In this document: positions 1 through 64,000 of the stretch, piece by piece
Position numbering within the stretch: position 1 is the stretch's first letter
How the letters are laid out: each line of letters opens with the position of its first letter
Origin: Candidatus Peribacteria bacterium
Lineage (GTDB): Bacteria; Patescibacteriota; Gracilibacteria; Peribacterales; Peribacteraceae
Reading direction: 5' to 3'
DNA: 64,000 nt
Assembly (NCBI GenBank): GCA_041691135.1
Contig: JBEPVF010000008.1
Span: 8,529-72,528 of the forward strand
Translations under genes and position numbers: made by a program
The notes under the pieces: model-generated
Told to the model about the DNA's origin: nothing
What the model saw: the letters and a program-made list of their open reading frames with translations, nothing else
Databases searched by the model: none

Positions 1-702
1 CTCAAACCGGAGCAGATTCCAGCTATACCGTTCTCCAAAGAAGACCTACAACGAGCCAAGGAACTTGGAGACAGTCTCCGTCTGCGGGTGAGTAAAGCGC
101 CGGGTAACGGCAACTTGAGCATGGAGAAGATGCAGGAACTGTTGCAGCCAACCTTCGACCAAAAGAACGAAGGAAAGGTTTTGTATGATACCGACTGGTA
201 CGAGGGTGAGGACTTCTTCAAGGAAGCCCCTGAACTCTGCTGGGTGCTTACATCGGATGGAATCATTCCGGATTCCGAAGACAAAGATTATCTCCAGCAG
301 ACGGAACATATTGCCGAGTACCTTCGTGAGACGGTTTATAAGGGCAAAAAACTTCCGCAGCAATACAGCGATGCAATCAAGGAAATGGAAACTCAGAAAG
401 ATGAGATCCGTCGCCTTATCGATGCTAATGACTGGCAGAAAGCAGCTGAAAAACTTGCGAATCTTACACTCAACAAACTCACGCGCCGCGTCCCTGTTGA
501 AGTGCTCTATGACATGCTTGTGACATTCCAGAATGGTGATAAGCGCCATCTGGAAGATTTCTATGATTGGACAGGTGTCCGCAGCTCGGTCGGTCGCCTC
601 GTCCACGTCGGCCCCTTCGATCCGGACGGCGTGGGCGTCGACGACTGGTCTCCGAGCGGCTCGGATGACGCTCTCGGGGTTGTCCTCGCTCGGAAGTTCT
701 GA
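1..702 (+). CDS. DGR target protein (5'-truncated by window edge), C-terminal variable region, probable CLec-like fold
   Basis: Frame 1 is open from base 1 (LKPEQIPAIPFSKEDLQRAKELG...) to TGA 700-702. The last 40 codons match the TR at 1115-1234 with A-specific changes. Confidence 0.9.
   Translation, partial: LKPEQIPAIPFSKEDLQRAKELGDSLRLRVSKAPGNGNLSMEKMQELLQPTFDQKNEGKVLYDTDWYEGEDFFKEAPELCWVLTSDGIIPDSEDKDYLQQTEHIAEYLRETVYKGKKLPQQYSDAIKEMETQKDEIRRLIDANDWQKAAEKLANLTLNKLTRRVPVEVLYDMLVTFQNGDKRHLEDFYDWTGVRSSVGRLVHVGPFDPDGVGVDDWSPSGSDDALGVVLARKF
580..699 (+). repeat. DGR variable repeat (VR)
   Basis: 120-nt ungapped match to 1115-1234. 18 mismatches lie opposite TR adenines; one non-A mismatch (AAG vs AAC) lies near the 3' end. 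Confidence 0.96.
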
Positions 703-1114
703 GCCTTGAGGTCTTGAAAGCTTGATCCTCCTTGAATCCTTTACTCTTGAAGCATCCGCTACAGGCGATTTTGTCGGATTTTGCACTGGATGCTGGCTTC
801 ATTTGCATCATAGGATGCATTTGCGGCCCGTTCTTGCAGTCAGGGTTACGGCTCTGGCTCACGGTACGCCTCATCTCTGCTACCACTGAAGCGGTCAGCG
901 TAGGTGGAAACTCACCAGAATACCGTGCCTCTACGGAGCACAGTAGCGAGTGGGCTTAGATGTGAAGGAACTTCTTGCTCATTCTCAGACTCGGTATCGT
1001 TTCCCAAGATGATTGCGGGCGAATCAAATTCAGGGGAAAGAGGATATAGCCCAGTGTTTTTTGTTTGGCTGGGGGTAAACCTCGATCTCCGGTGTCTCGG
1101 ACGGGAGTGAGCAA

Positions 1115-1234
1115 CACAGCTCGGACGGTAACCTCGTCAACGTCGGCAACTTCGATCCGGACGGCGTGAACGTCAACAACTGGAATCCGAACAACTCGAA
1201 TGACGATCTCGGGGTTGTCCTCGCTCGGAACTTC
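1115..1234 (+). repeat. DGR template repeat (TR)
   Basis: AAC/AAT-rich copy of the VR (cac agc tcg gac ggt aac ctc gtc aac ... cgg aac ttc). No adenine occurs at third codon positions in the VR frame. Confidence 0.96.
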
Positions 1235-1242
1235 CTTCTCGG

Positions 1243-1281
1243 TAATCCAGGGGACTCTCGCCTTCAGAGTCCCTTGGGTTA
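1243..1281 (+). other. 16-bp hairpin immediately 3' of TR (DGR spacer structure/terminator candidate)
   Basis: taatccaggggactct-cgccttc-agagtcccttgggtta. The two imperfect pairs are G-U wobbles only on the + strand. Confidence 0.7.
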
Positions 1282-1629
1282 TCCCTCGCGTGTCGATTTG
1301 ATCCATCCGCCGAGCATGCGTCCAATCTCATCAATCATTTCCTGAATGAGAGCGTACTTCTTCAGGTCGATGGCCTTTACGTCCTTGGCGAGACGAAGGA
1401 AGACACGGAGAACATTGAGCTTAAGGCTGACGCGCTCAAGCGGTTCCAGTTTCTGTGCTTTGCGTACTTGGCTGGCAAGAATGATGCCTTCCAATACCTC
1501 CAGCACGAGATTCTCGCAGCGAGGCCAGAGCGCAGTGCGATCTTGTTTGGAAATAGATGCCCGAAACTCATAGAGCTTCTTGGTTAGTTCGTAGGCCTTC
1601 TTGAAAATTGGGATATCTAATTCTTCCAT
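1279..1629 (-). CDS. avd: DGR accessory variability determinant Avd (four-helix bundle), antisense to TR/RT
   Basis: MEELDIPIFKKAYEL...LNVLRVFLRLAKDVKAIDLKKY...IDEIGRMLGGWIK matches bAvd hallmarks. It lies between TR and RT. Confidence 0.9.
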   Translation of the reverse strand: MEELDIPIFKKAYELTKKLYEFRASISKQDRTALWPRCENLVLEVLEGIILASQVRKAQKLEPLERVSLKLNVLRVFLRLAKDVKAIDLKKYALIQEMIDEIGRMLGGWIKSTREG

Positions 1630-1642
1630 AACGACATAAAGC

Positions 1643-2692
1643 ATGAAAGTACACAAGCATATCTTCGAGCGGATCATTACGCCAGAGAACTTATTCCAAG
1701 CTTGGGAGGAGTTCCGCAGAGGCAAGGGATCTCGAAAAGACGTACAGGCGTTCGAGTGGCAGCTTGAACAGAACATCCTGTCTCTTTGTCGGGATCTGCG
1801 TAGCCGGACGTACAGACATGGGGAATATTCGGCTTTTTCGATCTGTGATCCGAAGCAGCGCCGGATACATAAAGCGGCTGTACGTGATCGCATACTTCAT
1901 CACGCAATTTTTAAGGTGTTGAATCCCATCTTCGAGCCGACGTTTATTGCACATTCCTATTCCTGTCGTGAGGGGAAAGGAACACACAAGGCAGTTGATA
2001 CATTGGAAACGTGGCTGCGAAAAGTCAGCCAAAATTGTAGGGTGCCGTGTTTTGCTCTCAAGTGTGACATCCAACAATTCTTCGCCTCAGTCGATCATGC
2101 AATCCTGCTCTCGATCCTTGATCGGAAGATCAAAGACCCTGATGCGATGTGGCTGCTGAAGGAGGTAGTGGAGAGTTTCTCCACGCCTGTGCAAGAAAAT
2201 GAACGTCCCAAAGGTATTCCTATCGGCAATCTCACTTCGCAGTTATTTGCGAACGTGTACTTGAACGAGTTCGATCAATTCATGAAGCAAAAACTACGCA
2301 TCCGTCACTACGTTCGGTACACAGATGATTTTGTGATCGTGAGTTCAGACAAGTCTGCATTGGAGAATCTGATTCCAGTCATGCAGGAATTTCTCAGTGA
2401 AACTATGTTTCTCAAACTGCATCCTCGAAAAATCATCCTTCGCAAATTCGGTCAGGGCATCGACTTCCTCGGATATGTCATCCTGCCTCACTATCGTGTA
2501 CTTCGGACTCGGACAAAACAGCGAATGTTTCGGAAACTCAAGCTCCGAGTGGTTAGCTTTAAGACTGGTAAGGGTAGCGAGTCGTCTGTTGAGTGTTCAC
2601 TCCAGTCCTATCTTGGCGTTCTATCGCATGCGAATACTGAACAGCTCACTGAGGAGTTGAAAAACCAATGCTGGTTTTGGATGTGCGAATAG
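1643..2692 (+). CDS. DGR reverse transcriptase
   Basis: RT motifs PKQRRI, RDRILHHA, GKGTH, KCDIQQFF, GIPIGNLTSQLFAN, YVRYTDD and GIDFLGY. 349 aa with no maturase or endonuclease domain. Confidence 0.95.
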   Translation: MKVHKHIFERIITPENLFQAWEEFRRGKGSRKDVQAFEWQLEQNILSLCRDLRSRTYRHGEYSAFSICDPKQRRIHKAAVRDRILHHAIFKVLNPIFEPTFIAHSYSCREGKGTHKAVDTLETWLRKVSQNCRVPCFALKCDIQQFFASVDHAILLSILDRKIKDPDAMWLLKEVVESFSTPVQENERPKGIPIGNLTSQLFANVYLNEFDQFMKQKLRIRHYVRYTDDFVIVSSDKSALENLIPVMQEFLSETMFLKLHPRKIILRKFGQGIDFLGYVILPHYRVLRTRTKQRMFRKLKLRVVSFKTGKGSESSVECSLQSYLGVLSHANTEQLTEELKNQCWFWMCE

Positions 2693-2796
2693 CATCAAGT
2701 CCTTAAAGCATCCACTCTTAATGGCTTTCTATGCGTCAAGTTGACGTTACAAAAGCGACCAAAAACGTTACGATGGACTGCAATCCGCCCCTTTGA

Positions 2797-4251
2797 ATGC
2801 TCACAAAATCCGACTATCTCCGGTACCTCGAATGTCCCATCCATCTTTGGATACACAAGCATCGATCCCATGAGGTCGGTCATCATATTGATCCTCAACT
2901 TCAGTGGATCTTCGAGCAGGGGGACAGAGTGGAAGCATACGCACGTAGCCTCTTTCCCGATGCCGAGATAGTCAGCGGCCACTCGCAAAAATCTGAGGAG
3001 CAGACTAAGGCATTAATTGAGTCAGGGGTTACAGACATATTCCAAGCGACGGCGATTGCGGATGGATTGCTCGCTATGGCTGACGTTTTCCAGCTCGATC
3101 CTGAAACGCAGGAATGGAATTTGTATGAAGTGAAAAGTACGAGTGAACTCCAAGATGGGCATCTACATGATGTGTGTTTTCAGATGATTGCCTTTAAGAA
3201 AGCGGGATACACCATGGGCAAGCTTCATCTCATCCACATCAATCCCAATTACGTAAGACGCGGAGAGATAGATGCACGTTCCTTGTTGGTCATTGAAGAC
3301 ATCACGGAACAGGTCTATTCCTTGGAAGCGGAGGTGCTTGTCCAGATTGCTGCTGCGAAACAGGTTGAAGCATCAGCTGACATGCCATCGTGTGACGGCT
3401 GTACGTGCTCACCCAAGGACTGCTTTTGCCATCACTATTGCTACCCCGATCTTCCGGATTACTCTGTCTTTCAACTCAGTCGTATCAAGGTAAAACAGGC
3501 CCGTGATCTCTATCGCAAAGGAATTCGTAATCTTCTCGAGATTCCTCCGGACTTCAAGCTCACAGCAGCGCAAGCACTACAGTTGCAAGTCGTCCGCACT
3601 GGAAAACCCGTCATCGATACGAGGAGCATCAGCACTATCCTGAATACGACGAAATACCCCCTCGCTTTTCTCGACTACGAAACGTTCTTTCCGGCTGTGC
3701 CACTCTTTGACGGATACAAGCCCTATCAACAGATGGTTTTTCAGTACTCGCTTCACGTCTTGTTGGAAGATGGAACGCTACAGCATTCTGAATGTCTTGT
3801 GCGAACTCTTGTCGATCCTGTGTCAGAGATCCTTCGTACTCTACGGTCCCAGCTTCCTGAAAATGGAACGGTTGTGGTGTGGAACAAGGGGTTTGAGATG
3901 GGGAGGAACGAAGAAATGGCCGCGCTCTTGCCCGATCAGGCGGTTTTCCTTCGTTCGCTCAATAGCAGGGTCTTCGATCTCATGGAAATCTTCAGCAAAC
4001 ACCACTATGTACACCCCGATTTCCGGGGAAGTTACTCGATTAAAAAAGTCTTACCCGTTCTAGTGCCATCTCTGTCTTATAAGGATCTGGAAATTCAAGA
4101 AGGCGGAACAGCCTCACTGACGTGGTATCGGATGCTTACCGATGGACGCAGTGAGGTCGAGAAGCTGAAGACGCGTGAGGCCATGCTCGCATATTGTAAA
4201 CTTGATACGTTGGCGATGGTCGAAGTTTTTCGATGTTTGAAGGCTTTGTAG
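2797..4251 (+). CDS. DUF2779-containing putative nuclease (N-terminal PD-(D/E)XK/Cas4-like, Cys cluster, C-terminal RNase H-like)
   Basis: LTKSDYLRYLECP, ADVF...LYEVKS, CDGCTCSPKDCFCHHYC, FLDYETF, PYQQMVFQYSLH, SIKKVLP and YCKLDT motifs. Confidence 0.75.
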   Translation: MLTKSDYLRYLECPIHLWIHKHRSHEVGHHIDPQLQWIFEQGDRVEAYARSLFPDAEIVSGHSQKSEEQTKALIESGVTDIFQATAIADGLLAMADVFQLDPETQEWNLYEVKSTSELQDGHLHDVCFQMIAFKKAGYTMGKLHLIHINPNYVRRGEIDARSLLVIEDITEQVYSLEAEVLVQIAAAKQVEASADMPSCDGCTCSPKDCFCHHYCYPDLPDYSVFQLSRIKVKQARDLYRKGIRNLLEIPPDFKLTAAQALQLQVVRTGKPVIDTRSISTILNTTKYPLAFLDYETFFPAVPLFDGYKPYQQMVFQYSLHVLLEDGTLQHSECLVRTLVDPVSEILRTLRSQLPENGTVVVWNKGFEMGRNEEMAALLPDQAVFLRSLNSRVFDLMEIFSKHHYVHPDFRGSYSIKKVLPVLVPSLSYKDLEIQEGGTASLTWYRMLTDGRSEVEKLKTREAMLAYCKLDTLAMVEVFRCLKAL

Positions 4252-4279
4252 AGGTGATACATTCAAATCTCTTATTTAT

Positions 4280-4832
4280 AGTTCCACCGCAAAACCCCCT
4301 CCGTCAGGAGGGGGGATGAAGTCGGTCCGGCGTCTTCCCGTCCCGTGGAATGGTAGGATTTCCCTATGCAGCAGATCTTCAGGAAGCAATCCAACTGCGT
4401 CTATCACTGCACCTATCATCTCATCCTCTGTACAAAGTACCGTCGGAAAATCTTCAATGACGGCGTCTTTGCGTATATGAAAGCCACCCTCAAAGAACTT
4501 CCCGCCCATTACCCTGAGATCGAGATCCTCGAGATCAATCACGATCAGGACCACATCCATCTCCTTCTCTGGATTCCGCCTAAAATGGCCATCGGAAAGG
4601 TAGTTTCTATCCTTAAATCCAACACCGCCCGCCATCTCAAGAAGAAGTTCCCTTTTCTCAAAGAGGTCTACTGGGGAACGGAAGGCATCTGGTCAGACAG
4701 CTACTTCGTCTCCACCGTGGGCATCAATGAAGACGTCATCCGGAGGTACATCGAACACCAGGGGAGGGAGGACGCCGGACAGCATCAGCTGAAACTCGTG
4801 TAAGCCACCACCGTCAGGTGGTGGTAGTTCAC
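4280..4832 (+). mobile_element. IS200/IS605-family insertion sequence, tnpA only (ends approximate)
   Basis: Subterminal hairpins ccccctcc-GTCA-ggaggggg (4295-4314) and ccaccacc-GTCA-ggtggtgg (4805-4824) flank a Y1 transposase. The right end reads TTCAC. Confidence 0.85.
4366..4803 (+). CDS. tnpA: IS200/IS605 Y1 (HUH) transposase
   Basis: YHLILCTKYRRKIF, DHIH (HUH), WSDSYFVSTVG and YIEHQ motifs. Confidence 0.95.
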   Translation: MQQIFRKQSNCVYHCTYHLILCTKYRRKIFNDGVFAYMKATLKELPAHYPEIEILEINHDQDHIHLLLWIPPKMAIGKVVSILKSNTARHLKKKFPFLKEVYWGTEGIWSDSYFVSTVGINEDVIRRYIEHQGREDAGQHQLKLV

Positions 4833-4849
4833 ACGAATTTCCGTAATAG

Positions 4850-5053
4850 TTGTCGTGTCATAGAACAAATAACCGACAGACGCATGCACGCATTGCCCTG
4901 ACGAGAACGGCTGCGAAGTACTTCAAGACGTCCCGTAAAACCTATTTCAAAACGGTCGACCCGATGTTCGGCAAGCTCAAGAATCAGGAAGTACGGCAAT
5001 TGGTCAGTCTGCTTCACACAATCGATGTTGCCGCTGTCAGGTCACTGATATAG
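4850..5053 (+). pseudogene. Possible C-terminal fragment of a MarR-like regulator adjacent to the IS
   Basis: TDRR in one frame is followed by RIALTRTAAKYF...LKNQEVRQLVSLL in another, resembling a MarR wing and final helices. Weak. Confidence 0.25.
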
Positions 5054-5064
5054 CCCAAGACGGT

Positions 5065-5559
5065 TCATTCGTGCGGGAATGTATACAGGATGCCAAAGAC
5101 ATCATTGACCAAACGAAGAGGGTACTGACACAAGAGACACCACGAATAACCTCTGATCTTCGCAACGACATCAGGGGGGACTGTCATTTTTGAATATACG
5201 ACCAAGGGCACTTTTGCAGCCTGCACACGCTTCAAAATTTCATCGAAGTGCTGCATGCCTTCCCCGTATGCCACTATCACAAGACCATGATCCGTGATCC
5301 GATCCGCCATTTGGAAATTACTGCACGGCTGTTCCTCAACATTAAAGAAGCTGATGTCGCGGAGCATCTGGGTTTCTATTTCCATATCCATCCCCTCACA
5401 TTTGAAAATCATGATGGGTCGCTTTGCATTTCGGAAGAGCCGGATTTCTTTGCTGTAGATGAAGCGCAAGATGGTATACAGAGCTATCGCTCCAACTGCA
5501 CCTCCAATCAAAGCCGAGATCAGCGTTTGTATATTGAAGATGAAATTTAAAATATCCAT
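5065..5559 (-). CDS. Putative CBASS effector: N-terminal TM helix plus small alpha/beta domain
   Basis: Last gene of the cdnC-HORMA-Trip13 operon (6-bp gap). Residues ~10-34 are hydrophobic. No NucC nuclease motifs were recognised. Confidence 0.6.
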   Translation of the reverse strand: MDILNFIFNIQTLISALIGGAVGAIALYTILRFIYSKEIRLFRNAKRPIMIFKCEGMDMEIETQMLRDISFFNVEEQPCSNFQMADRITDHGLVIVAYGEGMQHFDEILKRVQAAKVPLVVYSKMTVPPDVVAKIRGYSWCLLCQYPLRLVNDVFGILYTFPHE

Positions 5560-5565
5560 AGTGTT

Positions 5566-6507
5566 TTAGTGTAGCAGGGAATGGGAAGAAGCTTCTGCCT
5601 CTTTGAAGGGAGGCGTAGGTACGAATGCCTCAACGATCGCCTCTGCATGCTTGAAGGAAACACGGTGATCTGGGATTGCATCAAAAAGGATAGTCGGGAG
5701 AAGACGCTGGATTATGTCCGAGAACGTGCAGCCATATCCGTCTTCCCCATGGGAGGTCTTCTTGGCGAGTGTGCCAATCTGTGCTTGTGTGATCCCGGTT
5801 TCAGCGAGGTATTTGCCGAGAATATAAGCGCATTGCTCTTGATTGGGTCTTCCGAATTCAAAAACCTCAGCAGCCCGGCGCTTGATGGCGGGATCGAGTG
5901 CGCCAACGCGGTTCGTGCACATCACCACGATCACTGGTAGTCCTGCACCCATGAGGCTATCGATGCCCCGGATGAGCGCGTTCACACCAGCCCTATCCTC
6001 GTGGTGCATCTGATCCGCCTCGCGTGACTGAGCCAGCGCGTCTGCCTCGTCGATCAGGAGCACAATCGCAGAGGACGGCTTCTTGCCGCTCGACAAACCT
6101 TTTTTCGCTGCTTCTCTCACCTTCTGGAATGCATTTGTAATCAAGGTTGTCATCTGGCCGACTGCTCCGATGCCTCTTGCCGTGAGGCTTAATCGGTATA
6201 GGCGAACAATTATCTCTTCCTGCCGCGCGATAGGATCGGCGAAACTCTCGGCGAGGGCTGTCTTTCCAGCTCCCACGTCTCCAGCGAAGACAAAGAGAGG
6301 TGAGCGACTGCGGATGAGTTCGACAATAGGTAGGACGCGGCGATGGTGCTTTTCGCTCCATTCGTTCAGCAGGTGGGGATTGAACATGATGCGGGTTTCT
6401 TTCAGCAAACGATCCTTCATTTCATCGAGTCCGACCAGCGCTGCAAAACGCTTTGCAGCATCTTGGTTGGGGAATTCGATGGTTTCTTCAAAGATGTCTT
6501 GGTCCAT
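5566..6507 (-). CDS. cap6: CBASS Trip13/Pch2-like AAA+ ATPase (Cap6)
   Basis: Walker A GDVGAGKT, Walker B LLIDEAD, QMHHEDRAGVNALI and LDPAIKRR. Directly follows the HORMA gene. Confidence 0.9.
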   Translation of the reverse strand: MDQDIFEETIEFPNQDAAKRFAALVGLDEMKDRLLKETRIMFNPHLLNEWSEKHHRRVLPIVELIRSRSPLFVFAGDVGAGKTALAESFADPIARQEEIIVRLYRLSLTARGIGAVGQMTTLITNAFQKVREAAKKGLSSGKKPSSAIVLLIDEADALAQSREADQMHHEDRAGVNALIRGIDSLMGAGLPVIVVMCTNRVGALDPAIKRRAAEVFEFGRPNQEQCAYILGKYLAETGITQAQIGTLAKKTSHGEDGYGCTFSDIIQRLLPTILFDAIPDHRVSFKHAEAIVEAFVPTPPFKEAEASSHSLLH

Positions 6508-6509
6508 GG

Positions 6510-7016
6510 TTAGAGGGGTTTCAGGGTGCGACGCAGGACTGCTCCGCCACCATTGGAATATGTTTTATCATAAGTCCATACGCCGTCTGCTCCGGGCTGC
6601 TCTGCGCCAGTGCGCTGGATGGGCAGCGCTGATTCGATTTTTGCCTGCTCGTAGGTGGTCAAGTCATCAAACTTTTGGTTCTTCGTCAGGAAGGACTTCC
6701 AAGTAGCACCGGCGATGTCTGCCCTTGCCGGTACGCGACCAGGAGAATCGTTTGTGAAGATGCTTCCCCATTGGGCGTTGTAACTCAATGCCGCCCCTCC
6801 GACCCAATTGCCGTTCCTCTGGAAGCCATACTCGACCGAATCAAGGTAGCCGTCCAACATAAGCAGGATGACTTCGTCAATGTACGTCGCTATCCGCTCG
6901 TCGTTGGGCTGTCCATAGAACCGCTGCATCTGGCGGAGATCGGCTGCCACCTTCGATGCGAGGTAGACGGCGTGGGTCCGGGTGAAGGTTGAGGTGGTCG
7001 TGAAGGTGGTAGTCAT
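6510..7016 (-). CDS. cap7: Bacterial HORMA-domain protein (Cap7/HORMA1)
   Basis: T-rich N-terminus MTTTFTTTSTFTRTHAVYLASKVAADL...YGQP and C-terminal closure-like tail DKTYSNGG. ATGA overlap with cdnC. Confidence 0.88.
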   Translation of the reverse strand: MTTTFTTTSTFTRTHAVYLASKVAADLRQMQRFYGQPNDERIATYIDEVILLMLDGYLDSVEYGFQRNGNWVGGAALSYNAQWGSIFTNDSPGRVPARADIAGATWKSFLTKNQKFDDLTTYEQAKIESALPIQRTGAEQPGADGVWTYDKTYSNGGGAVLRRTLKPL

Positions 7017-8011
7017 GCGTCTATGGTGAAAGAGGGGCCAAGAATAGATTGCCACTTCTCCAGCGCCCGGCCTTTCGTCGTGGCATGGTGAGCTTCCGCA
7101 AGTGCATCAAGCGCGTCGTATGCCGCATCCACGATCTTTTGACGTTCCAGATCGGTGTACCTACGAGCGATATTATTCTCCGGGTTCACAGGGTCGAAAA
7201 TCTGGATAGGTACGCTTTCGTCGGCTGGAAGTTCGCTCGCCTCGTAGTTGTCGGTGAAGTAGATGCGCTCCCGTAGTTCCGATTGAATGATGTAGGCGAA
7301 GAACTGCTCCAACGCCAAAGGATAGTTGCTCAGATCGATCAGGCTGTTATCGGCCAAGTGGGCACAGAGCAATTCGACCATGAAGGACTTGAATCGGAAC
7401 GAGTCGTCGTCTGCCCGCCTCTGCCGCACCCACCATTTTACGAGTCGGACGATCTGTCGGTAGTGCTTCGGGTATTCCTCCTTACGCTTCCGGATGAAGG
7501 CGAGGTGTAGGGGGATGCTCGTCAGGATGCGGTCACCAGTGTCCTTCGTGATAAGGTATCCCCGGTCCTCGCGGTCGTCTTCGTAAATGACCGGCACCAC
7601 ATCTACGTCCAGACCGCTTCCCCGAAAGGAGATGGTGACACAGTGCTGCTTTGGGATGATCTGGCTGGGGTCCAGATTCGAGTATGCCTCTCTCAGCCGT
7701 GCAACGAGCCATTCATGAAGTCGCTTTTCGTCGGCGGTTTCGTCCGAGGGGCGGATGTAGACCGCGACGTCCATGTCGTTGATGGTCTTCAAGGCCGTCC
7801 CCTTCGCGATGCTTCCCGCATGCAACATCTTTACGAGATCGTAATCGGGGTGATCGTAGATATAGTTTTCGAGCTTCTCGCGGAGCCGGTCGACCTGCTC
7901 TCGCAGTTCGGCGACGTCTTCCCGTTTCAGGTTCACCTGCCTGTCGGCGAAGGTGACAATGTGGCCGTGCTGCACGAATGGTGCAGCCAAAACGCTTGAG
8001 GTTGATGACAT
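7013..8011 (-). CDS. cdnC: CBASS cGAS/DncV-like nucleotidyltransferase, CdnC-like
   Basis: FADRQVNL, GSIAKGTALKTINDMDVAVY, SGLDVDVVP, VRLVKWW, FKSFMVEL and DPVNPENN motifs. Recalled similarity to E. coli CdnC. Confidence 0.92.
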   Translation of the reverse strand: MSSTSSVLAAPFVQHGHIVTFADRQVNLKREDVAELREQVDRLREKLENYIYDHPDYDLVKMLHAGSIAKGTALKTINDMDVAVYIRPSDETADEKRLHEWLVARLREAYSNLDPSQIIPKQHCVTISFRGSGLDVDVVPVIYEDDREDRGYLITKDTGDRILTSIPLHLAFIRKRKEEYPKHYRQIVRLVKWWVRQRRADDDSFRFKSFMVELLCAHLADNSLIDLSNYPLALEQFFAYIIQSELRERIYFTDNYEASELPADESVPIQIFDPVNPENNIARRYTDLERQKIVDAAYDALDALAEAHHATTKGRALEKWQSILGPSFTIDA

Positions 8012-8093
8012 AATTCTGACCGAGGGTACAGAAATCCTGTATGAAGTCAATAACGTCTTGCAAACCTGTATGGGCGCGGCTACAGTAAGCCCA
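8012..8093. promoter_or_regulatory. Divergent promoters with TACAG/CTGTA half-site operators
   Basis: + strand TTGCAA(8058)-17-TACAGT(8081); - strand TTGACT-16-TACCCT. TACAG-N5-CTGTA at 8027-8041 and CTGTA-N10-TACAG at 8066-8085. Confidence 0.55.
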
Positions 8094-8711
8094 ATGAAGC
8101 CACTCCATCACCTCCAAGCGAAATTGCTTGAAGCGCTCCGCGACGTTCCGGAGGGAGGTTACTCGCTCGAAGAACTACGCAGAGCGATTGGAGCTTCTTA
8201 CAAAAGTCAGGTTGTGCACCATATGGAACAATTGGAAATGAAGGGGTTGATCAAAAACGATCCTGACAATCCTGATAACTACATCATATTCAACGAACAG
8301 GAAGGCTCCGAGGAACCATTTTTCTTCATGCCCGTTCTAGCCTTAGCTTCTGCGGGCAAGGGAATGGATAACTCCCATCATGTCATTGAAAGAATCCCCG
8401 TTCGTTCAAAAATGATTCCATGCAAAATGGATGATGCCTTTCTTGTGCAGGCGGATGGGGATTCGATGGAGCCACGCATACACCATAAAGATTTTCTTGT
8501 AGTGGAACGACTTAAAAGTGATCGCGAGCCGCTTGGGCAGATTGTTGTTTGTGAAGAAGGACACGAGGTGAAAGTAAAACAATTCACTCGATCCGGAGGT
8601 TCAATAGTTCTTGTGTCTTTAAATCAAAAATACGATCCGTACGTTGTAACTAATCCTGATAATTTCCGAATACATGGAATCGTTCGCAGCGTGTTATTTT
8701 CTAAGCTCTAA
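8094..8711 (+). CDS. LexA-family repressor (wHTH + S24 autopeptidase), divergent from CBASS
   Basis: N-terminal wHTH (YSLEELRRAIGASYKSQVVHHMEQLEMKGLI), Ala-Gly cleavage site ASAG, catalytic GDSM serine and VK lysine. Confidence 0.85.
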   Translation: MKPLHHLQAKLLEALRDVPEGGYSLEELRRAIGASYKSQVVHHMEQLEMKGLIKNDPDNPDNYIIFNEQEGSEEPFFFMPVLALASAGKGMDNSHHVIERIPVRSKMIPCKMDDAFLVQADGDSMEPRIHHKDFLVVERLKSDREPLGQIVVCEEGHEVKVKQFTRSGGSIVLVSLNQKYDPYVVTNPDNFRIHGIVRSVLFSKL

Positions 8712-8793
8712 ATGGAAATTCGAGGTGATATGTACTATACTATGTATGGACAGCTTGTGGAGGTGATCAATTGCCACCATTTATTCCCGTCGT

Positions 8794-8869
8794 GGATGCG
8801 TAGCTCAGTTGGACAGAGCGTCTCCCTGCTAAGGAGAAGGTCGAAGGTTCAAATCCTTTCGCATATCCA
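8794..8869 (+). tRNA. Aberrant tRNA-like gene, anticodon GCT, short variable loop (possibly pseudo-tRNA)
   Basis: D arm GCTC-AGTTGGACA-GAGC, anticodon arm TCTCC-CTGCTAA-GGAGA, T arm GAAGG-TTCAAAT-CCTTT. Acceptor GGATGCG/CGCAT(AT)CC carries 2 extra nt. Confidence 0.75.
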
Positions 8870-9235
8870 GGAATTATCGCTCCAAAAAAGCGGTGATACC
8901 ATGCGTGAGCAGCACCCGTAGAGGAAGGAGAAGTAAGATGCTTGTATTCCTGGTTTTTGGCTCATCAAAGAAAGTTTTATAAAATATAAAAGTTCTTTTG
9001 TCAATTACTCATATATTTGTCTATTATAAGCCAAAATCTAAAGAAGTCTACGAACGAGACACCCCCTATTGTACTGTCTCATTTGTCTCATTTGACCGAC
9101 AGACCCGTTGGCTTCGGGATACTTAAAATGACCCCCTCAAAAACCTTGTCTGGGACTCAAGTATTTTGTTGTCAGACCCCGTCGTTCTGCCAAAAAATCA
9201 CCTTTGCCTACTGCGTGGTCAAGAACATGCAAAGC

Positions 9236-9469
9236 CTAGCTAGTGGGCGCTTCGTCAAACATCTTCTGAAAGTTCTGTTGCCATGTGGCATGGGTCTCGG
9301 GAGATGAGGCCGTTTTTGCCATCATGTCGTAAGTCGCCTTATGAGCCGGATCATTGGGTGCCAATGCACTGATATGTTTCTCGGCAGCTTTGGCAATGTC
9401 GCCCGACGTATTGCCCTCGAAGACCTCATCGCAGGGGCCGCCCATTTGCTTGCACGTGATTCGCTTCAT
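9236..9469 (-). CDS. DUF1059-like small metal-binding protein
   Basis: MKRITCKQMGGPCD...KH motif. Confidence 0.6.
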   Translation of the reverse strand: MKRITCKQMGGPCDEVFEGNTSGDIAKAAEKHISALAPNDPAHKATYDMMAKTASSPETHATWQQNFQKMFDEAPTS

Positions 9470-9649
9470 AGTAAATAACAAGACGTGTCATTCATATCAT
9501 TCTTACTTACGACAGTTGCGATGTTTTCAAGAATTTGTACTAATCCACCATCGCCTCTCTCACACCTGTTGGAGAAAGTCTTCGGGCTGCCAATTTCACC
9601 CAAACTTCGGCATGTGAGTCTTCCTGAGGTTTTTTTCATGGTAAAAAAT

Positions 9650-10090
9650 TTATGAGAGGAACTTTTCCAGTCGAACCAGACAGCCTTGCCATCCTTCTTC
9701 GTGGCTCTTGGCCGATTTCTCCGTCAGGAACTTCTCATGGATCAGCACCAGATCGGTACCGCCGTTTTTCGATGACAGTTCAATGGTCACCAGGGATTGC
9801 TCGTTTTTCGCTCCCATCTGAGATTTTTCCCACTCCCATGAAAAGACAATTTTCTCATTTTCCACAATCTCGATGTATTCACCGATGACGATATTATCCG
9901 AGCCATCCGGCCCCTTCATGTTTATTCTGTACTTTCCTCCGGGGCGAAAGTCGAGTGTATCGACAATGGTCGTCATCTGATCCGATGGTGCGAGCCACTG
10001 TGTCATAGCTTCTTTGTCAGTCCAAGCGTGGAACACTTCTGCAGGAGAAGCATCGTAGTGATAGGGAAGACGAACGGTGGGCACAGACAT
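9650..10090 (-). CDS. SRPBCC/AHSA1-like domain protein
   Basis: VFHAWTD, DFRPGGKY, GEYIEIV and HEEGW motifs. Confidence 0.88.
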   Translation of the reverse strand: MSVPTVRLPYHYDASPAEVFHAWTDKEAMTQWLAPSDQMTTIVDTLDFRPGGKYRINMKGPDGSDNIVIGEYIEIVENEKIVFSWEWEKSQMGAKNEQSLVTIELSSKNGGTDLVLIHEKFLTEKSAKSHEEGWQGCLVRLEKFLS

Positions 10091-10108
10091 ACAAAAAAAG
10101 GTAAGGAA

Positions 10109-10435
10109 TTAAGGTCGACGGGCACGAAGATAGCGATCGAGAGAATGCAGCTGTTCCTGCCAGAAGCGCGTGTAGGTTTGTATCCACTCCTCGGCCTCCT
10201 CCAGTGGTTTCAGATTAATGGAAAAGTAATAGTATCGCTGAACCTTCTCGCGTTGAATCAATTGTGCATCTTCCAGTACTTTCAGGTGTTTCGATATCGC
10301 GGGCATCGAGACGCCGAGCGGCTTGGCCAATTCTCCAATAGGCTGACGCTTTTTAGCGATGCGTTCGAGCAATTTCCGACGTACGGGACTCTCCAGAGCT
10401 CGGAAGACCAACCCAATGCGATCATTATTAACCAT
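10109..10435 (-). CDS. ArsR/SmtB-family transcriptional regulator
   Basis: FRALESPVRRKLL...VSMPAISKHLKVLEDAQLI. Lies upstream of the SRPBCC gene. Confidence 0.88.
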   Translation of the reverse strand: MVNNDRIGLVFRALESPVRRKLLERIAKKRQPIGELAKPLGVSMPAISKHLKVLEDAQLIQREKVQRYYYFSINLKPLEEAEEWIQTYTRFWQEQLHSLDRYLRARRP

Positions 10436-10443
10436 ATGGTTAA
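10428..10443. promoter_or_regulatory. Perfect palindromic operator overlapping ArsR start codon
   Basis: TTAACCATATGGTTAA, a 16-bp perfect palindrome. Confidence 0.7.
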
Positions 10444-10483
10444 GTATTTCAGAGACAATATTCTCAGTCAATAGCAAATACTG

Positions 10484-10852
10484 TTAATGCGCCCCTCCAT
10501 CCAGCACGCTCAAATCGTTTGCAGCCGAATAAATGACGAGCAGAATCAGCACAGTGGCAATACTGGTAATTGCCAGTGTCCACATTCTGTTTAACCGGCT
10601 GATTTTCCGGCTGATGAACCGGTCGATTTGTATCTGAATCAAGACGACGAGGAAGACGGCAGAAGTAAAAAAGAGGATGTCGATCGAGATGTTATCGGTG
10701 TTCCGCCGGGCGTACTCCAGCAGTCCCATCACCACGAGCCATCTCATCACGTCGAACCAGAAGGTGAGGAAGTCTTCCGTCACGTACAACATCTCTCCCT
10801 CTGTCATTTGCCTGTGCGCTGCGAGTCGCTTTCTGGTCCTGTTGGCAACCAT
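10484..10852 (-). CDS. Hypothetical membrane protein (about 3 TM)
   Basis: 122-aa ORF with three hydrophobic segments. Confidence 0.55.
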   Translation of the reverse strand: MVANRTRKRLAAHRQMTEGEMLYVTEDFLTFWFDVMRWLVVMGLLEYARRNTDNISIDILFFTSAVFLVVLIQIQIDRFISRKISRLNRMWTLAITSIATVLILLVIYSAANDLSVLDGGAH

Positions 10853-10901
10853 GCATCGTATGGTAGCAATGAACGTGGTGCGTCGCTATGAGCGATCTGC
10901 A

Positions 10902-11051
10902 TCACAAGACTTTCTGCCCCTTGATCACTCTGACGAGCACGATGATGACGGCCAATACGAACAGAATGTGAATGAATCCTCCCAACGTATAGGAACTCAC
11001 GATTCCCAATAGCCACAGTACAAAAAGAATGATTGCGATCGTCCAGAGCAT
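10902..11051 (-). CDS. lmo0937-family small membrane protein (49 aa, absent from ORF track)
   Basis: Hand translation: MLWTIAIILFVLWLLGIVSSYTLGGFIHILFVLAVIIVLVRVIKGQKVL. Confidence 0.85.
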   Translation of the reverse strand: MLWTIAIILFVLWLLGIVSSYTLGGFIHILFVLAVIIVLVRVIKGQKVL

Positions 11052-11168
11052 GAAGCGAGAGGGGAATGAAGGTTCAGCGTAGCGGAAATTTGCTCACAGG
11101 AGAAACTTCGGGTCGATGGTCTTCCTAAAACTTCTCACGCCTGTGGAAAAAGTATAGACTGCCGGTCT

Positions 11169-11609
11169 ATGCAAAAAGCCTACCTCTGTCCGTATCTGAT
11201 GTTCGATGGCACCTGTGAACAAGCGATGAATTTTTACCAGTCCTGCATGGGCGGCACGCTCAAAATGCAGCGGTACGGCGAGACGCCGATGCCGTGTTCC
11301 GACAGTCAGAAAGACAAAATTATGCACGCGTCGCTCGAAAACGATTCGCTGTCGTTCATGGCGGCCGATGGTCAGGAGAATCGCAAGACCGTCCAAGGAG
11401 ACAATGTCCATCTGTCCGTTGCCGGTACCGATGAAGCGCGACTCAAGGAAATGTTTCTCAGGCTCAGTGCCGGAGGGGCGGTGACGATGGCCTTAGAAAA
11501 GCAGTTCTGGGGTGATACGTTCGGCATGCTCACCGACAAATTCGGCATCCACTGGATGTTCAATATTGCTGGCGCCAAGAGCCATCAGCAGGAGCAAAGC
11601 GAGAAATAA
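11169..11609 (+). CDS. VOC/PhnB-family protein
   Basis: PYLMFDGTCEQAMNFY, IMHASL and FWGDTFGMLTDKFGIHW motifs. Confidence 0.9.
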   Translation: MQKAYLCPYLMFDGTCEQAMNFYQSCMGGTLKMQRYGETPMPCSDSQKDKIMHASLENDSLSFMAADGQENRKTVQGDNVHLSVAGTDEARLKEMFLRLSAGGAVTMALEKQFWGDTFGMLTDKFGIHWMFNIAGAKSHQQEQSEK

Positions 11610-11741
11610 CGGGTATTTCTTTTCCCTAACGGCAGCCACTTTTATGGAAAACAGACGCTCGCCATTGTGCGCCGTTGCCGGGCAGGGGTAGCATCCTCTT
11701 TACACTTGGATGTTCTATTTTTGACGCCTTGCATACTCCGT

Positions 11742-12299
11742 ATGTCCACCATGTATTCAGAAGAGGCCGAGTCGATCGCCGCTGCTACCCAGCGCATGGC
11801 GGAGGAAGCCGGGCAGCGTCTGATCAAAGAAAAAATGCGTCCGACTGCGCTGATCCAAATGGCCTCGTCGCACCGTACAAAGACTGTGCCGGATGACGGG
11901 CAGGCCGGACCCATCCCGTCTCCCTTTTTGATGGAACAGTACGATCGACTTTTGCCCGGCTCGGCGGAGCGGATTTTGTATCTGATCGAAAAAGAGCAGG
12001 GACACCGACACCACCAGGAACAGATGAATATGGAATCGAGTGCGCAAGATGCGCGAATTTCCCTCATCTTCGCCTACGGATTCATCATGTGCATTGTCAG
12101 TCTGTGTTTGGGCGGCGGACTGTCGCTGATGGGGAGAGAGCTGGCCGGAGGATTGATCGGCGGCGGGGGATTTATCTGTTTTGCCATGATCTTCGGCATC
12201 ATCGCCCTGCAATACAAAGGAGTGTGGCGCAAACCTACGCCGCTTCACCATGCACCGGACTCGCACCGTTTGTCCGAAGACGTGACCGACGAGCAGTAA
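11742..12299 (+). CDS. DUF2335-like membrane protein
   Basis: GPIPSP...YDRLLPGSAERIL...EQGHRH followed by two TM helices. Confidence 0.75.
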   Translation: MSTMYSEEAESIAAATQRMAEEAGQRLIKEKMRPTALIQMASSHRTKTVPDDGQAGPIPSPFLMEQYDRLLPGSAERILYLIEKEQGHRHHQEQMNMESSAQDARISLIFAYGFIMCIVSLCLGGGLSLMGRELAGGLIGGGGFICFAMIFGIIALQYKGVWRKPTPLHHAPDSHRLSEDVTDEQ

Positions 12300-12381
12300 T
12301 CAGCGGTCAGCCTTTTCTATTGTGATTGAGCAAAAGGCCGTCCCCCCGACGGCCTTTCCGCTCTGTTCCTTCTCTTATTTC

Positions 12382-12930
12382 CTACTGAGCCGATGATGTG
12401 GAGCTGGATGTCTGCTTCTGCGGGCCCTTTCCGTTCCACATGCCACCACCTCTGCCATGCATTGGCCCGGTCATTTTGCCGCCGGCAAATCCTTTGATGT
12501 CGCCCATCATGCTTTCGCGCATACCCATGGCGGCACCACACGCGGCACGAACGGCATCCGTGGCGGTCTTGATCTGCGTGGACTGTGTAACCATGGCGGC
12601 CTTCATTGCCGTTTGCAGCGCGTCATTCGCATTCTTCACAGCAGTCTGACGCTGTGTGTCGTCGGCGATGAGTGCGGCAGCCTTGAGGGCAATGCTGTGC
12701 GCCTGCTTCGCTGCCTTTTGGGCGGCGTTCATAGTGTCGGCATTGGCGACGAAGGCATCATCGAGGCCGGCTTCGGCAGTCACGCATGCCTGTGAAGGGA
12801 TGGGACGTTGTCGGGCGGCTTTGGTGGCCGCGGAACTGCTGGATGCCGCGCTCGAAACCTGTGCCAGAATCGGAACAGCCAGTGCGAGCGACGACATACC
12901 GGCTACGACACCGAGAGTGAATTTCTTCAT
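12382..12930 (-). CDS. Hypothetical secreted Ala-rich protein
   Basis: Signal-like MKKFTLGVVAGMSSLALAVPILA followed by a helical Ala-rich body. Confidence 0.7.
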   Translation of the reverse strand: MKKFTLGVVAGMSSLALAVPILAQVSSAASSSSAATKAARQRPIPSQACVTAEAGLDDAFVANADTMNAAQKAAKQAHSIALKAAALIADDTQRQTAVKNANDALQTAMKAAMVTQSTQIKTATDAVRAACGAAMGMRESMMGDIKGFAGGKMTGPMHGRGGGMWNGKGPQKQTSSSTSSAQ

Positions 12931-13119
12931 AGAAGAAGATGGGTAAGAGATAAATCTTTTAGAACTGTCCTCAGTATAGAAGGGCATGTTTAAGAGGAGC
13001 TTAAGAGAGTGGGGAATGGTTTATTTGACAAATATGGTAATAATCCTCCATTGTCATATGCAGTACGGCTATGGCCGTCTTGCGTCAGTGTGTACCGATC
13101 TTTCAGTTTGGAGGGATTC

Positions 13120-13479
13120 ATGCCGGAATCACTTGAGCATTTCGAGATCGGGCGTGTCGAAGATGTGACGATTGTCACTTTCAAAGGCTCCAGTATCGTC
13201 GAGGAGGAACTTGTTCAGGAGGTTAGGGGCGAACTCCTTCGCCTGGTCGATGAGGAAAGGCCGACCAAAATGATTCTCCACTTCGGAAACGTGCGGTACT
13301 TTTCGAGTCCGGCCCTGAGCATGTTCATTGCCCTCAAAGGGAAGATGGGCAAAATCAAGGGCCAGATCAAATTCTGCGCCGTTAGTCCCGGCCTCTCCGA
13401 GGTCTTTCGGATCACGCGTCTGGACCAGCTTTTTGAATTCTCCGATACCGAGCAGGCAGCTCTCGATGCGTTCGAGTAG
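13120..13479 (+). CDS. STAS-domain anti-sigma factor antagonist
   Basis: NVRYFSSPAL and VFRITRLDQLF motifs. SD-like GGAGGG upstream and a terminator hairpin at ~13511-13549. Confidence 0.85.
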   Translation: MPESLEHFEIGRVEDVTIVTFKGSSIVEEELVQEVRGELLRLVDEERPTKMILHFGNVRYFSSPALSMFIALKGKMGKIKGQIKFCAVSPGLSEVFRITRLDQLFEFSDTEQAALDAFE

Positions 13480-13558
13480 GTCTGTGATCGGCAACAGCAC
13501 ACTGACGATCAGTCCCGTCGCTCCAAGCGCCGGGACTGGCGTCTTTTTTCACTGTCAC

Positions 13559-15256
13559 TTATTGGTCATTAATGACCGTATTGCCCGATTCCGTTATCTC
13601 CTCCGTCGGGACATTTGCATCTTTTCCGAAGTACCCCCTGATGGGATTGTAGAAAGTATTCCCTGTGACCTTGATGTTGTGATCGAATCCGAGACGGTTT
13701 TCTATATAGATACCGTACAGACCTCCATGAACCGTATTGTTCGATATAATCGCTCCCGATTCATCGCCCACTTTTATGGCGTAGTAACCGGTTCCGGTGA
13801 GCGTGACATTGTTATTCGAGAAGATCATCGAGGAATTGCGTTGAATACCGACGGAGGCGGCGGGGGCGATGATGGTGTTTCCCGTGACCGTCATTCTCTT
13901 GGAGACAAGCGTGTTCACAGTGCCGTTCGACGACAAACCCAGGCCGCAGCCATTGTCTACGATGGTATTTCCGGAGATCAAAATGTCGGTGATAATGGAA
14001 TCGTTGTGGCTCGGCTCGACGTCAAAACACAATCGATTGTGCGTTACGAGATTATTGATAAAACTGATGCGCTGTCCCAAACTCATGGATATGCCGTGGC
14101 GTTCGTTGAAAGCGGTGTAGTTATCCCTCACGACGATATCGTGAGGCAGATCTGCGAGAGTCCCGCTGACATAGATGCCATCTCCCCAGTAACCGGGCAG
14201 TCCCGCAATGTCCGGCATGTTGATAGCTCTCACGCCCTGTACAAGAATATTTGACGCCCCCGACGTGATGGCAATGCCGTGACGTCCTGCAGTCGGTGCA
14301 TCCTGCTTGTCGCCGTCGAGCGTACCGGGACCTTCGATTACGACATCAGTGACGCCCGATACGCCGATCATGGCGCTTGTCAGGACTGTCGGCCCGGCAA
14401 GCAGAGTCGCTCCGGATTCTAGTGTCAGTCGTTGGTGGCTGTTCACGTTTAATTTGTCTCCCACTAAATAGGTGCCGGGCGGAATGACCACAATGTTATG
14501 CGTATCCAATGCCGTCTGAATCGCCGCCCGATCATCGGTCACGCCGTCGCCGACTGCACCGGTGTCTCGGACGCTCAATGGAATTGTTTCCGTACATTCA
14601 AGCGTGCATATATTGCCCGCCGTTCCATTCAGCGAACCGTTATCACATTCCTCCGGACTCGCCTTCCAGCTATCTCCGCAAACCGGCGTGGGCTTAGTCG
14701 AGATCATGGCGTCACTGTTCATCACGAGGATGTAAAAAGAAGACGGTTCCAGGTACATACTGCCGGACGATGTATCGGTGGAGGAGAAATGTATGCCCTT
14801 GCTCTGTTCAAACGCCGCAAGGCCGTCGCCATGGGCGTGATCCTGATTCCTTGCTGCGGGTGAGGCGAAGAACTTGTGGGGGAAGCGCTGATGAAAATCA
14901 GGGTTATTCCGGTTCGCTCGCTCCGTCGCTGCTGTGGCAGTGGTGTATTCGTAACCGAAATAATTGATATTCGGTCCCAAGGCAACATCCAAAGGCATGG
15001 CCGTAAAATTCGACGGGGTGTAGACCAGATAGATATTGTCCGCCGACAGCGGTTGTGTGGCACTCTCGGTGAACGTGACGGTGGTCACATCCAGATTGCC
15101 GCTCTGTCCCACTTTTGTAACAGAGCCGGTGAGAGGGAGAAGCGGGGAATTCTTCGACTGAAACGCATTGCTCATAGCACCGATCAGCAGAACGACCAGC
15201 GTACCTGAGGCCAGAGCGATCAACCCGGTTCTATGCTTCACTGCAGTTTTGAACAT
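13559..15256 (-). CDS. Secreted/anchored protein with Cys-rich repeat and pectate-lyase-like right-handed beta-helix
   Basis: N-terminal TM, CGDSW..EECDNG repeat, GAVGDGVTDDRAAIQTA motif and N/G/I-rich beta-helix coils. Confidence 0.75.
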   Translation of the reverse strand: MFKTAVKHRTGLIALASGTLVVLLIGAMSNAFQSKNSPLLPLTGSVTKVGQSGNLDVTTVTFTESATQPLSADNIYLVYTPSNFTAMPLDVALGPNINYFGYEYTTATAATERANRNNPDFHQRFPHKFFASPAARNQDHAHGDGLAAFEQSKGIHFSSTDTSSGSMYLEPSSFYILVMNSDAMISTKPTPVCGDSWKASPEECDNGSLNGTAGNICTLECTETIPLSVRDTGAVGDGVTDDRAAIQTALDTHNIVVIPPGTYLVGDKLNVNSHQRLTLESGATLLAGPTVLTSAMIGVSGVTDVVIEGPGTLDGDKQDAPTAGRHGIAITSGASNILVQGVRAINMPDIAGLPGYWGDGIYVSGTLADLPHDIVVRDNYTAFNERHGISMSLGQRISFINNLVTHNRLCFDVEPSHNDSIITDILISGNTIVDNGCGLGLSSNGTVNTLVSKRMTVTGNTIIAPAASVGIQRNSSMIFSNNNVTLTGTGYYAIKVGDESGAIISNNTVHGGLYGIYIENRLGFDHNIKVTGNTFYNPIRGYFGKDANVPTEEITESGNTVINDQ

Positions 15257-15498
15257 TAGATATGGGTGTTAATCTGAATAGTATACCATAAAACATGAAA
15301 AGTGACTATGTTTCCCCATGCTCTAAAGAGGCATAAAAGCATCGTTTGAAGCTCATAAGCCACTTTCCTGGATGACGGCAGGGCCGTGCAGACATGGTGC
15401 GCCGTTGAGGGCATGCTATCGCCGGGACATGGCGTTTGATTCGCCACGGCGTCGCACTCTTTTCTCTCTTTCTGCCGGCGTGAGTTGTGTACGAGCGG

Positions 15499-15768
15499 TT
15501 ACGCCTGCTTCCATCGTCCTAAATTGGGGATAACGCTGCGGGCCAATTCTTCGGCCCGTTCCTCGGTCATCTTCAAGTCGGTGGTCATGTTCTTTACCGA
15601 CAGGTTGATCATCTCTTCCAGCGTCAAATTCGGTTGGATGAACGCGCCGTCTTTGTAGCAAAAAACACAGAATTCCTTCATCGGCGATCCATCGGCATTG
15701 GTGCCGTAATTTGCAAATTCATCACTCAGAGGCATGCCGCAGCTTTGACACCGGACTTTCTGTTCCAT
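15499..15768 (-). CDS. Zinc-ribbon domain protein
   Basis: CQSCGMP...GTNADGS..EFCVFCY and LGRW motifs. Confidence 0.8.
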   Translation of the reverse strand: MEQKVRCQSCGMPLSDEFANYGTNADGSPMKEFCVFCYKDGAFIQPNLTLEEMINLSVKNMTTDLKMTEERAEELARSVIPNLGRWKQA

Positions 15769-15897
15769 AGGTGGCTATGGTAAACATTTTTCCCATTCAG
15801 AACAATCGTTGCCCAGACAATACCGAGGTTCTCTGTAAGAACAGCAAGAGCGACGCGTCGTGGAATAAGGTTTCTTTATTTCTTTCCTACCTTCTGT

Positions 15898-16074
15898 ATG
15901 TGGCAACAATGGGTCAACGGCATCCTCGGTCTGTGGGTTATCGCTATGCCCTTCATCCTGGGAATCACCGATAGCGCCACCATGTGGACGATTGCCATCA
16001 CCGGCGTCGTCGTCGCGGCATTGGGCTTCTGGGGTGCGGGTGAGCATTCCAGCGCTATGACGCATCATGCATAA
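15898..16074 (+). CDS. SPW-repeat-like small membrane protein (58 aa, absent from ORF track)
   Basis: Hand translation: MWQQWVNGILGLWVIAMPFILG...TGVVVAALGFWGAGEHSSAMTHHA. Confidence 0.7.
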   Translation: MWQQWVNGILGLWVIAMPFILGITDSATMWTIAITGVVVAALGFWGAGEHSSAMTHHA

Positions 16075-16094
16075 TACATGCCTGATGTGAGGAC

Positions 16095-16124
16095 GAAAAA
16101 AGGCGCCTTCTGGCGCCTTTTTTC
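16095..16124. terminator. Bidirectional intrinsic terminator
   Basis: gaaaaaaggcgcc-ttct-ggcgccttttttc between convergent genes. Confidence 0.8.
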
Positions 16125-16139
16125 TGATGTCAGTTCCGT

Positions 16140-16475
16140 TTATTTCTTCATCATCGGAGGCATCATCTTTTTATCGCCACAGTCGCAGTTCTCTTTGCCG
16201 CAGGCGCATGCACCGCCGCATCCGCAACCCGTTCCGCATGATTTCCTGCTGCAGGGGCACAGGCCCTTGGTGGTCTTATGCCAGGCCAAGAGAGATGCTA
16301 CGAGCGCGATGATCGCGAAGGAACAGTCGCTGGTGCCGAAGACGAAGCCAGCGGGCGTGTAGTGTGTCTGGTACACACCTGCCAAGGCAGCGAGGGCGAG
16401 GATAAAGAACACCAGAGCGACGAGAATCTTGATCGTTTTACAGACTGCGCACATACCGGAACCGGAATGACACAT
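16140..16475 (-). CDS. Cys-rich small membrane protein (2 TM plus metallothionein-like tail)
   Basis: C-terminal CPCSRKSCGTGCGCGGACACGKENCDC. Confidence 0.6.
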   Translation of the reverse strand: MCHSGSGMCAVCKTIKILVALVFFILALAALAGVYQTHYTPAGFVFGTSDCSFAIIALVASLLAWHKTTKGLCPCSRKSCGTGCGCGGACACGKENCDCGDKKMMPPMMKK

Positions 16476-16570
16476 AGAAGAAGAGGGGAAGGATGGAATG
16501 ACTCTCAGTATACTCGTTCTTTGACGATGCGAAACAATTCGTCTTGTGGGTGGTGGTATGATGCTCCTTA

Positions 16571-16948
16571 ATGCGCAAAAGAGTTCTTCTTCTCCTGTGT
16601 GTCACCCTCCTGGCGGGATGCGATTCCACTGGGACCGACATGTATGACCGTTCGGGCACCCGCACCGGTCGGGTGACGGTTGCTTCGGCTGATTCGGCCA
16701 CCGTCTACAATCGTGACGGGACGCAGGTGGGATCTGTTTCCACGGACACGGTGTACGATCGTAATGGCATACGGAAGGGTAGAGTGGCGAGCGATGCGAC
16801 GGTGTATGACCGCAATGGGACGCGGGTCGGTTCGCTCAGCAGCGGGACCGTGTGTTTGAACCGGAACGGATTGAACGAAGGGCACTTGAGCGCGAAGGTC
16901 GACCGCGAGGCGGCGGGTGGGGCGTGCTTGCTGCTTATTTTGCAGTAA
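16571..16948 (+). CDS. Lipoprotein with ~15-aa beta repeats
   Basis: Lipobox LLAG-C and repeated VYDRNGxRxG units. Confidence 0.7.
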   Translation: MRKRVLLLLCVTLLAGCDSTGTDMYDRSGTRTGRVTVASADSATVYNRDGTQVGSVSTDTVYDRNGIRKGRVASDATVYDRNGTRVGSLSSGTVCLNRNGLNEGHLSAKVDREAAGGACLLLILQ

Positions 16949-17097
16949 CCATGATTCAAAGATGAAGGGCCGGTGTTTGGTGGTGATATCAGAGATGGAT
17001 CGGCATTTCGTGCATCATGTTTTTACATGTAGGCGTTAAAAATGATTTTGCAGTCATATCTCTGCTGGCATGATGCAGGCCTTCCTATTCTTGGAAC

Positions 17098-18096
17098 GTG
17101 CGTACGTCATTTCGACAGACACTCCTGTCGGCTGCTTTGCTTCTCAGCGTCATCGCCTGTGCCTTTTTTGCCCTTCTCCTGCTGTCGCATGCGGGCCGTT
17201 CAGCTTCCTCCTTTGATTGGTATATGGCCGAACGTGATCGGCTGGTGAATTTGGTCAAAAATGCAACGCCGACAGAGGCGCTTGGTGCGTTACGGCAGGA
17301 TATGGAACGTGATTCACGTGTGTTCCGGCAGTGTCACGCCTTGGCGCATGAGGTCGGCCGGGCGGCGTACGGCAAACTGAAATCCTTCTCGGGTGCCGTT
17401 CTCTATCAGGATGACATCTGTGGTTCGGGGTATCTGCATGGCATCATCGAGACGTATTTTACGCAGTTGAGTGACATTCGTACGACGATGAAGACCTTGT
17501 GCGCACCACTCAATGGCAAATGTTTCCATGGTGTGGGGCACGGTCTGATGTATGCCAGTCAGAACGATCTGCCCGGTTCGATAACGCTCTGCAATACGTA
17601 CAAGCTGTCGTCGCAAAAAGTGCAGTGTGCCGAAGGGGTATTCATGGAAAATTTCGGTGCCGATGCAGTGGATCATCCGTCGGCGTATCTGCGGCCGGAT
17701 GATATGTTTTTCCCCTGTCGTACCCAGCATGATCCGTTCACAGCTGTCTGTTATTTCTATGCGCCGCGTTACTTCATCAGCATTCACCCCGATGCCTTCG
17801 ATGACGCATTTACCACCTGCGAAAAGGTCGACAAGCAATACAGGTTTGCCTGCGTCAAAGGTGTGGGAAGTACGGCGATGAAGTACACCATGCAGGATCC
17901 TGCTTCTGTCGAGCAACTCTGTATGCGACATGGGCCCGTGCTCGAGACACCTTGCATCGAGGGCATGGTGAGTTACTACATGGTGAACTTCGCTTCGACG
18001 CAAAAAGCGCTGACACTGTGCAATCAACTCTCGGCCGCACATCAGCTGCTATGCCGGGCGGTGGTGCGCGACAGTCGCGATTTTTTCACTGACTGA
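17098..18096 (+). CDS. Membrane-anchored Cys/His-rich repeat hypothetical protein
   Basis: N-terminal TM; CHALAHEVG, CGSGYLHG and CFHGVGHG motifs. Confidence 0.7.
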   Translation: MRTSFRQTLLSAALLLSVIACAFFALLLLSHAGRSASSFDWYMAERDRLVNLVKNATPTEALGALRQDMERDSRVFRQCHALAHEVGRAAYGKLKSFSGAVLYQDDICGSGYLHGIIETYFTQLSDIRTTMKTLCAPLNGKCFHGVGHGLMYASQNDLPGSITLCNTYKLSSQKVQCAEGVFMENFGADAVDHPSAYLRPDDMFFPCRTQHDPFTAVCYFYAPRYFISIHPDAFDDAFTTCEKVDKQYRFACVKGVGSTAMKYTMQDPASVEQLCMRHGPVLETPCIEGMVSYYMVNFASTQKALTLCNQLSAAHQLLCRAVVRDSRDFFTD

Positions 18097-18101
18097 TCGG
18101 C

Positions 18102-19247
18102 TTAGCTGCTCGAAGAACTCGAGGAGATGGAGGAGCTGGAGGCGCTGCTGGGGTTGGAAACGTCATGGCAGACGGACGGCTGTCCGCTCGCGCAGGCGAA
18201 GCCGGGTTCGATGTGACAGGCCGCCGAACAGCCGTCGCCGTCGACACTATTGCCATCGTCGCACACTTCGTTGCCTTTGATCAGACCGTCGCCGCACTTG
18301 ATGCCGCAGCGGCTCGGTGTGTCGTAGCAGGCGTAGCCGGTTTCCACCTGGCAGGTGACGGAGCAGCCATCGTCGTTACTTGTATTGCCATCGTCGCATA
18401 CTTCGCCCTTCTCGATGTATCCGTTGCCGCAGGTGGCACTGAGGGTGATTGCGACGGCATTGCTGGAGGTCGAGGACGCATGATCCAGTTCGTCCATCAT
18501 GCGCCGCGTGACACGGCTGTAACTCGAGGCGTGCGTTGCCGGGGCGGTAGGTGATTGTGAAGATGACGCAGAGGCAGGTGTGGCTGTGGCTTGTGAGTCA
18601 GTGGAAGACGAGGCACCGGCAGCAGCCGAACTCGACGAAGAAGACGACGATTGATCCGAAGTCACACTCGATGAGCTGCTGGACGAAGGAAGCTCGCAGG
18701 CACTCGGCTGGCCGAAGCATTGGTAGTTCGGTTCGATCTGGCAGGTGCCGGCGCAACCGTCGCCGTCGCTCGTATTGCCGTCATCACATTTTTCCAGCGC
18801 ATCGATTTTTCCGTCGCCGCATACCGCCGTGCTCTGGCAGATGCTGGGTGTGCCGGTGCAGGCGTATCCCTGTTCCATCAGACACATCTGGTTACAGCCG
18901 TCTCCGTTTTGCAAATTGGCATCATCGCAAGATTCGCCGGCATCAATCTGACCGTTTCCGCAGGCCGGTGCGTCGAGGATGGGGTAGCAGGCACTGGGCG
19001 CGCCGCGACAGGCGTAGCCTTCGTCCAGCCGGCAGACGGAGCATCCGTCATTCACATTCTGATTGCCGTCATCACAGTCTTCGCCCGGTTCGATAATGCC
19101 GTTGCCGCATTTGCCGCCCGATGAATGCGAGGCGCTGGCTTGAACGTTGCCTTGCAACGGTATTTCCAGATACAGATAGGCGGGAATGAGGAACAGCGTG
19201 GTACTCGCACCAACCAGGGCAATGTGTTTGAAGATTTTTGTTTGCAT
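18102..19247 (-). CDS. Myxococcus-type cysteine-rich repeat (DUF4215-like) surface protein
   Basis: Five CG(N/D)GxxxxxExCDDxNxxxxDGC repeats separated by Ser-rich linkers. Confidence 0.85.
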   Translation of the reverse strand: MQTKIFKHIALVGASTTLFLIPAYLYLEIPLQGNVQASASHSSGGKCGNGIIEPGEDCDDGNQNVNDGCSVCRLDEGYACRGAPSACYPILDAPACGNGQIDAGESCDDANLQNGDGCNQMCLMEQGYACTGTPSICQSTAVCGDGKIDALEKCDDGNTSDGDGCAGTCQIEPNYQCFGQPSACELPSSSSSSSVTSDQSSSSSSSSAAAGASSSTDSQATATPASASSSQSPTAPATHASSYSRVTRRMMDELDHASSTSSNAVAITLSATCGNGYIEKGEVCDDGNTSNDDGCSVTCQVETGYACYDTPSRCGIKCGDGLIKGNEVCDDGNSVDGDGCSAACHIEPGFACASGQPSVCHDVSNPSSASSSSISSSSSSS

Positions 19248-19364
19248 CAAGCCATTATAACGTTTTTTGCTCTTCTGATCCAATAGTCACACTGCAAAAA
19301 TGACTTTAGCGCAAGTTTTTTTCGAATGTCGCACTTTCATCTTATCAGCGTACAGTTTGGCCAT

Positions 19365-19856
19365 ATGACTGATCTTACGGCCTTTCTGGCAGCCCATGAT
19401 ATTCGCGCCGAGCGGTTCGAACATCCCGCTGTCTTCACCTGCGAGGAGTCCAGCCTGTTGCCGCCGATGCCAGGAGCTCCCACCAAGAACCTGTTCATCC
19501 GCGACCGAAAAGGCGAAAGGCAGATTCTCGTCACGGTTCCACACGAGAAAAGTGTCGACCTCAAGGCACTTAAAGAACTGATCGATGCCGATAAGCTCAG
19601 CTTCGCCTCGCCCGAACGGCTATGGGAATATCTGGGTGTCGAGCCGGGTTCCGTCACTCTGATGGGTCTTATCCACGATCTTGATCACCGGGTGGAAGTC
19701 ATTGTTGATGCGGCCATTTGGAATGCCGAATCCGTGCAATGTCATCCTTTGGTGAACACGGCGACACTGGTATTTTCGCATAGCGACTTGGAGAAATTTA
19801 TCCAGGCAACGGGGCACAAGGTAAGAGTGTTGGATGTGCCAGGAAGACAGATCTAA
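19365..19856 (+). CDS. YbaK/ProXp-ala-type aminoacyl-tRNA editing protein
   Basis: HPAVFT, TKNLFIRD, LSFAS, LGVEPGSVT and HPLVNTAT motifs. Confidence 0.9.
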   Translation: MTDLTAFLAAHDIRAERFEHPAVFTCEESSLLPPMPGAPTKNLFIRDRKGERQILVTVPHEKSVDLKALKELIDADKLSFASPERLWEYLGVEPGSVTLMGLIHDLDHRVEVIVDAAIWNAESVQCHPLVNTATLVFSHSDLEKFIQATGHKVRVLDVPGRQI

Positions 19857-21277
19857 TTTTTCTCCAATAATTTTCTTAGGTATACCGACGTCACATCTTT
19901 ATAGGGATGCGGCAGATCTTCGGCCGAGAGGCTGAATTCGGCGAGGACGCGTAGAGAACCGATAGAGGAGATCGCGGCTTCGTTGACATGGCCGTGGCCG
20001 TGCTCGTGCAACTGGCGATCGAGGAGCCAGCCGCGGAGGTAGGCGAGGTCTTTGGCCATAGCGAAGCCGGTGCGGTTGGCGGTGTCCAAGTGTCCGCGCA
20101 TGACACGATAGGACGTGCGCCAGGCAAAATTGCGGGCCCGCTCCAGGACGAGCGGATCAATGGTCGACGGTAATGGGTCGTGTGCGGGAACCTGCAACAG
20201 CAGGTGGAGTTGCCGATGACATTGTTCGGTAAATATCTGCGTGAACGACGCCCCTCCTTCGGCCGCCTGAATCGAGAGGGTATAAATATCGGGCAGCGGC
20301 GAGCCGTCGTGATCACCGAACTGACGCAGATGAAATTCGTGTTCATGACGCATGGCCAATCCTTCGTAGAGCGTTTCATCATCGATCTTCAGTTCGCCGC
20401 CGCCGAATAAGAACAGCTGTTCGCCGTTGGCTGACTGGCGGGCGTGGCCTTCGATCTCGTGCGCCATCAGTCGTAGCAGACTTTCGCCATTGCCATTCGT
20501 TGTTACGGGTATAAACACGGTGGGGCCGCGCACCGATTTGTCGCGTACGTCGATGGCCGTCGCGCGTTCATCGATGACTACGGCGAATCCCTGTGGCTGA
20601 TCCTCTGTTTTCAGGATGCCGTATTGTTGCAATGCCCAGACAAACGCATCGCGATAGTCGTCTGCGTCGAAGCGTAGCGAACGCAGGTATTGCTTCTCGC
20701 GCGCATTCAGCAGACTGGTGTGCTCTTCGTGTACCGAGCCTTCACGCGTGCGCCGCTCGTAATCTTCCTGTGCGATCTGCACCAGGAACCGATCCGTACC
20801 CGGGTATTTGTACTGCAGAGCTTGAGCGATGCGCGTTTCGTCTTTCTGTTGCAACCCCTCTACCAAATCACACGTCGCCAGATCGTCATTTATTTTAAAC
20901 TGCAGTCCGAACTTGGCGATCAACAGCGTCCGGTCTTCGGTACGAAAAGTCTGGAGCAGGCCAAGCAGCCGTTCCAATATGGCGCGACTATCGCCCAGCT
21001 CAAATGCTTCGGCGTACGAATACGTGAACCGAGGGCTGTAGTCTTCGTTGCGATGGAGGGCCGCAAAGAACTGTTCGCGTTCATGTGCGATGGACGAAGG
21101 ATCGGCGGTATAGATTTCGACCGGGTTCCAAGTGCGTGTGACATCGGCGATGCCGTGCATGATTTCCTGTATATGTGCCGGCATCTCACTGCGGCGTGGC
21201 ATGCGTACTTTTTGCACGCGTTTGGCGCGGGCCAGATAGGCGGCGATTTCGGGGAGCGGTGAATCGAGGTAGGACAT
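19853..21277 (-). CDS. DUF1704-family putative metallo-carboxypeptidase
   Basis: HEIEGH, downstream EGLA, RVMRG and KDLAYLRG motifs. Confidence 0.7.
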   Translation of the reverse strand: MSYLDSPLPEIAAYLARAKRVQKVRMPRRSEMPAHIQEIMHGIADVTRTWNPVEIYTADPSSIAHEREQFFAALHRNEDYSPRFTYSYAEAFELGDSRAILERLLGLLQTFRTEDRTLLIAKFGLQFKINDDLATCDLVEGLQQKDETRIAQALQYKYPGTDRFLVQIAQEDYERRTREGSVHEEHTSLLNAREKQYLRSLRFDADDYRDAFVWALQQYGILKTEDQPQGFAVVIDERATAIDVRDKSVRGPTVFIPVTTNGNGESLLRLMAHEIEGHARQSANGEQLFLFGGGELKIDDETLYEGLAMRHEHEFHLRQFGDHDGSPLPDIYTLSIQAAEGGASFTQIFTEQCHRQLHLLLQVPAHDPLPSTIDPLVLERARNFAWRTSYRVMRGHLDTANRTGFAMAKDLAYLRGWLLDRQLHEHGHGHVNEAAISSIGSLRVLAEFSLSAEDLPHPYKDVTSVYLRKLLEKN

Positions 21278-21433
21278 GGAAATGATATAGAGCGTTCGCC
21301 GGTTCTTCGCAACTTCTTTGGTTCTCAAGCGATGATACGATCGAACGTCTTCCCGGACTTTTTTGTAAGCTGCGCTCAGATGGGTCGTCATGAGTACTGT
21401 CTCTCGGGACATTTACTTCTTTCCCCAGCGCAT

Positions 21434-21526
21434 ATGGCTACGAAGAGCACCCGTGGAAGCCGGACAAGCAAGTCCTCCAAGCGATCCTCGCGTGGAAGCA
21501 GCAGGGCGAAGCGCGGCACCAAATAA
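21434..21526 (+). CDS. Putative 30-aa highly basic peptide
   Basis: MATKSTRGSRTSKSSKRSSRGSSRAKRGTK, preceded by a pyrimidine-rich leader like those of the core genes. Confidence 0.4.
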   Translation: MATKSTRGSRTSKSSKRSSRGSSRAKRGTK

Positions 21527-21646
21527 TCGCATCAGAAAGAAGAAAAATAAGGAAAAGGGATAAGGGAGCAGACGCAGGGGAGACCCTGCGTTTGGCTATA
21601 AAAAAAGGTGACCGATTCAGTCCTATCTATCTGATACACTCCCTCC

Positions 21647-22438
21647 ATGCTCGTTGCCCACAAAACAGCTCTCGTTACCGGTGCGTCGCATGGGATTGGA
21701 TTCGAGTTGTGCCGGCTGCTGGCTCGCGATGAGTTCGGTATCATTATGGTGGCGCGGAACCGGGAAAGCATGGAGCAGGCGGCTGCGACGATGCGTCAGA
21801 ATTTTGGCGTCCAAGTGACGGTGATTGTGCAGGATCTGGCTGCTCCACAGGCGGCACAGACGCTTTTTGATAATGTACAATCACGCGGATTGTCGGTGGA
21901 TGTACTGGTGAACAATGCCGGCTTCGGGTTGTTCGGCCGGTTCGCCGAGACGGATCCCGTCCGCGAAATGGAGATGGTTCAGGTGAATATCGTGGCGCTT
22001 ACCGAGCTTTCCAAACTCTTTCTGCCCGGCATGGTCGGTCGCAAGTGGGGACGGATTCTGAACGTGGCGTCGACGGCGGCGTTCCAAGCCGGGCCGCTCA
22101 TGGCGGTATATTATGCGACGAAGGCGTACGTGCTCTCTTTTTCTGAGGCCATTGGTTTCGAGTTGAAGAAGACGGGCGTCACCGTCACGGCGCTGTGTCC
22201 CGGCCCCACCAAGTCCGGTTTTCAGTCCGAAGCGAAGATGTCCAAATCGCGGTTGTTCCGTGGCCACGTGATGGATGCGGAGACGGTGGCCGAAGCGGGC
22301 TTTCGCGGCATGATGCGCGGCAAGGCGATTGTCGTTCCGGGCGGCCGAAACAAATTCCTCGTGTTCCTGGTGCGACTTGTGCCCCGGTCGATTGCGCGGC
22401 GGGCGGCCTGGCTGGTACAGCGTGAGGCTGTCAGTTAG
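21647..22438 (+). CDS. Short-chain dehydrogenase/reductase
   Basis: TGASHGIG, NNAG and YYATK motifs. Confidence 0.93.
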   Translation: MLVAHKTALVTGASHGIGFELCRLLARDEFGIIMVARNRESMEQAAATMRQNFGVQVTVIVQDLAAPQAAQTLFDNVQSRGLSVDVLVNNAGFGLFGRFAETDPVREMEMVQVNIVALTELSKLFLPGMVGRKWGRILNVASTAAFQAGPLMAVYYATKAYVLSFSEAIGFELKKTGVTVTALCPGPTKSGFQSEAKMSKSRLFRGHVMDAETVAEAGFRGMMRGKAIVVPGGRNKFLVFLVRLVPRSIARRAAWLVQREAVS

Positions 22439-22796
22439 AGAGATGCTGTCGGATTCGTATCCATAGTTTGCCGTCTTCCACGGTGCTCTTTTCGATGCAA
22501 TCGCGCAGTGAAAACTTCTGCAGTATTCCGTCGTCATAGTCGCCGAGTGCGCCGGAGAGAATGATAACCGGGAGCCGAATTTTTTCGTGATGGATGAAAT
22601 CGAGGACGGCCACTCCGTCGGTACCCGGCATCATCAGGTCCAGCAGGAGCAGGTCAGGCAGTTCCTGTCGGATCATCTCGATTGCCTGCCTACCGTTGCT
22701 GGCTGTGCGTACCTCTACGCCGTTTTCGCGCAACTCAAGTTCAATCAACTCCAGGAACAGCGGATCATCTTCGGCAATCAAGATGCGAGCGGTCAT
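22431..22796 (-). CDS. Single-domain response regulator
   Basis: ILIAEDD, DLLLLDLMMPGTDG and PVIILS motifs. Confidence 0.9.
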   Translation of the reverse strand: MTARILIAEDDPLFLELIELELRENGVEVRTASNGRQAIEMIRQELPDLLLLDLMMPGTDGVAVLDFIHHEKIRLPVIILSGALGDYDDGILQKFSLRDCIEKSTVEDGKLWIRIRQHLSN

Positions 22797-22906
22797 GCGG
22801 GAGTAAGAAATAAGCGGTTCTATCACGTATTTCCAACGTGGAAGTTTCGCTTCATCTTACAATAGTACGGTAAACGTTGTTGACACGATGGCGAGATTTG
22901 TCCTCT

Positions 22907-25432
22907 TTACGCTTTTTTGCCCGACTTGCGCGTCGTTTTGACGAAGAAAATATTTTTCAGCAATTCCATTGTCAAAAACACGATGAAGCTGATGACCAGA
23001 AGAACAAGCCACTCGTGTGCCGAAAGAGGCGTCAGGCCGAAGATACTATTCAGTGGCGTGTAGAGAAGCGCCATCTGAAGCAGCAGCGGAATAATGCTTG
23101 CACCGATCAAAGCCGGATTGGAAAAGAAGCCGATTTCCCAGATCGGACGATTGCTGCGGGTGGTGAAGGCGAGCAGGAGTTCGAACAAAATGGCGAGCGT
23201 GAAGGTCATCGTGCGGGCGTGCTCCGTGCCAAGGCCGCAGGTGAGCAGGCGGGAGAACAGCAAGAACTGCACGGCAAATGCAGCGAACGCATACAGCACG
23301 AAACGGAACCACTCGCCGCTGAAAATACTTTCGCGGGCCCGGCGCGGCGGGCGCCGCATGATGTCTTTGTCTTCGGGTTCGGCGCCGAGGGCGAGCGCCG
23401 GCAATCCGTCGGTCATCAGGTTGATCCACAGGATCTGCAACGGCAGCAGGGGAATGGGAAGACCGGCCAGAATGGCCGTGGTAATGAATACCATCTGTCC
23501 CACATTGGCGCGCAGCAAATACAGGACGAATTTGCGGATGTTGTCGTAAATGCGGCGGCCTTCGCGGATGGCCAACACGATGGTGGCGTAGTTGTCGTCG
23601 GCCAACACCATGCTGGCTGCCTCTTTGGCCACCTGGGTGCCGACAAGCCCCATGGCGATGCCGACATGCGCGTTCTTCAGCGCCGGAGCGTCGTTCACGC
23701 CGTCACCCGTCATGGCCACGACATTGCCTTCTTTCTTCAGCGCTTCCAGGATCTTCATCTTGTGAATCGGCGAGACACGCGCGCAAATGGAAACAGTCCG
23801 CAGTTTCTTTTGTAGTTCTTTGGCATTGAGCGTGTCGATATCCTTGCCGAGCAGCACCGTTTCTTCCAAGCCGATGCCGCGGGCGATGCTCCGGGCGGTT
23901 TCGGGGTTGTCACCGGTGATCATAATGGTGCGGATGCCGGCGAGCCGCGCTTGATCGAGCGCTTCCACCACACCCGGACGGATCGGATCCTCCATGCCGA
24001 CGAGCCCGACGAAATGCGGCGGATGACTGCCTGTTTTGACGGCCAGTGCCAGGACGCGCAGTCCGCGTTTGCCCATCTCGGTGCTGCGGGCGAGAGCCGT
24101 GTGTTTGCCGGTGAGTTCGATGATCGTCTCGGGTGCGCCTTTGAGGAAGGTGATAGTCTGGGTCTTCTTTCCCGCTTTTCGGATGCGGTGCGTGGTCTGC
24201 ATGTACTTGCCTTCGGAGGTGAAGGGCACGTCTTCTTCGTCGATCGCGATGCGCTGCACGCCATGCCACTGGGCGAATTCCAGTAGCCCGATTTCGGTGG
24301 GGTCGCCGATGGCGGGGAGGGCGGCGCGATTACAGGACGCGCAGATCTGGAGCGCTAATGTTCGCTCACTCTCTCGCTCCTCGGCTACCCACAGTTCGCG
24401 GACCGTCATGCGATTCTCGGTGAGCGTGCCGGTTTTATCGGTACAGATGATGTTGATGCTGCCCAACGTTTCGAGCGCGTCGAGGCGGCGTACCAGCGCA
24501 TGTTGCAGCGCCATGCGCCGTACCCCGAAGGCGAGTGTCGCTGTGACCACGGCCGGCAGCCCTTCCGGCACGGCCGATACAGCCAGACTGACGGTCAATA
24601 AGAGAATCGTGAGAGCGCTGAAGTGACGCGATATCCCGCCGGCGACCACAACCGCACACAGCCCGAGGACGATGAGCCCGAGAATCAGACTCAGTTTCTT
24701 CATACGGATTGACAGAGGAGTATCGGGCAGAGACGTATGCGAGACGAGCGTGGCGATGGCGCCGATTTCGGTCTGCAAACCGGTAGCGGATACGACGTAC
24801 TCCGCCGATCCGCGGGTCACGTGAGTCCCGGCAAACACCATATTGTGCGTTGTCTCTTCCGCTGATTTGCCTGTCACGGTATCCACTTTTTTTTCAACGG
24901 GTCGTGATTCACCGGTGAAACTCGATTCGTCCATTTCGAGATGCGATGCGGCGATCAATCGACCGTCGGCCGAGATGCGGTCGCCCGATTCGATCACCAC
25001 GATGTCACCCGGCACCAGCTCCCGCGAAGGGATCATTGTTTCCCGACCATTGCGCCGCACGCGGACCTGCGGAGCCGTGAGTGTACTCAATGCTTTGATC
25101 GCGGCTTCCGCTTTGTATTCCTGTACAAAGCCGAGCAGTGCATTCAGTAGCAGGATTGCTAGAATAAAGAAGGCATCCAGCATGTCGCCCCAGCCGGTGC
25201 TGCGTCCTTCGGCGATGCGTAGAATCACACTCAGGATGAGCGCGGCCACCAAAATGTAGACAACAGTGTCCTGGAACTGGCGCAGAAAAAGTCGTAACAG
25301 CGGACTCTTGGGTTCGGGCAGCTCATTCCAACCATGGCGCTCGCGGCGGCGAATTACTTCCTGCTCCTTCAATCCCAGATGAGTACTTTCAAGTGTCTTG
25401 AGTGTTGTCTCGACGGACATGCGGGCAAACAT
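22907..25432 (-). CDS. Cation-transporting P-type ATPase (P2, Ca2+-type)
   Basis: TGES, PEGL, DKTGTLT, KGAPE and MTGDGVNDAPAL motifs. Confidence 0.95.
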   Translation of the reverse strand: MFARMSVETTLKTLESTHLGLKEQEVIRRRERHGWNELPEPKSPLLRLFLRQFQDTVVYILVAALILSVILRIAEGRSTGWGDMLDAFFILAILLLNALLGFVQEYKAEAAIKALSTLTAPQVRVRRNGRETMIPSRELVPGDIVVIESGDRISADGRLIAASHLEMDESSFTGESRPVEKKVDTVTGKSAEETTHNMVFAGTHVTRGSAEYVVSATGLQTEIGAIATLVSHTSLPDTPLSIRMKKLSLILGLIVLGLCAVVVAGGISRHFSALTILLLTVSLAVSAVPEGLPAVVTATLAFGVRRMALQHALVRRLDALETLGSINIICTDKTGTLTENRMTVRELWVAEERESERTLALQICASCNRAALPAIGDPTEIGLLEFAQWHGVQRIAIDEEDVPFTSEGKYMQTTHRIRKAGKKTQTITFLKGAPETIIELTGKHTALARSTEMGKRGLRVLALAVKTGSHPPHFVGLVGMEDPIRPGVVEALDQARLAGIRTIMITGDNPETARSIARGIGLEETVLLGKDIDTLNAKELQKKLRTVSICARVSPIHKMKILEALKKEGNVVAMTGDGVNDAPALKNAHVGIAMGLVGTQVAKEAASMVLADDNYATIVLAIREGRRIYDNIRKFVLYLLRANVGQMVFITTAILAGLPIPLLPLQILWINLMTDGLPALALGAEPEDKDIMRRPPRRARESIFSGEWFRFVLYAFAAFAVQFLLFSRLLTCGLGTEHARTMTFTLAILFELLLAFTTRSNRPIWEIGFFSNPALIGASIIPLLLQMALLYTPLNSIFGLTPLSAHEWLVLLVISFIVFLTMELLKNIFFVKTTRKSGKKA

Positions 25433-25546
25433 AGAAGACAGTCTAGGACAGTTTGCCGATAACAGAGCTTGGCGAATCGTGGATTTCTTTGGGATTTGGT
25501 AATTGGAATTTGGGATTTTCCAAACACTCATTGTACTGTTTCCACC

Positions 25547-26071
25547 ATGTACTTCCTCCAAATCCTCTATTTGTATCTTCCTGCGTTCGTCGCCAATGCC
25601 GCGCCGGTGGTATTCGCGCGTGTACCGGTGATGCGCCGTTGGAATCAACCCATTGATGCTCAATTGCTGGGGAAGAACAAGACAATGCGGGGATTCTTCT
25701 TCAGTCCGTTGGTAGCGGGCTTCGTAGGAATTCTGCAATTTGCACTCAACTTTCTTCCGCAAGTGTCTCGCTTCTCGCTGATCCATCCATCACTGCTCGG
25801 TGCATTGTTCGTAGGGATGTTGCTCGGTCTCGGCGCCATGCTGGGCGATGTGCTCAAGAGTTACTTCAAGCGCCGGATAAAAATTGCACCCGGCAAAGCA
25901 TGGCCGGTGATCGACGGCATCGATTACATGGTCGGGGCGCTTCTGCTGTTTGCTCCGTATTATGTCCCGACAATAGACGGCATGCTCTTCCTGCTCTTTG
26001 TAGGTCCGCTCGCCAGCTTACTGGCCAATACGGTGTCGTACTGCGTTGGCTGGAAGAAGGTGTGGTATTGA
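25547..26071 (+). CDS. CDP-archaeol synthase (CarS/DUF46)-like cytidylyltransferase
   Basis: PAFVANAAPV, PID..LLGKNKTMRG and GAMLGDVLKSYFKRRIKIAPG..WPVIDGIDY motifs. Confidence 0.85.
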   Translation: MYFLQILYLYLPAFVANAAPVVFARVPVMRRWNQPIDAQLLGKNKTMRGFFFSPLVAGFVGILQFALNFLPQVSRFSLIHPSLLGALFVGMLLGLGAMLGDVLKSYFKRRIKIAPGKAWPVIDGIDYMVGALLLFAPYYVPTIDGMLFLLFVGPLASLLANTVSYCVGWKKVWY

Positions 26072-26072
26072 T

Positions 26073-26639
26073 TCACCCAAGAACTTTTTTCCAGTTCTTC
26101 CGGAAGATCTCGATCATGCCGTAGTAGCCGACAATGATCGACGCGAGCAGCACGTACCATGTCAGATTGAAGATGAAGAACAACGTGCCGATGTTCGAGA
26201 TCACTTCGGCGAGGCCGAGTGTCAGCAGGGCCAGTATGATCGCAAGGTACTGCAGGACGGACTTCAGCTTGCCGGACAGAACCGACGGGATCGAGACGCC
26301 TTTCGAGATCGCATAATCGCGGAATGAAGTGACGGTAAGCTCGCGGAACAAAATGAGAATCACCATCCACCACACCACCACCGTCTGGTCCACCAGGGCG
26401 ATGAGCAGCGACAGGACGGTGAGTTTGTCCACCAGTGGATCGAGCATAATGCCCAGGGGGCTCACTTCTTTGCGCTTGCGGGCCACTCTTCCATCCGCGA
26501 AATCAGTCACGATGGCAATGACGAAGCACGCCAGACTGACGAAGTAGTGGTACGGAAAAAACGTGTAGAGCAGCACGATTGATGCGATGGCGAACACGAG
26601 TCGCGAGAGTGTGATCCGCGTTGCAAGCGTGAGTTTCAT
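26073..26639 (-). CDS. pgsA: CDP-diacylglycerol--glycerol-3-phosphate 3-phosphatidyltransferase
   Basis: CDP-alcohol motif DFADGRVAR...LGIMLDPLVDK, plus RELTVT and SGKLKS. Confidence 0.88.
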   Translation of the reverse strand: MKLTLATRITLSRLVFAIASIVLLYTFFPYHYFVSLACFVIAIVTDFADGRVARKRKEVSPLGIMLDPLVDKLTVLSLLIALVDQTVVVWWMVILILFRELTVTSFRDYAISKGVSIPSVLSGKLKSVLQYLAIILALLTLGLAEVISNIGTLFFIFNLTWYVLLASIIVGYYGMIEIFRKNWKKVLG

Positions 26640-26656
26640 AGATGTGAAGGGGAACT

Positions 26657-27439
26657 TCAGTACAAGACTGTAGCGAGATAACTGCTCACTTTCCATCCGA
26701 ACAGCCGGAAAAATGAGAGAAACAGATGACTCTGGACGGTGTGCACCAGAAACGGACGGCGTCGCAACATGCGATCGACTACTTTGCGAGCAAGCGCTTC
26801 GGGTGCCACCCGCCGGTAGTTGGAAGTGGTGCCGGGGTTGGCTTTGTGGAAGAAGTTCGTTTCGGTGGTTGTCGGCAGTACGGTGAGCACCGAGACGTGT
26901 AATTTTTGTAACTGGCATTCTCGTCGCAGCGCTTCACTGAACGAGGTGACGAATGCTTTGCTGGCGGCGTACACCGCGTAGGTGGGAATCGGCACCGCGC
27001 CGACAATGGACGAAATGTTCACCAGATGGCCGCGATGCGTGTGTAAATCGTGTAGGAATAATTGCGACAAATGTGCGAGTGCCGTGCAGTTCGTGTCGAT
27101 GGTTGCTTTGATCTTGCTCTCGAAATCTTCGTCGGACACGAAGCCGCGAAAACCGATGCCAGCATTGTTCACGAGGATGTCAGTTTGACCGGCGAAGCGA
27201 GTATGCAGAGCAATGCATGCGGCTGCATCCGTCACGTCGGTCACATGGAGCAGTACCTCCGGACGTGCGGCATCCGGGAAACGATCCTGTGCGATCTGCT
27301 GGAGCGCCTGTTGTGCGTTGGCCAACCGCTCTTCGCTGCGTGCGACTACCACCACATTGCGTCCGCGCTGCACGAGTTCCTTGGCAATCGCGAAGCCGAT
27401 TCCTTCGCTTCCTCCGGTGACGATCGCGTAGGTCTTCAT
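26657..27439 (-). CDS. Short-chain dehydrogenase/reductase
   Basis: TGGSEGIG, NNAG and YAASK motifs. Confidence 0.92.
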   Translation of the reverse strand: MKTYAIVTGGSEGIGFAIAKELVQRGRNVVVVARSEERLANAQQALQQIAQDRFPDAARPEVLLHVTDVTDAAACIALHTRFAGQTDILVNNAGIGFRGFVSDEDFESKIKATIDTNCTALAHLSQLFLHDLHTHRGHLVNISSIVGAVPIPTYAVYAASKAFVTSFSEALRRECQLQKLHVSVLTVLPTTTETNFFHKANPGTTSNYRRVAPEALARKVVDRMLRRRPFLVHTVQSHLFLSFFRLFGWKVSSYLATVLY

Positions 27440-27948
27440 ACAATCGGGATAAGTCCGAAATAAGAAAGCAGAAGCAGCACCACCAGCGCCGCAATACCGG
27501 CCAGCACATCATCGAGCAGTACGGAAATGTATGTTCCTTGCCGGTCCATGGCACCGATGCCGAGCGGTTTCCAGATATCGAAAATGCGGAACAAGAGAAA
27601 GGCGGCAGCGAAGGGGACTGTCTGGATTGCGCCGCTCAACATCAGCGGCAATGCGCTGACGTACATGCCGAGAAATTCATCGATCACGACAAATGACTGA
27701 TCAGGATCGTCGGCGCCGGTAGCGGCCGGCATGGCCTGTAGTGAGAGCCAAAAGACGATACCGAACAGGACAATCAATTCTGCTATTTTCATCGGAACCG
27801 AGCCGGTCAATCCTTCGCGCACGATCAGCAGCAGCGGGATGGATATCAGACTGCCCCACGTGCCGGGTGCCCATGGAATGAATCCGATGCCGCCCATGCT
27901 TAGGAACGCCGTTGCAGAGCGCCGATACGCAGTCATAAACAGCATCAT
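27436..27948 (-). CDS. pgpA: Phosphatidylglycerophosphatase A
   Basis: PWAPGTWGS, DPDQSFVVIDEFLG, FRIFDIWKP and LDDVLAG motifs. Confidence 0.9.
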   Translation of the reverse strand: MMLFMTAYRRSATAFLSMGGIGFIPWAPGTWGSLISIPLLLIVREGLTGSVPMKIAELIVLFGIVFWLSLQAMPAATGADDPDQSFVVIDEFLGMYVSALPLMLSGAIQTVPFAAAFLLFRIFDIWKPLGIGAMDRQGTYISVLLDDVLAGIAALVVLLLLSYFGLIPIV

Positions 27949-27983
27949 AGTCCCGTACGGCCAGCAATGGCCAGTGATGCCGG

Positions 27984-28922
27984 TCAGCCGCTCTGTCGGG
28001 CCAGCTGCATCAGCAGATTTTTTACCTGACCGATCACCACTTCCGGCAGAAAGAATCCGCGCTTCACGAAGTTGCTGTCGGTTTCCCAGAACCAGCGCGT
28101 GTCGATGAATTTGAGTCCGTCGTTGCTCAAAAGAATATTGTCGGTCTTGGTGAGCCAGTCGTACATCTGCAGAATGGGGTAGCGCGGGCGCGTATCGGGC
28201 AGCAGCTTGCGGTCGCGATGCAGGAGCAGGAGGAGATACAGGAAGAGAATGCACTGATCGCGCGTGGGGCCGTCGATGGCAGTCAGGTCGATGTCGTGCA
28301 GATGCGTGCCGTCGATGTACTGCTGGAATAAGAAAAATGTTTGCTGGCCTTCGTTCTGAGGCGAAAGCGGACGGCCGGTCAGCAGATATTCTTTGGGCAG
28401 AAAATTGTGATGCTGCAGCGGACTGCGGAAGAGGGTTTCGAGATGAGCCGGCAGATCAATGCCGTAATCTTCGCGAATATCCTGCATGCGCTGAACGAGA
28501 TTGTTGCGGATATCCCGCTGGGCATCCACGATGCGCATGAGGTTCGGGTGATGATACGGCGTTGTGCCGTCTCGTTCTTCGAAGTAGCCAAGGTATTCGG
28601 CGAACTGCAAATACAACCGGTACTGACGCACGATTTCCTCCTGCGTCGGCAGGAATGTTTGCGAGAACTGACGCCATACCGTCTCGGTGAACTTGGCCGG
28701 CAGCGCGACTTTCACATTCTTCAGCAGATTGAAGTCCATGTCCCAGCGGCCTTCCTTCATCACCCACTGCGCATCGCGTATGCGGAACACACGCGCCTGT
28801 AAGCCATCGGAAAGCGCATCGAATTCGTGTTCGTCGAAGAGTTCTTCCATCGGCGCCGTCCGGACAACATCCGGATCATAGATCGCATGTTGTTGCAGCC
28901 AAGGCTCGAGAGAGAACGCCAT
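27984..28922 (-). CDS. Hypothetical protein with atypical kinase-like motifs
   Basis: GLQARVF, VMKE, QQYIDG, LPD...DNILL and KFID appear in kinase-fold order. Confidence 0.5.
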   Translation of the reverse strand: MAFSLEPWLQQHAIYDPDVVRTAPMEELFDEHEFDALSDGLQARVFRIRDAQWVMKEGRWDMDFNLLKNVKVALPAKFTETVWRQFSQTFLPTQEEIVRQYRLYLQFAEYLGYFEERDGTTPYHHPNLMRIVDAQRDIRNNLVQRMQDIREDYGIDLPAHLETLFRSPLQHHNFLPKEYLLTGRPLSPQNEGQQTFFLFQQYIDGTHLHDIDLTAIDGPTRDQCILFLYLLLLLHRDRKLLPDTRPRYPILQMYDWLTKTDNILLSNDGLKFIDTRWFWETDSNFVKRGFFLPEVVIGQVKNLLMQLARQSG

Positions 28923-29059
28923 CAGCGGCAGCGTAGAGGCATCGGGCAGCACAGCCAAGTTTCGCCGGGACCCAGTTGATGATTTGAGCGCAGACAGCTG
29001 CGATTCCCAGCTTCCATTGCTGATTGGCAGTAGTCAGCGTGCCATCTTCTGATTATCGT

Positions 29060-29599
29060 ATGAACGTGTTTCTTGATCTTCTCCTCGGCCTGATCGTCCT
29101 TGTCGTGTTCCTCATTGCGCTCACGGCGGCGTATTTCGTCCGATTCGATGTGCCGGCCGTACCGAGTCCGCACGAGATCGTTCGTGCCATGGTGGAAGCG
29201 GCGCAGCTGAAAGAAGGGGATCGCGTACTGGATTTGGGTGCGGGTGACGGACGTTTGCTGATCGAAGCCAAGCGCCAAAACCCGGGGATCACCGCCATTG
29301 GCTATGAAATTGTTCCGACGATTTGGCTCTTCGGAAAACTGCGTACCTGGTGGTCGCGACAAACAATAACGTTCCGCTGCGCTGATGCGCAGAAGGCCGA
29401 TCTCACCGGTGTCTCGGTCATCTTCCTGTACGTGACACCCGAGATGATGCGCAGCCTGAAGCAGAAATTCGATCGCGAACTCAAGATGGGCGTACGCATC
29501 GTATCGCATGTGTTCGCTCTCCCGGATCGGACGCCGGTACGGCAGGTAAAAATTCCGTGGGGCAGAGGGGAGAAGGTGTTGAGGGTGTATGAATGGTAA
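29060..29599 (+). CDS. Membrane-anchored class I SAM-dependent methyltransferase
   Basis: VPAVPS, VLDLGAGDGR, GYEI and RIVSH motifs. Confidence 0.88.
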   Translation: MNVFLDLLLGLIVLVVFLIALTAAYFVRFDVPAVPSPHEIVRAMVEAAQLKEGDRVLDLGAGDGRLLIEAKRQNPGITAIGYEIVPTIWLFGKLRTWWSRQTITFRCADAQKADLTGVSVIFLYVTPEMMRSLKQKFDRELKMGVRIVSHVFALPDRTPVRQVKIPWGRGEKVLRVYEW

Positions 29600-29605
29600 A
29601 TTGAG

Positions 29606-29641
29606 GAAACCGAGGGAACCGACGCAACCGAAGAAACCAAG
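29606..29641. repeat. 9-bp-period tandem array (GnnnC[C/A]GAn)
   Basis: gaaaccgag ggaaccgac gcaaccgaa gaaaccaag between convergent genes. Confidence 0.7.
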
Positions 29642-29653
29642 GATATTCGTCAG

Positions 29654-31132
29654 TTATATCGGTTTCTTTTTTACTAATCCGACTCCCGCGATCATCACTC
29701 CGTACATCGCCACGACAATCCATCCCGGCATGCCTGCGACATTCACTGATGCGAAGGGGATATGAGCCGAAAATTCAGCAACGTGGATGACCCATTCCAT
29801 GCAGCCGAAAGCCAGGTAGCTGACGAGCTGCCCGAGGGGAAACCAAATCCAGCTGAGGCAGGTACCGACGAAACCGAAGAGCATGGCGAAGGGGACCAGC
29901 GGGGCGACGAGAATGTTGGTGAGCGGTGCGATGACGGAGAAGCGGCCGAATAGAAAAGCGATCCATGGCCACGTACCGATTTGAGCGGCGATGGTTGCTT
30001 GCAGGTTTTCGCGAATGCCAAATGCCTGGGGTAACCGGGCGCATGGCTTTTCCAGGAACGGCGATAGTTCACTCAAGCTGATGATGGCGAGGAAGGAAAG
30101 CTGAAAGCCGGCATCGTCCCAAAGCACATGCGGATTCCATGCGGTCATCAGACACGCCGTCCACAGAATCAGCAGCCGCGACTCGGTCAGGCGGTGTGCC
30201 TGTAATGCGAACAGACCCAAGATGCCCATGATGGCTGCGCGCACGACCGATGCACTCGCACCGACGAAGAGGGTGAACAGAATGATGCACGCAACCGACG
30301 GAAGGAATCGCCACCGCAGTGGCAGCCAGAACAGAAGGCTCGCCACACACATCATGATCATTGTGATGTTCGTCCCGGAAATGGCAATGATGTGTGTGAG
30401 TCCGGTGGCGTTGAAGTCTTGGGTCAGATGATCGGGAATGCCGCGGCGCGTACCGGTGAGCAGGCCGGCCAAAAATGATGCATGTGGCTCGGGCTGGATG
30501 CGATTGATCTGTGCTTCAAAAATTCCTTTGATGCCGAAGAGCGCAGCCATCAGTTTCGATCCATGGTTCCCGCTCAGACGTTTCATTGCCGGTCGGTTCA
30601 TCACTGCATAGATGCTGTACCGCGCCAGATAGCGGTCGTACGCAAAATCGTCGATGACAGTCGGCCGTTCCAGAATCCCGCTGACCTGCACTTCATCGCC
30701 GTACCGGTATGCCGGCCAGCCGTTCGGATCCGTCACCAGGACTTTTCCCTGTACGGGGATGGTGCGGCCGCTTTGGGTGAATGAGGTGCTGCTCAGTGTG
30801 TATTTGATCATCATCGGGCGCTCGTCGGGTTCGTCGCTCACGATGCCGCGGACAGTCACATGTGCTCCAGTGGCATAGGTATCGATGCTGGTAGCGTTCG
30901 GGACATGTGTTGCGTGCGCTACGGCTAAGAATGCCATGCTTACCCCGAGCGCAGAGGCGAACATCAGCAGGCTCGAGCGGAAGCGAAGACCCATCAGACT
31001 GCTCGCCGTTATCATACCGGCCAAACTGAGCCAGATGACAGATAGGTATGACGATTGCTCCCACCAGCGCAACAACAGAATGGTCGCCAAAAAGCTCAGC
31101 AGAAATGCGTACGACAGATGAGAGCGTTGCAT
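29654..31132 (-). CDS. comEC: ComEC/Rec2 competence protein (DUF4131 + Competence domain)
   Basis: TGLTHIIAISGTN, SVVRAAIM and DAGFQLSF motifs. Confidence 0.92.
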   Translation of the reverse strand: MQRSHLSYAFLLSFLATILLLRWWEQSSYLSVIWLSLAGMITASSLMGLRFRSSLLMFASALGVSMAFLAVAHATHVPNATSIDTYATGAHVTVRGIVSDEPDERPMMIKYTLSSTSFTQSGRTIPVQGKVLVTDPNGWPAYRYGDEVQVSGILERPTVIDDFAYDRYLARYSIYAVMNRPAMKRLSGNHGSKLMAALFGIKGIFEAQINRIQPEPHASFLAGLLTGTRRGIPDHLTQDFNATGLTHIIAISGTNITMIMMCVASLLFWLPLRWRFLPSVACIILFTLFVGASASVVRAAIMGILGLFALQAHRLTESRLLILWTACLMTAWNPHVLWDDAGFQLSFLAIISLSELSPFLEKPCARLPQAFGIRENLQATIAAQIGTWPWIAFLFGRFSVIAPLTNILVAPLVPFAMLFGFVGTCLSWIWFPLGQLVSYLAFGCMEWVIHVAEFSAHIPFASVNVAGMPGWIVVAMYGVMIAGVGLVKKKPI

Positions 31133-31147
31133 GCGATCAGTATCGCT

Positions 31148-31960
31148 TTACGCTTGAGCCAGTGCGATCCACTCATCGATACTCAGAGTCTGCGGCCGTC
31201 GATCCGGGGCTATCCCAAGCCGTTCCATCCGTTCTGCGATCTCCGGGAACGTCCCGAGTGAATTGCGGAGCATCTTCCGCTTCTGCCCGAAGGCGATCTT
31301 GGTCAGCTTGAAAATTTCCTCAATCGTCTTGGAGTCGGTGCGCGGTTTATCGAAACAATCGATATGAAGCACGGCTGAATCGACGGCCGGGGGCGGCAAG
31401 AACGCATCAGGCGGAACTAGGCAGGCGATACGCGCCTCGCCGAACAGGCCGACCAGAATAGTGAGAATCCCGGCATCGTTTTTGTCCGCAATTTTTTCGG
31501 CCACTTCGCGCTGGATCAGCAGTGTCATGCTTGTCGGCGTCTTGGGTGATTCCAGAAACGCGTGTCGCAGCAGCGGCGAGGTAATGTGATACGGGATGTT
31601 GGCGACGATCTTGTAGGGTGTTGTCGGAAAATCGACATGTAATGCATTGCCATGGATGATTTCCAGCTCAGCCGGTTCGTTCCCGATCTGCGATTGCTTC
31701 AGAAATTGTTCCAGCAACACGATCAATCGCGGATCCACTTCGATCGCCGTCACCTTCGTTGCAAGCTTCCGCAACTCGCGCGTGAGCACGCCGATGCCGG
31801 GACCGATTTCGACAATGTGATCCCTTTCTTCGATCTCCGCTGTATTCACGATCGTCTCCAGAATGTCCTCATCGATCAAAAAGTGCTGGCCGAGGTCGGT
31901 GTTCAACTTGAGGTGATGCGCTTGGAGAAAGCCGCTGAGTTCGTTGTACAGACTGGACAT
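31148..31960 (-). CDS. rsmA: 16S rRNA adenine dimethyltransferase
   Basis: LGQHFL, EIGPGIG, VANIPYHITS and FGQKRKML motifs. Confidence 0.95.
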   Translation of the reverse strand: MSSLYNELSGFLQAHHLKLNTDLGQHFLIDEDILETIVNTAEIEERDHIVEIGPGIGVLTRELRKLATKVTAIEVDPRLIVLLEQFLKQSQIGNEPAELEIIHGNALHVDFPTTPYKIVANIPYHITSPLLRHAFLESPKTPTSMTLLIQREVAEKIADKNDAGILTILVGLFGEARIACLVPPDAFLPPPAVDSAVLHIDCFDKPRTDSKTIEEIFKLTKIAFGQKRKMLRNSLGTFPEIAERMERLGIAPDRRPQTLSIDEWIALAQA

Positions 31961-32235
31961 TGGGCCAAGGGTGACAGTGCTTCTGTACCAAGTAAAGGCT
32001 CCTAGTGACGATTTCTACTTTATTGACATGCGTTCTTCTCTGAGTACAATCGCCTCACATGTCTCGTCAGACCTTTACATTCGGTTGGTATTTTACCTTC
32101 TTTACAGAGGGGAAGTCGCCGATGTGTCTGAACTAGCATAACTCACGACCCATTCGCACCTTCCCCCTGAACAGGCGGGAGGGCATTTGCCTGTGAGACT
32201 TTTATTTCTTTCTTATTTTTCTTCCCCACATTTTT

Positions 32236-32481
32236 ATGGCCAATTCACGTCAGGTATCCGTCACTCTTTCTCCTGAAGCGCAGGCGATAACTGTCGATCG
32301 TTTAGACCGAGAAGCAGACCAGTCAACAATCGTTAGACGGTTGTCGGAACAGTCGGGTGTAAGTGTCGAAAAAGTTACACAAGCACTCGCCTTCGCAAAC
32401 CAAGTTGCGAGCGATCCTCTTGTTCGAAACAAGCTCGGTCTTACCTCTACAGCTGAGTCTGATGAGGTTCAAAACTCTTAA
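32236..32481 (+). CDS. Hypothetical protein (81 aa)
   Basis: ORF after a TTGACA-16-TACAAT promoter (32023-32050) and a long structured leader. Confidence 0.55.
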   Translation: MANSRQVSVTLSPEAQAITVDRLDREADQSTIVRRLSEQSGVSVEKVTQALAFANQVASDPLVRNKLGLTSTAESDEVQNS

Positions 32482-32637
32482 ATTTATTGAGAGTTGAGGA
32501 TCAATCATTTGCCCTGATCTTTGACATCACCGGCCACTCGTTTCTGCACTCTTCGGAGGGCAGGCCACCTATGGCCGTGCCCCAGAGGAGGGGTGCGGAA
32601 GGCGGGTGGTTACACAATCATGTTGGATGAGGGAACC

Positions 32638-32949
32638 ATGAAAGACAACGATCTGCGGTCAGCGTTTGAGAAAGTGGCGGAACGGATCGCGAGGAAATTC
32701 TTGAGCAACGGCTTCAAGCTCTCTGATGAGGCGAGGATGTTTCACGATCTCCTCGCCGACCGTCACAGCGTCCAGGACTTCACCTTCCTGGGTCTGATGG
32801 TGGCCTATGACAGCCAAGAACACCTTCACGGGCGTGGTCGCATGCTCTATCGGGCCCAACGTCTGTGGCACGCACTCAGGAAGCCTCAAGGGAAGTCGTC
32901 CGTCAACTCGGGCGGGAGGTACACCTTTGTCCGTTTGGCCGGTGTGTAA
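32638..32949 (+). CDS. Hypothetical protein
   Basis: ATG preceded by GAGGG. Followed by a long hairpin at 32961-33008. Confidence 0.5.
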   Translation: MKDNDLRSAFEKVAERIARKFLSNGFKLSDEARMFHDLLADRHSVQDFTFLGLMVAYDSQEHLHGRGRMLYRAQRLWHALRKPQGKSSVNSGGRYTFVRLAGV

Positions 32950-33296
32950 TCACCATCCACCCCCGATCATCGCTTGTTCCCTTTACGGGGAGCTCATGAT
33001 GATCGGGGAGTTGTCGTGCAGTAATTTTGTTGACCGCCGAAAAATGGGGGAGTAGCTTTTTGGGTAATGATCCTCAAGTTGCTCCGCGCACTTGGCCTTC
33101 TGCCGTCCTTCTGTTGCGTCGTTGCACATTCTGCACGACGTCGGTTCGGCCGGTAGTTCTCCGCTCCTCCCTAGATTCCAGCCCCTCCTACGTCAGCAGA
33201 GGGGTTTTATTTTTTGATCTTTGACATTGTCACTCGTCTCTCGCGCCTTATGGCTAGGGCGCGAAAGTGCGAGTGGTACACAACAGGAACTTCTCC

Positions 33297-33611
33297 ATGT
33301 GTGAAAGCAGCGACGATGAGGTTCAGACTCTGGTTGCCGATCTGTCGGCGATTGTTGCCTGTACTCTCGAGGGCGATGTACAAGGAGCACCGCATCGCAT
33401 CTTGTTCGATACGGGCGTGATTTTCCGCCTGCGTGGACGAGAGCACCCCGAGTTGCCTGACAGGGAGCTGCCTTACAAAACGGGCTACGGCTCTTTTGGC
33501 AATCTCAATGGGGCAAAGCGGATCCTCGCGAGAATCATTTCCAGCGACGAAAATCCTCTGCCAGCTCTCGTCGATGCAGTGGAGCAGATGCTCATTGCTC
33601 TCGCTGGATGA
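33297..33611 (+). CDS. Hypothetical protein
   Basis: Upstream TTGACA at 33221; downstream hairpin at 33639-33678. Confidence 0.5.
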   Translation: MCESSDDEVQTLVADLSAIVACTLEGDVQGAPHRILFDTGVIFRLRGREHPELPDRELPYKTGYGSFGNLNGAKRILARIISSDENPLPALVDAVEQMLIALAG

Positions 33612-33983
33612 CGGCTCAACTGTTACACCACTCTGCATGCCGGTCCTCCTCTCTTCGTAGAGGAAGGGCCGGCCTTTTAAATCGCGTTGACAGCAAAAAA
33701 TCCTTTAAGGTATGTTTCCTGCGGTGCAAACCACTCTCTCCCTCCACGGCAACTTCCAGTCGACGGCCAAGCGCGTCGTCATTTGCTATGTCGGGAAGTG
33801 CGTGAGTTGAACCTTGTATCAATCTGATTACTCAGCCCTTCCCACAAAGAAGGGTTTTTATTTAGTTCTTTCACATCACTGCCGCTCATGTCTTGCATCT
33901 GTACTCAGAGTCCCTATGGGGCGCGATGAGTCGGGGGCAGGACGGTGGGTGGTTCCATTTCCAAACAATGTGAGGAGACGACG

Positions 33984-34409
33984 ATGAGCGCGTACGAGAC
34001 AAATCGTGTCCAACTGAACGAGCAGCGACGACAGCGGACGATCGAGAAGCGTCTCCAGTGGCTGCGGACTTTCTGGCAGGACAACCGCACATTCCGAGAG
34101 AACATCGAGGAATATCTGCGGCGTCAGCCCCAGGTGACAAAGATTGTCGCTCGTTGCAGTCAGTGTATTGCATTGAAAGGCTCGGAATCCGTTACCGTCA
34201 TCAGGACGTTTCGGATTCATCTGCCGATCAACGATCAGCAAAGCTTGATTCAGTACCTCTGCAGTCTCGAGACGGTCGAGGTGCTGGCCGAAATGCTGGG
34301 TGATATCCATCTCGAGCTCAACACTCGACTGCATGATCTCCGCGGAGGTTCGCACAAGCGCCCACGACCGTACCAATTCCGATTTCGCTCGATGCGGTAC
34401 GGAAACTGA
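33984..34409 (+). CDS. Hypothetical protein
   Basis: ATG preceded by GAGGAG. Followed by terminator acgccggc...gccggcgtttttt at ~34494-34530. Confidence 0.55.
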   Translation: MSAYETNRVQLNEQRRQRTIEKRLQWLRTFWQDNRTFRENIEEYLRRQPQVTKIVARCSQCIALKGSESVTVIRTFRIHLPINDQQSLIQYLCSLETVEVLAEMLGDIHLELNTRLHDLRGGSHKRPRPYQFRFRSMRYGN

Positions 34410-34536
34410 GTGATGAAAAGCAATGTTACTGAAAAGGCCGCGGATCAACGCGGCCTCTCGGTGCCAAGGAATGGAATCCCCGCACACATGTGTACGCCGG
34501 CTTTCTCTTACAGGGAGGCCGGCGTTTTTTATTGTA

Positions 34537-34636
34537 CCCCATCCCTAACCCTTCCCCCGCCTCCTCCATTCCGCTTATCAGCGAATCAGATACTTTTCAG
34601 GTGACATATCCTCAGTAACTTTCACGGGGAAGGGGG
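34537..34636. repeat. REP-like CCCTTCCCC...GGGGAAGGG unit
   Basis: ccccatccctaacccttccccc + ~67 nt + ggggaaggggg, the same geometry as the units flanking the DUF559 gene. Confidence 0.55.
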
Positions 34637-34725
34637 ATGTGTGTTGCTTTGTTCTCTCGTCCTTCCCCGCGTTGGCGTATGGGAGGGCCGGGGAAGGTGC
34701 CTTGCAGGGCGGATGGGGTGCACGC

Positions 34726-36996
34726 TCAAATCATCGTCAGCGGCGCGATCGACAAGGCGAAGGTTTTACTCTGCCCGTTATCGAATTTGATCGTCACAAT
34801 GTCGCCGCGCTTGCTGGTCACGTGGCCTTTACCGAAGGTGGGATGCGAGACACGTGTGCCTTCGGCGAAGGCGTCCTGATTCGTATCGTCGTCGGTCTCG
34901 AAATCCTGATTGAACTCCACGTCGATTTTGGGTGCGCCGGCCTGCCGGAACGGTTCCAATTTGCCGGCGCCGAAGTGCACTTGTCCGGCCTTCATGCGGC
35001 CGCTCTCGGATGCCCAGGCGAACGCGCTGAGCAGTTCATCACTGCGGCGCTCCGTCACCCCATCGGGCAAATCGTCCAGGAACCGGCTGGGAGCGTTGGC
35101 CTGTGTGTTGCCCCACAACATGCGATTGCGGGCGAACATCAGGACGAGTTTGGTTTTGGCGCGCGTCATGCCGACGTACATCAGCCGCCGTTCTTCTTCC
35201 AACTGCGCTTTGTCGAAGGCACTGTTGCTGTGCGGAAAGATCCCTTCTTCGCAGCCACCTATCATCACGTGTTCGAACTCCAGGCCTTTGCACAGGTGCA
35301 GAGTCATCAGCGTAATGGCGTCGTCGCGGACATCGTTGAGCTTATCGACCTCGGAGACGAGCGCAGCTTCTTCCAAAAAACTGGTGAGGGATGTTTGCGG
35401 ATCAAGCGCGTCGTACTTGTGCATCACGCTGAGGAGTTCCTGGACGTTCTGCCAGCGCTCCTCGCCTTCCTCACTCTCGTCGCGCAGCCATTTTTCCATG
35501 TCGATCGAGTGCAGCAGATTCTCGGTCAGTTCCGAGACGACGACGCCTTTGGCGCGTTCCTGTGCCCGTTCAATCAACCCGACGAATTGTTGCAGGCGCA
35601 CTTTTGTCGGTTCGTTGATCGTCGGCACGTTCTCGATATCCTTGAGTGTATCCCACAGTGTCAGTTTCTGGTCACTGGCATAGGCTTGCAGATTTCCAAT
35701 CGTCGTCTGGCCGATCTTGCGGGTGGGCACGTTGATGATGCGCAGCAGCGATATCGTGTCGTACGGATTGAGAATTGCGTACAGGTAGGCGATCACGTCC
35801 TTCACTTCGCGGCGGGCGTAGAATTTGACGCCGCCGACGATGCGGTAGGGGACGCCGTTGCGCATGCAGGCTTCTTCGAACAAACGTGATTGGGCGTTAG
35901 TGCGGTACAGAATCACCTGGTCGTTAAACTGCACGCCATCGGTCCGCATCTGCGAGGCACGTTTGATGGCTTCTTCGGCTTCCTTCTTCTCGTCCGATAC
36001 TTCCTGCACCGTCACCATCGGGCCTTCTTTACGGCTGGTCCACATCTGCTTTTCGGGACGATTTGGATTGGCGGCGATCACCGCATTAGAGGCGGTCAGG
36101 ATCGGCTGGGCCGAGCGGTAATTCTGTTCGAGCTTGATGTGCAGTGCGTCGGGGTATTCGTTCTCGAACTCCATGATGTTGCGGATATCGGCGCCGCGGA
36201 AAGCGTAGATCGACTGGTCTGGGTCGCCGATCACGCACAGATTGCGGTACTTCTGCGCCAGCATCGAGATCATCAGATACTGGGCGTGGTTGGTATCCTG
36301 ATACTCATCCACATGCAGGTAGCGCCACGACTCCTGGTACCGGTCGAGCACGTCGGGCACTTCGCGGAACAGGCGCACTGTTTCCAGAATCAGGTCGTCA
36401 AAGTCCATCGCATTCGCTGCAGCCAGTGCTTTTTGATACTTGCCGTACGCCACGATGATCTGTTGCATGCGGGCAGTAGTTGCCTGGCTTAATGCTTCTT
36501 GCGGATTTAGCGCTTCGGATTTCAGGCGGCTGACGTTACCCAGGGCGGCACGCGGTTTGATCTCTTTCTCGTCGATGTGCATCTCCTTCAGGATCTCCTT
36601 CATCACTTTCTCCTGATCGTCGCTGTCGTAGATAACGAAGTTGCGGTTACGGCCCATCCGTTCGATATCGCGGCGCAGCATGCGGACGCACACCGAGTGG
36701 AACGTGCCCATCACCGGCAATTTCCCCGGATCATTGCTCTTGGTCTCCGTTCCCTCAGTCAAATGCAGTAATCCTTTGATACGTGCCTTCATTTCGGTTG
36801 CCGCTTTGTTGGTGAATGTCACCGCCAAAATCTGCCACGGCGGAATACCTTGCTGCATCATATACGCGATGCGATGCGTGAGTGCTTTGGTCTTGCCGGA
36901 GCCGGCCCCTGCCAAGATCAACGCCGGTCCCCGAATATTCTCCACCGCTTGGCGCTGTGGTTCGTTTAAGTTATTGAAAATCAGATCAGAATTCAC
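34726..36996 (-). CDS. pcrA: ATP-dependent DNA helicase PcrA/UvrD
   Basis: AGAGSGKT, TFTNKAA, VDEYQD, QNYRS, EEERRLMYVGMTRA motifs and C-terminal Tudor-like domain. Confidence 0.95.
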   Translation of the reverse strand: MNSDLIFNNLNEPQRQAVENIRGPALILAGAGSGKTKALTHRIAYMMQQGIPPWQILAVTFTNKAATEMKARIKGLLHLTEGTETKSNDPGKLPVMGTFHSVCVRMLRRDIERMGRNRNFVIYDSDDQEKVMKEILKEMHIDEKEIKPRAALGNVSRLKSEALNPQEALSQATTARMQQIIVAYGKYQKALAAANAMDFDDLILETVRLFREVPDVLDRYQESWRYLHVDEYQDTNHAQYLMISMLAQKYRNLCVIGDPDQSIYAFRGADIRNIMEFENEYPDALHIKLEQNYRSAQPILTASNAVIAANPNRPEKQMWTSRKEGPMVTVQEVSDEKKEAEEAIKRASQMRTDGVQFNDQVILYRTNAQSRLFEEACMRNGVPYRIVGGVKFYARREVKDVIAYLYAILNPYDTISLLRIINVPTRKIGQTTIGNLQAYASDQKLTLWDTLKDIENVPTINEPTKVRLQQFVGLIERAQERAKGVVVSELTENLLHSIDMEKWLRDESEEGEERWQNVQELLSVMHKYDALDPQTSLTSFLEEAALVSEVDKLNDVRDDAITLMTLHLCKGLEFEHVMIGGCEEGIFPHSNSAFDKAQLEEERRLMYVGMTRAKTKLVLMFARNRMLWGNTQANAPSRFLDDLPDGVTERRSDELLSAFAWASESGRMKAGQVHFGAGKLEPFRQAGAPKIDVEFNQDFETDDDTNQDAFAEGTRVSHPTFGKGHVTSKRGDIVTIKFDNGQSKTFALSIAPLTMI

Positions 36997-37045
36997 CCGC
37001 AAAGTGTAGCTGATCCGTTCCAAAATGTGAGAGATTTTCAGTCTT

Positions 37046-37318
37046 TTATGCTGCCTCAATCACCCCGGGAATATTTCGAAGAGCTTGTATAATTTCCAGT
37101 CGATTGTCTCCTGCCGCGCAACTGATACGAATACGACGGATAGGCTGGTCAGTTTCCTCTAATGCCTGATAACTGTAGCCACGAACTAGTGTCATGCCGG
37201 AAACTACGCCAAGTATTTCTTGTAATGCATCGGAAGAGTTGCGGATACAAATACTAAGCGGCTTTTCTGCATAGCTACTGTCCATATCTGTTTCCGAGTG
37301 TTCAGGGGCAATATTCAT
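37046..37318 (-). CDS. Hypothetical protein (90 aa)
   Basis: ORF fills the gap between the rmuC-like gene and pcrA on the same strand. Confidence 0.45.
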   Translation of the reverse strand: MNIAPEHSETDMDSSYAEKPLSICIRNSSDALQEILGVVSGMTLVRGYSYQALEETDQPIRRIRISCAAGDNRLEIIQALRNIPGVIEAA

Positions 37319-37400
37319 GGATTTGCAGAAAGAGCTGACAGCATAAACAAGAAGAAATGTGGGTCAACTAATTTTGACATCTTTGTCACACAAAGGCTTT

Positions 37401-38690
37401 CTATAGCAATGTCTGCACTGCATCCATTTCATTGTTCTTCTTCCGATTCAGTGCCTTCAGCGTTGTTTTCTCCATTACCGTATCAATGAGGGCCGACTTC
37501 ATTTGATCTATGTCGCGAGGTTGCACAGCGACTTGTGGCGAAACCAACTGCTCAATTTCTTCCTCCTGGTTACTCAGTTTGGAGACCATACGCTTGATGT
37601 CCGCTGCGGCGAGCGATGCTTTGGCGTTCATCGGTTGTTTCTTGAGCGCCACTTCTTCAGCCAATGCTGGGTCCACGCGCTGTGTTTTCTGCAGCAGTTC
37701 GGTGCCCATTTTCGACATAATGATATCGGCGGCATTGCGCAGGTTAATGTGGAAGTCGAGCTCGGCAATCAGCTGAACCACATTCTCTCGCTGCTGCGGA
37801 TCCATCTGCTCGGCGAATTCGTAGAGCGCAATGCGCTTGAGGCTGGCGAGGATGGGTACGACTGCTTCGGGCGAGATGACGAACACGGAGTAACCCTCGA
37901 CAATATAATGATGGTTCTTCAACTCGCTGATGGCGGATGTGGGAACGATCAGGAAAATGGATTTGTAGATCTGCTCGTTGTCTTTCACTTTCTGCACGGT
38001 GTCCTTCACCTGATTATTGATGTACGTCTGCAGGCTCTTGGCCTTCGAGACCTTGGCATCGAAGATGACGTACTGGCCCAAAAATTCAATCATGAAATCG
38101 GGCTTGAGACTGCCGTCAAAGCCGGCAGGAAGATTCGTATTGTTGTAGGCAGTGAAGGCGAATTGCGGCTGTTTGCACAGATCGGTGAGCGCGGCGATCA
38201 CCGTGTTCTCGTGATCAGCCCACATGCGGTCGCGTGCTTCTTCCAACTGTTTGCGATATTCCATGTCTTCCTGAATCACGCGCTCCTGTTCTCTGCGAAA
38301 ACTCTGCTCGGCATGGGCGATTTTAGTAATCGAATCGGCATGCTCTTTTTCCTTGCGCTCGCGTTCGGCTTCGAAACGCGTCAGGCGTGACCGTAGTTCT
38401 TGGTTCTCTTTGGCCGTATTTTCCAAAGCCGCCTCGATCTGCTTATTCTGCGCAAACAGAGCTTTGCCTTTTCCTTCCTGTTGGTTCCGCTCCATGCGTT
38501 CCATCTCGTTCTGTTCACTCAGCTTCCCAATTTCTCTGGTTCGTTCATCCAAATGCGCTTTCAATGTCACGTTCTCCTCAATCAATTGACCGTATTGCTG
38601 ATCAAAATCGGTGGCTGATTTCTGGAATTTCAGAAGGTAGATGACAGCGCCGAAACCGATGATCACAAACAGGGGAGTGAGGAATTCCAT
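37401..38690 (-). CDS. RmuC-like protein (TM, coiled coil, PD-(D/E)XK domain)
   Basis: N-terminal TM, long coiled coil and LKPDFMI...IFDAK motif. Confidence 0.7.
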   Translation of the reverse strand: MEFLTPLFVIIGFGAVIYLLKFQKSATDFDQQYGQLIEENVTLKAHLDERTREIGKLSEQNEMERMERNQQEGKGKALFAQNKQIEAALENTAKENQELRSRLTRFEAERERKEKEHADSITKIAHAEQSFRREQERVIQEDMEYRKQLEEARDRMWADHENTVIAALTDLCKQPQFAFTAYNNTNLPAGFDGSLKPDFMIEFLGQYVIFDAKVSKAKSLQTYINNQVKDTVQKVKDNEQIYKSIFLIVPTSAISELKNHHYIVEGYSVFVISPEAVVPILASLKRIALYEFAEQMDPQQRENVVQLIAELDFHINLRNAADIIMSKMGTELLQKTQRVDPALAEEVALKKQPMNAKASLAAADIKRMVSKLSNQEEEIEQLVSPQVAVQPRDIDQMKSALIDTVMEKTTLKALNRKKNNEMDAVQTLL

Positions 38691-39050
38691 GAGAGAATAG
38701 AGAAAAGGACAGGGAGGAATGTGTAGTATCGGTGCTGTTCGTCGTCTGACACGATGCTAACGCCTGGTGCACGTATGTCCACTTATATTTTTTATGGCTC
38801 ATGGCCTAATGCAATTCACCTCCTCTTGTGCAGCCAGAAAAAGGGAAAATGAACGAGAAGTATCGCAAATTTTCCTCCTTTCGTCGCTTGTCTCATTTGC
38901 GGTATTTTGCCCTTTTAGACCAATAAAACGGTGAATAACTTGCTTTTTGCCGACCTATACGTACAATAATGCTCCGTCCGCGCTCCGCACAACGATTTCG
39001 TTTGCGAGGCCCGGCACTAATCTTTTTTGTCCGGTTCCCATTCCTGCCGT

Positions 39051-39320
39051 ATGTCCATCAAGCGCACCCAGAAAAAGAAGATCATCAACAAGCATCGTAA
39101 GCACGATAAAGACACCGGCTCCCCGCAGGTGCAGATCGCGATCCTCACGACCGAAATCGGTCTGCTGACCGACCATCTGAAGAGCCACAAGAAGGATCAC
39201 TCGGCCCGCAAAGGTTTGCTCGCCAAAGTAGCCGACCGCCGCACCCAGCTGAAGTATCTGGAGATGAACAAGCCGACGGAGTATCAGGATGTGTTGCAGG
39301 CGTTGGGCCTCAAGAAGTAA
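39051..39320 (+). CDS. rpsO: 30S ribosomal protein S15
   Basis: DTGSPQVQIAILT and HKKDHSARKGLL motifs. Confidence 0.97.
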   Translation: MSIKRTQKKKIINKHRKHDKDTGSPQVQIAILTTEIGLLTDHLKSHKKDHSARKGLLAKVADRRTQLKYLEMNKPTEYQDVLQALGLKK

Positions 39321-39341
39321 TTGTTCAAACTATGATTATCC

Positions 39342-39370
39342 AAAAGGGCGCAGGAGACTGCGCCTTTTTT
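39342..39370 (+). terminator. Intrinsic terminator after rpsO
   Basis: aaaagggcgcag-gaga-ctgcgcctttttt. Confidence 0.8.
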
Positions 39371-39433
39371 CGTAGTTGACCCCTCTGGACCTTCTGAGTA
39401 TTCTCGATCCTCTTTGTATTTCTGTAACGGTAC

Positions 39434-39778
39434 ATGAATTCAAATTCCACGCCACTGAGCCTGTTTGTGTCCCGCAATACCTTAACGTATTTGGGGGCAA
39501 GGACCGGTACGGATCATATAGATGAAGATGTAGCGCGGTTATGCACCGTACTGGGTATTTCCGAAGACATGCGCTGTCGGTTGGATAGGGCCTTGTTGCT
39601 ATTTGAACTCAGACGATTTCCAAAGCCTACACCGTTCGATGAAGGTTTTCGTTTTGAGGCGACCGATAAAAATGAGCGTGTATTTGCTTCTGTCACGATG
39701 GGAGGGCAGCACCTGCGGCCGATGGCATCAATGGATGAGACTATTGCTCAATTTCTTGGGAAAAAGAAGCGCAAATGA
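39434..39778 (+). CDS. Hypothetical protein
   Basis: 114-aa ORF between rpsO and pnp. Confidence 0.45.
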   Translation: MNSNSTPLSLFVSRNTLTYLGARTGTDHIDEDVARLCTVLGISEDMRCRLDRALLLFELRRFPKPTPFDEGFRFEATDKNERVFASVTMGGQHLRPMASMDETIAQFLGKKKRK

Positions 39779-39988
39779 TGCTTCCTTCGCAGGTTAAAAA
39801 GAGTATACTTTCCGTGCTCTTTCCTTCCGTCGCTCTTACTGCTCTGGGTTTACGTTTATGCTTCGATGCTTGTCATGGTGAGCGGAGTCGAACCATGTAT
39901 GTGAATCCAGCAACATCCATATGAGCGAAGGGAGAGGCAGGGTCGTTCCCGTATTCAGGGACGCCGTACCTTCCTTCCCATTCTTTTT

Positions 39989-42235
39989 ATGTCCTCTTTC
40001 GCAGAGAAAGACCACGAGTATTCGCTCGAACTCGGTGATCAAAAACTGAGTATCAAAACGGGCATGCTGGCCACGCAGGCCAATTCCACCGTTCTCGTCC
40101 AGATGGGCGATACGGTATCCATGGGTAACACCACCATCAGCGCCGAGCCGCGGCCCGGTATTGATTTCCTGCCGTTGCAGCTGGTGTACCAGGAGAAGTA
40201 CTACGCCGGCGGCAAGATCGGCGGCAGCCGCTTCCGTAAGCGCGAAGGACGTCCAAGCGATGACGCCATTCTGCTCGGTCGTGTGATCGACCGCGGCATT
40301 CGTCCGATGGTCGATAAAAACATCCGCAACGACATCCAGATCTTCTGCACGGTTCTCAGCTACGACTTCGAGAATGAGCACGATATCCTGTCGGCCAATG
40401 CGGCTAACCTGTCGATCGCTCTGTCCGATTGTCCGGCTGATGGTCCGCTCGGCACCGTCCGTGTCGGTCTTATCGGCGGTGAATTGGTTTTGAATCCGTC
40501 ACGCGAGGCCCGCACACGCTGCGATTTGGACATGCTCCTTACTGCATCGCTGGATCGCGTCGTCATGATCGAGGCCGGTGCCAATCAGATTGCCGAAGCC
40601 GAGATTGTCCGCGCCATCGAATTCGGCAAGAAATGGGCTCAGAAAATCGCCCGGTTCTTCGCGGATATTCAGAAAGAGATTGGCCGTCCGAAGTTCACAG
40701 TCGAAAAGCCATTCATGCATAAGGAGGGCTACGCCTTCCTGGAATCATGGGTACTGCCCACTGTCACCAAGGCTGTCAAAGAAAAGCTGCGCAAAGGCGA
40801 TCGCCGCGCGATTTTCAACGATCTGATGAAGCAGGCTGGCGACAAATTGAAGGAGAAGTTTGAAGGCAGCGTGACTGATGACAACCGCGAGGAGATGGAG
40901 AAGCTCTTCAGCTACGGCCGCTCGTTCATCGACCAAATCATCAAGGCCGAAGTGCGTCGTTTAGTGCTGGAAGAAGGTATCCGCATGAGCAGCCGCAAAG
41001 TCGACGAAATCCGCCCATTGGCCGCAATGATCGATGTGCTCCCGCAGCGCGTCCATGGCTCGGCATTATTCGAGCGTGGCGAAACACAGGGACTCACCAC
41101 GGCGACACTTGGCGCGCCTGGCGACAAGCAGTTGGTCGAAGGAATGGAAGGCGAGCACAAGCTGCGCTACATGCATCATTACAACTTCCCACCCTTCTCG
41201 GTGGGCGAGACGTCCAACCGTCTGTCGGTGGGCAATCGCGAAATCGGCCACGGCGCCTTGGCACAACGCGCGCTGGAGCCGGTATTGCCGAAGGAAGAAG
41301 ACTTCCCGTACACGATTCGTACAGTGACTGAGATTCTCTCCAGCAACGGTTCGTCTTCGATGGCAGCTACCTGCGGTTCCACGTTGGCACTCATGGCGGC
41401 CGGCGTGCCGATCAGCGCACCTGTGTCGGCTATCGCACTCGGTCTGATGTCGGATGAGTCGAAGGATCAGTACGTCATCCTCAGCGACCTGCAGGATGAA
41501 GAAGACTTCGGCGGCGATATGGACTTCAAAGTCGGCGGTACCGAAAAGGGTGTCACCGCTATCCAGATGGATATCAAGATCAAGGGTTTGCCGGATCACG
41601 TGTTTGCTGAGGCATTGGAGCGTGCACGCACCGGTCGTCAGTTCATACTCCAGGTAATGCTCAAAGCCATCGCCGAGCCACGCAAGGAGCTGAGCCCGTA
41701 CGCACCGCGCATCGAAACGATGCAGATCAATCCGGAAGATATCCGCTTGGTAATCGGCAAGGGTGGCGAAATGATCCAGAAGATCACCGGCGAGCTGGGC
41801 GTGGAGATCGATATCGAGGATTCAGGTCTGCTCTTTATCACTTCGGCAAATGGCGAAGCCATGCAGAAGGCCAAGGAGTGGATCCAGGGTATCGTGGCCA
41901 AACCCGAAGTGGGCAAGGTCTACCATTCCAAAGTGACGCGCATCATCGACGGTGTGGGTGCCATCGTGGAATTCTTGCCCGGCAAAGACGGCATGGTCCA
42001 CATCTCGGAACTCCAATGGGGTCGCACCGAACACGTCGAGGACATCCTCAAAATGGGACAGGAAGTGGATGTAAAAGTGATCGAGTACGATGCCATGGAA
42101 GGCAAGACGCGTTTGTCGCTCAAGCAGATGACCGAGCCGCCCGAAGGCTACCAGCCGCCGATGCGCAGCGGCGGATTCGGCGGACGACCCGGCGGTCCTC
42201 CACGCGGCGGATTCAGTCGCGGACCACGTCGTTAA
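39989..42235 (+). CDS. pnp: Polyribonucleotide nucleotidyltransferase
   Basis: DFLPL, REGRPS, HGSALFERGETQ, SNGSSSMA and GDMDFKV motifs, plus KH and S1 domains. Confidence 0.97.
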   Translation: MSSFAEKDHEYSLELGDQKLSIKTGMLATQANSTVLVQMGDTVSMGNTTISAEPRPGIDFLPLQLVYQEKYYAGGKIGGSRFRKREGRPSDDAILLGRVIDRGIRPMVDKNIRNDIQIFCTVLSYDFENEHDILSANAANLSIALSDCPADGPLGTVRVGLIGGELVLNPSREARTRCDLDMLLTASLDRVVMIEAGANQIAEAEIVRAIEFGKKWAQKIARFFADIQKEIGRPKFTVEKPFMHKEGYAFLESWVLPTVTKAVKEKLRKGDRRAIFNDLMKQAGDKLKEKFEGSVTDDNREEMEKLFSYGRSFIDQIIKAEVRRLVLEEGIRMSSRKVDEIRPLAAMIDVLPQRVHGSALFERGETQGLTTATLGAPGDKQLVEGMEGEHKLRYMHHYNFPPFSVGETSNRLSVGNREIGHGALAQRALEPVLPKEEDFPYTIRTVTEILSSNGSSSMAATCGSTLALMAAGVPISAPVSAIALGLMSDESKDQYVILSDLQDEEDFGGDMDFKVGGTEKGVTAIQMDIKIKGLPDHVFAEALERARTGRQFILQVMLKAIAEPRKELSPYAPRIETMQINPEDIRLVIGKGGEMIQKITGELGVEIDIEDSGLLFITSANGEAMQKAKEWIQGIVAKPEVGKVYHSKVTRIIDGVGAIVEFLPGKDGMVHISELQWGRTEHVEDILKMGQEVDVKVIEYDAMEGKTRLSLKQMTEPPEGYQPPMRSGGFGGRPGGPPRGGFSRGPRR

Positions 42236-42306
42236 TCATCGGACTGATCATGACTATTCAGAGCGGCGATATCCATCGCCGCTTTTGATAAATGCTAGTT
42301 TCCGGC

Positions 42307-43215
42307 TCACTCGGTATCTGGTGTTTTAGGCAGCTTTTTCTTTTCGGCTCGTTGAATCTTTTCCTCCAGGATCACCGTGAATTTATCGAGCCGGTCAAAC
42401 GCCTTTTGCTTGTCGGGACGCGTGGCATAGGGCGAAATTTTGCGCCAGGTAGGCATTGCCACCTGCAACGACGAGAGCAGCCCCCGCAGTTCCGCAGCAT
42501 TGGTGTGTTTGATATGCCAATTGATTTTTGTTTGCTGGAAGACGCCGAGCAGTGAATCCAATCGCATGATGGTGCGGGTGACGGCGTCGAGCAGCAGATT
42601 CTCTCGCTTCTCATCGACGGAGTACAAATGGGCGTGCTCCTGATAGAACTCGGGAATGTCTTCCAAAAGGCCTTGGGCGTGGCGGTAGGCGATGGTGAGG
42701 TTTTCCCAATCGTGGTCCTGCAATGCCTGCTCCTCATTCATATGCTGGATGGCATTGTCGAAGTCTTTGCGAATGATGTAGAACCCTTCGCGTGTGCTGT
42801 AGAACACGTTTTCGAATATCAACCGGTATACCAATTCGAGGGTCATCTCCTGGCGGTGCGAGACGATCTTGGCGACGAAGAGCGCGGCGATGAAGAATCC
42901 AATGACGCTCTGGCTGGCGGCGACTGCACGACAGAAGCCTTGGGGGGTCAGGTCGCCGTAGCCCACGGTGGTGGAGGTGACGATGCTGAAGTACAAGCTG
43001 TTCCAGAATCGCGGAACCGATTCCATTCCCGTCAGACCCGTGATGCCGTTGATACTTTCCGGATAACTGAGGAAGAAGTATGCCAGCGCGTATGCAATGA
43101 CTATCCCGGTCCACAGCGAAAACAATTGCCCGTAGGGGGCCTTGGTCAGTATCTCCATGAAATGGAGCGGAGCACGGTACGTGTGGCGCAGGTTATCCCG
43201 CAATCTCGTATTCAT
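42307..43215 (-). CDS. Potassium channel family protein (2-TM pore)
   Basis: Selectivity filter TTVGYGD. Confidence 0.88.
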   Translation of the reverse strand: MNTRLRDNLRHTYRAPLHFMEILTKAPYGQLFSLWTGIVIAYALAYFFLSYPESINGITGLTGMESVPRFWNSLYFSIVTSTTVGYGDLTPQGFCRAVAASQSVIGFFIAALFVAKIVSHRQEMTLELVYRLIFENVFYSTREGFYIIRKDFDNAIQHMNEEQALQDHDWENLTIAYRHAQGLLEDIPEFYQEHAHLYSVDEKRENLLLDAVTRTIMRLDSLLGVFQQTKINWHIKHTNAAELRGLLSSLQVAMPTWRKISPYATRPDKQKAFDRLDKFTVILEEKIQRAEKKKLPKTPDTE

Positions 43216-43273
43216 TCGCCACTATTGTGTTGGTAATTTCCGTTGGTGGGAAGCATCGCGACTTGTGCCGTAC

Positions 43274-43561
43274 TCAGGCTGGTTTTGCCGTATCTTTTTT
43301 GGAGGGTTCCGGCGCCGGTTTCGATTCACTTTTTTCGGCGGCCGGCGCTGCAGGTGCAGTTGTCTCTTTTGGCGTCGGCGAGCGGTTGGCATCCGTTTTG
43401 TAGAAACCCGATCCTTTGAAATGAATCGCCGGCGGCGACATCAGCTTTTCCACGCGCTTGCTTTTGCACTTCACGCACGGCGGCAGAGTTTTGCTGCCGA
43501 AGGGCAGTGTTTCTTCAAACACTGTTCCGCATTTCTGACACTGGAAATCGAACGTGGGCAT
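43274..43561 (-). CDS. FmdB-family zinc-ribbon protein
   Basis: MPTFDFQCQKCG...CVKC...FKGSGFYKTD. Confidence 0.88.
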   Translation of the reverse strand: MPTFDFQCQKCGTVFEETLPFGSKTLPPCVKCKSKRVEKLMSPPAIHFKGSGFYKTDANRSPTPKETTAPAAPAAEKSESKPAPEPSKKDTAKPA

Positions 43562-43759
43562 GGGAGGGGAGTATAGCAGGCTCAGGTGTCAGTGGTCAGC
43601 GCCCGGAGCCCAATGCTTTTTCGTACAAGACGCGGAGACCCCATATTCCCACTCCAATTCCTCCTGCAGCTAAGCCTAGCTGTAGGACGGAACATCCACC
43701 AATGTGAGTGTGTAAGACGTTGCCGAGAGCTGCAGCGGGGTGATTGAGTGGCATGTATG

Positions 43760-44131
43760 TCAGGCAGCTGTCCTGGAGACATGATCCACGCCGGTAAATT
43801 CTTCGATGACGTCTTGTCCGGCAGCGCCGATGATACCGAGGCCGGTGGTGATGCGTGTCGCAATGCCGGTGCCGCTTCCGAATACGATACCCAGGGATCG
43901 ACGCGTCCTCGCCATGTGGCCGACCAATGGAGGCACCTCTTTGGTTGTTCCATCGATAGTGCGGGCGGCTTTGTCGATCAACAGGTCGGGTCCCTCCAAC
44001 AGGATGCTTGTCACGCCAGCGACGTTCTTCAGGGGATCACCCAGGTAATCATCCGCTGCGCGGCTGCGCCATTCGTGAAGTGCCGATTCGTAGGCCAGTA
44101 GCCGATGTTCAGCGATTTGATTCTCCCTCAC
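43760..44131 (-). CDS. Hypothetical protein
   Basis: 123-aa ORF of plausible composition. Confidence 0.45.
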   Translation of the reverse strand: MRENQIAEHRLLAYESALHEWRSRAADDYLGDPLKNVAGVTSILLEGPDLLIDKAARTIDGTTKEVPPLVGHMARTRRSLGIVFGSGTGIATRITTGLGIIGAAGQDVIEEFTGVDHVSRTAA

Positions 44132-44282
44132 CCGTACAAACTACTACTATTTCGACAGGCAATCCCGGAAAAACTTGCGTTTTTTATGATAACTAAGTAT
44201 AACAAAGCCGCTTTGCGCTTAGGCGCAGCTCCGCTCTTTCTATTCTCTTGAAAAATGACCGCCCTCAAAAGCGGTTATTTTT

Positions 44283-44741
44283 TTGTCTTTTTTGCAAGCG
44301 CTTCCCCATGCAGTTGCTCTCCTGCTACGATCAGCTGTCTTCCTCCCCCGCATGCGTCAACAACTCAAAAAAATTCTTCCGGAATCATGGCTGCACTACG
44401 AGTTTAATAATCGCCAGATGCAGTGGGTGCTGATTCTGGGAAGCATCATGCTGTCGATGCTGGTGCTCTTCGCAAGTATCTCGACGCAAACGCCACTCGA
44501 TCTGTTCCTGTGGGGCGGATCGATCATCTTCATCGCTGTTTTCTGCTCGCCATCTCTCAGCTCGGTGCAGAACGCGTGTGGCAACGGTCTGGATGGTTTG
44601 TCGGACCGCGGATGGATGGTTGTCCATTTGCTGAGTAATGCGGTGTTCTACTACGTTGTTTTTCTGCTGCTCATCTTGCTGGTGCGGTTGGTGCAGAAGG
44701 CGGAGCCTGACAAGGCAATGGTGAAGGAGAAGATGGCATAG
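44283..44741 (+). CDS. Hypothetical membrane protein (3 TM; start uncertain)
   Basis: Three hydrophobic segments. Confidence 0.55.
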   Translation: MSFLQALPHAVALLLRSAVFLPRMRQQLKKILPESWLHYEFNNRQMQWVLILGSIMLSMLVLFASISTQTPLDLFLWGGSIIFIAVFCSPSLSSVQNACGNGLDGLSDRGWMVVHLLSNAVFYYVVFLLLILLVRLVQKAEPDKAMVKEKMA

Positions 44742-45335
44742 CCCCTCATCCCCGGCCCTTCTCCCTCCACACCAATTCAATAAGGTACATAACAAGCCAT
44801 GGAGCTGGTATTTGCTACACGTGCGCTTACCGGGAGAAGGGAGGTAAGATAATATGAGTTGTGCGGGCTTTAATTTTCGACAAAACAAAAGACAAATCAT
44901 TGATAACTTCTGTATTAGTGAAATGAATCACGCGGTATCCTTTTTGACTTAAATAAGTTTCTCGAAATGCATCATATTCTTTCTGCATGTCATGAATTGG
45001 TCCATCTATCTCTATAATAAGACTCTGCTCAAAACAAAGAAAATCAGCAATATACCATCCGACTGGAACTTGTCGGCGGAATTTTAATCCATCCAGACAT
45101 CGGCTTCGGAGGGCATCCCACAAAATAGTTTCCGCCTTGGTCATACGTTTTCGCAGACGCTTTGCAAAGCGGGTCTTGCTTCGTCTCATAACTGTAGTAT
45201 CGATTTGTACTACAAAATCATCTATAGACTCACTCCCTTCTCCCGGCAGGTTTCTGACGTTTCTTTGAACTGGCAGCGTCAAAATGAGTTCTATACTGAT
45301 CTGGTACAGAGGGAGAAGGGCCGGGGATGAGGGGC
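44741..45335. mobile_element. Candidate element: DUF559 nuclease bounded by nested inverted repeats
   Basis: Perfect 27-bp IR at 44741-44767/45309-45335 and perfect 14-bp inner IR at 44830-44843/45233-45246. The interior is AT-rich. Confidence 0.55.
44827..45189 (-). CDS. DUF559 (Vsr/PD-(D/E)XK-like) endonuclease
   Basis: RLRKRMTKAETILW, KFRRQ, YIADF, IEIDGPIH and GYRVIHFTN motifs. Confidence 0.9.
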   Translation of the reverse strand: MRRSKTRFAKRLRKRMTKAETILWDALRSRCLDGLKFRRQVPVGWYIADFLCFEQSLIIEIDGPIHDMQKEYDAFRETYLSQKGYRVIHFTNTEVINDLSFVLSKIKARTTHIILPPFSR

Positions 45336-45381
45336 CAGAGAGGGCTGCGCCCCCGCTCATTTTCATCTATGATTCCGGCCA

Positions 45382-48039
45382 ATGCTCCCCAAAGCCTATT
45401 CCCCATCGGATACCGAAGACCGCATCTACCAGCTGTGGGAAGAGACGGGAGCGTTCCATGCCGATGCCAAGAGCAAGAAGGAGCCGTTTACTATCAGCAT
45501 GCCGCCGCCGAATGCTACAGGGCAGCTGCACTTGGGCCATGCGGTGATGTTGGCACTGGAAGATATCTTCATTCGCCATGCGCGGATGCAGGGTAAGGAG
45601 GCGCTATGGGTGCCGGGCACCGACCATGCGGCCATTGCGACGGAGAACGTGGTGATTCGCCTGCTCAAGGAACAGGGGATGAAGGATCCGCGCAAAGAGC
45701 TGGGACGCGAAAAACTGATCGAGAAGATTGCCGAATTCGTCGAGCAGAGCCGTGGCACCATTCGCGGCCAGGTGCGCAAAATGGGTTCAAGCTGTGACTG
45801 GGAGCGCGAGCGCTACACGCTGGAGCCGGCGCTCAACCGCGTGGTCAACGAGGTGTTTGCCCGGATGTATAAAGACGGCCTTATTTACCGCGGTCACCGC
45901 ATCGTGAACTGGGATCCCAAGCTACAGACGACGATCTCCGACGACGAGATCGCTTGGAAAGAGGAAACGGCGCCGTTCTACACGTTCCAGTACGGACCGT
46001 TCCAGATCGGCACGTCACGTCCGGAGACCAAATTTGGCGACAAGTACGTGGTGATGCATCCGGATGATGAGCGCTACGCCAAGTATAAAAACGGCGATAC
46101 GTTCGAAGCTGAGTGGATCAATGGACTGGTGCGCGCGACGGTGATCAAAGATACGGCCGTCGATCCTGCTTTTGGTACCGGAGTGATGACGATCACGCCG
46201 TGGCACGACACAGCGGACTTCGAGATTGCCGAGCGACATGGACTGGAGCGTGAACAGATCATCGATTTCCAAGGCAAATTGCTACCAGTTGCCGGTGAGT
46301 TCGCCGGTATGCCGATCGAAAAGGCGCGGCCGCTCGTGGTCGAGAAGCTCAAGGAAAAGGGATTGCTCGTGAAAACTGACGAGAACTATCTTCATAATAA
46401 AGCTACCTCAAGCCGCGGCGGTGGGACGGTGGAACCACAGATTAAGTTGCAGTGGTTCATCGATGTGAAGAAAGAAGTAGTAACTTGGAAGGGTAAGATC
46501 ATGAGCCTTAAGCAAATCATGCACGAAGTCGTGCATAGCGGCGATATTACGATCTTACCGGACCGTTTTGCGAAGCAATATTTTCACTGGATCGATAACC
46601 TGCGTGACTGGTGTATCAGTCGCCAAATCTGGTGGGGGCACCGCGTCCCTGTGTGGTACAAAGCCGATGAAACGTATGTAGGTATCACACCGCCGGAAGG
46701 AGCTGGATGGCAACAGGATACTGATACGCTCGATACGTGGTTCAGCTCGGCCATGTGGACGTGGAGTACGTTGCTCGATCCTAAATTGGCAGTCGACCAC
46801 TCAGTTACGTTGGAAGAGTTACTAAAACGGAGTCCTGATTTTCAGAAGTTCCATCCTACAACGGTGATGGAAACGGGATACGATATTCTTCCGTTTTGGG
46901 TTGCCCGCATGATCTTGATGACGACGTACGCGGTGGGTCAGATTCCATTCGAGACGGTGTACCTGCATGGCCTGATCCGCACGCGTGACGGTCGCAAAAT
47001 GAGCAAATCGGATCCCGACAGCATGATCGATCCGCTCGATATGATTGCGAAGTACGGGACGGATGCGCTTCGCCTGTCGATGATCGTCGGACAGAGCCCG
47101 GGTGCCGATTCACGCCTGTATGAGGAGAAGATCGGCGGTTACCGCAACTTCGTGAACAAGCTCTGGAATGCTTCGCGCTTCATATTATTGCAGTGCGAAT
47201 CAGCCGAAATCGATCCGCACGATATTGAATTGTTCGATCAGGAAGGACTGACGGTGGCGGATCAGGCGTTGCTCTCTGCGTTACAGGATTTGGTGACTGA
47301 CGTAACAGCCGGGCTCGCGGAATATCGCCTGAGCGAAGTGGGGGAGCGGCTCTACAGCTTCGTGTGGGATTACTTCTGCGACTGGTATCTGGAGCTCAGC
47401 AAAGGTGAGGCGAATTACGCCGTGCTGCTCCACGCACTTCGCACGTTGCTCAAACTCCTGCATCCGTACTGTCCCTTCGTGACGGAGGAAATCTGGACGC
47501 ACGTGAAGCCGGAGCACGCCAAGCTCCTCATCCAAGAAGAATGGCCATTGGCCGACGAAGCGTTCAAAAATAAGGACGCGTTCGATCAGTTGCAGGTGGT
47601 GATCGACATTATCACGGCTATCCGCAAGCTGCGCACCGATCACCAGGTGCCGCTCGACAGTCATCCGGAGGTTGTGTTGGTGGTGCAGGGAAAGCAGGAT
47701 TCATTAGTTGATCAAGTCGAGCAGATCGTGCGCATGGCGCGTATCGGTGCGCTCAAGATTGGATCCAAGCCGCCGCAGGGCGAAGTGGCGAGTGCATTCT
47801 TGTCCGGTATTGAAGTCCATATGTTGCTCGAAGGCTTGGTGGATAAAGACAAGGAAAAGGCGAACCTTCTCAAAGAGCAGGAGAGCCTGGTGGCTTATGC
47901 ACAAGTGCTCAGAGGGAAGCTGGAAAATAAGCAGTTCATCGAACGGGCACCACATCAGCTGGTTTCCGCAGAGCGAGAAAAATTGGCCGAAACGGAGGAG
48001 AAGTTGAAAAAGATTGGAGAGCGATTGGGAAGCTTGTAA
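45382..48039 (+). CDS. valS: Valine--tRNA ligase
   Basis: PPPNATGQLHLGH, DWCISRQIWWGH, KMSKS and C-terminal coiled coil. Confidence 0.97.
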   Translation: MLPKAYSPSDTEDRIYQLWEETGAFHADAKSKKEPFTISMPPPNATGQLHLGHAVMLALEDIFIRHARMQGKEALWVPGTDHAAIATENVVIRLLKEQGMKDPRKELGREKLIEKIAEFVEQSRGTIRGQVRKMGSSCDWERERYTLEPALNRVVNEVFARMYKDGLIYRGHRIVNWDPKLQTTISDDEIAWKEETAPFYTFQYGPFQIGTSRPETKFGDKYVVMHPDDERYAKYKNGDTFEAEWINGLVRATVIKDTAVDPAFGTGVMTITPWHDTADFEIAERHGLEREQIIDFQGKLLPVAGEFAGMPIEKARPLVVEKLKEKGLLVKTDENYLHNKATSSRGGGTVEPQIKLQWFIDVKKEVVTWKGKIMSLKQIMHEVVHSGDITILPDRFAKQYFHWIDNLRDWCISRQIWWGHRVPVWYKADETYVGITPPEGAGWQQDTDTLDTWFSSAMWTWSTLLDPKLAVDHSVTLEELLKRSPDFQKFHPTTVMETGYDILPFWVARMILMTTYAVGQIPFETVYLHGLIRTRDGRKMSKSDPDSMIDPLDMIAKYGTDALRLSMIVGQSPGADSRLYEEKIGGYRNFVNKLWNASRFILLQCESAEIDPHDIELFDQEGLTVADQALLSALQDLVTDVTAGLAEYRLSEVGERLYSFVWDYFCDWYLELSKGEANYAVLLHALRTLLKLLHPYCPFVTEEIWTHVKPEHAKLLIQEEWPLADEAFKNKDAFDQLQVVIDIITAIRKLRTDHQVPLDSHPEVVLVVQGKQDSLVDQVEQIVRMARIGALKIGSKPPQGEVASAFLSGIEVHMLLEGLVDKDKEKANLLKEQESLVAYAQVLRGKLENKQFIERAPHQLVSAEREKLAETEEKLKKIGERLGSL

Positions 48040-48101
48040 GGCAAGCGTCCGGGAGTAATACTGGCTGCATCTTCAATCCAGAACTAAAAGGAGGATTGCT
48101 G

Positions 48102-48386
48102 ATGAAGAGATGGCTCTTTGCTGTGTTCTTCTTGAGCACAGCTGTCTACGCCGGCTACAGAGCGCTCACGGCGTTCCTTGTTGCCGATTGGGCAAAAATG
48201 CTCGTTCTTGGAGGCTTCGCGGCCTGTTCTCTCCTGGCGATGGTTGTCTCTTTCATGGCTATCGGGCAAACGCATCCGCGTGCCCTGGTCGATGAAGCTG
48301 ACGAAGAAGAGCCAGATGACGAAGAAGAGGAAGCAGAAGCCCCAGAGACTGTTGCTTCCGATCAGCCGTCGGCTCCCATTGCGTGA
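48102..48386 (+). CDS. Hypothetical membrane protein with acidic tail
   Basis: Two TM segments followed by an E/D-rich C-terminus. Confidence 0.55.
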   Translation: MKRWLFAVFFLSTAVYAGYRALTAFLVADWAKMLVLGGFAACSLLAMVVSFMAIGQTHPRALVDEADEEEPDDEEEEAEAPETVASDQPSAPIA

Positions 48387-48426
48387 GCTAACGTCCGGTC
48401 ACCCCGGCGGACAATGTCCGCCGGTT

Positions 48427-49662
48427 TTATTCATACACCGACCAATTCAAAGCCGGCTTTGTCCCACTGGATATTTGTAATGCCGATCCACGGGTGATGG
48501 CCTGGCGTCCATAGCGCTCGTGGAGTTCATCGAGCGACTTCTGCAGTGCCTCGCGTTCGATGGCTTTCTGTGGGTCTTCGAATAGGGAGAACTGCTGGCC
48601 GCCGCAGACGCGTAGGTTCCAGAGGGCCAGTCCCACTTGGGTGTACGCATAGTTTTGTTCGTAGAGGCGTCGGAAGCAGCGCTCCACGTAGGGTCGGACG
48701 TGGTCCTCGGTATTGAACAGTTGGGGTAGAGAGGCATGGGCGCTTTCGTAGAGATACTTATTGTCGCGCAGCCACACGGTGATGCCGCGACAGGCCAGAT
48801 CGTGTCGGCGCATCTTGAGGACGGTGTATTCCAGGTGACGCAGAGTGTGGGCCCAGAGGAGCATTTTGTCTTTGAGCGGTGCGAAGCTGCGGGCGCGCGA
48901 GACGGATTTAGGCGGCGCGTGGGTACGGGCAACAGGGGACAAGAGTTCACCCTGCAGCTCTCGCTGCATCTCTATTCCGCTCTTACCGAATTGCTGCTTC
49001 AGGAGGCCCGGATTCGCTGTCGCAATATCCCAGGCCGTGTGCCAGCCCAGTCGTTGGGTGTGCACTTGTCTCCGTGGTCCGATGCCGGGGATGGCCGCCG
49101 CAGGACGGTCTTCCAGGAATGCCCTCACCCCTAGCCCCTCTCCCTCCACGCCTATGCCTTCTGGGAGAGGGGAATTTAAGACGACAGTCACACCACCGGG
49201 CTTGCGGTACTCGCTGGCCATCTTGGCGAGCAGCTTGGAGGAGCCGATGCCGACGGACACCGAGAGGCCGGTGCGCAGCAGAACTTCTTGCCGGACGTTC
49301 GTCCCCCATGTGCTCAGGTTTGGAGGAACGCCGCCCATGATGCTGGGCAGATCGAGAAACCATTCGTCGATGGAGAACTGCTCGAAGAATGGACAGTGCT
49401 CTTCCAGGATCGTTTCAAGTTGATTCGATGCGACGCCGGTTTCGCGGAAGTCGGAATGGACTTTCAATGCCTCCGGACACAGCTTGATGGCATCAACCAG
49501 ACGCATGCCCGTCCGTACACCTTTAGCTTTCGCTTCGTAACTGGCGGCGATCACACAGCCACCACCCATGCCGAGTGCCAGCAGCGGTTTTCCGCGCAGC
49601 CGGGGATCTTTTCGGACAAGAACCGATGCAAAAAAAGAGTCCGCATCAACATGGGCAATCAT
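48427..49662 (-). CDS. dinB: Y-family DNA polymerase (DinB/Pol IV-like)
   Basis: HVDADSFFAS, SYEAK, SIDE, KLLAKMAS..KP and IPGIG motifs. Confidence 0.92.
   Translation of the reverse strand: MIAHVDADSFFASVLVRKDPRLRGKPLLALGMGGGCVIAASYEAKAKGVRTGMRLVDAIKLCPEALKVHSDFRETGVASNQLETILEEHCPFFEQFSIDEWFLDLPSIMGGVPPNLSTWGTNVRQEVLLRTGLSVSVGIGSSKLLAKMASEYRKPGGVTVVLNSPLPEGIGVEGEGLGVRAFLEDRPAAAIPGIGPRRQVHTQRLGWHTAWDIATANPGLLKQQFGKSGIEMQRELQGELLSPVARTHAPPKSVSRARSFAPLKDKMLLWAHTLRHLEYTVLKMRRHDLACRGITVWLRDNKYLYESAHASLPQLFNTEDHVRPYVERCFRRLYEQNYAYTQVGLALWNLRVCGGQQFSLFEDPQKAIEREALQKSLDELHERYGRQAITRGSALQISSGTKPALNWSVYE
49122..49172. repeat. REP-like palindrome inserted in frame within dinB
   Basis: ccctcacccctagcccctctccc...gggagagggg encodes SPLPEGIGVEGEGLGVR on the - strand. 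Confidence 0.7.
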
Positions 49663-49706
49663 GGAGTATGTGGGGGAATGATCGATGGTGTACGTCCGAC
49701 TCCGTT

Positions 49707-50309
49707 TTAGTACTTCCGTATAACGCCGCGTACCACTCCTGCCACTTGCAATTCGTCCATGGCATACAGATCGGGATACGCGTCGTTCTCGGCTTGCAGG
49801 TAGTACTTTCCTTTCTCCTTTCTCAGTCTCTTCAGCGTGAACTCGCCATCAAGGACACCGACGACGATATCCTGGACTTTGGGGGTGGCTCCGCGTTCGA
49901 CAATCACCAGATCGCCTTCGTGGATACCGGCGTTGATCATGCTGTCGCCCTTCACACGGAGGAGGAACGTGGAGGCTTTATCGCGGACAAGATAGTTTTC
50001 GAGCGTCACTGTTTCCTCGGCTTGTTCTTCGACAGGCGCCGCAAAACCGGCGGAAATCGGACCGAAGAGAGGGAGAGAGAACGGCATATACGCCGCTTCG
50101 TCGGCACGCTCCAGGATTTTGATGCGTCCCTTGGGATCTTTATCCAGATGCCCATCACGGGTCAGTACATTCACCACTTTGGCGATGGCATTCTTACTAC
50201 GTACACCGAAGGCAATCGCCAGATCGGCGAGCGAAGGGGAGTACCCTTTCTTCAGTTGGAATTCACGAATGTAGCTCAGGACCGTTCGTTGATGAGGGGT
50301 GAGGGACAT
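49707..50309 (-). CDS. lexA: LexA repressor (wHTH + S24)
   Basis: GYSPSLADLA, ISAGF cleavage site, GDSM serine and TLKRL lysine. Confidence 0.88.
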   Translation of the reverse strand: MSLTPHQRTVLSYIREFQLKKGYSPSLADLAIAFGVRSKNAIAKVVNVLTRDGHLDKDPKGRIKILERADEAAYMPFSLPLFGPISAGFAAPVEEQAEETVTLENYLVRDKASTFLLRVKGDSMINAGIHEGDLVIVERGATPKVQDIVVGVLDGEFTLKRLRKEKGKYYLQAENDAYPDLYAMDELQVAGVVRGVIRKY

Positions 50310-50328
50310 CGGTGAGAGGGGGAACAAT

Positions 50329-50365
50329 CGTCCACCAGTGTAGGTGGACGGGTGTACACTGTCAA
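50329..50365 (-). promoter_or_regulatory. lexA-dinB promoter with overlapping palindromic operator
   Basis: - strand TTGACA-17-TACACT. Palindrome CGTCCACC-N6-GGTGGACG (50329-50350) straddles the -10. Confidence 0.7.
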
Positions 50366-50376
50366 ACAGAAATGAG

Positions 50377-50495
50377 GTGACCGAAGAAGCAGAGGTGACC
50401 GATGTGGCAGACGATTGGGATGCAGAAGATAGAAGAGAAACTTTCCTCGTAATCCTTTCCTCGGTTACCTTTGTCGCCTCGGTCACATCGGTCAC
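50377..50495. repeat. Inverted pair of 9-bp-period arrays
   Basis: gtgaccgaa gaagcagag gtgaccgat gtggcagac ... ctcggttac ctttgtcgc ctcggtcac atcggtcac. Confidence 0.7.
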
Positions 50496-50497
50496 CT

Positions 50498-51412
50498 TCA
50501 AATGTCCTCCCCATCAATAATATGTAAATCCTTCTGTTTGTTGAGTTCCAAGAACGCCAGTGTCCACACTGTGCGACGGAAGACGTGGAGGTAGGCGAAG
50601 AAGTAGCTGGCGACGAGGATCAGGACCATACCGAGGAGGCCGGCGATGATGTACGTGACGAGTGGCGAGAGGAAGTGCAGCAGGACGACACCGACGCCGA
50701 TCACAACGCCAGGAATGACGAGGACAATAATCGCATTGATGAAGACGCGGATGGAGATGATGAACAGCAGGAGCATCAGGAAGACGATATGTCCCAGATG
50801 GCTGATGAGGAGACGAAAGCTCCGTCCGATCGAGGCGAAGATGCCCATTTGGCGGATCACGATGCCCTGTTCGGTAAAGCTGGCCATGAATTTGAGCAGA
50901 TTCGAGAGCAACCAAAAGGCGACGATGATGCCGACCATGAAGTACTTGATGCTCCCTTGTGTATAGCGCAACACGACGGAACACAGAGTGAGAGCCGTGG
51001 ACCAGCTAGCTAGTACAAAGAATTCATGGGAGGCGAAGATAGGCAGGAAATTGTGCACGGCCAGAATAAGGCCGCCGCGTACCGGCTCACCTTTGTGCGA
51101 TTTAGCGGCCAGGCCGATGATGGCGCCGGCAGCCAGATGCGGGAAGATAAGTTCGACGAGCAACAGCAGGCTGAAGCTGATCAGGATCGTCAGAAAAAAC
51201 CAGAAGGGTACGTTGCTGTAGAGCCAGTCAAAATCATCGAAGAAGCCGACTTTCTTTTCGGTGATATAGGCAAAGAGGAAGTAGGCCTGGTAGCCCAGAA
51301 GTTTGATATCGAGGAACGTTTCGAAGAATGCCGCGGCGAACCCCCAGCGGCGCAGGGATTTTTCGTGGTTGGTAATCTTCCACGCTTCGGCAATAAGCTC
51401 ACGGGGAGTCAT
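50498..51412 (-). CDS. Polytopic membrane protein (hypothetical)
   Basis: About 6-7 TM segments; AWK at the N-terminus and WTLAF at the C-terminus. Confidence 0.7.
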   Translation of the reverse strand: MTPRELIAEAWKITNHEKSLRRWGFAAAFFETFLDIKLLGYQAYFLFAYITEKKVGFFDDFDWLYSNVPFWFFLTILISFSLLLLVELIFPHLAAGAIIGLAAKSHKGEPVRGGLILAVHNFLPIFASHEFFVLASWSTALTLCSVVLRYTQGSIKYFMVGIIVAFWLLSNLLKFMASFTEQGIVIRQMGIFASIGRSFRLLISHLGHIVFLMLLLFIISIRVFINAIIVLVIPGVVIGVGVVLLHFLSPLVTYIIAGLLGMVLILVASYFFAYLHVFRRTVWTLAFLELNKQKDLHIIDGEDI

Positions 51413-51497
51413 GTGAAGTTATGCTAGCAGGAATGAAGAGGTAGGCGAAAAAGTTGCAGAAGGAGGAAACCGATGTAACCGAAGAAACCGAGGAGAT

Positions 51498-53096
51498 TTA
51501 ATTGTTTTTTGGTGAAGCAGATGAAGCAGATAAGGTTGATTCTTCCCGCAAGAGGGCTGGCAGCGACTTATACTGGTAGTCTTTTCCCAGCAGAATGGTG
51601 ATCATACCGAGGCCGCTCTGGTCGAGTTCGGGTGGGGCGGGAGCGATGGGGATGTGGAGCATGGTACTGAGAGCCGGGGCGAGCGTTTCGCCGGTGCCGG
51701 TGCGGGCGATGATGATCGAGTGGTCCTGGTCAGGCAGTTTGCTGTTTTCGATCTTGTTCAGGTCGAAGTCGAAGCGGAGCAGATCGCCAGCCAGGGTGCG
51801 GGCAAGGCCGCTCTGCGCACCGGCGTTGAGGACGTCAATGGGCGGATGCTGCAGTAGAAGGTCGCGTGATGTGAGGAAGAATTGAGTGAAGATCCGGAGC
51901 GGTTCCCAAGTCCCGAAGCCGGCATGCGGAAGCGGCAGCAAGACGAAAGCACCGCTGAAGTCTTCCTTGGGTGGTATGTACAGGAAGCCGCCTGCCTCGG
52001 ACGGGCCGTCGGCCTGGCCGCTGATATCGTTGATCTGAACCGATACCACGTTGTGCCGGTCGATCTCGGTACCCAGTTTGGCGACGCCCACCAGTTCTCG
52101 CAGGCCGAGTGTGCTCTCGGCATGCTGGCTCACCGTATTCCACAGCGACAGGATGGTGGAGGGACTCGACAGAATGCCCTTCTCCTTCGCACGCTGGGCC
52201 AGTGCAGTGATGATCTGCTGCTGACGGGCTGAACGGCTGAAGTCGCTGGTGGAGTGGCGGCTGCGCGCGTATTTGAGCGCCGTTTCGCCATCCAGATGAT
52301 GCGGCCCGGCGTCGATGGCAAAGGTGACGTAGCTGTAATCCGGTCCGGGGTAGAGGGTATCGACCAGAGGCGAGGGCACGTCGACATCAACCCCGCCCAG
52401 CGCATCCACGACTTGGACGAAGCCGATGAAGTCGACACGTATCACACCATGGATCTGCACGCCGAACGTCTTGCCGATCTCGCGCGCCAGTTCCTTCATC
52501 GATTCCTGCGACGCCTCCGATTCGGACATGCCTTGTTTCCTCAAATAGCCTTTGTAATCGCGGTACAGGCTGTTTACCCGGCCGACGCCCATTTTGTCGG
52601 TTTTCGTGAAGTATAAGTCACGGGGAATTGAAATCATCGCCACGCTCTTTGTCTTGGTCGCATCGATGCTGGCGATCATCAGTGTGTCGGTCAGATCCAC
52701 TCCTTCGTGCGATGCGTCGCCCTGACCCAGCAGCAAGAAGTTCGTGTAGCCATGTTCATCTGTCGGCAGGTCTGATGCAACCGTATTGATGACACTGCTG
52801 AGCGTGATGATTTTGTAGTGAAACAGCGCCTTGGCCACGCCGGCCAGCAGGAAGAGCGCCAGCAAGACGGATACGAGAATGACCAGAATACGTTTGAGGA
52901 TTGATACGCGATGCTCATGCTGCTTCTCGATAGCTTTTTCCTGCCTATGCCGGCGGAACCACGCAATGAGCGGGTAGCCGAACTGAAGCACGAACAGTGT
53001 GCATTTTTGCCACGGGAATTTCTTGCGAGCGGGCTTGCTGCCACTCACAGGGCGCGTCGTAAAAGACATTGCGTGGAGTGTAGGGGATTGAGGCAT
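51498..53096 (-). CDS. LCP (LytR-CpsA-Psr) family protein with LytR_C domain
   Basis: LTDTLMIA, SIPRD, ALKYARSRH, SDFSRSARQQ and VLNAG..GLA motifs. Confidence 0.92.
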   Translation of the reverse strand: MPQSPTLHAMSFTTRPVSGSKPARKKFPWQKCTLFVLQFGYPLIAWFRRHRQEKAIEKQHEHRVSILKRILVILVSVLLALFLLAGVAKALFHYKIITLSSVINTVASDLPTDEHGYTNFLLLGQGDASHEGVDLTDTLMIASIDATKTKSVAMISIPRDLYFTKTDKMGVGRVNSLYRDYKGYLRKQGMSESEASQESMKELAREIGKTFGVQIHGVIRVDFIGFVQVVDALGGVDVDVPSPLVDTLYPGPDYSYVTFAIDAGPHHLDGETALKYARSRHSTSDFSRSARQQQIITALAQRAKEKGILSSPSTILSLWNTVSQHAESTLGLRELVGVAKLGTEIDRHNVVSVQINDISGQADGPSEAGGFLYIPPKEDFSGAFVLLPLPHAGFGTWEPLRIFTQFFLTSRDLLLQHPPIDVLNAGAQSGLARTLAGDLLRFDFDLNKIENSKLPDQDHSIIIARTGTGETLAPALSTMLHIPIAPAPPELDQSGLGMITILLGKDYQYKSLPALLREESTLSASSASPKNN

Positions 53097-53252
53097 TTGG
53101 CGAAAGAAGTCAGTCGGATTTCCGATTGATTTTGTCGGGCTTTTGGATGCTCAAAACACTGTGCAAGAAATGTGTTCTATATCCCCGAATCTTCAGCAGA
53201 ATCCGATCTGAAAAATTGATGGATACAAGAGACTGTTTTGATCCTGTCGATT

Positions 53253-53963
53253 TTATCCAAGGATTATCTTCAGCAGAGCGAATATCATCGGCTGATGCAC
53301 CAGATAAATGATCAGGGAATGTTTACCCGGCCACGATAGCTTCTCCAGCGCCGGACTGCTGATAGTCCAATGCCAATGCAATCGTGTATAGATGACGTAT
53401 CCAGCCACATAGCCTAGGAGCACCGTTCCAAACCACGGAAACAGCGGAAAGTAATCGAGTGAATCGAAGACAGTGGGAAAGATCGGCAGAAGCAGGTGCG
53501 GCAAATCCCAGTCATTCGACAGCCAGCCGGTTAGAAATACGAGCGCAATCACTGCATTCCATTCTTTGAATTTGGCGAACAGCGGGAGCAGCAAAATACT
53601 GACGCCGATCAGGTGGAGGACGCCGAAGCGAATGAAGGTCGCGGGATCCATCACATAGGTGACAATACTGATGACCATTCCCCAGCCGAGAAGCATCAGA
53701 CCGCGTCGCAGATACTTGTTGTAGCAAGGGGTGTGACTCCATGACACGGCGAAGCTTGCACCGACTACGAAGAGGAATAGATGGGCGGTTACGCGTTCGA
53801 AGATCCGCCAGGCGCCCACGGCGGTATCGATGTTCCAGTGGTAGAAGTACTGCAAATCGAAGGCCAGATGAAAGATCACCATCATGACGATGGCGATGGT
53901 TCGTGCGAGATCGAGCTCGAGATGTCGGATGGCTGGCACGGTCCTAGTGTATGCGTAATTCAA
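53253..53963 (-). CDS. DUF1624 / heparan-alpha-glucosaminide N-acetyltransferase-like membrane protein
   Basis: ELDLARTIAIVMMVIFH, FGVLHLIG, DYFPLFPW and SLIIYLVHQP motifs. Confidence 0.85.
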   Translation of the reverse strand: MNYAYTRTVPAIRHLELDLARTIAIVMMVIFHLAFDLQYFYHWNIDTAVGAWRIFERVTAHLFLFVVGASFAVSWSHTPCYNKYLRRGLMLLGWGMVISIVTYVMDPATFIRFGVLHLIGVSILLLPLFAKFKEWNAVIALVFLTGWLSNDWDLPHLLLPIFPTVFDSLDYFPLFPWFGTVLLGYVAGYVIYTRLHWHWTISSPALEKLSWPGKHSLIIYLVHQPMIFALLKIILG

Positions 53964-53989
53964 AAAAAATCCCCCGAAGGGGATTTTTT
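53962..53989. terminator. Intrinsic terminator
   Basis: aaaaaaaatcccc-cgaa-ggggatttttt. Confidence 0.75.
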
Positions 53990-54012
53990 AAGAAATCGCG
54001 GTGAAGCTATCC

Positions 54013-54294
54013 TTATGCAGCGCGCTCTGCGGCGAAACAATCCTTGCAGAGAACCGGCTTGCCACCCTCCTCGACGGAGCGGGGCTTGAACGGAACCTGG
54101 CACTGATTGCCACACTTGGCGCACACGGCGTCGAACATCTGGCGGTCGCCAAAACGCTGCGACTTGCGTGCATTGCGGCAGTCCTTGCAGCGCTGTGGGG
54201 CGCTGAGGTTCTTGCTCGCGTAGAATTCCTGTTCACCTTCGGTGAACGTGAAGTTTTGACCGCAATCGCGGCACTGTAGCTGCTGATCAGCCAT
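54013..54294 (-). CDS. Zinc-ribbon CxxC-x17-CxxC domain protein
   Basis: CRDCG..FTFTEGEQEFY, PQRCKDC and CAKCG..VPFKP..PVLCKDC motifs. Confidence 0.88.
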   Translation of the reverse strand: MADQQLQCRDCGQNFTFTEGEQEFYASKNLSAPQRCKDCRNARKSQRFGDRQMFDAVCAKCGNQCQVPFKPRSVEEGGKPVLCKDCFAAERAA

Positions 54295-54447
54295 AAAACA
54301 GAAAGAAAGAAAATAATACAGCTGTTTTCCTTCTTCCATGTTTCTCGGTGACCGATATGACCTGTCTGAAGGACTAGCTTAGGGTAATTGTACAGGAAGG
54401 GCCGATTGTGTCAATGAATTCTGACATTTTCCCCCTTTCGCAAATCA

Positions 54448-55689
54448 TCAGCGTGTTGCATCAATTGTCGCTCCGCCTTCGGCATATGGGGCGCTGACAG
54501 TAATTCTGCCGTTCTCTTTGTTCAGTATGATGCGGTAGTGTGTGTGGCCAGCCGGGGCTTGCGGGTCCTGTGGGATTGCAATCAAATACGTGCCATTGTC
54601 AGTCAGGGTACGCAAATCGACGCAATCTTTAACCGAATTGCTTGTTTTCTGAGTAGTCGATGGGCAGATCTCCTGGGCGGTCAGTGTGGGGATAGTTCCG
54701 GGAAGAACACCATTATTATCAATTCCATATTGATACACCGCATTCAGAATGGTGAACACATCGGCTTTGCGCTGTGTATTGCGGGCATCGCTCAGTTGGG
54801 CCAACGGCGATGGCGGCATCAGGGAGGGGAGGGATGGCAGGCCCAGATCAGTGCCGAACGTGCTGCCAAATTCCTCGATGGTTATGGCATCGGCCGTAGC
54901 GGTGACGGAGGGCGGTGCGGCCTTGGTAGCATTTATCACGATCGAGCCGTACGTGGTTCCTTGCTGGATCAAAAGGTACAATTTGGCACTCACCAATGCG
55001 TTATGACTGTCGGTCTCCACTTTCAACGATACGTCGCCGTCGGTTAATTGCGCTTTTCGTGCAGCGATGCGTTTGTCCTTGGCCGAGGCGAACTCATTCG
55101 TCATCGCGTCCGATGAGCTGCTGAGAGATTGCAGGAATTCAGCGCGCGCTTCGGGTTTGAGTGTCAGCTTGTAGATATGGCCATTTCCGGTGACGGTATC
55201 TTCGATGTTGAAGCGGTCATCAAAGCCGGACAGACCTTGCCGTATCTCATCCAGAGGCGAGGATGTCACTTCCTGATTGAGCGGCGTCGTAATCCACTTC
55301 TTCTGCAAGAGTGAAAATTTGCTCAGCAGGGCGGCGTTTTCGTAGCTTCCATCCAGAGAGGTGAGACGAAAAAATCCATTGGTGCCATCCGACAGTGCAT
55401 CGAGTTTGATGCGGAGATTGAGTGCATTCTGCGCCTTGAGGTCGACAGTTGTTTTCCATGTCCCTTTGCCGGTTGTGCCATCCTGCCAGTTCACTTCCTG
55501 CGTTCCATTGACCCACGCCGCCAAATAACTTCCCTTGGTTGTATCTCCGGCATGCGCCTCGATGGAGACGGTAAGCGTTGGTGGAAGATTCGTCAGGACA
55601 GCCATCACATCACTGGGGGTTGCGGCATTGGCGATAGCGGGCAGTAAAAGGCTGCCGACCAGACAGAGCGCGAAATGGCGTTGCGTCAT
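54448..55689 (-). CDS. Secreted protein with C-terminal pilin/pseudopilin-like domain
   Basis: Signal peptide; C-terminal ARNTQRKADVFTILNAVYQY..DNNG.LP...YLIAIPQDP. Confidence 0.6.
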   Translation of the reverse strand: MTQRHFALCLVGSLLLPAIANAATPSDVMAVLTNLPPTLTVSIEAHAGDTTKGSYLAAWVNGTQEVNWQDGTTGKGTWKTTVDLKAQNALNLRIKLDALSDGTNGFFRLTSLDGSYENAALLSKFSLLQKKWITTPLNQEVTSSPLDEIRQGLSGFDDRFNIEDTVTGNGHIYKLTLKPEARAEFLQSLSSSSDAMTNEFASAKDKRIAARKAQLTDGDVSLKVETDSHNALVSAKLYLLIQQGTTYGSIVINATKAAPPSVTATADAITIEEFGSTFGTDLGLPSLPSLMPPSPLAQLSDARNTQRKADVFTILNAVYQYGIDNNGVLPGTIPTLTAQEICPSTTQKTSNSVKDCVDLRTLTDNGTYLIAIPQDPQAPAGHTHYRIILNKENGRITVSAPYAEGGATIDATR

Positions 55690-55809
55690 GAAGAAAAGGG
55701 GAAGTGCGTCCAGCGTAGCAGAGAGTGTGGCGGTGGTCATATGCTCTGGAAAATCGGTAATAATCGGCCGAAACATGCGTCACTACTGAGGCATTTTCCT
55801 CCGCTTCCC

Positions 55810-55959
55810 ATGTACCAATACTTTTCGCACCTCGCTGCCCTCGGTCCGGTCCGCTATCGCTATCTTGCCCGTCTGCAATCCAAGCGTCGCCTCGTTCCCT
55901 CCAAACTGAAGCAGGAGGAAGACGTGATGGAGGAGACGGATGAGGAGATAGTTCTTTAG
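55810..55959 (+). CDS. Possible small hypothetical protein
   Basis: 49-aa ORF after a pyrimidine-rich leader. Confidence 0.3.
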   Translation: MYQYFSHLAALGPVRYRYLARLQSKRRLVPSKLKQEEDVMEETDEEIVL

Positions 55960-55963
55960 AAAG

Positions 55964-56083
55964 GTGACCGATGTGACCGAAGAAACAGAGGTGGCAGAGG
56001 AGTGCGAGTATGAGGATTCATCCTCTTTGTTTCTTCTGCATCCTATCCTCTGTCACATCGGTCACCTCTGATACCTCAGTTTC
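55964..56083. repeat. Inverted pair of 9-bp-period arrays
   Basis: gtgaccgat gtgaccgaa gaaacagag gtggcagag ... ctctgtcac atcggtcac ctctgatac ctcagtttc. Confidence 0.7.
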
Positions 56084-56135
56084 CTCAAAAAAATACCCCA
56101 CCATCCGGCAGGGTATTCTTTTATCTACAGTAGAC

Positions 56136-56540
56136 TTATTTGAGGGTCACCTTTGCGCCAGCCTCTTCGAGCTTCTTCTTCATTGTCTCGGCATCGGCCT
56201 TGGGCACTGCTTCTTTGACGATCTTCGGTGCGCCATCGACCATCGCCTTGGCATCGCCGAGGGCGAGGCCGGTGATTTCGCGGATCACCTTGATAACGGC
56301 GATCTTCTGGGCACCAGAGTCGGTCAGTTCGACGTTGTACTGGTTCTTCTCTTCGACTGCAGCGGCATCACCGCCAGCGGCGGGAGCGGCAGCCATGGCG
56401 GCAGGAGCAGCGGCGGAAATGCCGTATTCCTGTTCCATGAATTTTACGACGTTGTTGAGCTGAATCACGTTCAGCTTCTCGAGAGCGGAGATCACTGCTT
56501 TCTCGTCGGAGGAAAGCTCGACCGTTGCGGCATCAGCCAT
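56136..56540 (-). CDS. rplL: 50S ribosomal protein L7/L12
   Basis: KIAVIKVIREITGLALGDAK and KKLEEAGAKV motifs. Confidence 0.96.
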   Translation of the reverse strand: MADAATVELSSDEKAVISALEKLNVIQLNNVVKFMEQEYGISAAAPAAMAAAPAAGGDAAAVEEKNQYNVELTDSGAQKIAVIKVIREITGLALGDAKAMVDGAPKIVKEAVPKADAETMKKKLEEAGAKVTLK

Positions 56541-56586
56541 GGGAGTAAGGGGAAAAGAAGTGAGAATGGATAATGGACAATTAGAA

Positions 56587-57357
56587 CTACGCAGCAGCAG
56601 AACCTTCAGGTGCAGCTTCGGCGTCGGTTTCGGTGAGAGCGTGGCTCTCTTCTTTCAAGTCCTCAGCGAGGACGACTTCGGTGCGGCCGCCGGTTGAAGG
56701 ATCAACGGGGTCTCCGGTTGCATCGCGTTGGATGGCGTTCACGTTGGCAATCGATTCATCGGCAGCAGAGGTAGTTGGGGCAGCAGGGGATTCAGCGGCT
56801 GCAGGAGCAGCGGGTGCTGCGGCCTCCGGGTTGGCGCCACCTTTTTTCTCGAGCTCTTTGAGTGCGCGGGCAAAACCCGTGAGCGGGTTATTGCACATCG
56901 AGGCGAACTTCGTCAGCGGCGAGCGGATCATACCGGCGAAGATGGCCAGCAAGACCTGACGTGACGGGATCGTAGCAAGGGCCATAGCTTCCTGCTTGCT
57001 CAGTAACTTGCCTTCGAACATGCCGCCCAAGAATGTGATTTGAGGATGATCTTTGCTGAATTTGAAGGCGACCTGGGCGCCGCTGAGCGGGTCCTGGAAG
57101 CTGAAGATGCAGGCAACCGGTCCATCGAGCTTGTCTTCCTCCATCACCGGTAACGCTGCTTCCTTGGCGGCGATGGCCATGAGCGTCTTCTTGGCGACCT
57201 TCATTTCGGCACCCTGTCCCTTCAGTTTCTTACGCAAATCGGACGCATCAGTCACGGTCATGCCGATGTAATGGGCGAAGATTACCGACGAAGCGGTCTG
57301 AAACTTCTCTTTGAGTTCCTTGAGTTGAACGGCCTTTTGTTCGCGGGAGACTGCCAT
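56587..57357 (-). CDS. rplJ: 50S ribosomal protein L10 with long C-terminal extension
   Basis: MAVSREQK, LRKKL..VAKKTL and LATIPSR motifs. Lies upstream of rplL. Confidence 0.93.
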   Translation of the reverse strand: MAVSREQKAVQLKELKEKFQTASSVIFAHYIGMTVTDASDLRKKLKGQGAEMKVAKKTLMAIAAKEAALPVMEEDKLDGPVACIFSFQDPLSGAQVAFKFSKDHPQITFLGGMFEGKLLSKQEAMALATIPSRQVLLAIFAGMIRSPLTKFASMCNNPLTGFARALKELEKKGGANPEAAAPAAPAAAESPAAPTTSAADESIANVNAIQRDATGDPVDPSTGGRTEVVLAEDLKEESHALTETDAEAAPEGSAAA

Positions 57358-57418
57358 AGAATGCTGGGAAATAGGAGTTAGGACGAAGAATTCTTGAGCA
57401 AAGCCGGATAACAGATAC

Positions 57419-57562
57419 AAAAAACGCTGGCTCCGGATGCCCGGGAGACCAGCGAGGAACACGGCACGAATCACCAAGCCGAAGCCGAGTGGCCGATGCT
57501 GTATTCCTCGGAGGGACTAATTTCGGTCTACGACCTTGTGCCCTCGGTCTTCGGACGTGCGG
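57419..57562 (-). ncRNA. L10 leader (ribosomal protein autoregulatory RNA) with attenuator
   Basis: - strand ccgaagaccgagggc...gtccctccgagg, then hairpin cgctgg...ccagcg-tttttt upstream of rplJ. Confidence 0.65.
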
Positions 57563-57831
57563 GTAGTGTACCAATTATTTTGGACAGGTCAAGGGCGAAA
57601 GGTAAGAAAGTGGCGACGATGACGTCTGGTAGGAGAAGAGCGGTATGAAGAATCAAGATCCAAGAATCAAAAACCAGGGAGATACGAAGCGCGAACCTCG
57701 AAAAAGAGGTTCTGAGTTCGTGTTTCCGATTTCGTGCTTATTTGCTTTCTGGCGCTCGCTTCTTCGTATTTCTCTCCGCTCTTTTCTCGTCGGTAGTTCC
57801 TCTTGGGTGTAGCATACGCATTCCTCTCCTT

Positions 57832-59745
57832 ATGTCCGAGACGGTTACTTCTCCACTGGCCATGCTGCTCCCGGATCTCCGGCAGCGGCGCATCCTGACG
57901 CCGGCGATCGAGAGGGCATTTCGACTGGCCGAGGAACTCTATGTCGACGAGATGCATTGGATGGGCATGTCCCAGCTGGAGCATTCGGCGGCGGTCCTGA
58001 AGACGCTCCTTCCGTTCGAACCTGATGAGGAGGCTATCATTACGAGCGTGCTCCATCAGGTATTGGAGACGAAAAAAATTACGCTTCCCGAATTGGAGGA
58101 GCAATTTGGTGCAAGCGTTCGATCGCTGACCAGCGGTGTGCATCTGCTGGCGCAGGTGCAGTTGCAGACGAGCCGGAATTCCATCCAGAATCTGCGGCTC
58201 ATGCTGCTCAGCGTGACGGATGATCTGCGCGTCATCCTCATTATTTTATGCGATCGCGTCTCGCTGATGGACGAGTTGTCGCGGGTGACGATCAAGGATC
58301 AAAAATGGTTGTGTCAGAATGCACTGCATCTGTTTGCACCGGTTGCGTCCCGGTTGGGTATTCACTCACTCAAGCAGCGATTGGAAAATGCGGCCTTCCC
58401 GGTTCTCTATCCGAATGACAGCGCGCTCATTCAGCACCAATTCAATCATGTGCATGAGCATTTTGGTGACTTTATGCCCGAAGCGGCCGCCCGTGTGCGT
58501 TTCTTTCTGGCGGAGCAGGGGATAACGCCGGAGGTCGACGGGCGCGAAAAGCAGATGTACAGCGTATTCATGAAGATGAAGAGCAAGAGCTTGTCGCAGA
58601 TCGAACGCCTGCACGATCTGTTCGCCCTGCGCATCGTAGTCGAAACGGAAGAAGACTGTTACCGGGTATTGGGGATGCTGCACCGTATTGGCCGCCCGGC
58701 GGCGAACCGCTTCAAGGACTACATCGCTTTTCCCAAGCCCAATGGTTATCGCAGCCTCCACACAACCATGGCGAGGTTCCCCGGTGTGCCGGAGGGGCTC
58801 TTTCTGGAAGTACAGATCCGAACACGAAGTATGCATCGCGAAGCGGAATACGGTATCGCGGCGCACTGGAGTTACAAAGAGCGGGGGTCGGCGGCACGCG
58901 TGATTGATCGTGTGCACTTGCAGGAAGTGCTGGCCAAACAGCAATCGTTCGAGCAGGAGGATGGCTCATTGCCGATCATCAGTGATCATATCTACGTACT
59001 GACGCCCAATGGAGATATCGTGGAATTGCCAGAAGGAGCCACGCCGCTCGATTTCGCGTTCCAGATTCATACCGATGTGGGTTTGTCCTTCAGGTCCGCG
59101 CGGGTGAACGGCAGCATTGCGCCGCTTACGTACGAATTGGAGAACGGCGACGTGGTGGAAGTGATGCGCAACCGTACGCCACAGCCGTCGCCCGAATGGT
59201 TGAAACTCGTGAAAATGGCATCCTCAAAATCACGTCTCAAACGATATCTTCATTCACTTCATCGCACCGAGTATGTCCTGAACGGACGCAATACACTCAA
59301 TGAGGAACTGCATCGGCATCATCTGGCGCTTCTCGACGGAGATTACTCGGTGATGCGCCTGTGTGATGGTCAGGAGTTGAGTATGCAGGAACGTGAGGAT
59401 TTGCTGATGAAAATAGGGCAGGGCACCGAGAAAGCCGCTTTGATTCTGGGGCGTCTGGATATCCTGCATTCGATGCTCAGTCACCGGCAATTCAAGCAGG
59501 CGGTTCCTCCAAAAGCGGTGATGGGTCTGATCGTGGATGGCGGTTTACCGATGCCGATCCGGTTTGCGAAATGCTGCAAGCCGCAAGACAAACAGACCGA
59601 CAGCATCGTCGGCATCATCGCGCGCAATGGATACATCATGATTCATGACCAAGAGTGCCGGATGATCCGTCAGGCAAACGTGGCACGAAAGATTGGGGTG
59701 AGGTGGGAGGATGAGAGTACTGGGGTGAGGAAGAAGCGAGAGTAG
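57832..59745 (+). CDS. relA: RelA/SpoT family (p)ppGpp synthetase with degenerate HD domain and TGS
   Basis: DLFALRI, RFKDYIAFPKPNGYRSLHT, EVQIRT, AEYGIAAHWSYK and TPLDFAF motifs. The HD motif reads LHQVLE. Confidence 0.9.
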   Translation: MSETVTSPLAMLLPDLRQRRILTPAIERAFRLAEELYVDEMHWMGMSQLEHSAAVLKTLLPFEPDEEAIITSVLHQVLETKKITLPELEEQFGASVRSLTSGVHLLAQVQLQTSRNSIQNLRLMLLSVTDDLRVILIILCDRVSLMDELSRVTIKDQKWLCQNALHLFAPVASRLGIHSLKQRLENAAFPVLYPNDSALIQHQFNHVHEHFGDFMPEAAARVRFFLAEQGITPEVDGREKQMYSVFMKMKSKSLSQIERLHDLFALRIVVETEEDCYRVLGMLHRIGRPAANRFKDYIAFPKPNGYRSLHTTMARFPGVPEGLFLEVQIRTRSMHREAEYGIAAHWSYKERGSAARVIDRVHLQEVLAKQQSFEQEDGSLPIISDHIYVLTPNGDIVELPEGATPLDFAFQIHTDVGLSFRSARVNGSIAPLTYELENGDVVEVMRNRTPQPSPEWLKLVKMASSKSRLKRYLHSLHRTEYVLNGRNTLNEELHRHHLALLDGDYSVMRLCDGQELSMQEREDLLMKIGQGTEKAALILGRLDILHSMLSHRQFKQAVPPKAVMGLIVDGGLPMPIRFAKCCKPQDKQTDSIVGIIARNGYIMIHDQECRMIRQANVARKIGVRWEDESTGVRKKRE

Positions 59746-59839
59746 TGGTTGGAGGAAGCCGAGGGCTCCGACGGCGCCGAGGAATCCGAGGAGGGATGGA
59801 ATTTGTTTATCACTAAAAAATAATCGTCGGAGTCCTCTT

Positions 59840-61096
59840 CTAAACGAGCATCATCTCCACAAACTTCTCCACTTTCTTCCGCCATCGGAGTTGTTCAAAC
59901 TCTTCGGTGCCGGGGCCTTTCACGTGCGTTCGATCATGCTCGGGAAGAGTGGCGATCAGCTGTTGGACGTCGTCATCCGTTACCTCTATCTTCTTTTCCT
60001 CCAGTGCTTTCTCCAGACCGAAACGGAGAGTAAGGCGACGCTTGGCCTGGTCGCGCATTTCCTTTTGCAGTGACTCCGCATCGCGCTGCGTCTGCTTCAG
60101 CCAGTCTTCGATGGAAGCGCCCTGTTGCTGCAGGCGGTCGCGCAGATCAAGGAGAATGGCCCGGGCTTCTTGCTCTATCAATTCGTCTGCGAGGTCGACG
60201 GTTGTTGCTTTGGCCAAGGCATCGAACATTTCCTCCTCGCGCTTTTGCTGTGCCACGCCTTCTTCCTGCTGGCGCATGGAGTCGGTGATCTTGCTGCGGA
60301 AATCGGCGGCTGATTCGGCCTGAAACTTTTCTTTGGCCAACTCATCCGTCAGCTGCGGCTTCTGTACTTCTTCAATCTTCGTCACTTTGACCGAGAACGT
60401 AGCCGGTTTTCCGCGAAGGTGCTCGGCGTGGTATTTCTCGGGGAAGGTGATCGAGAAGCTCTTTTCCTGATCCTTGACCAATCCCTTCAGCTCTTCTTCG
60501 AAGCCGGGAATGAGCGTCTTGCTGCCGATCACTGCCTGGTAACCGCTCGACCGCGTGCCGGGAATCTCGTTCTTGTGTTCATCCACTCCGACGAAGTCCA
60601 TCGTCACCTGATCACCCTCGATGGCGGCACGATCTGTTTCGGTCAGAACTTTATGCTGATCGAGCAGGTAATCGACCATGCGCTGCACATCTTTCTCGTC
60701 CACTTTCGGTTCCTTCTTCTCTACTTTTATCTTGTCGATGTTTTTGATCATGGCGGTTGGTTTCTCGATAAAGGTGAGCTTCACTTTAATCGGCGACACG
60801 CTTTCGACTTCGATCATCGGTGCCATGATGGGCTTCAAATCATGCTCTTTCCCCAGGTTCGCGATCGAGTCGGGGAGCAATGTGCGAATCGTTTCGTCCA
60901 AAACGGCTTCGTTCTTCAAACGCGGGCGCACCAGTTCGGTCGGTGCTTTACCCGGACGAAAACCCTGAATATTCACTTGTTGGCTCATCTGTTCCACCGC
61001 CTTGTCTTCGGCAGCCTTGCTTTCTTCGGCTGTAAATTCGACGGTGAATTGGGTCTTGGCCTGGGGTAGTTTTTTTGGCGGAGAGATTGTAGGCAT
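59840..61096 (-). CDS. tig: Trigger factor
   Basis: GFRPGKAP signature and FKBP domain (LIPGFEEEL, FPEKYHA). Confidence 0.95.
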   Translation of the reverse strand: MPTISPPKKLPQAKTQFTVEFTAEESKAAEDKAVEQMSQQVNIQGFRPGKAPTELVRPRLKNEAVLDETIRTLLPDSIANLGKEHDLKPIMAPMIEVESVSPIKVKLTFIEKPTAMIKNIDKIKVEKKEPKVDEKDVQRMVDYLLDQHKVLTETDRAAIEGDQVTMDFVGVDEHKNEIPGTRSSGYQAVIGSKTLIPGFEEELKGLVKDQEKSFSITFPEKYHAEHLRGKPATFSVKVTKIEEVQKPQLTDELAKEKFQAESAADFRSKITDSMRQQEEGVAQQKREEEMFDALAKATTVDLADELIEQEARAILLDLRDRLQQQGASIEDWLKQTQRDAESLQKEMRDQAKRRLTLRFGLEKALEEKKIEVTDDDVQQLIATLPEHDRTHVKGPGTEEFEQLRWRKKVEKFVEMMLV

Positions 61097-61136
61097 GAGA
61101 GATCTGCATGTATCGAACTCAAATAAAATTCTCAGT

Positions 61137-62066
61137 TCATTTTGTCTTTCTCCAATAAATAAGAAGGGGTGTTGCAACGAAAAATGATGAGTATGTTCCA
61201 ATAATGATGCCGAAGATCAGGGTGAGGATGAACCAGTGCACACTCTCGGGTCCGAAGAAGAGCAGGGCGAACAGCGTGATGAGCGTGCAGAACGTCGTGT
61301 TCAGCGTGCGGTTAAGTGTTTGCTTTAAGCTGCTCGCCGCCAGTGTGCCGAAGTCCTGGTTGCTGCGTTCGACGATCAGGTTGTGACGGATACGGTCGAA
61401 AATGATGATCGTGTCATTGACCGAGTAGCCGAGAATCGTCAGCAGGGCGGTCATGAACAGCGTGTCGACTTGAAATGTCGTGAACTGACTCAGGATAGTG
61501 AAGATGCCGGACGTGATCAGAAGGTCGTGCAAAAGAGCCAGCACGGCGGCGATGCCGAAGCGCATCGGACTGTACTTGCGCGGCACTTTGCGGAACGCGA
61601 AGGCGATGTAGAGGATGATGGCAATGGATGCGACGGCCAGGGCGGTGAAGGCATGCTGTTTGAGCGTGGCGCCGACCGTGGGTCCGATGGTGGTGAACTG
61701 CTGCTCCTCCAATTTGCCGAGCTTCGATTCCAGTTCTTTCAGCAGAAGCACATGTTGTTCGTTGGTGATGGGTGCCGTACGAATGAAATACGTATCGGTG
61801 GTGGTTTTGGAGACATTGGTGTGGCTGATGGCTTGCTTAAGGATCTTGGCATCCTGTGTGTTGCCGTAGGCCGCCGGATCGAAGCTGCTTACAGCCGTAT
61901 CCAAATCTGTTTTCGTCTTTCCGTTCGGCAGATGGAGTTCGATAAGGGTGCCGCCGGTGAATTCCAGACTCATCTTGGGCCCCGGATACACCAACAGGAT
62001 CGCGCTCGCGATCAGGAGGATAGCGGAGACAAAGCCGAAGAACCGGGTGAGTTGCTTATACGACAT
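61137..62066 (-). CDS. secF: Protein translocase subunit SecF
   Basis: EFTGGT, IGPTVG, LHD, GYSVNDTIIIFDRIR and GTYSS motifs. Confidence 0.93.
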   Translation of the reverse strand: MSYKQLTRFFGFVSAILLIASAILLVYPGPKMSLEFTGGTLIELHLPNGKTKTDLDTAVSSFDPAAYGNTQDAKILKQAISHTNVSKTTTDTYFIRTAPITNEQHVLLLKELESKLGKLEEQQFTTIGPTVGATLKQHAFTALAVASIAIILYIAFAFRKVPRKYSPMRFGIAAVLALLHDLLITSGIFTILSQFTTFQVDTLFMTALLTILGYSVNDTIIIFDRIRHNLIVERSNQDFGTLAASSLKQTLNRTLNTTFCTLITLFALLFFGPESVHWFILTLIFGIIIGTYSSFFVATPLLIYWRKTK

Positions 62067-62098
62067 CGGGACGAGAGAGTAGCGGGTTTTTTGGGGGA

Positions 62099-63547
62099 TC
62101 ACAACTTCCTTTGGACCCCGCTGCCAGCCTGTATACTGCTGCTTTGCATGGTTTGGCCTGGAGCCGGGTCGATCTGGAAGGTCAGCAGTGGGCCGTCGCG
62201 GGTTATTGACCAGTCCATCTGAATATTTCCGGTCAGCAATGTGGGGAACAGAGCCTGTAATAATCCGGTGGAGAGGGGGGGACTAAGGAGCTGATTCAAC
62301 CAAGGGGCTGACGTGCGGCCGGCTGCCACTACGCTGCGGCCCACGCCGACAGATGCCACGGGCAACGTACTGGTTGATTCGAGGACGGAAGACAAGAGTG
62401 CAGCATTGTTGCTGGTCAGGAACTGCGTTCCCATAGTCGCTGTGCTCAATCCCTCTGATGCACCGCTGCCGGTGATGCGAACGTCCCAACCGGCCACGTT
62501 TTTCTGCTGAATATTCATGTCGCCAGGTGTGGCTTCCAAGCCGCGGAACGAGAATCCATCTTTGGGATCGAAGGTGTGATTGACTACCTGTGATCCACTT
62601 GTCATTGATGCGGCATGCTGATGCATACGCAGAATCGTTGCGGCCAGCAGATCGCGGCTACTCGCTGTCCCGCGCAGGAGGAAAGAAGTTTGACCTGCAA
62701 TCGGTGCGCCGATCATCAGTGTCATATTCCGATCCAGCAATGGAAGCAGGTCGTAGGTCAGGCTGACATCGCTGCTGATGAAGCGTTGTACCGCAGTTGC
62801 CGCTCTGGTTTCGAGAACGAGCTTTTCGGTCGGTGTCGCATTCTGCAACAGTGCCTGCCACAGCACGGCTGGCCTGTTCACGGCGATGACAGCTTCAAGG
62901 GGCTGCGAGGGGAGTATAACGGGACTGAGAGTAACACTGGTTGGAAGGTGTTCGTTGTAGGCAATGAAGCGCGGGCGTGTGTCCAAGACAATGCCGGCGA
63001 ACCGGTCGACCCCCGCAAGCGCAGCGATGCGCCGATCATCATGCGACAATGTCTGAACACCCTGGAGATCAATGAATGCCCAGGCCACTCGTCCGACGTG
63101 TCGTGCAAGTGTGGCATAGGGCGCACTGGCCGACAGTCGGTTCTTCTCTTCTTTTAACAGAGCGGTCAGTTCCGGTTGCCCTGAGGTGACGAAGCCGAAC
63201 AGGCCTGGCTTTGCCGGTAATGACACATGGAGATCGCCATTTTTTTCCACTGGGAACAAAACCCAGCCGTAAGCGCCGGTGGGTAGTTGCACGATGGCGA
63301 TGTGGACGATGTCGGGAGTAGAGGGGAGTGCTGTCAGGATCGGGAACATCGTTTGGAACCGTTGCACATCCTGGACATGTACGTTCTGAAAGACAGCCAC
63401 TGTACCGTGGAGCGGAAGGAAAACTGCGGGGGCCACATGCCGGTCTGTAGCCAGGAAAATAACTGCACACGCGGCCAAAATAGCGGTGGCGGTGCCAATA
63501 GTAGCCAGGAGAAGGGCGCGAAAACTCATAGTCGGCGTTTGGCTCAT
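62099..63547 (-). CDS. Hypothetical membrane-anchored protein
   Basis: 482-aa ORF with an N-terminal TM, overlapping the secF upstream region. Confidence 0.65.
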   Translation of the reverse strand: MSQTPTMSFRALLLATIGTATAILAACAVIFLATDRHVAPAVFLPLHGTVAVFQNVHVQDVQRFQTMFPILTALPSTPDIVHIAIVQLPTGAYGWVLFPVEKNGDLHVSLPAKPGLFGFVTSGQPELTALLKEEKNRLSASAPYATLARHVGRVAWAFIDLQGVQTLSHDDRRIAALAGVDRFAGIVLDTRPRFIAYNEHLPTSVTLSPVILPSQPLEAVIAVNRPAVLWQALLQNATPTEKLVLETRAATAVQRFISSDVSLTYDLLPLLDRNMTLMIGAPIAGQTSFLLRGTASSRDLLAATILRMHQHAASMTSGSQVVNHTFDPKDGFSFRGLEATPGDMNIQQKNVAGWDVRITGSGASEGLSTATMGTQFLTSNNAALLSSVLESTSTLPVASVGVGRSVVAAGRTSAPWLNQLLSPPLSTGLLQALFPTLLTGNIQMDWSITRDGPLLTFQIDPAPGQTMQSSSIQAGSGVQRKL

Positions 63548-63779
63548 TTTCGCCCATTGTAGCGATAAATCTGCAAAAGTCCCGTCGACTACAAAATGTA
63601 TTCATACAATAGTTCTGTCTTTAGACCATGCCAGTTCCTTGCGACTTCATTCAAGTCCGCCTACCATGACCTGATTTGCCAATGGCAGTTCGCCAGGTGA
63701 ATCCCCTTCGACACCGCAGAGGGTAGATACACACAAACAGTCTCCGCCCTGGGGCTGACACAAAAATAAAGGAATCGTT

Positions 63780-63992
63780 CTCTCGTAGCACAGGCACCTA
63801 CCAGTAGAGAGGAGAGTGGCCGCAGATTGCGGCCCATGTTCACCCCTCGTTCCCTTCGACCACCCACTTGCATCTTTGCAAACCCTGAAGACGGAACGAC
63901 ACCGTGATCTCCGTGCGCCCACCACCGCGTTTACGCCGCGGTGCCGTGGCCACCCTCCTCTCTGCTCTGCAATACCGCACACGACATGAGAG
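63780..63992 (-). ncRNA. Candidate structured RNA (unassigned)
   Basis: A 16-bp stem (63806-63821/63948-63963) is enclosed by further pairing out to 63780/63992, with internal hairpins. G-U wobbles favour the - strand. Confidence 0.35.
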
Positions 63993-64000
63993 GCTGCTGT

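What the first reader, a model, noticed from the sequence alone, without database searches (positions are those of the whole stretch)
1115..2692. DGR with its avd gene encoded antisense inside the TR-RT spacer, head-to-head with RT
Seen: target, TR and RT are on +, while a clear Avd ORF (1279-1629) is on -. Only 13 nt separate the avd and RT start codons, and the avd stop overlaps the 16-bp hairpin that follows TR. Established: in model DGRs (Bordetella BPP-1, Legionella, Treponema) avd is co-oriented with TR and RT, and the region 3' of TR is functional RNA used in cDNA priming. Inference: 13 nt cannot hold two promoters. A TR-RT transcript would have to read through avd antisense, and avd would be driven from inside the RT gene. 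This could be an excludon-like or antisense switch coupling Avd supply to TR-RNA/RT levels, with one sequence serving as both spacer RNA and Avd code.
Basis: partly seen in the sequence, partly recalled or inferred. Interest (0 to 1): 0.8.

Follow-up and report, generated by a model that had tools for sequence, protein, structure and literature searches.

The report
Ordinary CPR-type DGR, unusual template RNA
This is a normal diversity-generating retroelement of the kind typical for candidate-phyla-radiation bacteria, in which a backwards-facing avd gene is the rule, and its template appears to sit inside a separate structured RNA whose helper parts lie in front of the template instead of behind it.

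Summary
VR is at 582-699, TR at 1117-1234, avd on the minus strand at 1279-1629 and RT at 1643-2692. The start codons are 13 nt apart, and an 18-bp hairpin covers the avd stop.

The layout is not unusual. All 77 RT-homologous loci with room upstream have avd antisense and head-to-head with RT. Wu et al. 2018 already name this layout architecture B3, TR-(avd)-RT, found in 90% of their CPR set.

The idea that the antisense of avd doubles as spacer RNA is not supported. Synonymous sites along avd show no extra constraint. The hairpin sits a fixed 2-21 nt after TR, favours the plus strand, and is followed by a T-tract in 47 of 71 relatives.

The conserved, covarying RNA lies 5' of TR instead. It is a ~150-nt domain found in 59 of 81 sources. 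A long-range helix links its 5' edge to the linker after TR, and a -10-like box lies upstream.

I read TR as an independent structured RNA, possibly a circular permutation of the Bordetella phage DGR RNA. How avd and RT are transcribed from a 13-nt gap remains untested.

The parts
1..702 (+). 3' part of DGR target gene 2. The full ORF is 340 aa and starts upstream of the window. It has no Pfam or NCBIfam family.
582..699 (+). Variable repeat (VR) at the 3' end of the target ORF
   Evidence: 85% identical to TR over 118 nt, with 17 of 18 mismatches at TR adenines
705..750 (+). Five CTTGA repeats (705, 713, 721, 731, 746) directly after the target stop codon. They are conserved in relatives. Their function is unknown.
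811..816 (+). -10-like hexamer TAGGAT, the putative promoter of the TR RNA. The predicted start is near 823. It is weak in the window (4 of 6 matches).
   Evidence: Among 21 aligned relatives, 19 have a 5-6 of 6 match to the -10 consensus 14-32 nt before the first conserved hairpin, against 8.9% of random 35-nt windows. This part is inferred.
836..955 (+). Upstream conserved RNA hairpins: 838-859 with a UACG loop, and 911-954 with a second TACGG-type loop
   Evidence: Compensatory changes (20 of 25 predicted pairs with both-sides changes, 21 sequences)
964..975 (+). P0 5' strand. It pairs with 1227-1238, the 3' end of TR plus the linker. Proposed primer-strand analogue.
   Evidence: Predicted. 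Cognate duplexes average -12.35 versus -9.59 kcal/mol for non-cognate, with 0 of 5000 permutations as good, n = 49 loci.
956..1120 (+). Conserved structured 5' domain (model R1). H1 is 976-986 with 1103-1113, H2 is 990-993 with 1016-1019, and H3 is 1033-1041 with 1082-1090.
   Evidence: The window scores 126.7 bits. There are 60 hits in 59 of 81 sources, all on + and all ending at TR. 97.1% of cells are paired versus 63.9% in shuffles, and covariation is 0.906 versus 0.254. The own genome holds a single copy.
1117..1234 (+). Template repeat (TR). The last A that differs from VR is at 1206. A1229 and A1230, inside P0, are unchanged in VR.
1227..1238 (+). P0 3' strand (IMH*-like end of TR plus the linker)
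1241..1283 (+). Stem-loop 2 nt after P0, with 18 pairs including 3 G.U on the + strand. It holds the position of the Avd-binding stem-loop of the Bordetella phage RNA and is the likely 3' end of the TR RNA. It contains the avd stop codon.
   Evidence: for the Bordetella phage comparison
1279..1629 (-). avd (116 aa)
   Evidence: Pfam bAvd 63.7 bits and NF033474 85.1 bits
1630..1642 (.). 13-nt gap between the divergent avd and RT start codons
1643..2692 (+). DGR reverse transcriptase (349 aa)
   Evidence: RVT_1 79.2 bits. 211 tblastn-confirmed relatives, of which the best 80 were kept, mostly CPR/Patescibacteria MAGs.

Best explanation
This is a complete DGR of the CPR type, with architecture B3, TR-(avd)-RT. 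The antisense, head-to-head avd is the normal layout for this clade.

Shown here:
- TR is embedded in a conserved, covarying + strand RNA.
- A ~150-nt multi-helix domain (956-1120) ends 3 nt before TR.
- A long-range helix (964-975 with 1227-1238) clamps the 3' end of TR to the 5' edge of that domain.
- A strong stem-loop (1241-1283) follows 2 nt later and covers the avd stop.
- avd carries no detectable RNA-level constraint on its antisense strand.

Inferred:
- The TR RNA is its own transcript. It would run from a -10-like box near 811-816 to the stem-loop, about 460 nt, so it does not need the antisense of avd as spacer.
- The stem-loop acts as an Avd-binding element and as a terminator or 3'-end protector.
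- The elements that lie 3' of TR in the Bordetella phage RNA (primer strand, cPRT-Stop strand, RT-binding parts) lie 5' of TR here.
- avd and RT are a compact divergent pair whose promoters lie inside each other's coding sequence. RT may also be fed by read-through of the stem-loop.
For: Layout.
- 77 of 80 RT-homologous loci have avd on the opposite strand directly upstream of RT. The other 3 have RT at a contig edge.
- Wu et al. 2018 define B3 = TR-(avd)-RT as 90% of their CPR set (passages).
- The start-to-start gap is 13 nt in the window and in L001-L008, and -2 to 14 nt in L010-L037.

TR position. TR lies on + directly upstream in 57 of 69 loci examined. The distance from TR end to hairpin is 2-21 nt with one outlier, whereas the distance from TR end to avd stop ranges from -1 to 71 nt.

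Hairpin strand.
- G.U pairs: 40 on + versus 8 on -.
- At least 5 T in the next 10 nt: 47 of 71 loci on + versus 1 of 71 on -.
- Window hairpin: -29.1 kcal/mol on + versus -21.8 on -.

5' domain.
- Model R1 hits 59 of 81 sources, all on + and all abutting TR.
- 97.1% of cells are paired, and 441 cells carry double changes against 132 in shuffles (0 of 500 shuffles as high); slid controls give 40-54% paired.
- In an RT-blind sample of 151 genomes of the phylum, 18 have R1, and 17 of those 18 also have the RT. 20 of the 23 R1 hits lie about 500-700 nt upstream of an RT hit and are co-oriented with it.

Long-range helix.

No constraint in avd.

-10-like box: 19 of 21 loci versus a background of 8.9%.

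Comparison RNA. In the Bordetella phage RNA the Avd-binding stem-loop directly follows TR. The primer strand and the Stop strand are adjacent to each other, and TR is looped out between their partners (Handa et al. preprint, sections read).
Against: - There is no transcript evidence of any kind; no RNA run was listed.
- In the window's own clade the hairpin has no T-tract (3 T of 10), and the consensus scan found no terminator. Termination here is therefore inferred from relatives only. The window as a whole shows no enrichment of T-tract terminators either (20 found, 18.3 expected).
- The window's -10-like hexamer matches only 4 of 6 positions.
- No consistent -10-like box was found upstream of RT or avd (13 and 19 of 37 loci, at scattered positions). 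An RT promoter inside avd is not shown, so read-through from the TR promoter remains a live way to express RT.
- The synonymous-site test uses diverged pairs and would miss weak or short constraints.
- The alignment scored was fitted to the model, which favours pairing.
- The T-tract of distant relatives lies in Lys/Asn/Gln codons of avd and could partly reflect protein or composition constraints.
Confidence: 0.72

Rival explanations
1. A single long + transcript runs TR, then the antisense of avd, then RT. It overlaps the avd mRNA over its whole length and acts as an excludon-like switch. The antisense of avd also supplies the spacer RNA used for priming.
For: - The 13-nt gap leaves no room for separate promoters.
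- No consistent -10-like box lies upstream of RT.
- The window's hairpin has no T-tract.
- In the Bordetella phage, more than 100 nt 3' of the first stem-loop are essential.
Against: - Synonymous sites along avd show no added constraint.
- A hairpin plus T-tract on + follows TR in 47 of 71 relatives.
- The conserved, covarying RNA lies 5' of TR and already contains strands that pair with both ends of TR.
- The layout is the clade norm.
Confidence: 0.2
2. The hairpin is mainly a bidirectional terminator or 3'-end stabiliser between the convergent TR RNA and avd mRNA. It has no role in the RT-Avd ribonucleoprotein.
For: - It lies between convergent units and covers the avd stop.
- In several relatives A-rich 5' arms pair with T-rich 3' arms.
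Against: - Its distance is fixed relative to TR, not relative to the avd stop.
- Wobble pairs and T-tracts favour + only.
- Its position matches that of the Avd-binding stem-loop of the Bordetella phage RNA. Handa et al. report such a stem-loop just after TR in 207 of 278 Avd-type DGRs.
- The two roles do not exclude each other.
Confidence: 0.25
3. The avd orientation is an assembly inversion or the current state of an invertible switch.
For: None found.
Against: - No inverted repeats flank avd.
- The orientation is identical in 77 independent assemblies.
Confidence: 0.01

Closest known systems
Architecture B3 DGRs, TR-(avd)-RT, of CPR bacteria (Wu et al. 2018, PMC5758913). These correspond to the CPR-restricted 'DGR clade 2' of Roux et al. 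(preprint 10.1101/2020.04.01.020958, passages).
   Same: The order and orientation of target, TR, avd and RT are the same. The host is a CPR bacterium; the closest loci are Peribacteria and Peregrinibacteria MAGs. The target has no recognisable domain.
   Different: Nothing in the gene layout differs. The passages I read describe the layout but not the RNA around TR or how the divergent pair is transcribed.
Bordetella phage BPP-1 DGR and its RNA (avd 3' end - TR - Sp), from the Handa et al. preprint 10.1101/2023.10.23.563531
   Same: Both have a TR/VR pair with A-specific changes and both use Avd plus RT. A stem-loop directly follows TR. One duplex involves the 3' end of TR, and a second duplex involves the segment just 5' of TR. 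The two partner strands are contiguous, with 0 nt between them here and 2 nt in the phage.
   Different: In the phage, avd is co-oriented and upstream, and all partner strands and RT-binding elements lie in about 140 nt 3' of TR. Here they lie 5' of TR, and the RNA 3' of the stem-loop is unconstrained antisense avd. No sequence similarity was shown, and Rfam gave no hit.
Excludon (long antisense RNA spanning divergent genes; Listeria paradigm, recalled and not read here)
   Same: Divergent genes lie so close that their 5' regions must overlap.
   Different: No long antisense transcript is shown. Relatives carry a terminator-like element between TR and avd.

Membership tests
Diversity-generating retroelement | TR/VR repeat pair whose differences fall at TR adenines | tested here: met
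   17 of 18 mismatches at TR adenines over 118 nt. A second VR lies upstream of the window.
Diversity-generating retroelement | Reverse transcriptase gene next to TR | tested here: met
   RVT_1 79.2 bits. No DGR-specific RT model exists in the libraries used, and the best NCBIfam hit (group II RT) is below its cut-off. The relatives sit in TR/VR-bearing loci. The SQ-type motif seen in the translation is a recalled hallmark.
Diversity-generating retroelement | VR at the 3' end of a protein-coding target | tested here: met
   VR 582-699 lies in an ORF ending at 702.
Diversity-generating retroelement | Avd accessory protein | tested here: met
   NF033474 equivalog 85.1 bits against a cut-off of 80, and Pfam bAvd 63.7 bits against 40.
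Diversity-generating retroelement | Ongoing mutagenic retrohoming | not testable with these tools
   This needs population reads or an experiment.
Architecture B3 (Wu et al. 2018) | Core order TR, then avd on the reverse strand, then RT | tested here: met
BPP-1-type DGR RNA | Stem-loop immediately 3' of TR (Avd-binding element) | tested here: met
   The position and structure are met. Binding to Avd is not testable here.
BPP-1-type DGR RNA | About 100 nt of further essential spacer RNA 3' of that stem-loop | tested here: not met
   Synonymous sites in the antisense-avd region show no added conservation. A T-tract follows the stem-loop in 47 of 71 relatives.
BPP-1-type DGR RNA | Adjacent primer and Stop strands pairing with the 3' end of TR and with the segment just 5' of TR | tested here: inconclusive
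   Two such helices exist and covary, but their shared strand is 5' of TR. Functional equivalence is inferred.
Excludon-like antisense switch | Long transcript antisense to the neighbouring divergent gene | not testable with these tools
   No RNA holder was listed.
Intrinsic terminator | G+C-rich hairpin followed by a T-tract | tested here: inconclusive
   In the window there is a hairpin but only 3 T of 10, and the scan gave no hit. 47 of 71 relatives meet the feature on the + strand.
Invertible DNA switch | Inverted repeats flanking the inverted segment | tested here: not met

The most novel reading that the evidence does not exclude
The template RNA of CPR-type (B3) DGRs is a circular permutation of the Bordetella phage DGR RNA.

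In the phage the order is: Stop partner, TR, Avd stem-loop, primer strand, Stop strand, RT-binding elements.

Here the order is: primer strand (964-975), Stop strand (976-986), internal helices and conserved single strands (987-1102), Stop partner (1103-1113), TR, Avd stem-loop and 3' end (1241-1283).

This model predicts:
- Priming occurs from a nucleotide at the invariant CTTG junction near 974-977.
- cDNA starts near 1226.
- cDNA stops near 1114-1117.

Moving the helper RNA to the 5' side would free the 3' flank. That could explain why avd can sit antisense against the stem-loop in this whole clade.
Probability: 0.45. Interest if true: 0.7.

Novelty: new member of a known kind. Interest (0 to 1): 0.42.

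Why it matters
The reported oddity, antisense avd, is the published norm for CPR DGRs, so on its own it is ordinary.

Following it up does give a concrete and testable picture of the template RNA in the largest uncultivated DGR clade. The RNA would be a discrete molecule of about 460 nt. It has a covarying 5' domain, a clamp helix across TR and a 3' stem-loop.

If the permutation reading is right, three things follow:
- The ribonucleoprotein logic solved for the Bordetella phage would extend to CPR elements in rearranged form.
- The minimal RNA needed to reconstitute a CPR DGR would be defined.
- The reason the gene order differs would be explained.

It also flags an open question on how avd and RT are expressed from start codons that are 13 nt apart or even overlapping.

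Tried and rejected
- RNA evidence: no RNA holder was listed for 560-2700, so expression, transcript ends and read-through could not be examined.
- Rfam: no hit at E <= 1 in 560-1700.
- Consensus scan of 500-3000: one promoter-like site inside RT on the - strand (2061-2034), no better than shuffles (1 found, 2.0 expected), and no terminator-like site.
- -10-like boxes upstream of RT and avd: they are scattered, with no fixed position, so no promoter was assigned.
- Shine-Dalgarno use: a crude gene set shows SD-like motifs upstream of 7 of 51 genes against a background of 12.5%. The lack of SD at avd and RT is therefore uninformative. Start calls in that set are rough.
- Raw synonymous-codon identity looked raised at avd codons 81-100. 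This vanished after normalising by amino acid.
- Start-codon calls for distant loci (L039 onward) and for L009 were unreliable. They were left out of the gap statement.
- Hairpin calls for L042, L044 and L076 look wrong. They were kept in the counts.
- Paul et al. 2017 (CPR DGR survey) is not held. It and the supplements of Wu 2018 and Handa et al. were not seen and may bear on whether the 5' domain is already described.
- Literature searches for a permuted or 5' structured DGR RNA found nothing relevant. Passages read also held nothing on it.

Full report
**Observation**

The window opens inside a target gene whose last 118 nt (582-699) are a variable repeat. The template repeat lies at 1117-1234 on the same strand. 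The two align without gaps, and 17 of the 18 mismatches fall at TR adenines.

A 116-aa ORF on the minus strand (1279-1629) is Avd. It scores 63.7 bits against Pfam bAvd and 85.1 bits against the NCBIfam DGR Avd equivalog, both above their cut-offs. A 349-aa reverse transcriptase starts 13 nt from the avd start, on the plus strand (1643-2692).

The hairpin after TR is real. As plus-strand RNA it forms 18 continuous pairs at -29.1 kcal/mol (z -6.26). Three G.U pairs become A.C mismatches on the minus strand, which folds at -21.8 kcal/mol. The avd stop codon lies in its 3' arm.

No inverted repeats flank avd. A second VR lies just upstream of the window in a paralogous target.

**Is the layout unusual?**

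No. I fetched 80 loci encoding RT relatives (47-90% identical), mostly from CPR/Patescibacteria MAGs. A phmmer search with the window's Avd found an avd ORF on the opposite strand directly upstream of RT in 77 of them. The remaining three have RT within 110 nt of a contig end.

The start-to-start gap is as follows:
- 13 nt in the window and in L001-L008.
- -2 to 14 nt in L010-L037. Seven of these loci share CATG between the two start codons, and six have no gap.
- L009 and the distant loci were dropped because their start calls were unreliable.

Wu et al. 2018 (passages read) already classify this as architecture B3, TR-(avd)-RT. [quoted passage not shown] They also note that some DGRs need at least two transcription units.

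**Does the antisense of avd serve as spacer RNA?**

Three results argue against it.

1. *The hairpin belongs to TR, not to avd.* In 57 of 69 loci examined I could find an A-biased TR/VR pair, always with TR on the RT strand. The distance from TR end to hairpin is 2-21 nt with one outlier, while the distance from TR end to avd stop ranges from -1 to 71 nt.
2. *The hairpin favours the plus strand.* This holds across 71 loci:
   - G.U pairs number 40 on plus against 8 on minus.
   - At least 5 T occur in the next 10 nt on plus in 47 loci, against 1 on minus.
   - In the distant relatives it is a textbook hairpin plus T-tract lying inside the last avd codons.
   - The window's own clade lacks the T-tract, and the window shows no general enrichment of such terminators (20 found, 18.3 expected). 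Termination here is therefore inferred from relatives.
3. *Synonymous sites in avd are unconstrained.* I scored codon identity among identical residues and normalised it by amino acid, using 36 sequences and 597 pairs below 80% identity. The ratio along avd is flat at 0.93-1.16, and 0.95-1.02 in the last 20 codons. The first ten codons of avd (1.08) and RT (1.11) are only slightly raised.

**Where the functional RNA is**

The 413 nt between the target stop and TR are more conserved than the flanking genes among the closest relatives, and they show compensatory changes.

*The 5' domain.* A ~150-nt domain directly before TR is recognisable in all groups.
- A covariance model built from 30 sequences found 60 matches in 59 of 81 sources. 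All are on the plus strand and all end at TR.
- On the resulting alignment 97.1% of cells are paired, against 63.9% in shuffles and 40-54% when partners are slid.
- 441 cells carry changes on both sides against 132 expected, and the covariation score is 0.906 against 0.254. That alignment was fitted to the model, which favours pairing.

*Window coordinates of the helices.*
- H1 is 976-986 with 1103-1113.
- H2 is 990-993 with 1016-1019.
- H3 is 1033-1041 with 1082-1090.

*Test without selecting on RT.* In a sample of 151 genomes of the phylum, 18 hold the domain. Seventeen of those 18 also hold the RT. Twenty of the 23 domain hits lie about 500-700 nt upstream of an RT hit and are co-oriented with it. 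The window's genome has one copy.

*Long-range helix.* Segment 964-975, immediately 5' of H1, pairs with 1227-1238, the unmutated 3' end of TR plus the linker. Over 49 loci the cognate duplexes average -12.35 kcal/mol against -9.59 for non-cognate pairs, and 0 of 5000 permutations reach that value. The paired sequences differ between lineages.

*Further upstream*:
- two conserved hairpins with TACGG-type loops;
- five CTTGA repeats directly after the target stop.

A -10-like hexamer is also present, matching 5-6 of 6 positions in 19 of 21 relatives against 8.9% of random windows. In the window it is TAGGAT at 811-816 and matches only 4 of 6 positions.

**Mechanism**

The Handa et al. preprint (sections 6-8, 10, 11 and 19 read) gives the picture for the Bordetella phage RNA:
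- The Avd-binding stem-loop follows TR directly.
- A primer strand pairs with the 3' end of TR.
- A Stop strand 2 nt further on pairs with the segment just 5' of TR.
- RT-binding elements follow these strands.
- All of these elements lie 3' of TR.
- Their survey of other DGRs used only 40 nt upstream and 100 nt downstream of TR.

Here the same topology appears with the shared strand moved to the 5' side. P0 would stand for the primer duplex and H1 for the Stop duplex. The helices enclosed by H1 would take the place of the RT-binding part, and the 3' stem-loop would be the Avd element.

I therefore read the TR RNA as a discrete transcript of about 460 nt (roughly 823 to 1283) that does not need the antisense of avd. 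The existence of the helices and their strand is shown. The transcript ends, protein binding and priming site are inferred.

**What stays open**

- With 13 nt or less between the start codons, the avd and RT promoters must lie within each other's coding sequence. I found no consistently placed -10-like box for either gene.
- Shine-Dalgarno motifs are not enriched in this window at all (crude).
- RT could be expressed by read-through of the stem-loop, which would be antisense to avd.
No RNA run was listed.

**Novelty**

The gene layout is already in print. The locus is a new member of a known kind.

The 5' domain gave no Rfam hit. I found no description of it, or of a permuted DGR RNA, in four full-text searches and the passages read. 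Paul et al. 2017 and the relevant supplements were not available to me.

Noticed in passing
Upstream of the window: G000 contig C8 7986-8106, which is L082 1501-1621: A second VR, 87% identical to TR over 121 nt, sits at the 3' end of a paralogous target ORF of at least 546 aa. The DGR therefore has two tandem targets. The closest relatives (L001-L008) also show two VRs.
   Followed up: partly
window 705-750: Five CTTGA repeats spaced 8-15 nt apart lie directly after the target stop codon. They are conserved in position across 21 aligned relatives. They could be a protein-binding array or a target-site element. Their function is unknown.
   Followed up: partly
window 836-955: Two further conserved hairpins with TACGG-type loops lie upstream of the R1 domain and show compensatory changes. 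The conserved RNA is therefore longer than the modelled 154 positions.
   Followed up: partly
Genomes G016, G023, G036, G069, G071, G075, G078, G085, G099, G111, G148: In many genomes of the phylum the RT match is split near query residue 185 into two adjacent pieces, sometimes in separate open frames. This could be a recurrent split, a frameshift or an interrupted DGR RT.
   Followed up: no
G101:C1:14483-14618, G093:C4:19014-19163, G016:C1:522397-522544: These R1-domain hits have no RT hit nearby at E <= 1e-30. They may be orphan or decayed elements, or weak false matches.
   Followed up: no
L039 1887-1999: A second R1-like match lies about 1.4 kb upstream of the main one in the same locus. 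Several genomes also hold two or more R1/RT pairs.
   Followed up: no
window 1-64000 (crude gene set): SD-like motifs are no more frequent upstream of long ORFs (7 of 51) than at random positions (12.5%). Other divergent ORF pairs have gaps of only 15-42 nt.
   Followed up: partly
window 2797-4251: The gene directly after RT encodes a 484-aa DUF2779 protein (132.9 bits). I did not examine whether it is linked to the DGR.
   Followed up: no

Follow-up and report, generated by a model that had tools for sequence, protein, structure and literature searches.

A DUF559 gene enclosed by inverted mirror-box repeats forms an inserted cassette in Candidatus Peribacteria, and the pairing recurs across bacteria

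The spacer upstream of valS in a genome of Candidatus Peribacteria poses the question of why a small DUF559 gene should be enclosed by inverted copies of a G/C-rich repeat, and whether gene and repeats belong together. The locus was studied in the window, the whole stretch of 64,000 nt that was analysed, starting from a sequence-only reading in which a DUF559–repeat partnership with a REP/RAYT-like layout had been proposed and the loops of the repeats had been considered as captured or guide-like sequences. In what follows, G000 is the source genome, a Candidatus Peribacteria, and the labels G001 to G014 denote the genomes of relatives.

The segment from 44741 to 45335 is an inserted cassette of ~595 bp, consisting of an intact DUF559 nuclease gene and two inverted copies of the G/C-rich repeat, and it is located in the spacer separating a small membrane-protein gene from valS (G000 contig 8; Table 1). 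The outer inverted repeat (44741–44782 and 45294–45335) extends over 42 nt with 86% complementarity, its first 27 nt being perfect, while the inner inverted repeat (44830–44843 and 45233–45246) is perfect over all of its 14 nt. Each end of the cassette carries a hairpin, CCCTTCTCCC ... GGGAGAAGGG, whose arms are complementary at 10/10 bases and lie exactly 66 nt apart at both ends. These coordinates bear out the perfect 27-bp outer and 14-bp inner inverted repeats, and the hairpin with a ~66-nt spacer at either end, that had been described in the sequence-only reading. A search for the arm 10-mer, allowing at most one mismatch, gave 14 matches in the window compared with 3.65 ± 1.83 in shuffled sequences, and 0/100 shuffles reached 14. 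The end of the right cassette loop carries the motif of the repeat family (reverse complement GTCAGAAACCTGCC).

The boundaries of the cassette were inspected for marks of transposition. No direct repeat or target-site duplication was seen at the cassette ends (..GGCATA / element / CAGAGA..), and a Pfam profile search of the cassette found no transposase gene. Among 48 relatives on metagenome contigs there was no near-identical second copy to define the ends, the best full-length relatives being ~50% identical. A promoter and terminator scan of 44500–45600 returned sites no more numerous than in shuffled sequences. An Rfam search of 34000–50000 at E <= 1 found no intron and nothing at the cassette, its single match being a sub-threshold, STnc40-like one at 39300–39370.

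Table 1. Features of the cassette and of the gene-less repeat elements in the window (positions count from the first nucleotide of the window)
Feature	Coordinates	Strand	Description
Left outer box A (GCCCCTCATCCCCGG)	44741..44755	+	Complementary to the G-rich mirror box; makes up the outer portion of the perfect 27-nt inverted repeat
Left hairpin	44756..44841	+	Arm B CCCTTCTCCC 44756–44765, 66-nt loop 44766–44831, arm B' GGGAGAAGGG 44832–44841
DUF559 (putative Vsr-like PD-(D/E)XK) nuclease gene	44827..45189	-	120 aa; stop codon 44827–44829; G+C ~0.36–0.45
Right hairpin	45235..45320	+	Arm B 45235–45244, 66-nt loop 45245–45310, arm B' 45311–45320
Right outer box A' (CCGGGGATGAGGGGC)	45321..45335	+	CCG linker, then mirror of arm B' at 10/10 positions (purine-motif triplex rules)
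Gene-less two-hairpin element, subfamily 2	34536..34719	+	Fold z -2.96
Single unit, 18-nt loop	49121..49173	+	In frame inside the Y-family DNA polymerase gene 48427–49662 (minus strand)

The protein encoded by the cassette was matched by the DUF559 profile (PF04480) with an E-value of 5.4e-36 and 123.2 bits against a cut-off of 20.6, over profile positions 3–106 of 109; the Pfam scoring was carried out on the longer open frame 44827–45366 and not on the 120-aa open reading frame alone. Its other Pfam match, MTES_1575, was sub-threshold, and no match to a Y1 (HUH) transposase was found. In an alignment of 14 homologues, the cassette protein included, residues D45, E56, D58 and H62 are invariant, and the D, E-x-D, H pattern is kept. 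The closest solved structure is PDB 3hrl, which is itself a DUF559 protein (E 4.4e-20). By these sequence criteria the protein is a member of the DUF559 family and a predicted Vsr-like PD-(D/E)XK nuclease. Inside its gene the G+C content falls to 0.355–0.375, compared with 0.53–0.61 in the neighbouring genes, in agreement with the AT-richness relative to valS that had been noticed beforehand, and its last codons are encoded by the left inner arm B'. A 179-aa open reading frame reaching 45366 was considered as the true gene and rejected: its start is probably false, because the extension is nothing but stop-free repeat, and 16 nt separate its ATG from the start of the divergent valS gene.

The distribution of the repeat was established by a census of the source genome assembly (1.74 Mb in 35 contigs, 52.9% G+C), which identified 26 units of the form A-B-loop-B', all of them with exact arms of at least 8 nt. 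The arms are of the GGGAGAGGG type in 18 units, GGGGAAGGG in six and GGGAGAAGGG in two, the last being the two cassette units. The cassette's own subtype, CCCTTCTCCC, is confined to the cassette (2/26 units), so that the DUF559 gene has not visibly amplified its repeats in this genome, and for the largest subfamily, with its 18 units, the assembly contains no DUF559 partner. The third unit that had been reported in the window, at 34537–34636, does exist; it is, however, only the left half of a two-hairpin element of ~185 nt that continues to 34719. The order within this element is A, B, a 68-nt loop, B', 26 GT-rich nt, B, a 20-nt loop, B' and A', and its outer geometry is like that of the cassette without the gene. 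Its left hairpin is formed by CCCTTCCCC at 34549–34557 and GGGGAAGGG at 34626–34634, with 68 nt between the 9-nt arms. The window also holds a fourth, short-loop unit, beyond the three of the sequence-only reading (Table 1, last row).

A census of loop lengths, which had been suggested together with the original claims, showed that these are narrow genome-wide, with 60–70 nt in 23/26 units and 15–19 nt in the other 3/26. The loops are homologous within subfamilies, and the narrow length can be put down to common descent. In subfamily 1, an alignment of 15 units gave a mean column identity of 82%, arms included, and the loop end CAGAGACCTGCC is conserved. Between the two cassette loops there is only a weak resemblance (p = 0.024 by global alignment against 2000 shuffles); the right loop is related to the subfamily-1 loops (z up to 4.7), whereas the left loop resembles none of those. 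The loops had been called unrelated, a description that is nearly right for the cassette pair and wrong for the family as a whole.

The folding of the loops was compared with that of shuffled sequences. Loops alone folded no better than their shuffles (mean z -0.07, n = 20), single units folded weakly better (z -1.4 to -1.5), and the consensus fold of 14 subfamily-1 units consisted of the outer stem only. Small inner loop hairpins that had been seen by eye were dropped, because their register shifts between copies. The comparison of the loops with host, self and phage sequences, likewise suggested at the outset, was negative: BLAST of the three loops against the genome returned matches of 12–16 nt at chance level, apart from family edges, and the whole cassette had no match among 50,697 phage records. 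What the loops contain is inherited filler whose ends are conserved, and not captured sequence.

The relationship between the outer box and the hairpin arms was examined under the purine-motif rule, in which G stands opposite G, and either A or T is allowed opposite A. Read in this way, outer box and purine arm are mirror images in 26/26 units (score 1.00). The non-mirrored reading reaches 0.9 in only 3/11 units with asymmetric arms, and stands at 0.80 for both cassette units. Each arm variant is accompanied by its own box, GGGAGAGGG by GGGTGAGGG, GGGGAAGGG by GGGATGGGG and GGGAGAAGGG by GGGATGAGGG; arm and box covary in the mirror, not the complementary, sense.

The same order of parts, in which the C-rich arm and its loop are followed by a G-rich arm, a linker of 3 nt and a further G-rich box mirroring the first with T opposite A, characterizes the BoxC/PIT/TMECO repeats of E. 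coli and other Proteobacteria, whose TMECO consensus is given as CCCTCNCCC N3-6 GGGNGAGGG N3 GGGNGAGGG (Holder et al. 2015, PMC4666352). The Peribacteria repeat shares the design of these intrastrand-triplex repeats, with a long first loop, and because that loop is 66 nt in the cassette as against 3–6 nt it was filed as a long-loop variant and not as a consensus member. The first loop measures 60–70 nt in 23/26 Peribacteria units, compared with 3–6 nt in TMECO (PMC4666352); the sequences also differ from the E. coli consensus, and some Peribacteria units lie inside coding regions, whereas the TMECO sites reported in PMC4666352 are intergenic only. Long loops were also found in the congener G001 and were rare elsewhere (median 5 nt; at least 40 nt in 12/111 loops). 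As with BoxC/PIT/TMECO, the Peribacteria units occur as singles and as inverted doublets and mark variable loci. BoxC/PIT/TMECO repeats are present in many copies in hundreds of genomes, and local genome instability is the only property reported for them in the sections of PMC4666352 drawn on here; in the same sections, no associated enzyme is described by Holder et al. 2015 (PMC4666352), and neither ycjD nor an endonuclease occurs in the text.

The presence of the cassette in relatives was studied at the valS locus and elsewhere. An empty site upstream of valS, which was to be looked for according to the sequence-only reading, was found in G003, a member of the same genus: here the orthologous membrane gene and valS are separated by ~130 nt, and the DUF559 gene and both repeat flanks are absent together. 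The corresponding spacer of G004 holds an unrelated 172-aa open reading frame, and the G001 contig starts inside an apparent gene-less doublet ~100 nt upstream of valS.

Copies of the cassette were also located inside protein-coding genes. In the riboflavin-synthase genes of G002 (same genus), G006, G007 and G014 the cassette lies in frame between the two lumazine-binding domains, giving the Pfam order Lum_binding - DUF559 - Lum_binding of riboflavin-synthase type in four genera, while the riboflavin-synthase gene of G000 is uninterrupted at that loop. Pfam searches of relatives also placed DUF559 inside a GidB/RsmG gene and inside a radical-SAM gene, and fused to IPPT/MiaA. Seven in-gene copies were checked by Pfam, and 7/7 were on the host strand and in frame; the in-gene copies contained host domains and DUF559 only, with no intein domain. 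A phylogeny of 30 DUF559 domains groups the RsmG copy with all four riboflavin-synthase copies in a single clade (100/98) and pairs it there with one of the four as its sister (95/84). These two sister copies have the flank sequence CCTCCATCCCCC..CCCCTTCCTCC in common, and the sister position together with the common flanks implies that the repeats travelled with the DUF559 gene into a new host gene. Judged from these comparisons, gene and flanks constitute one insertion, which is present or absent as a block and moves as such.

To what extent DUF559 genes adjoin such repeats in general was addressed in the source genome and in three wider collections. The source genome has two DUF559 genes, and both adjoin units (2/2). 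The second is on contig 11, where a complete subfamily-2 element with two hairpins stands 48 nt away on one side and no repeat was found on the other; the gene is beside this doublet and not inside it. For the wider collections, a hairpin was scored where an exact C-rich 8-mer arm (at least six C) and its complement stood 3–100 nt apart within 250 nt of a DUF559 match, and windows 600–850 nt away in the same loci were taken as controls. DUF559 was present in 31/41 related small genomes, and 30/31 loci there had complete flanks; a hairpin was detected on either side in 21 of them and on both sides in eight, compared with 0/57 control windows. The second collection, of GTDB genomes, was searched with a six-sequence DUF559 alignment and spans Peribacteria, Nitrospirota, Alpha-, Beta-, Gamma- and Deltaproteobacteria, Planctomycetota, Chloroflexota and other phyla. 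Here 75/80 loci had complete flanks, with hairpins on either side in 47 and on both sides in 35 (controls 4/143). Metagenome contigs gave 40/48 loci with complete flanks, of which 17 had a hairpin on either side and seven on both (controls 1/68), and all of these frequencies are lower bounds, since the strict detector misses the cassette's own arms.

No hairpin was found by the strict test at 37/105 loci with complete flanks, so the pairing is frequent without being obligatory. Among loci in which both flanks allowed the box to be located, it was outside, as in the cassette, in 10 and inside in five, and the arrangement was direct in three. Visual inspection of individual loci showed that one flank repeats the other in inverted orientation. 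The DUF559–repeat pairing is a real, general and pan-bacterial pattern, and the partnership with a REP/RAYT-like layout that had been proposed for this locus is upheld to the extent that 2/2 genes adjoin units, that the pairing recurs far above the control rate, and that gene and flanks are missing together at the valS site of G003. No paper linking DUF559 to such repeats was found among the open-access papers and bioRxiv preprints searched.

The founding BoxC/PIT/TMECO locus of E. coli, by fabI, also holds a DUF559 gene, ycjD. In K-12, ycjD adjoins fabI and a TMECO lies 167 nt past the ycjD stop; a degenerate hairpin overlaps the stop itself, a duplicated fragment of the ycjD 3' end lies between this hairpin and the TMECO, and no unit was found upstream of the gene. 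The gene sits where other phylogroups have the eefRABCD operon, according to the parts of PMC12817139 used here. A pattern count reproduced the TMECO numbers given in PMC4666352 for K-12 (23) and 55989 (29) and was applied to eight chromosomes, three with and five without DUF559. The three carriers had 23 (K-12), 29 (55989) and 29 (IAI1) TMECOs, and the chromosomes without DUF559 had two (CFT073), one (UTI89), 11 (Sakai), six (IAI39) and seven (SMS-3-5); because the three carriers are close kin, this is essentially one evolutionary contrast. The counts fit a DUF559–repeat partnership, and the repeats persist without the DUF559 gene.

The cassette was also compared with other known systems. In REP/RAYT systems, the gene for a REP-associated tyrosine transposase (Y1/HUH) lies between inverted hairpin repeats, and the repeats are dispersed throughout the genome. 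The cassette resembles them in that a small gene is enclosed by two hairpin repeats in inverted orientation, and in that the repeat is dispersed as gene-less singles and doublets as well. It differs in that its enzyme is a putative Vsr-like PD-(D/E)XK nuclease and not a Y1/HUH transposase, in the mirror (triplex-type) box of its repeats, in the lack of amplification of its own repeat subtype in the source genome, and in that cassettes also occur in frame inside genes. Rickettsia palindromic elements (RPE) insert in frame in protein genes and carry neither a gene nor a mirror box. Palindromic repeats are likewise tolerated in frame in conserved proteins here, as in the polymerase-gene unit and the riboflavin-synthase cassettes, but the cassette has both a gene and a mirror box. 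Unlike an insertion sequence or MITE, it shows no transposase and no visible target-site duplication, and unlike a CRISPR-like or guide array, its loops are homologous within subfamilies and have no matches above chance. The cassette protein and the Vsr-like (EDxHD) homing endonucleases belong to the same fold clan (PMC3424549). I-Bth0305I and the "fractured genes" family are selfish, as the cassette would be, and like it are present or absent at conserved sites in housekeeping genes, but their genes lie within group I introns or separate the two halves of a split intein (PMC3239194, PMC2677866); the DUF559 cassette differs in having repeat flanks only, with no intron or intein, and its in-gene inserts would be translated through.

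One interpretation of these data, and on balance the one that we consider probable, is that the locus is a selfish mobile nuclease cassette with mirror-box repeats and gene-less relatives, whose nuclease would nick the repeats and which the host would then copy. The DUF559 nuclease, like its nicking relative Vsr, may recognize folded or mismatched repeat DNA and nick it, either at folded ends of the repeats or at gene-less single or double repeats elsewhere. Host repair, recombination or replication could subsequently copy the cassette, with the repeats serving as homology, and the 24 gene-less units, singles and doublets, would be targets, relics or non-autonomous relatives. A lone PD-(D/E)XK nuclease is not known to have strand-transfer activity, and any mobility of the cassette would accordingly have to borrow host functions. 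The uniqueness of the cassette subtype, the lack of a partner for the largest subfamily and the lack of a target-site duplication count against an active role in this genome.

A different account of the pairing would be that the repeats are structural or instability elements in their own right and act as rearrangement hot spots, and that DUF559 is an ordinary repair or defence nuclease gained, kept or shuffled there, the pairing then reflecting the survival of insertions and not a relation of enzyme and substrate. This has points in its favour, as TMECO sites are linked to raised local variability with no mobility genes nearby in the portions of Holder et al. 2015 (PMC4666352) considered here, the valS-upstream spacer differs between members of the genus (G003 is empty there, G004 has an unrelated open reading frame and G001 a repeat unit), E. 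coli chromosomes without DUF559 still have TMECOs, and the 37/105 loci have no detectable hairpin. However, mere landing at a hot spot does not predict hairpins on both sides (35/75) or the inverted flank copies seen by eye, control windows in the same loci rarely have hairpins (4/143), and gene and flanks are found together in frame inside conserved genes, with common flanks in the RsmG and riboflavin-synthase copies. Inverted repeats on both sides, in-frame co-insertion and common flanks argue against the hot-spot account, which we regard as rather unlikely. It is improbable, to a clearly greater degree, that DUF559 is a classical homing endonuclease cutting an empty target site, with the repeats as passive linkers or insulators that, being largely stop-free and rich in Pro, Gly and Ser, would make insertions tolerable even inside proteins. 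The Vsr-like clan does contain proven homing endonucleases (I-Bth0305I, PMC3239194; table entry in PMC3424549), the same riboflavin-synthase loop is occupied in four genera and empty in G000, and the seven Pfam-checked in-gene copies are all in frame on the host strand. Related cassettes are nevertheless found at unrelated sites, namely the valS-upstream spacer as well as riboflavin-synthase, RsmG, MiaA and radical-SAM genes, so that a domain of ~105 aa would need many different specificities for homing; moreover, the mirror-box design and the gene-less doublets would be left unexplained, and no intron or intein surrounds the gene.

The inverted flanks could in principle make the gene an invertible segment in a programmed inversion switch, and a "DUF559 domain-containing protein" is indeed 14-fold enriched among predicted programmed-inversion targets in the part of Milman et al. 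(PMC9881135) used here, while perfect inverted repeats of 27 and 14 nt could support recombination. No invertase or recombinase is involved, however, an enrichment of this kind is expected from inverted flanks overlapping the ends of open reading frames by themselves, and in-frame copies within genes would not survive inversion intact, all of which makes a switch very improbable. Hardly credible at all is the proposal of captured or guide-like loops of fixed length, which had been raised in the sequence-only reading. The tight loop lengths (23/26 at 60–70 nt) and the strong difference between the two cassette loops are what it would lead one to expect, but the proposal fails on the homology of the loops within subfamilies, including that of the right cassette loop with subfamily 1, on the lack of matches above chance in the genome and in phages, and on the lack of an array structure, of an Rfam match and of excess folding.

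The selfish, host-copied cassette can be placed in a wider setting, which we put forward only tentatively. DUF559 may possibly be the missing partner of BoxC/PIT/TMECO-type repeats, a structure-specific enzyme that together with them would form a class of transposase-less mobile cassettes spread by nicking and host repair. Such a cassette would leave gene-less singles and doublets behind and could live in frame inside essential genes, and the Peribacteria form, with its 60–70-nt loops, would be a lineage-specific variant. That the repeats recur on both sides of genes from a single small nuclease family makes this a concrete hypothesis, and E. coli K-12 itself carries such a pair, with ycjD. 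If it is true, a role would be assigned to a very widespread domain of unknown function, and the in-frame copies in housekeeping genes would add a type of selfish insert that proteins tolerate without its being spliced out.

A short-loop repeat unit of the genome under study (G000) was found to lie within a protein-coding gene, the product of which matches the Pfam families IMS and IMS_C. The unit is translated in frame and encodes approximately LNSPLPEGIGVEGEGLGVRA, placed between these two domains. The polymerase orthologues of a same-genus genome (G003) and of a further relative (G008) were without the repeat unit, and the orthologue in a second genome of the genus, G001, carries a longer repeat-like insert at the corresponding place. 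In a third, G004, the polymerase match was split into two overlapping parts that differ in reading frame; this points to a frameshift at a repeat-like stretch.

Reading through in frame was also observed for whole cassettes. In related Peribacteria, the DUF559 nuclease gene together with its repeat flanks is read through in frame within, or fused to, housekeeping genes (see table). The insertion site in the riboflavin-synthase type gene is common to four genera and is unoccupied in G000.

Coordinates and loci of the features described. Window positions are those of the whole stretch, which lies on contig 8 of G000; L numbers denote loci.
Feature	Location	Setting
Short-loop repeat unit	window 49121-49173	inside ORF 48427-49662, minus strand (Y-family DNA polymerase gene)
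In-frame DUF559 cassette	L017, L021, L023, L029	riboflavin-synthase type gene
In-frame DUF559 cassette	L024	GidB/RsmG gene
In-frame DUF559 cassette	L019	radical SAM gene
DUF559 cassette	L008	fused to IPPT/MiaA
Mosaic intergenic repeat	G000 contig 2, about 114270-114800, and many other contigs	outside the window
Duplicated ycjD 3'-end fragment	L117 4270-4390 (E. coli K-12)	between TMECO and intact ycjD
Unrelated AT-rich ORF, 172 aa	L033 915-1433 (G004)	spacer upstream of valS, where G000 has the cassette

The subfamily-1 units, the largest group in G000, make up a single module within a ~500-nt intergenic repeat of mosaic structure, which also contains several other hairpins. BLAST returned dozens of partial copies, many of them located at contig ends, and the mosaic repeat therefore probably breaks the G000 assembly. 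One of the copies is situated upstream of a putative ECF sigma factor ORF, so assigned by eye. Elsewhere in the window, a sub-threshold Rfam match to STnc40 at 39300-39370, which scored 34.3 bits where the gathering score is 45 (E 0.0084), is probably due to chance.

The E. coli K-12 ycjD fragment shares a run of ~23 nt with the gene's 3' end (GAATATTCTCCAGCACCGTCTCC) and appears to be what is left of a second DUF559 copy. For the G004 ORF, no significant Pfam family was found. The spacer upstream of valS is an insertion hot spot.
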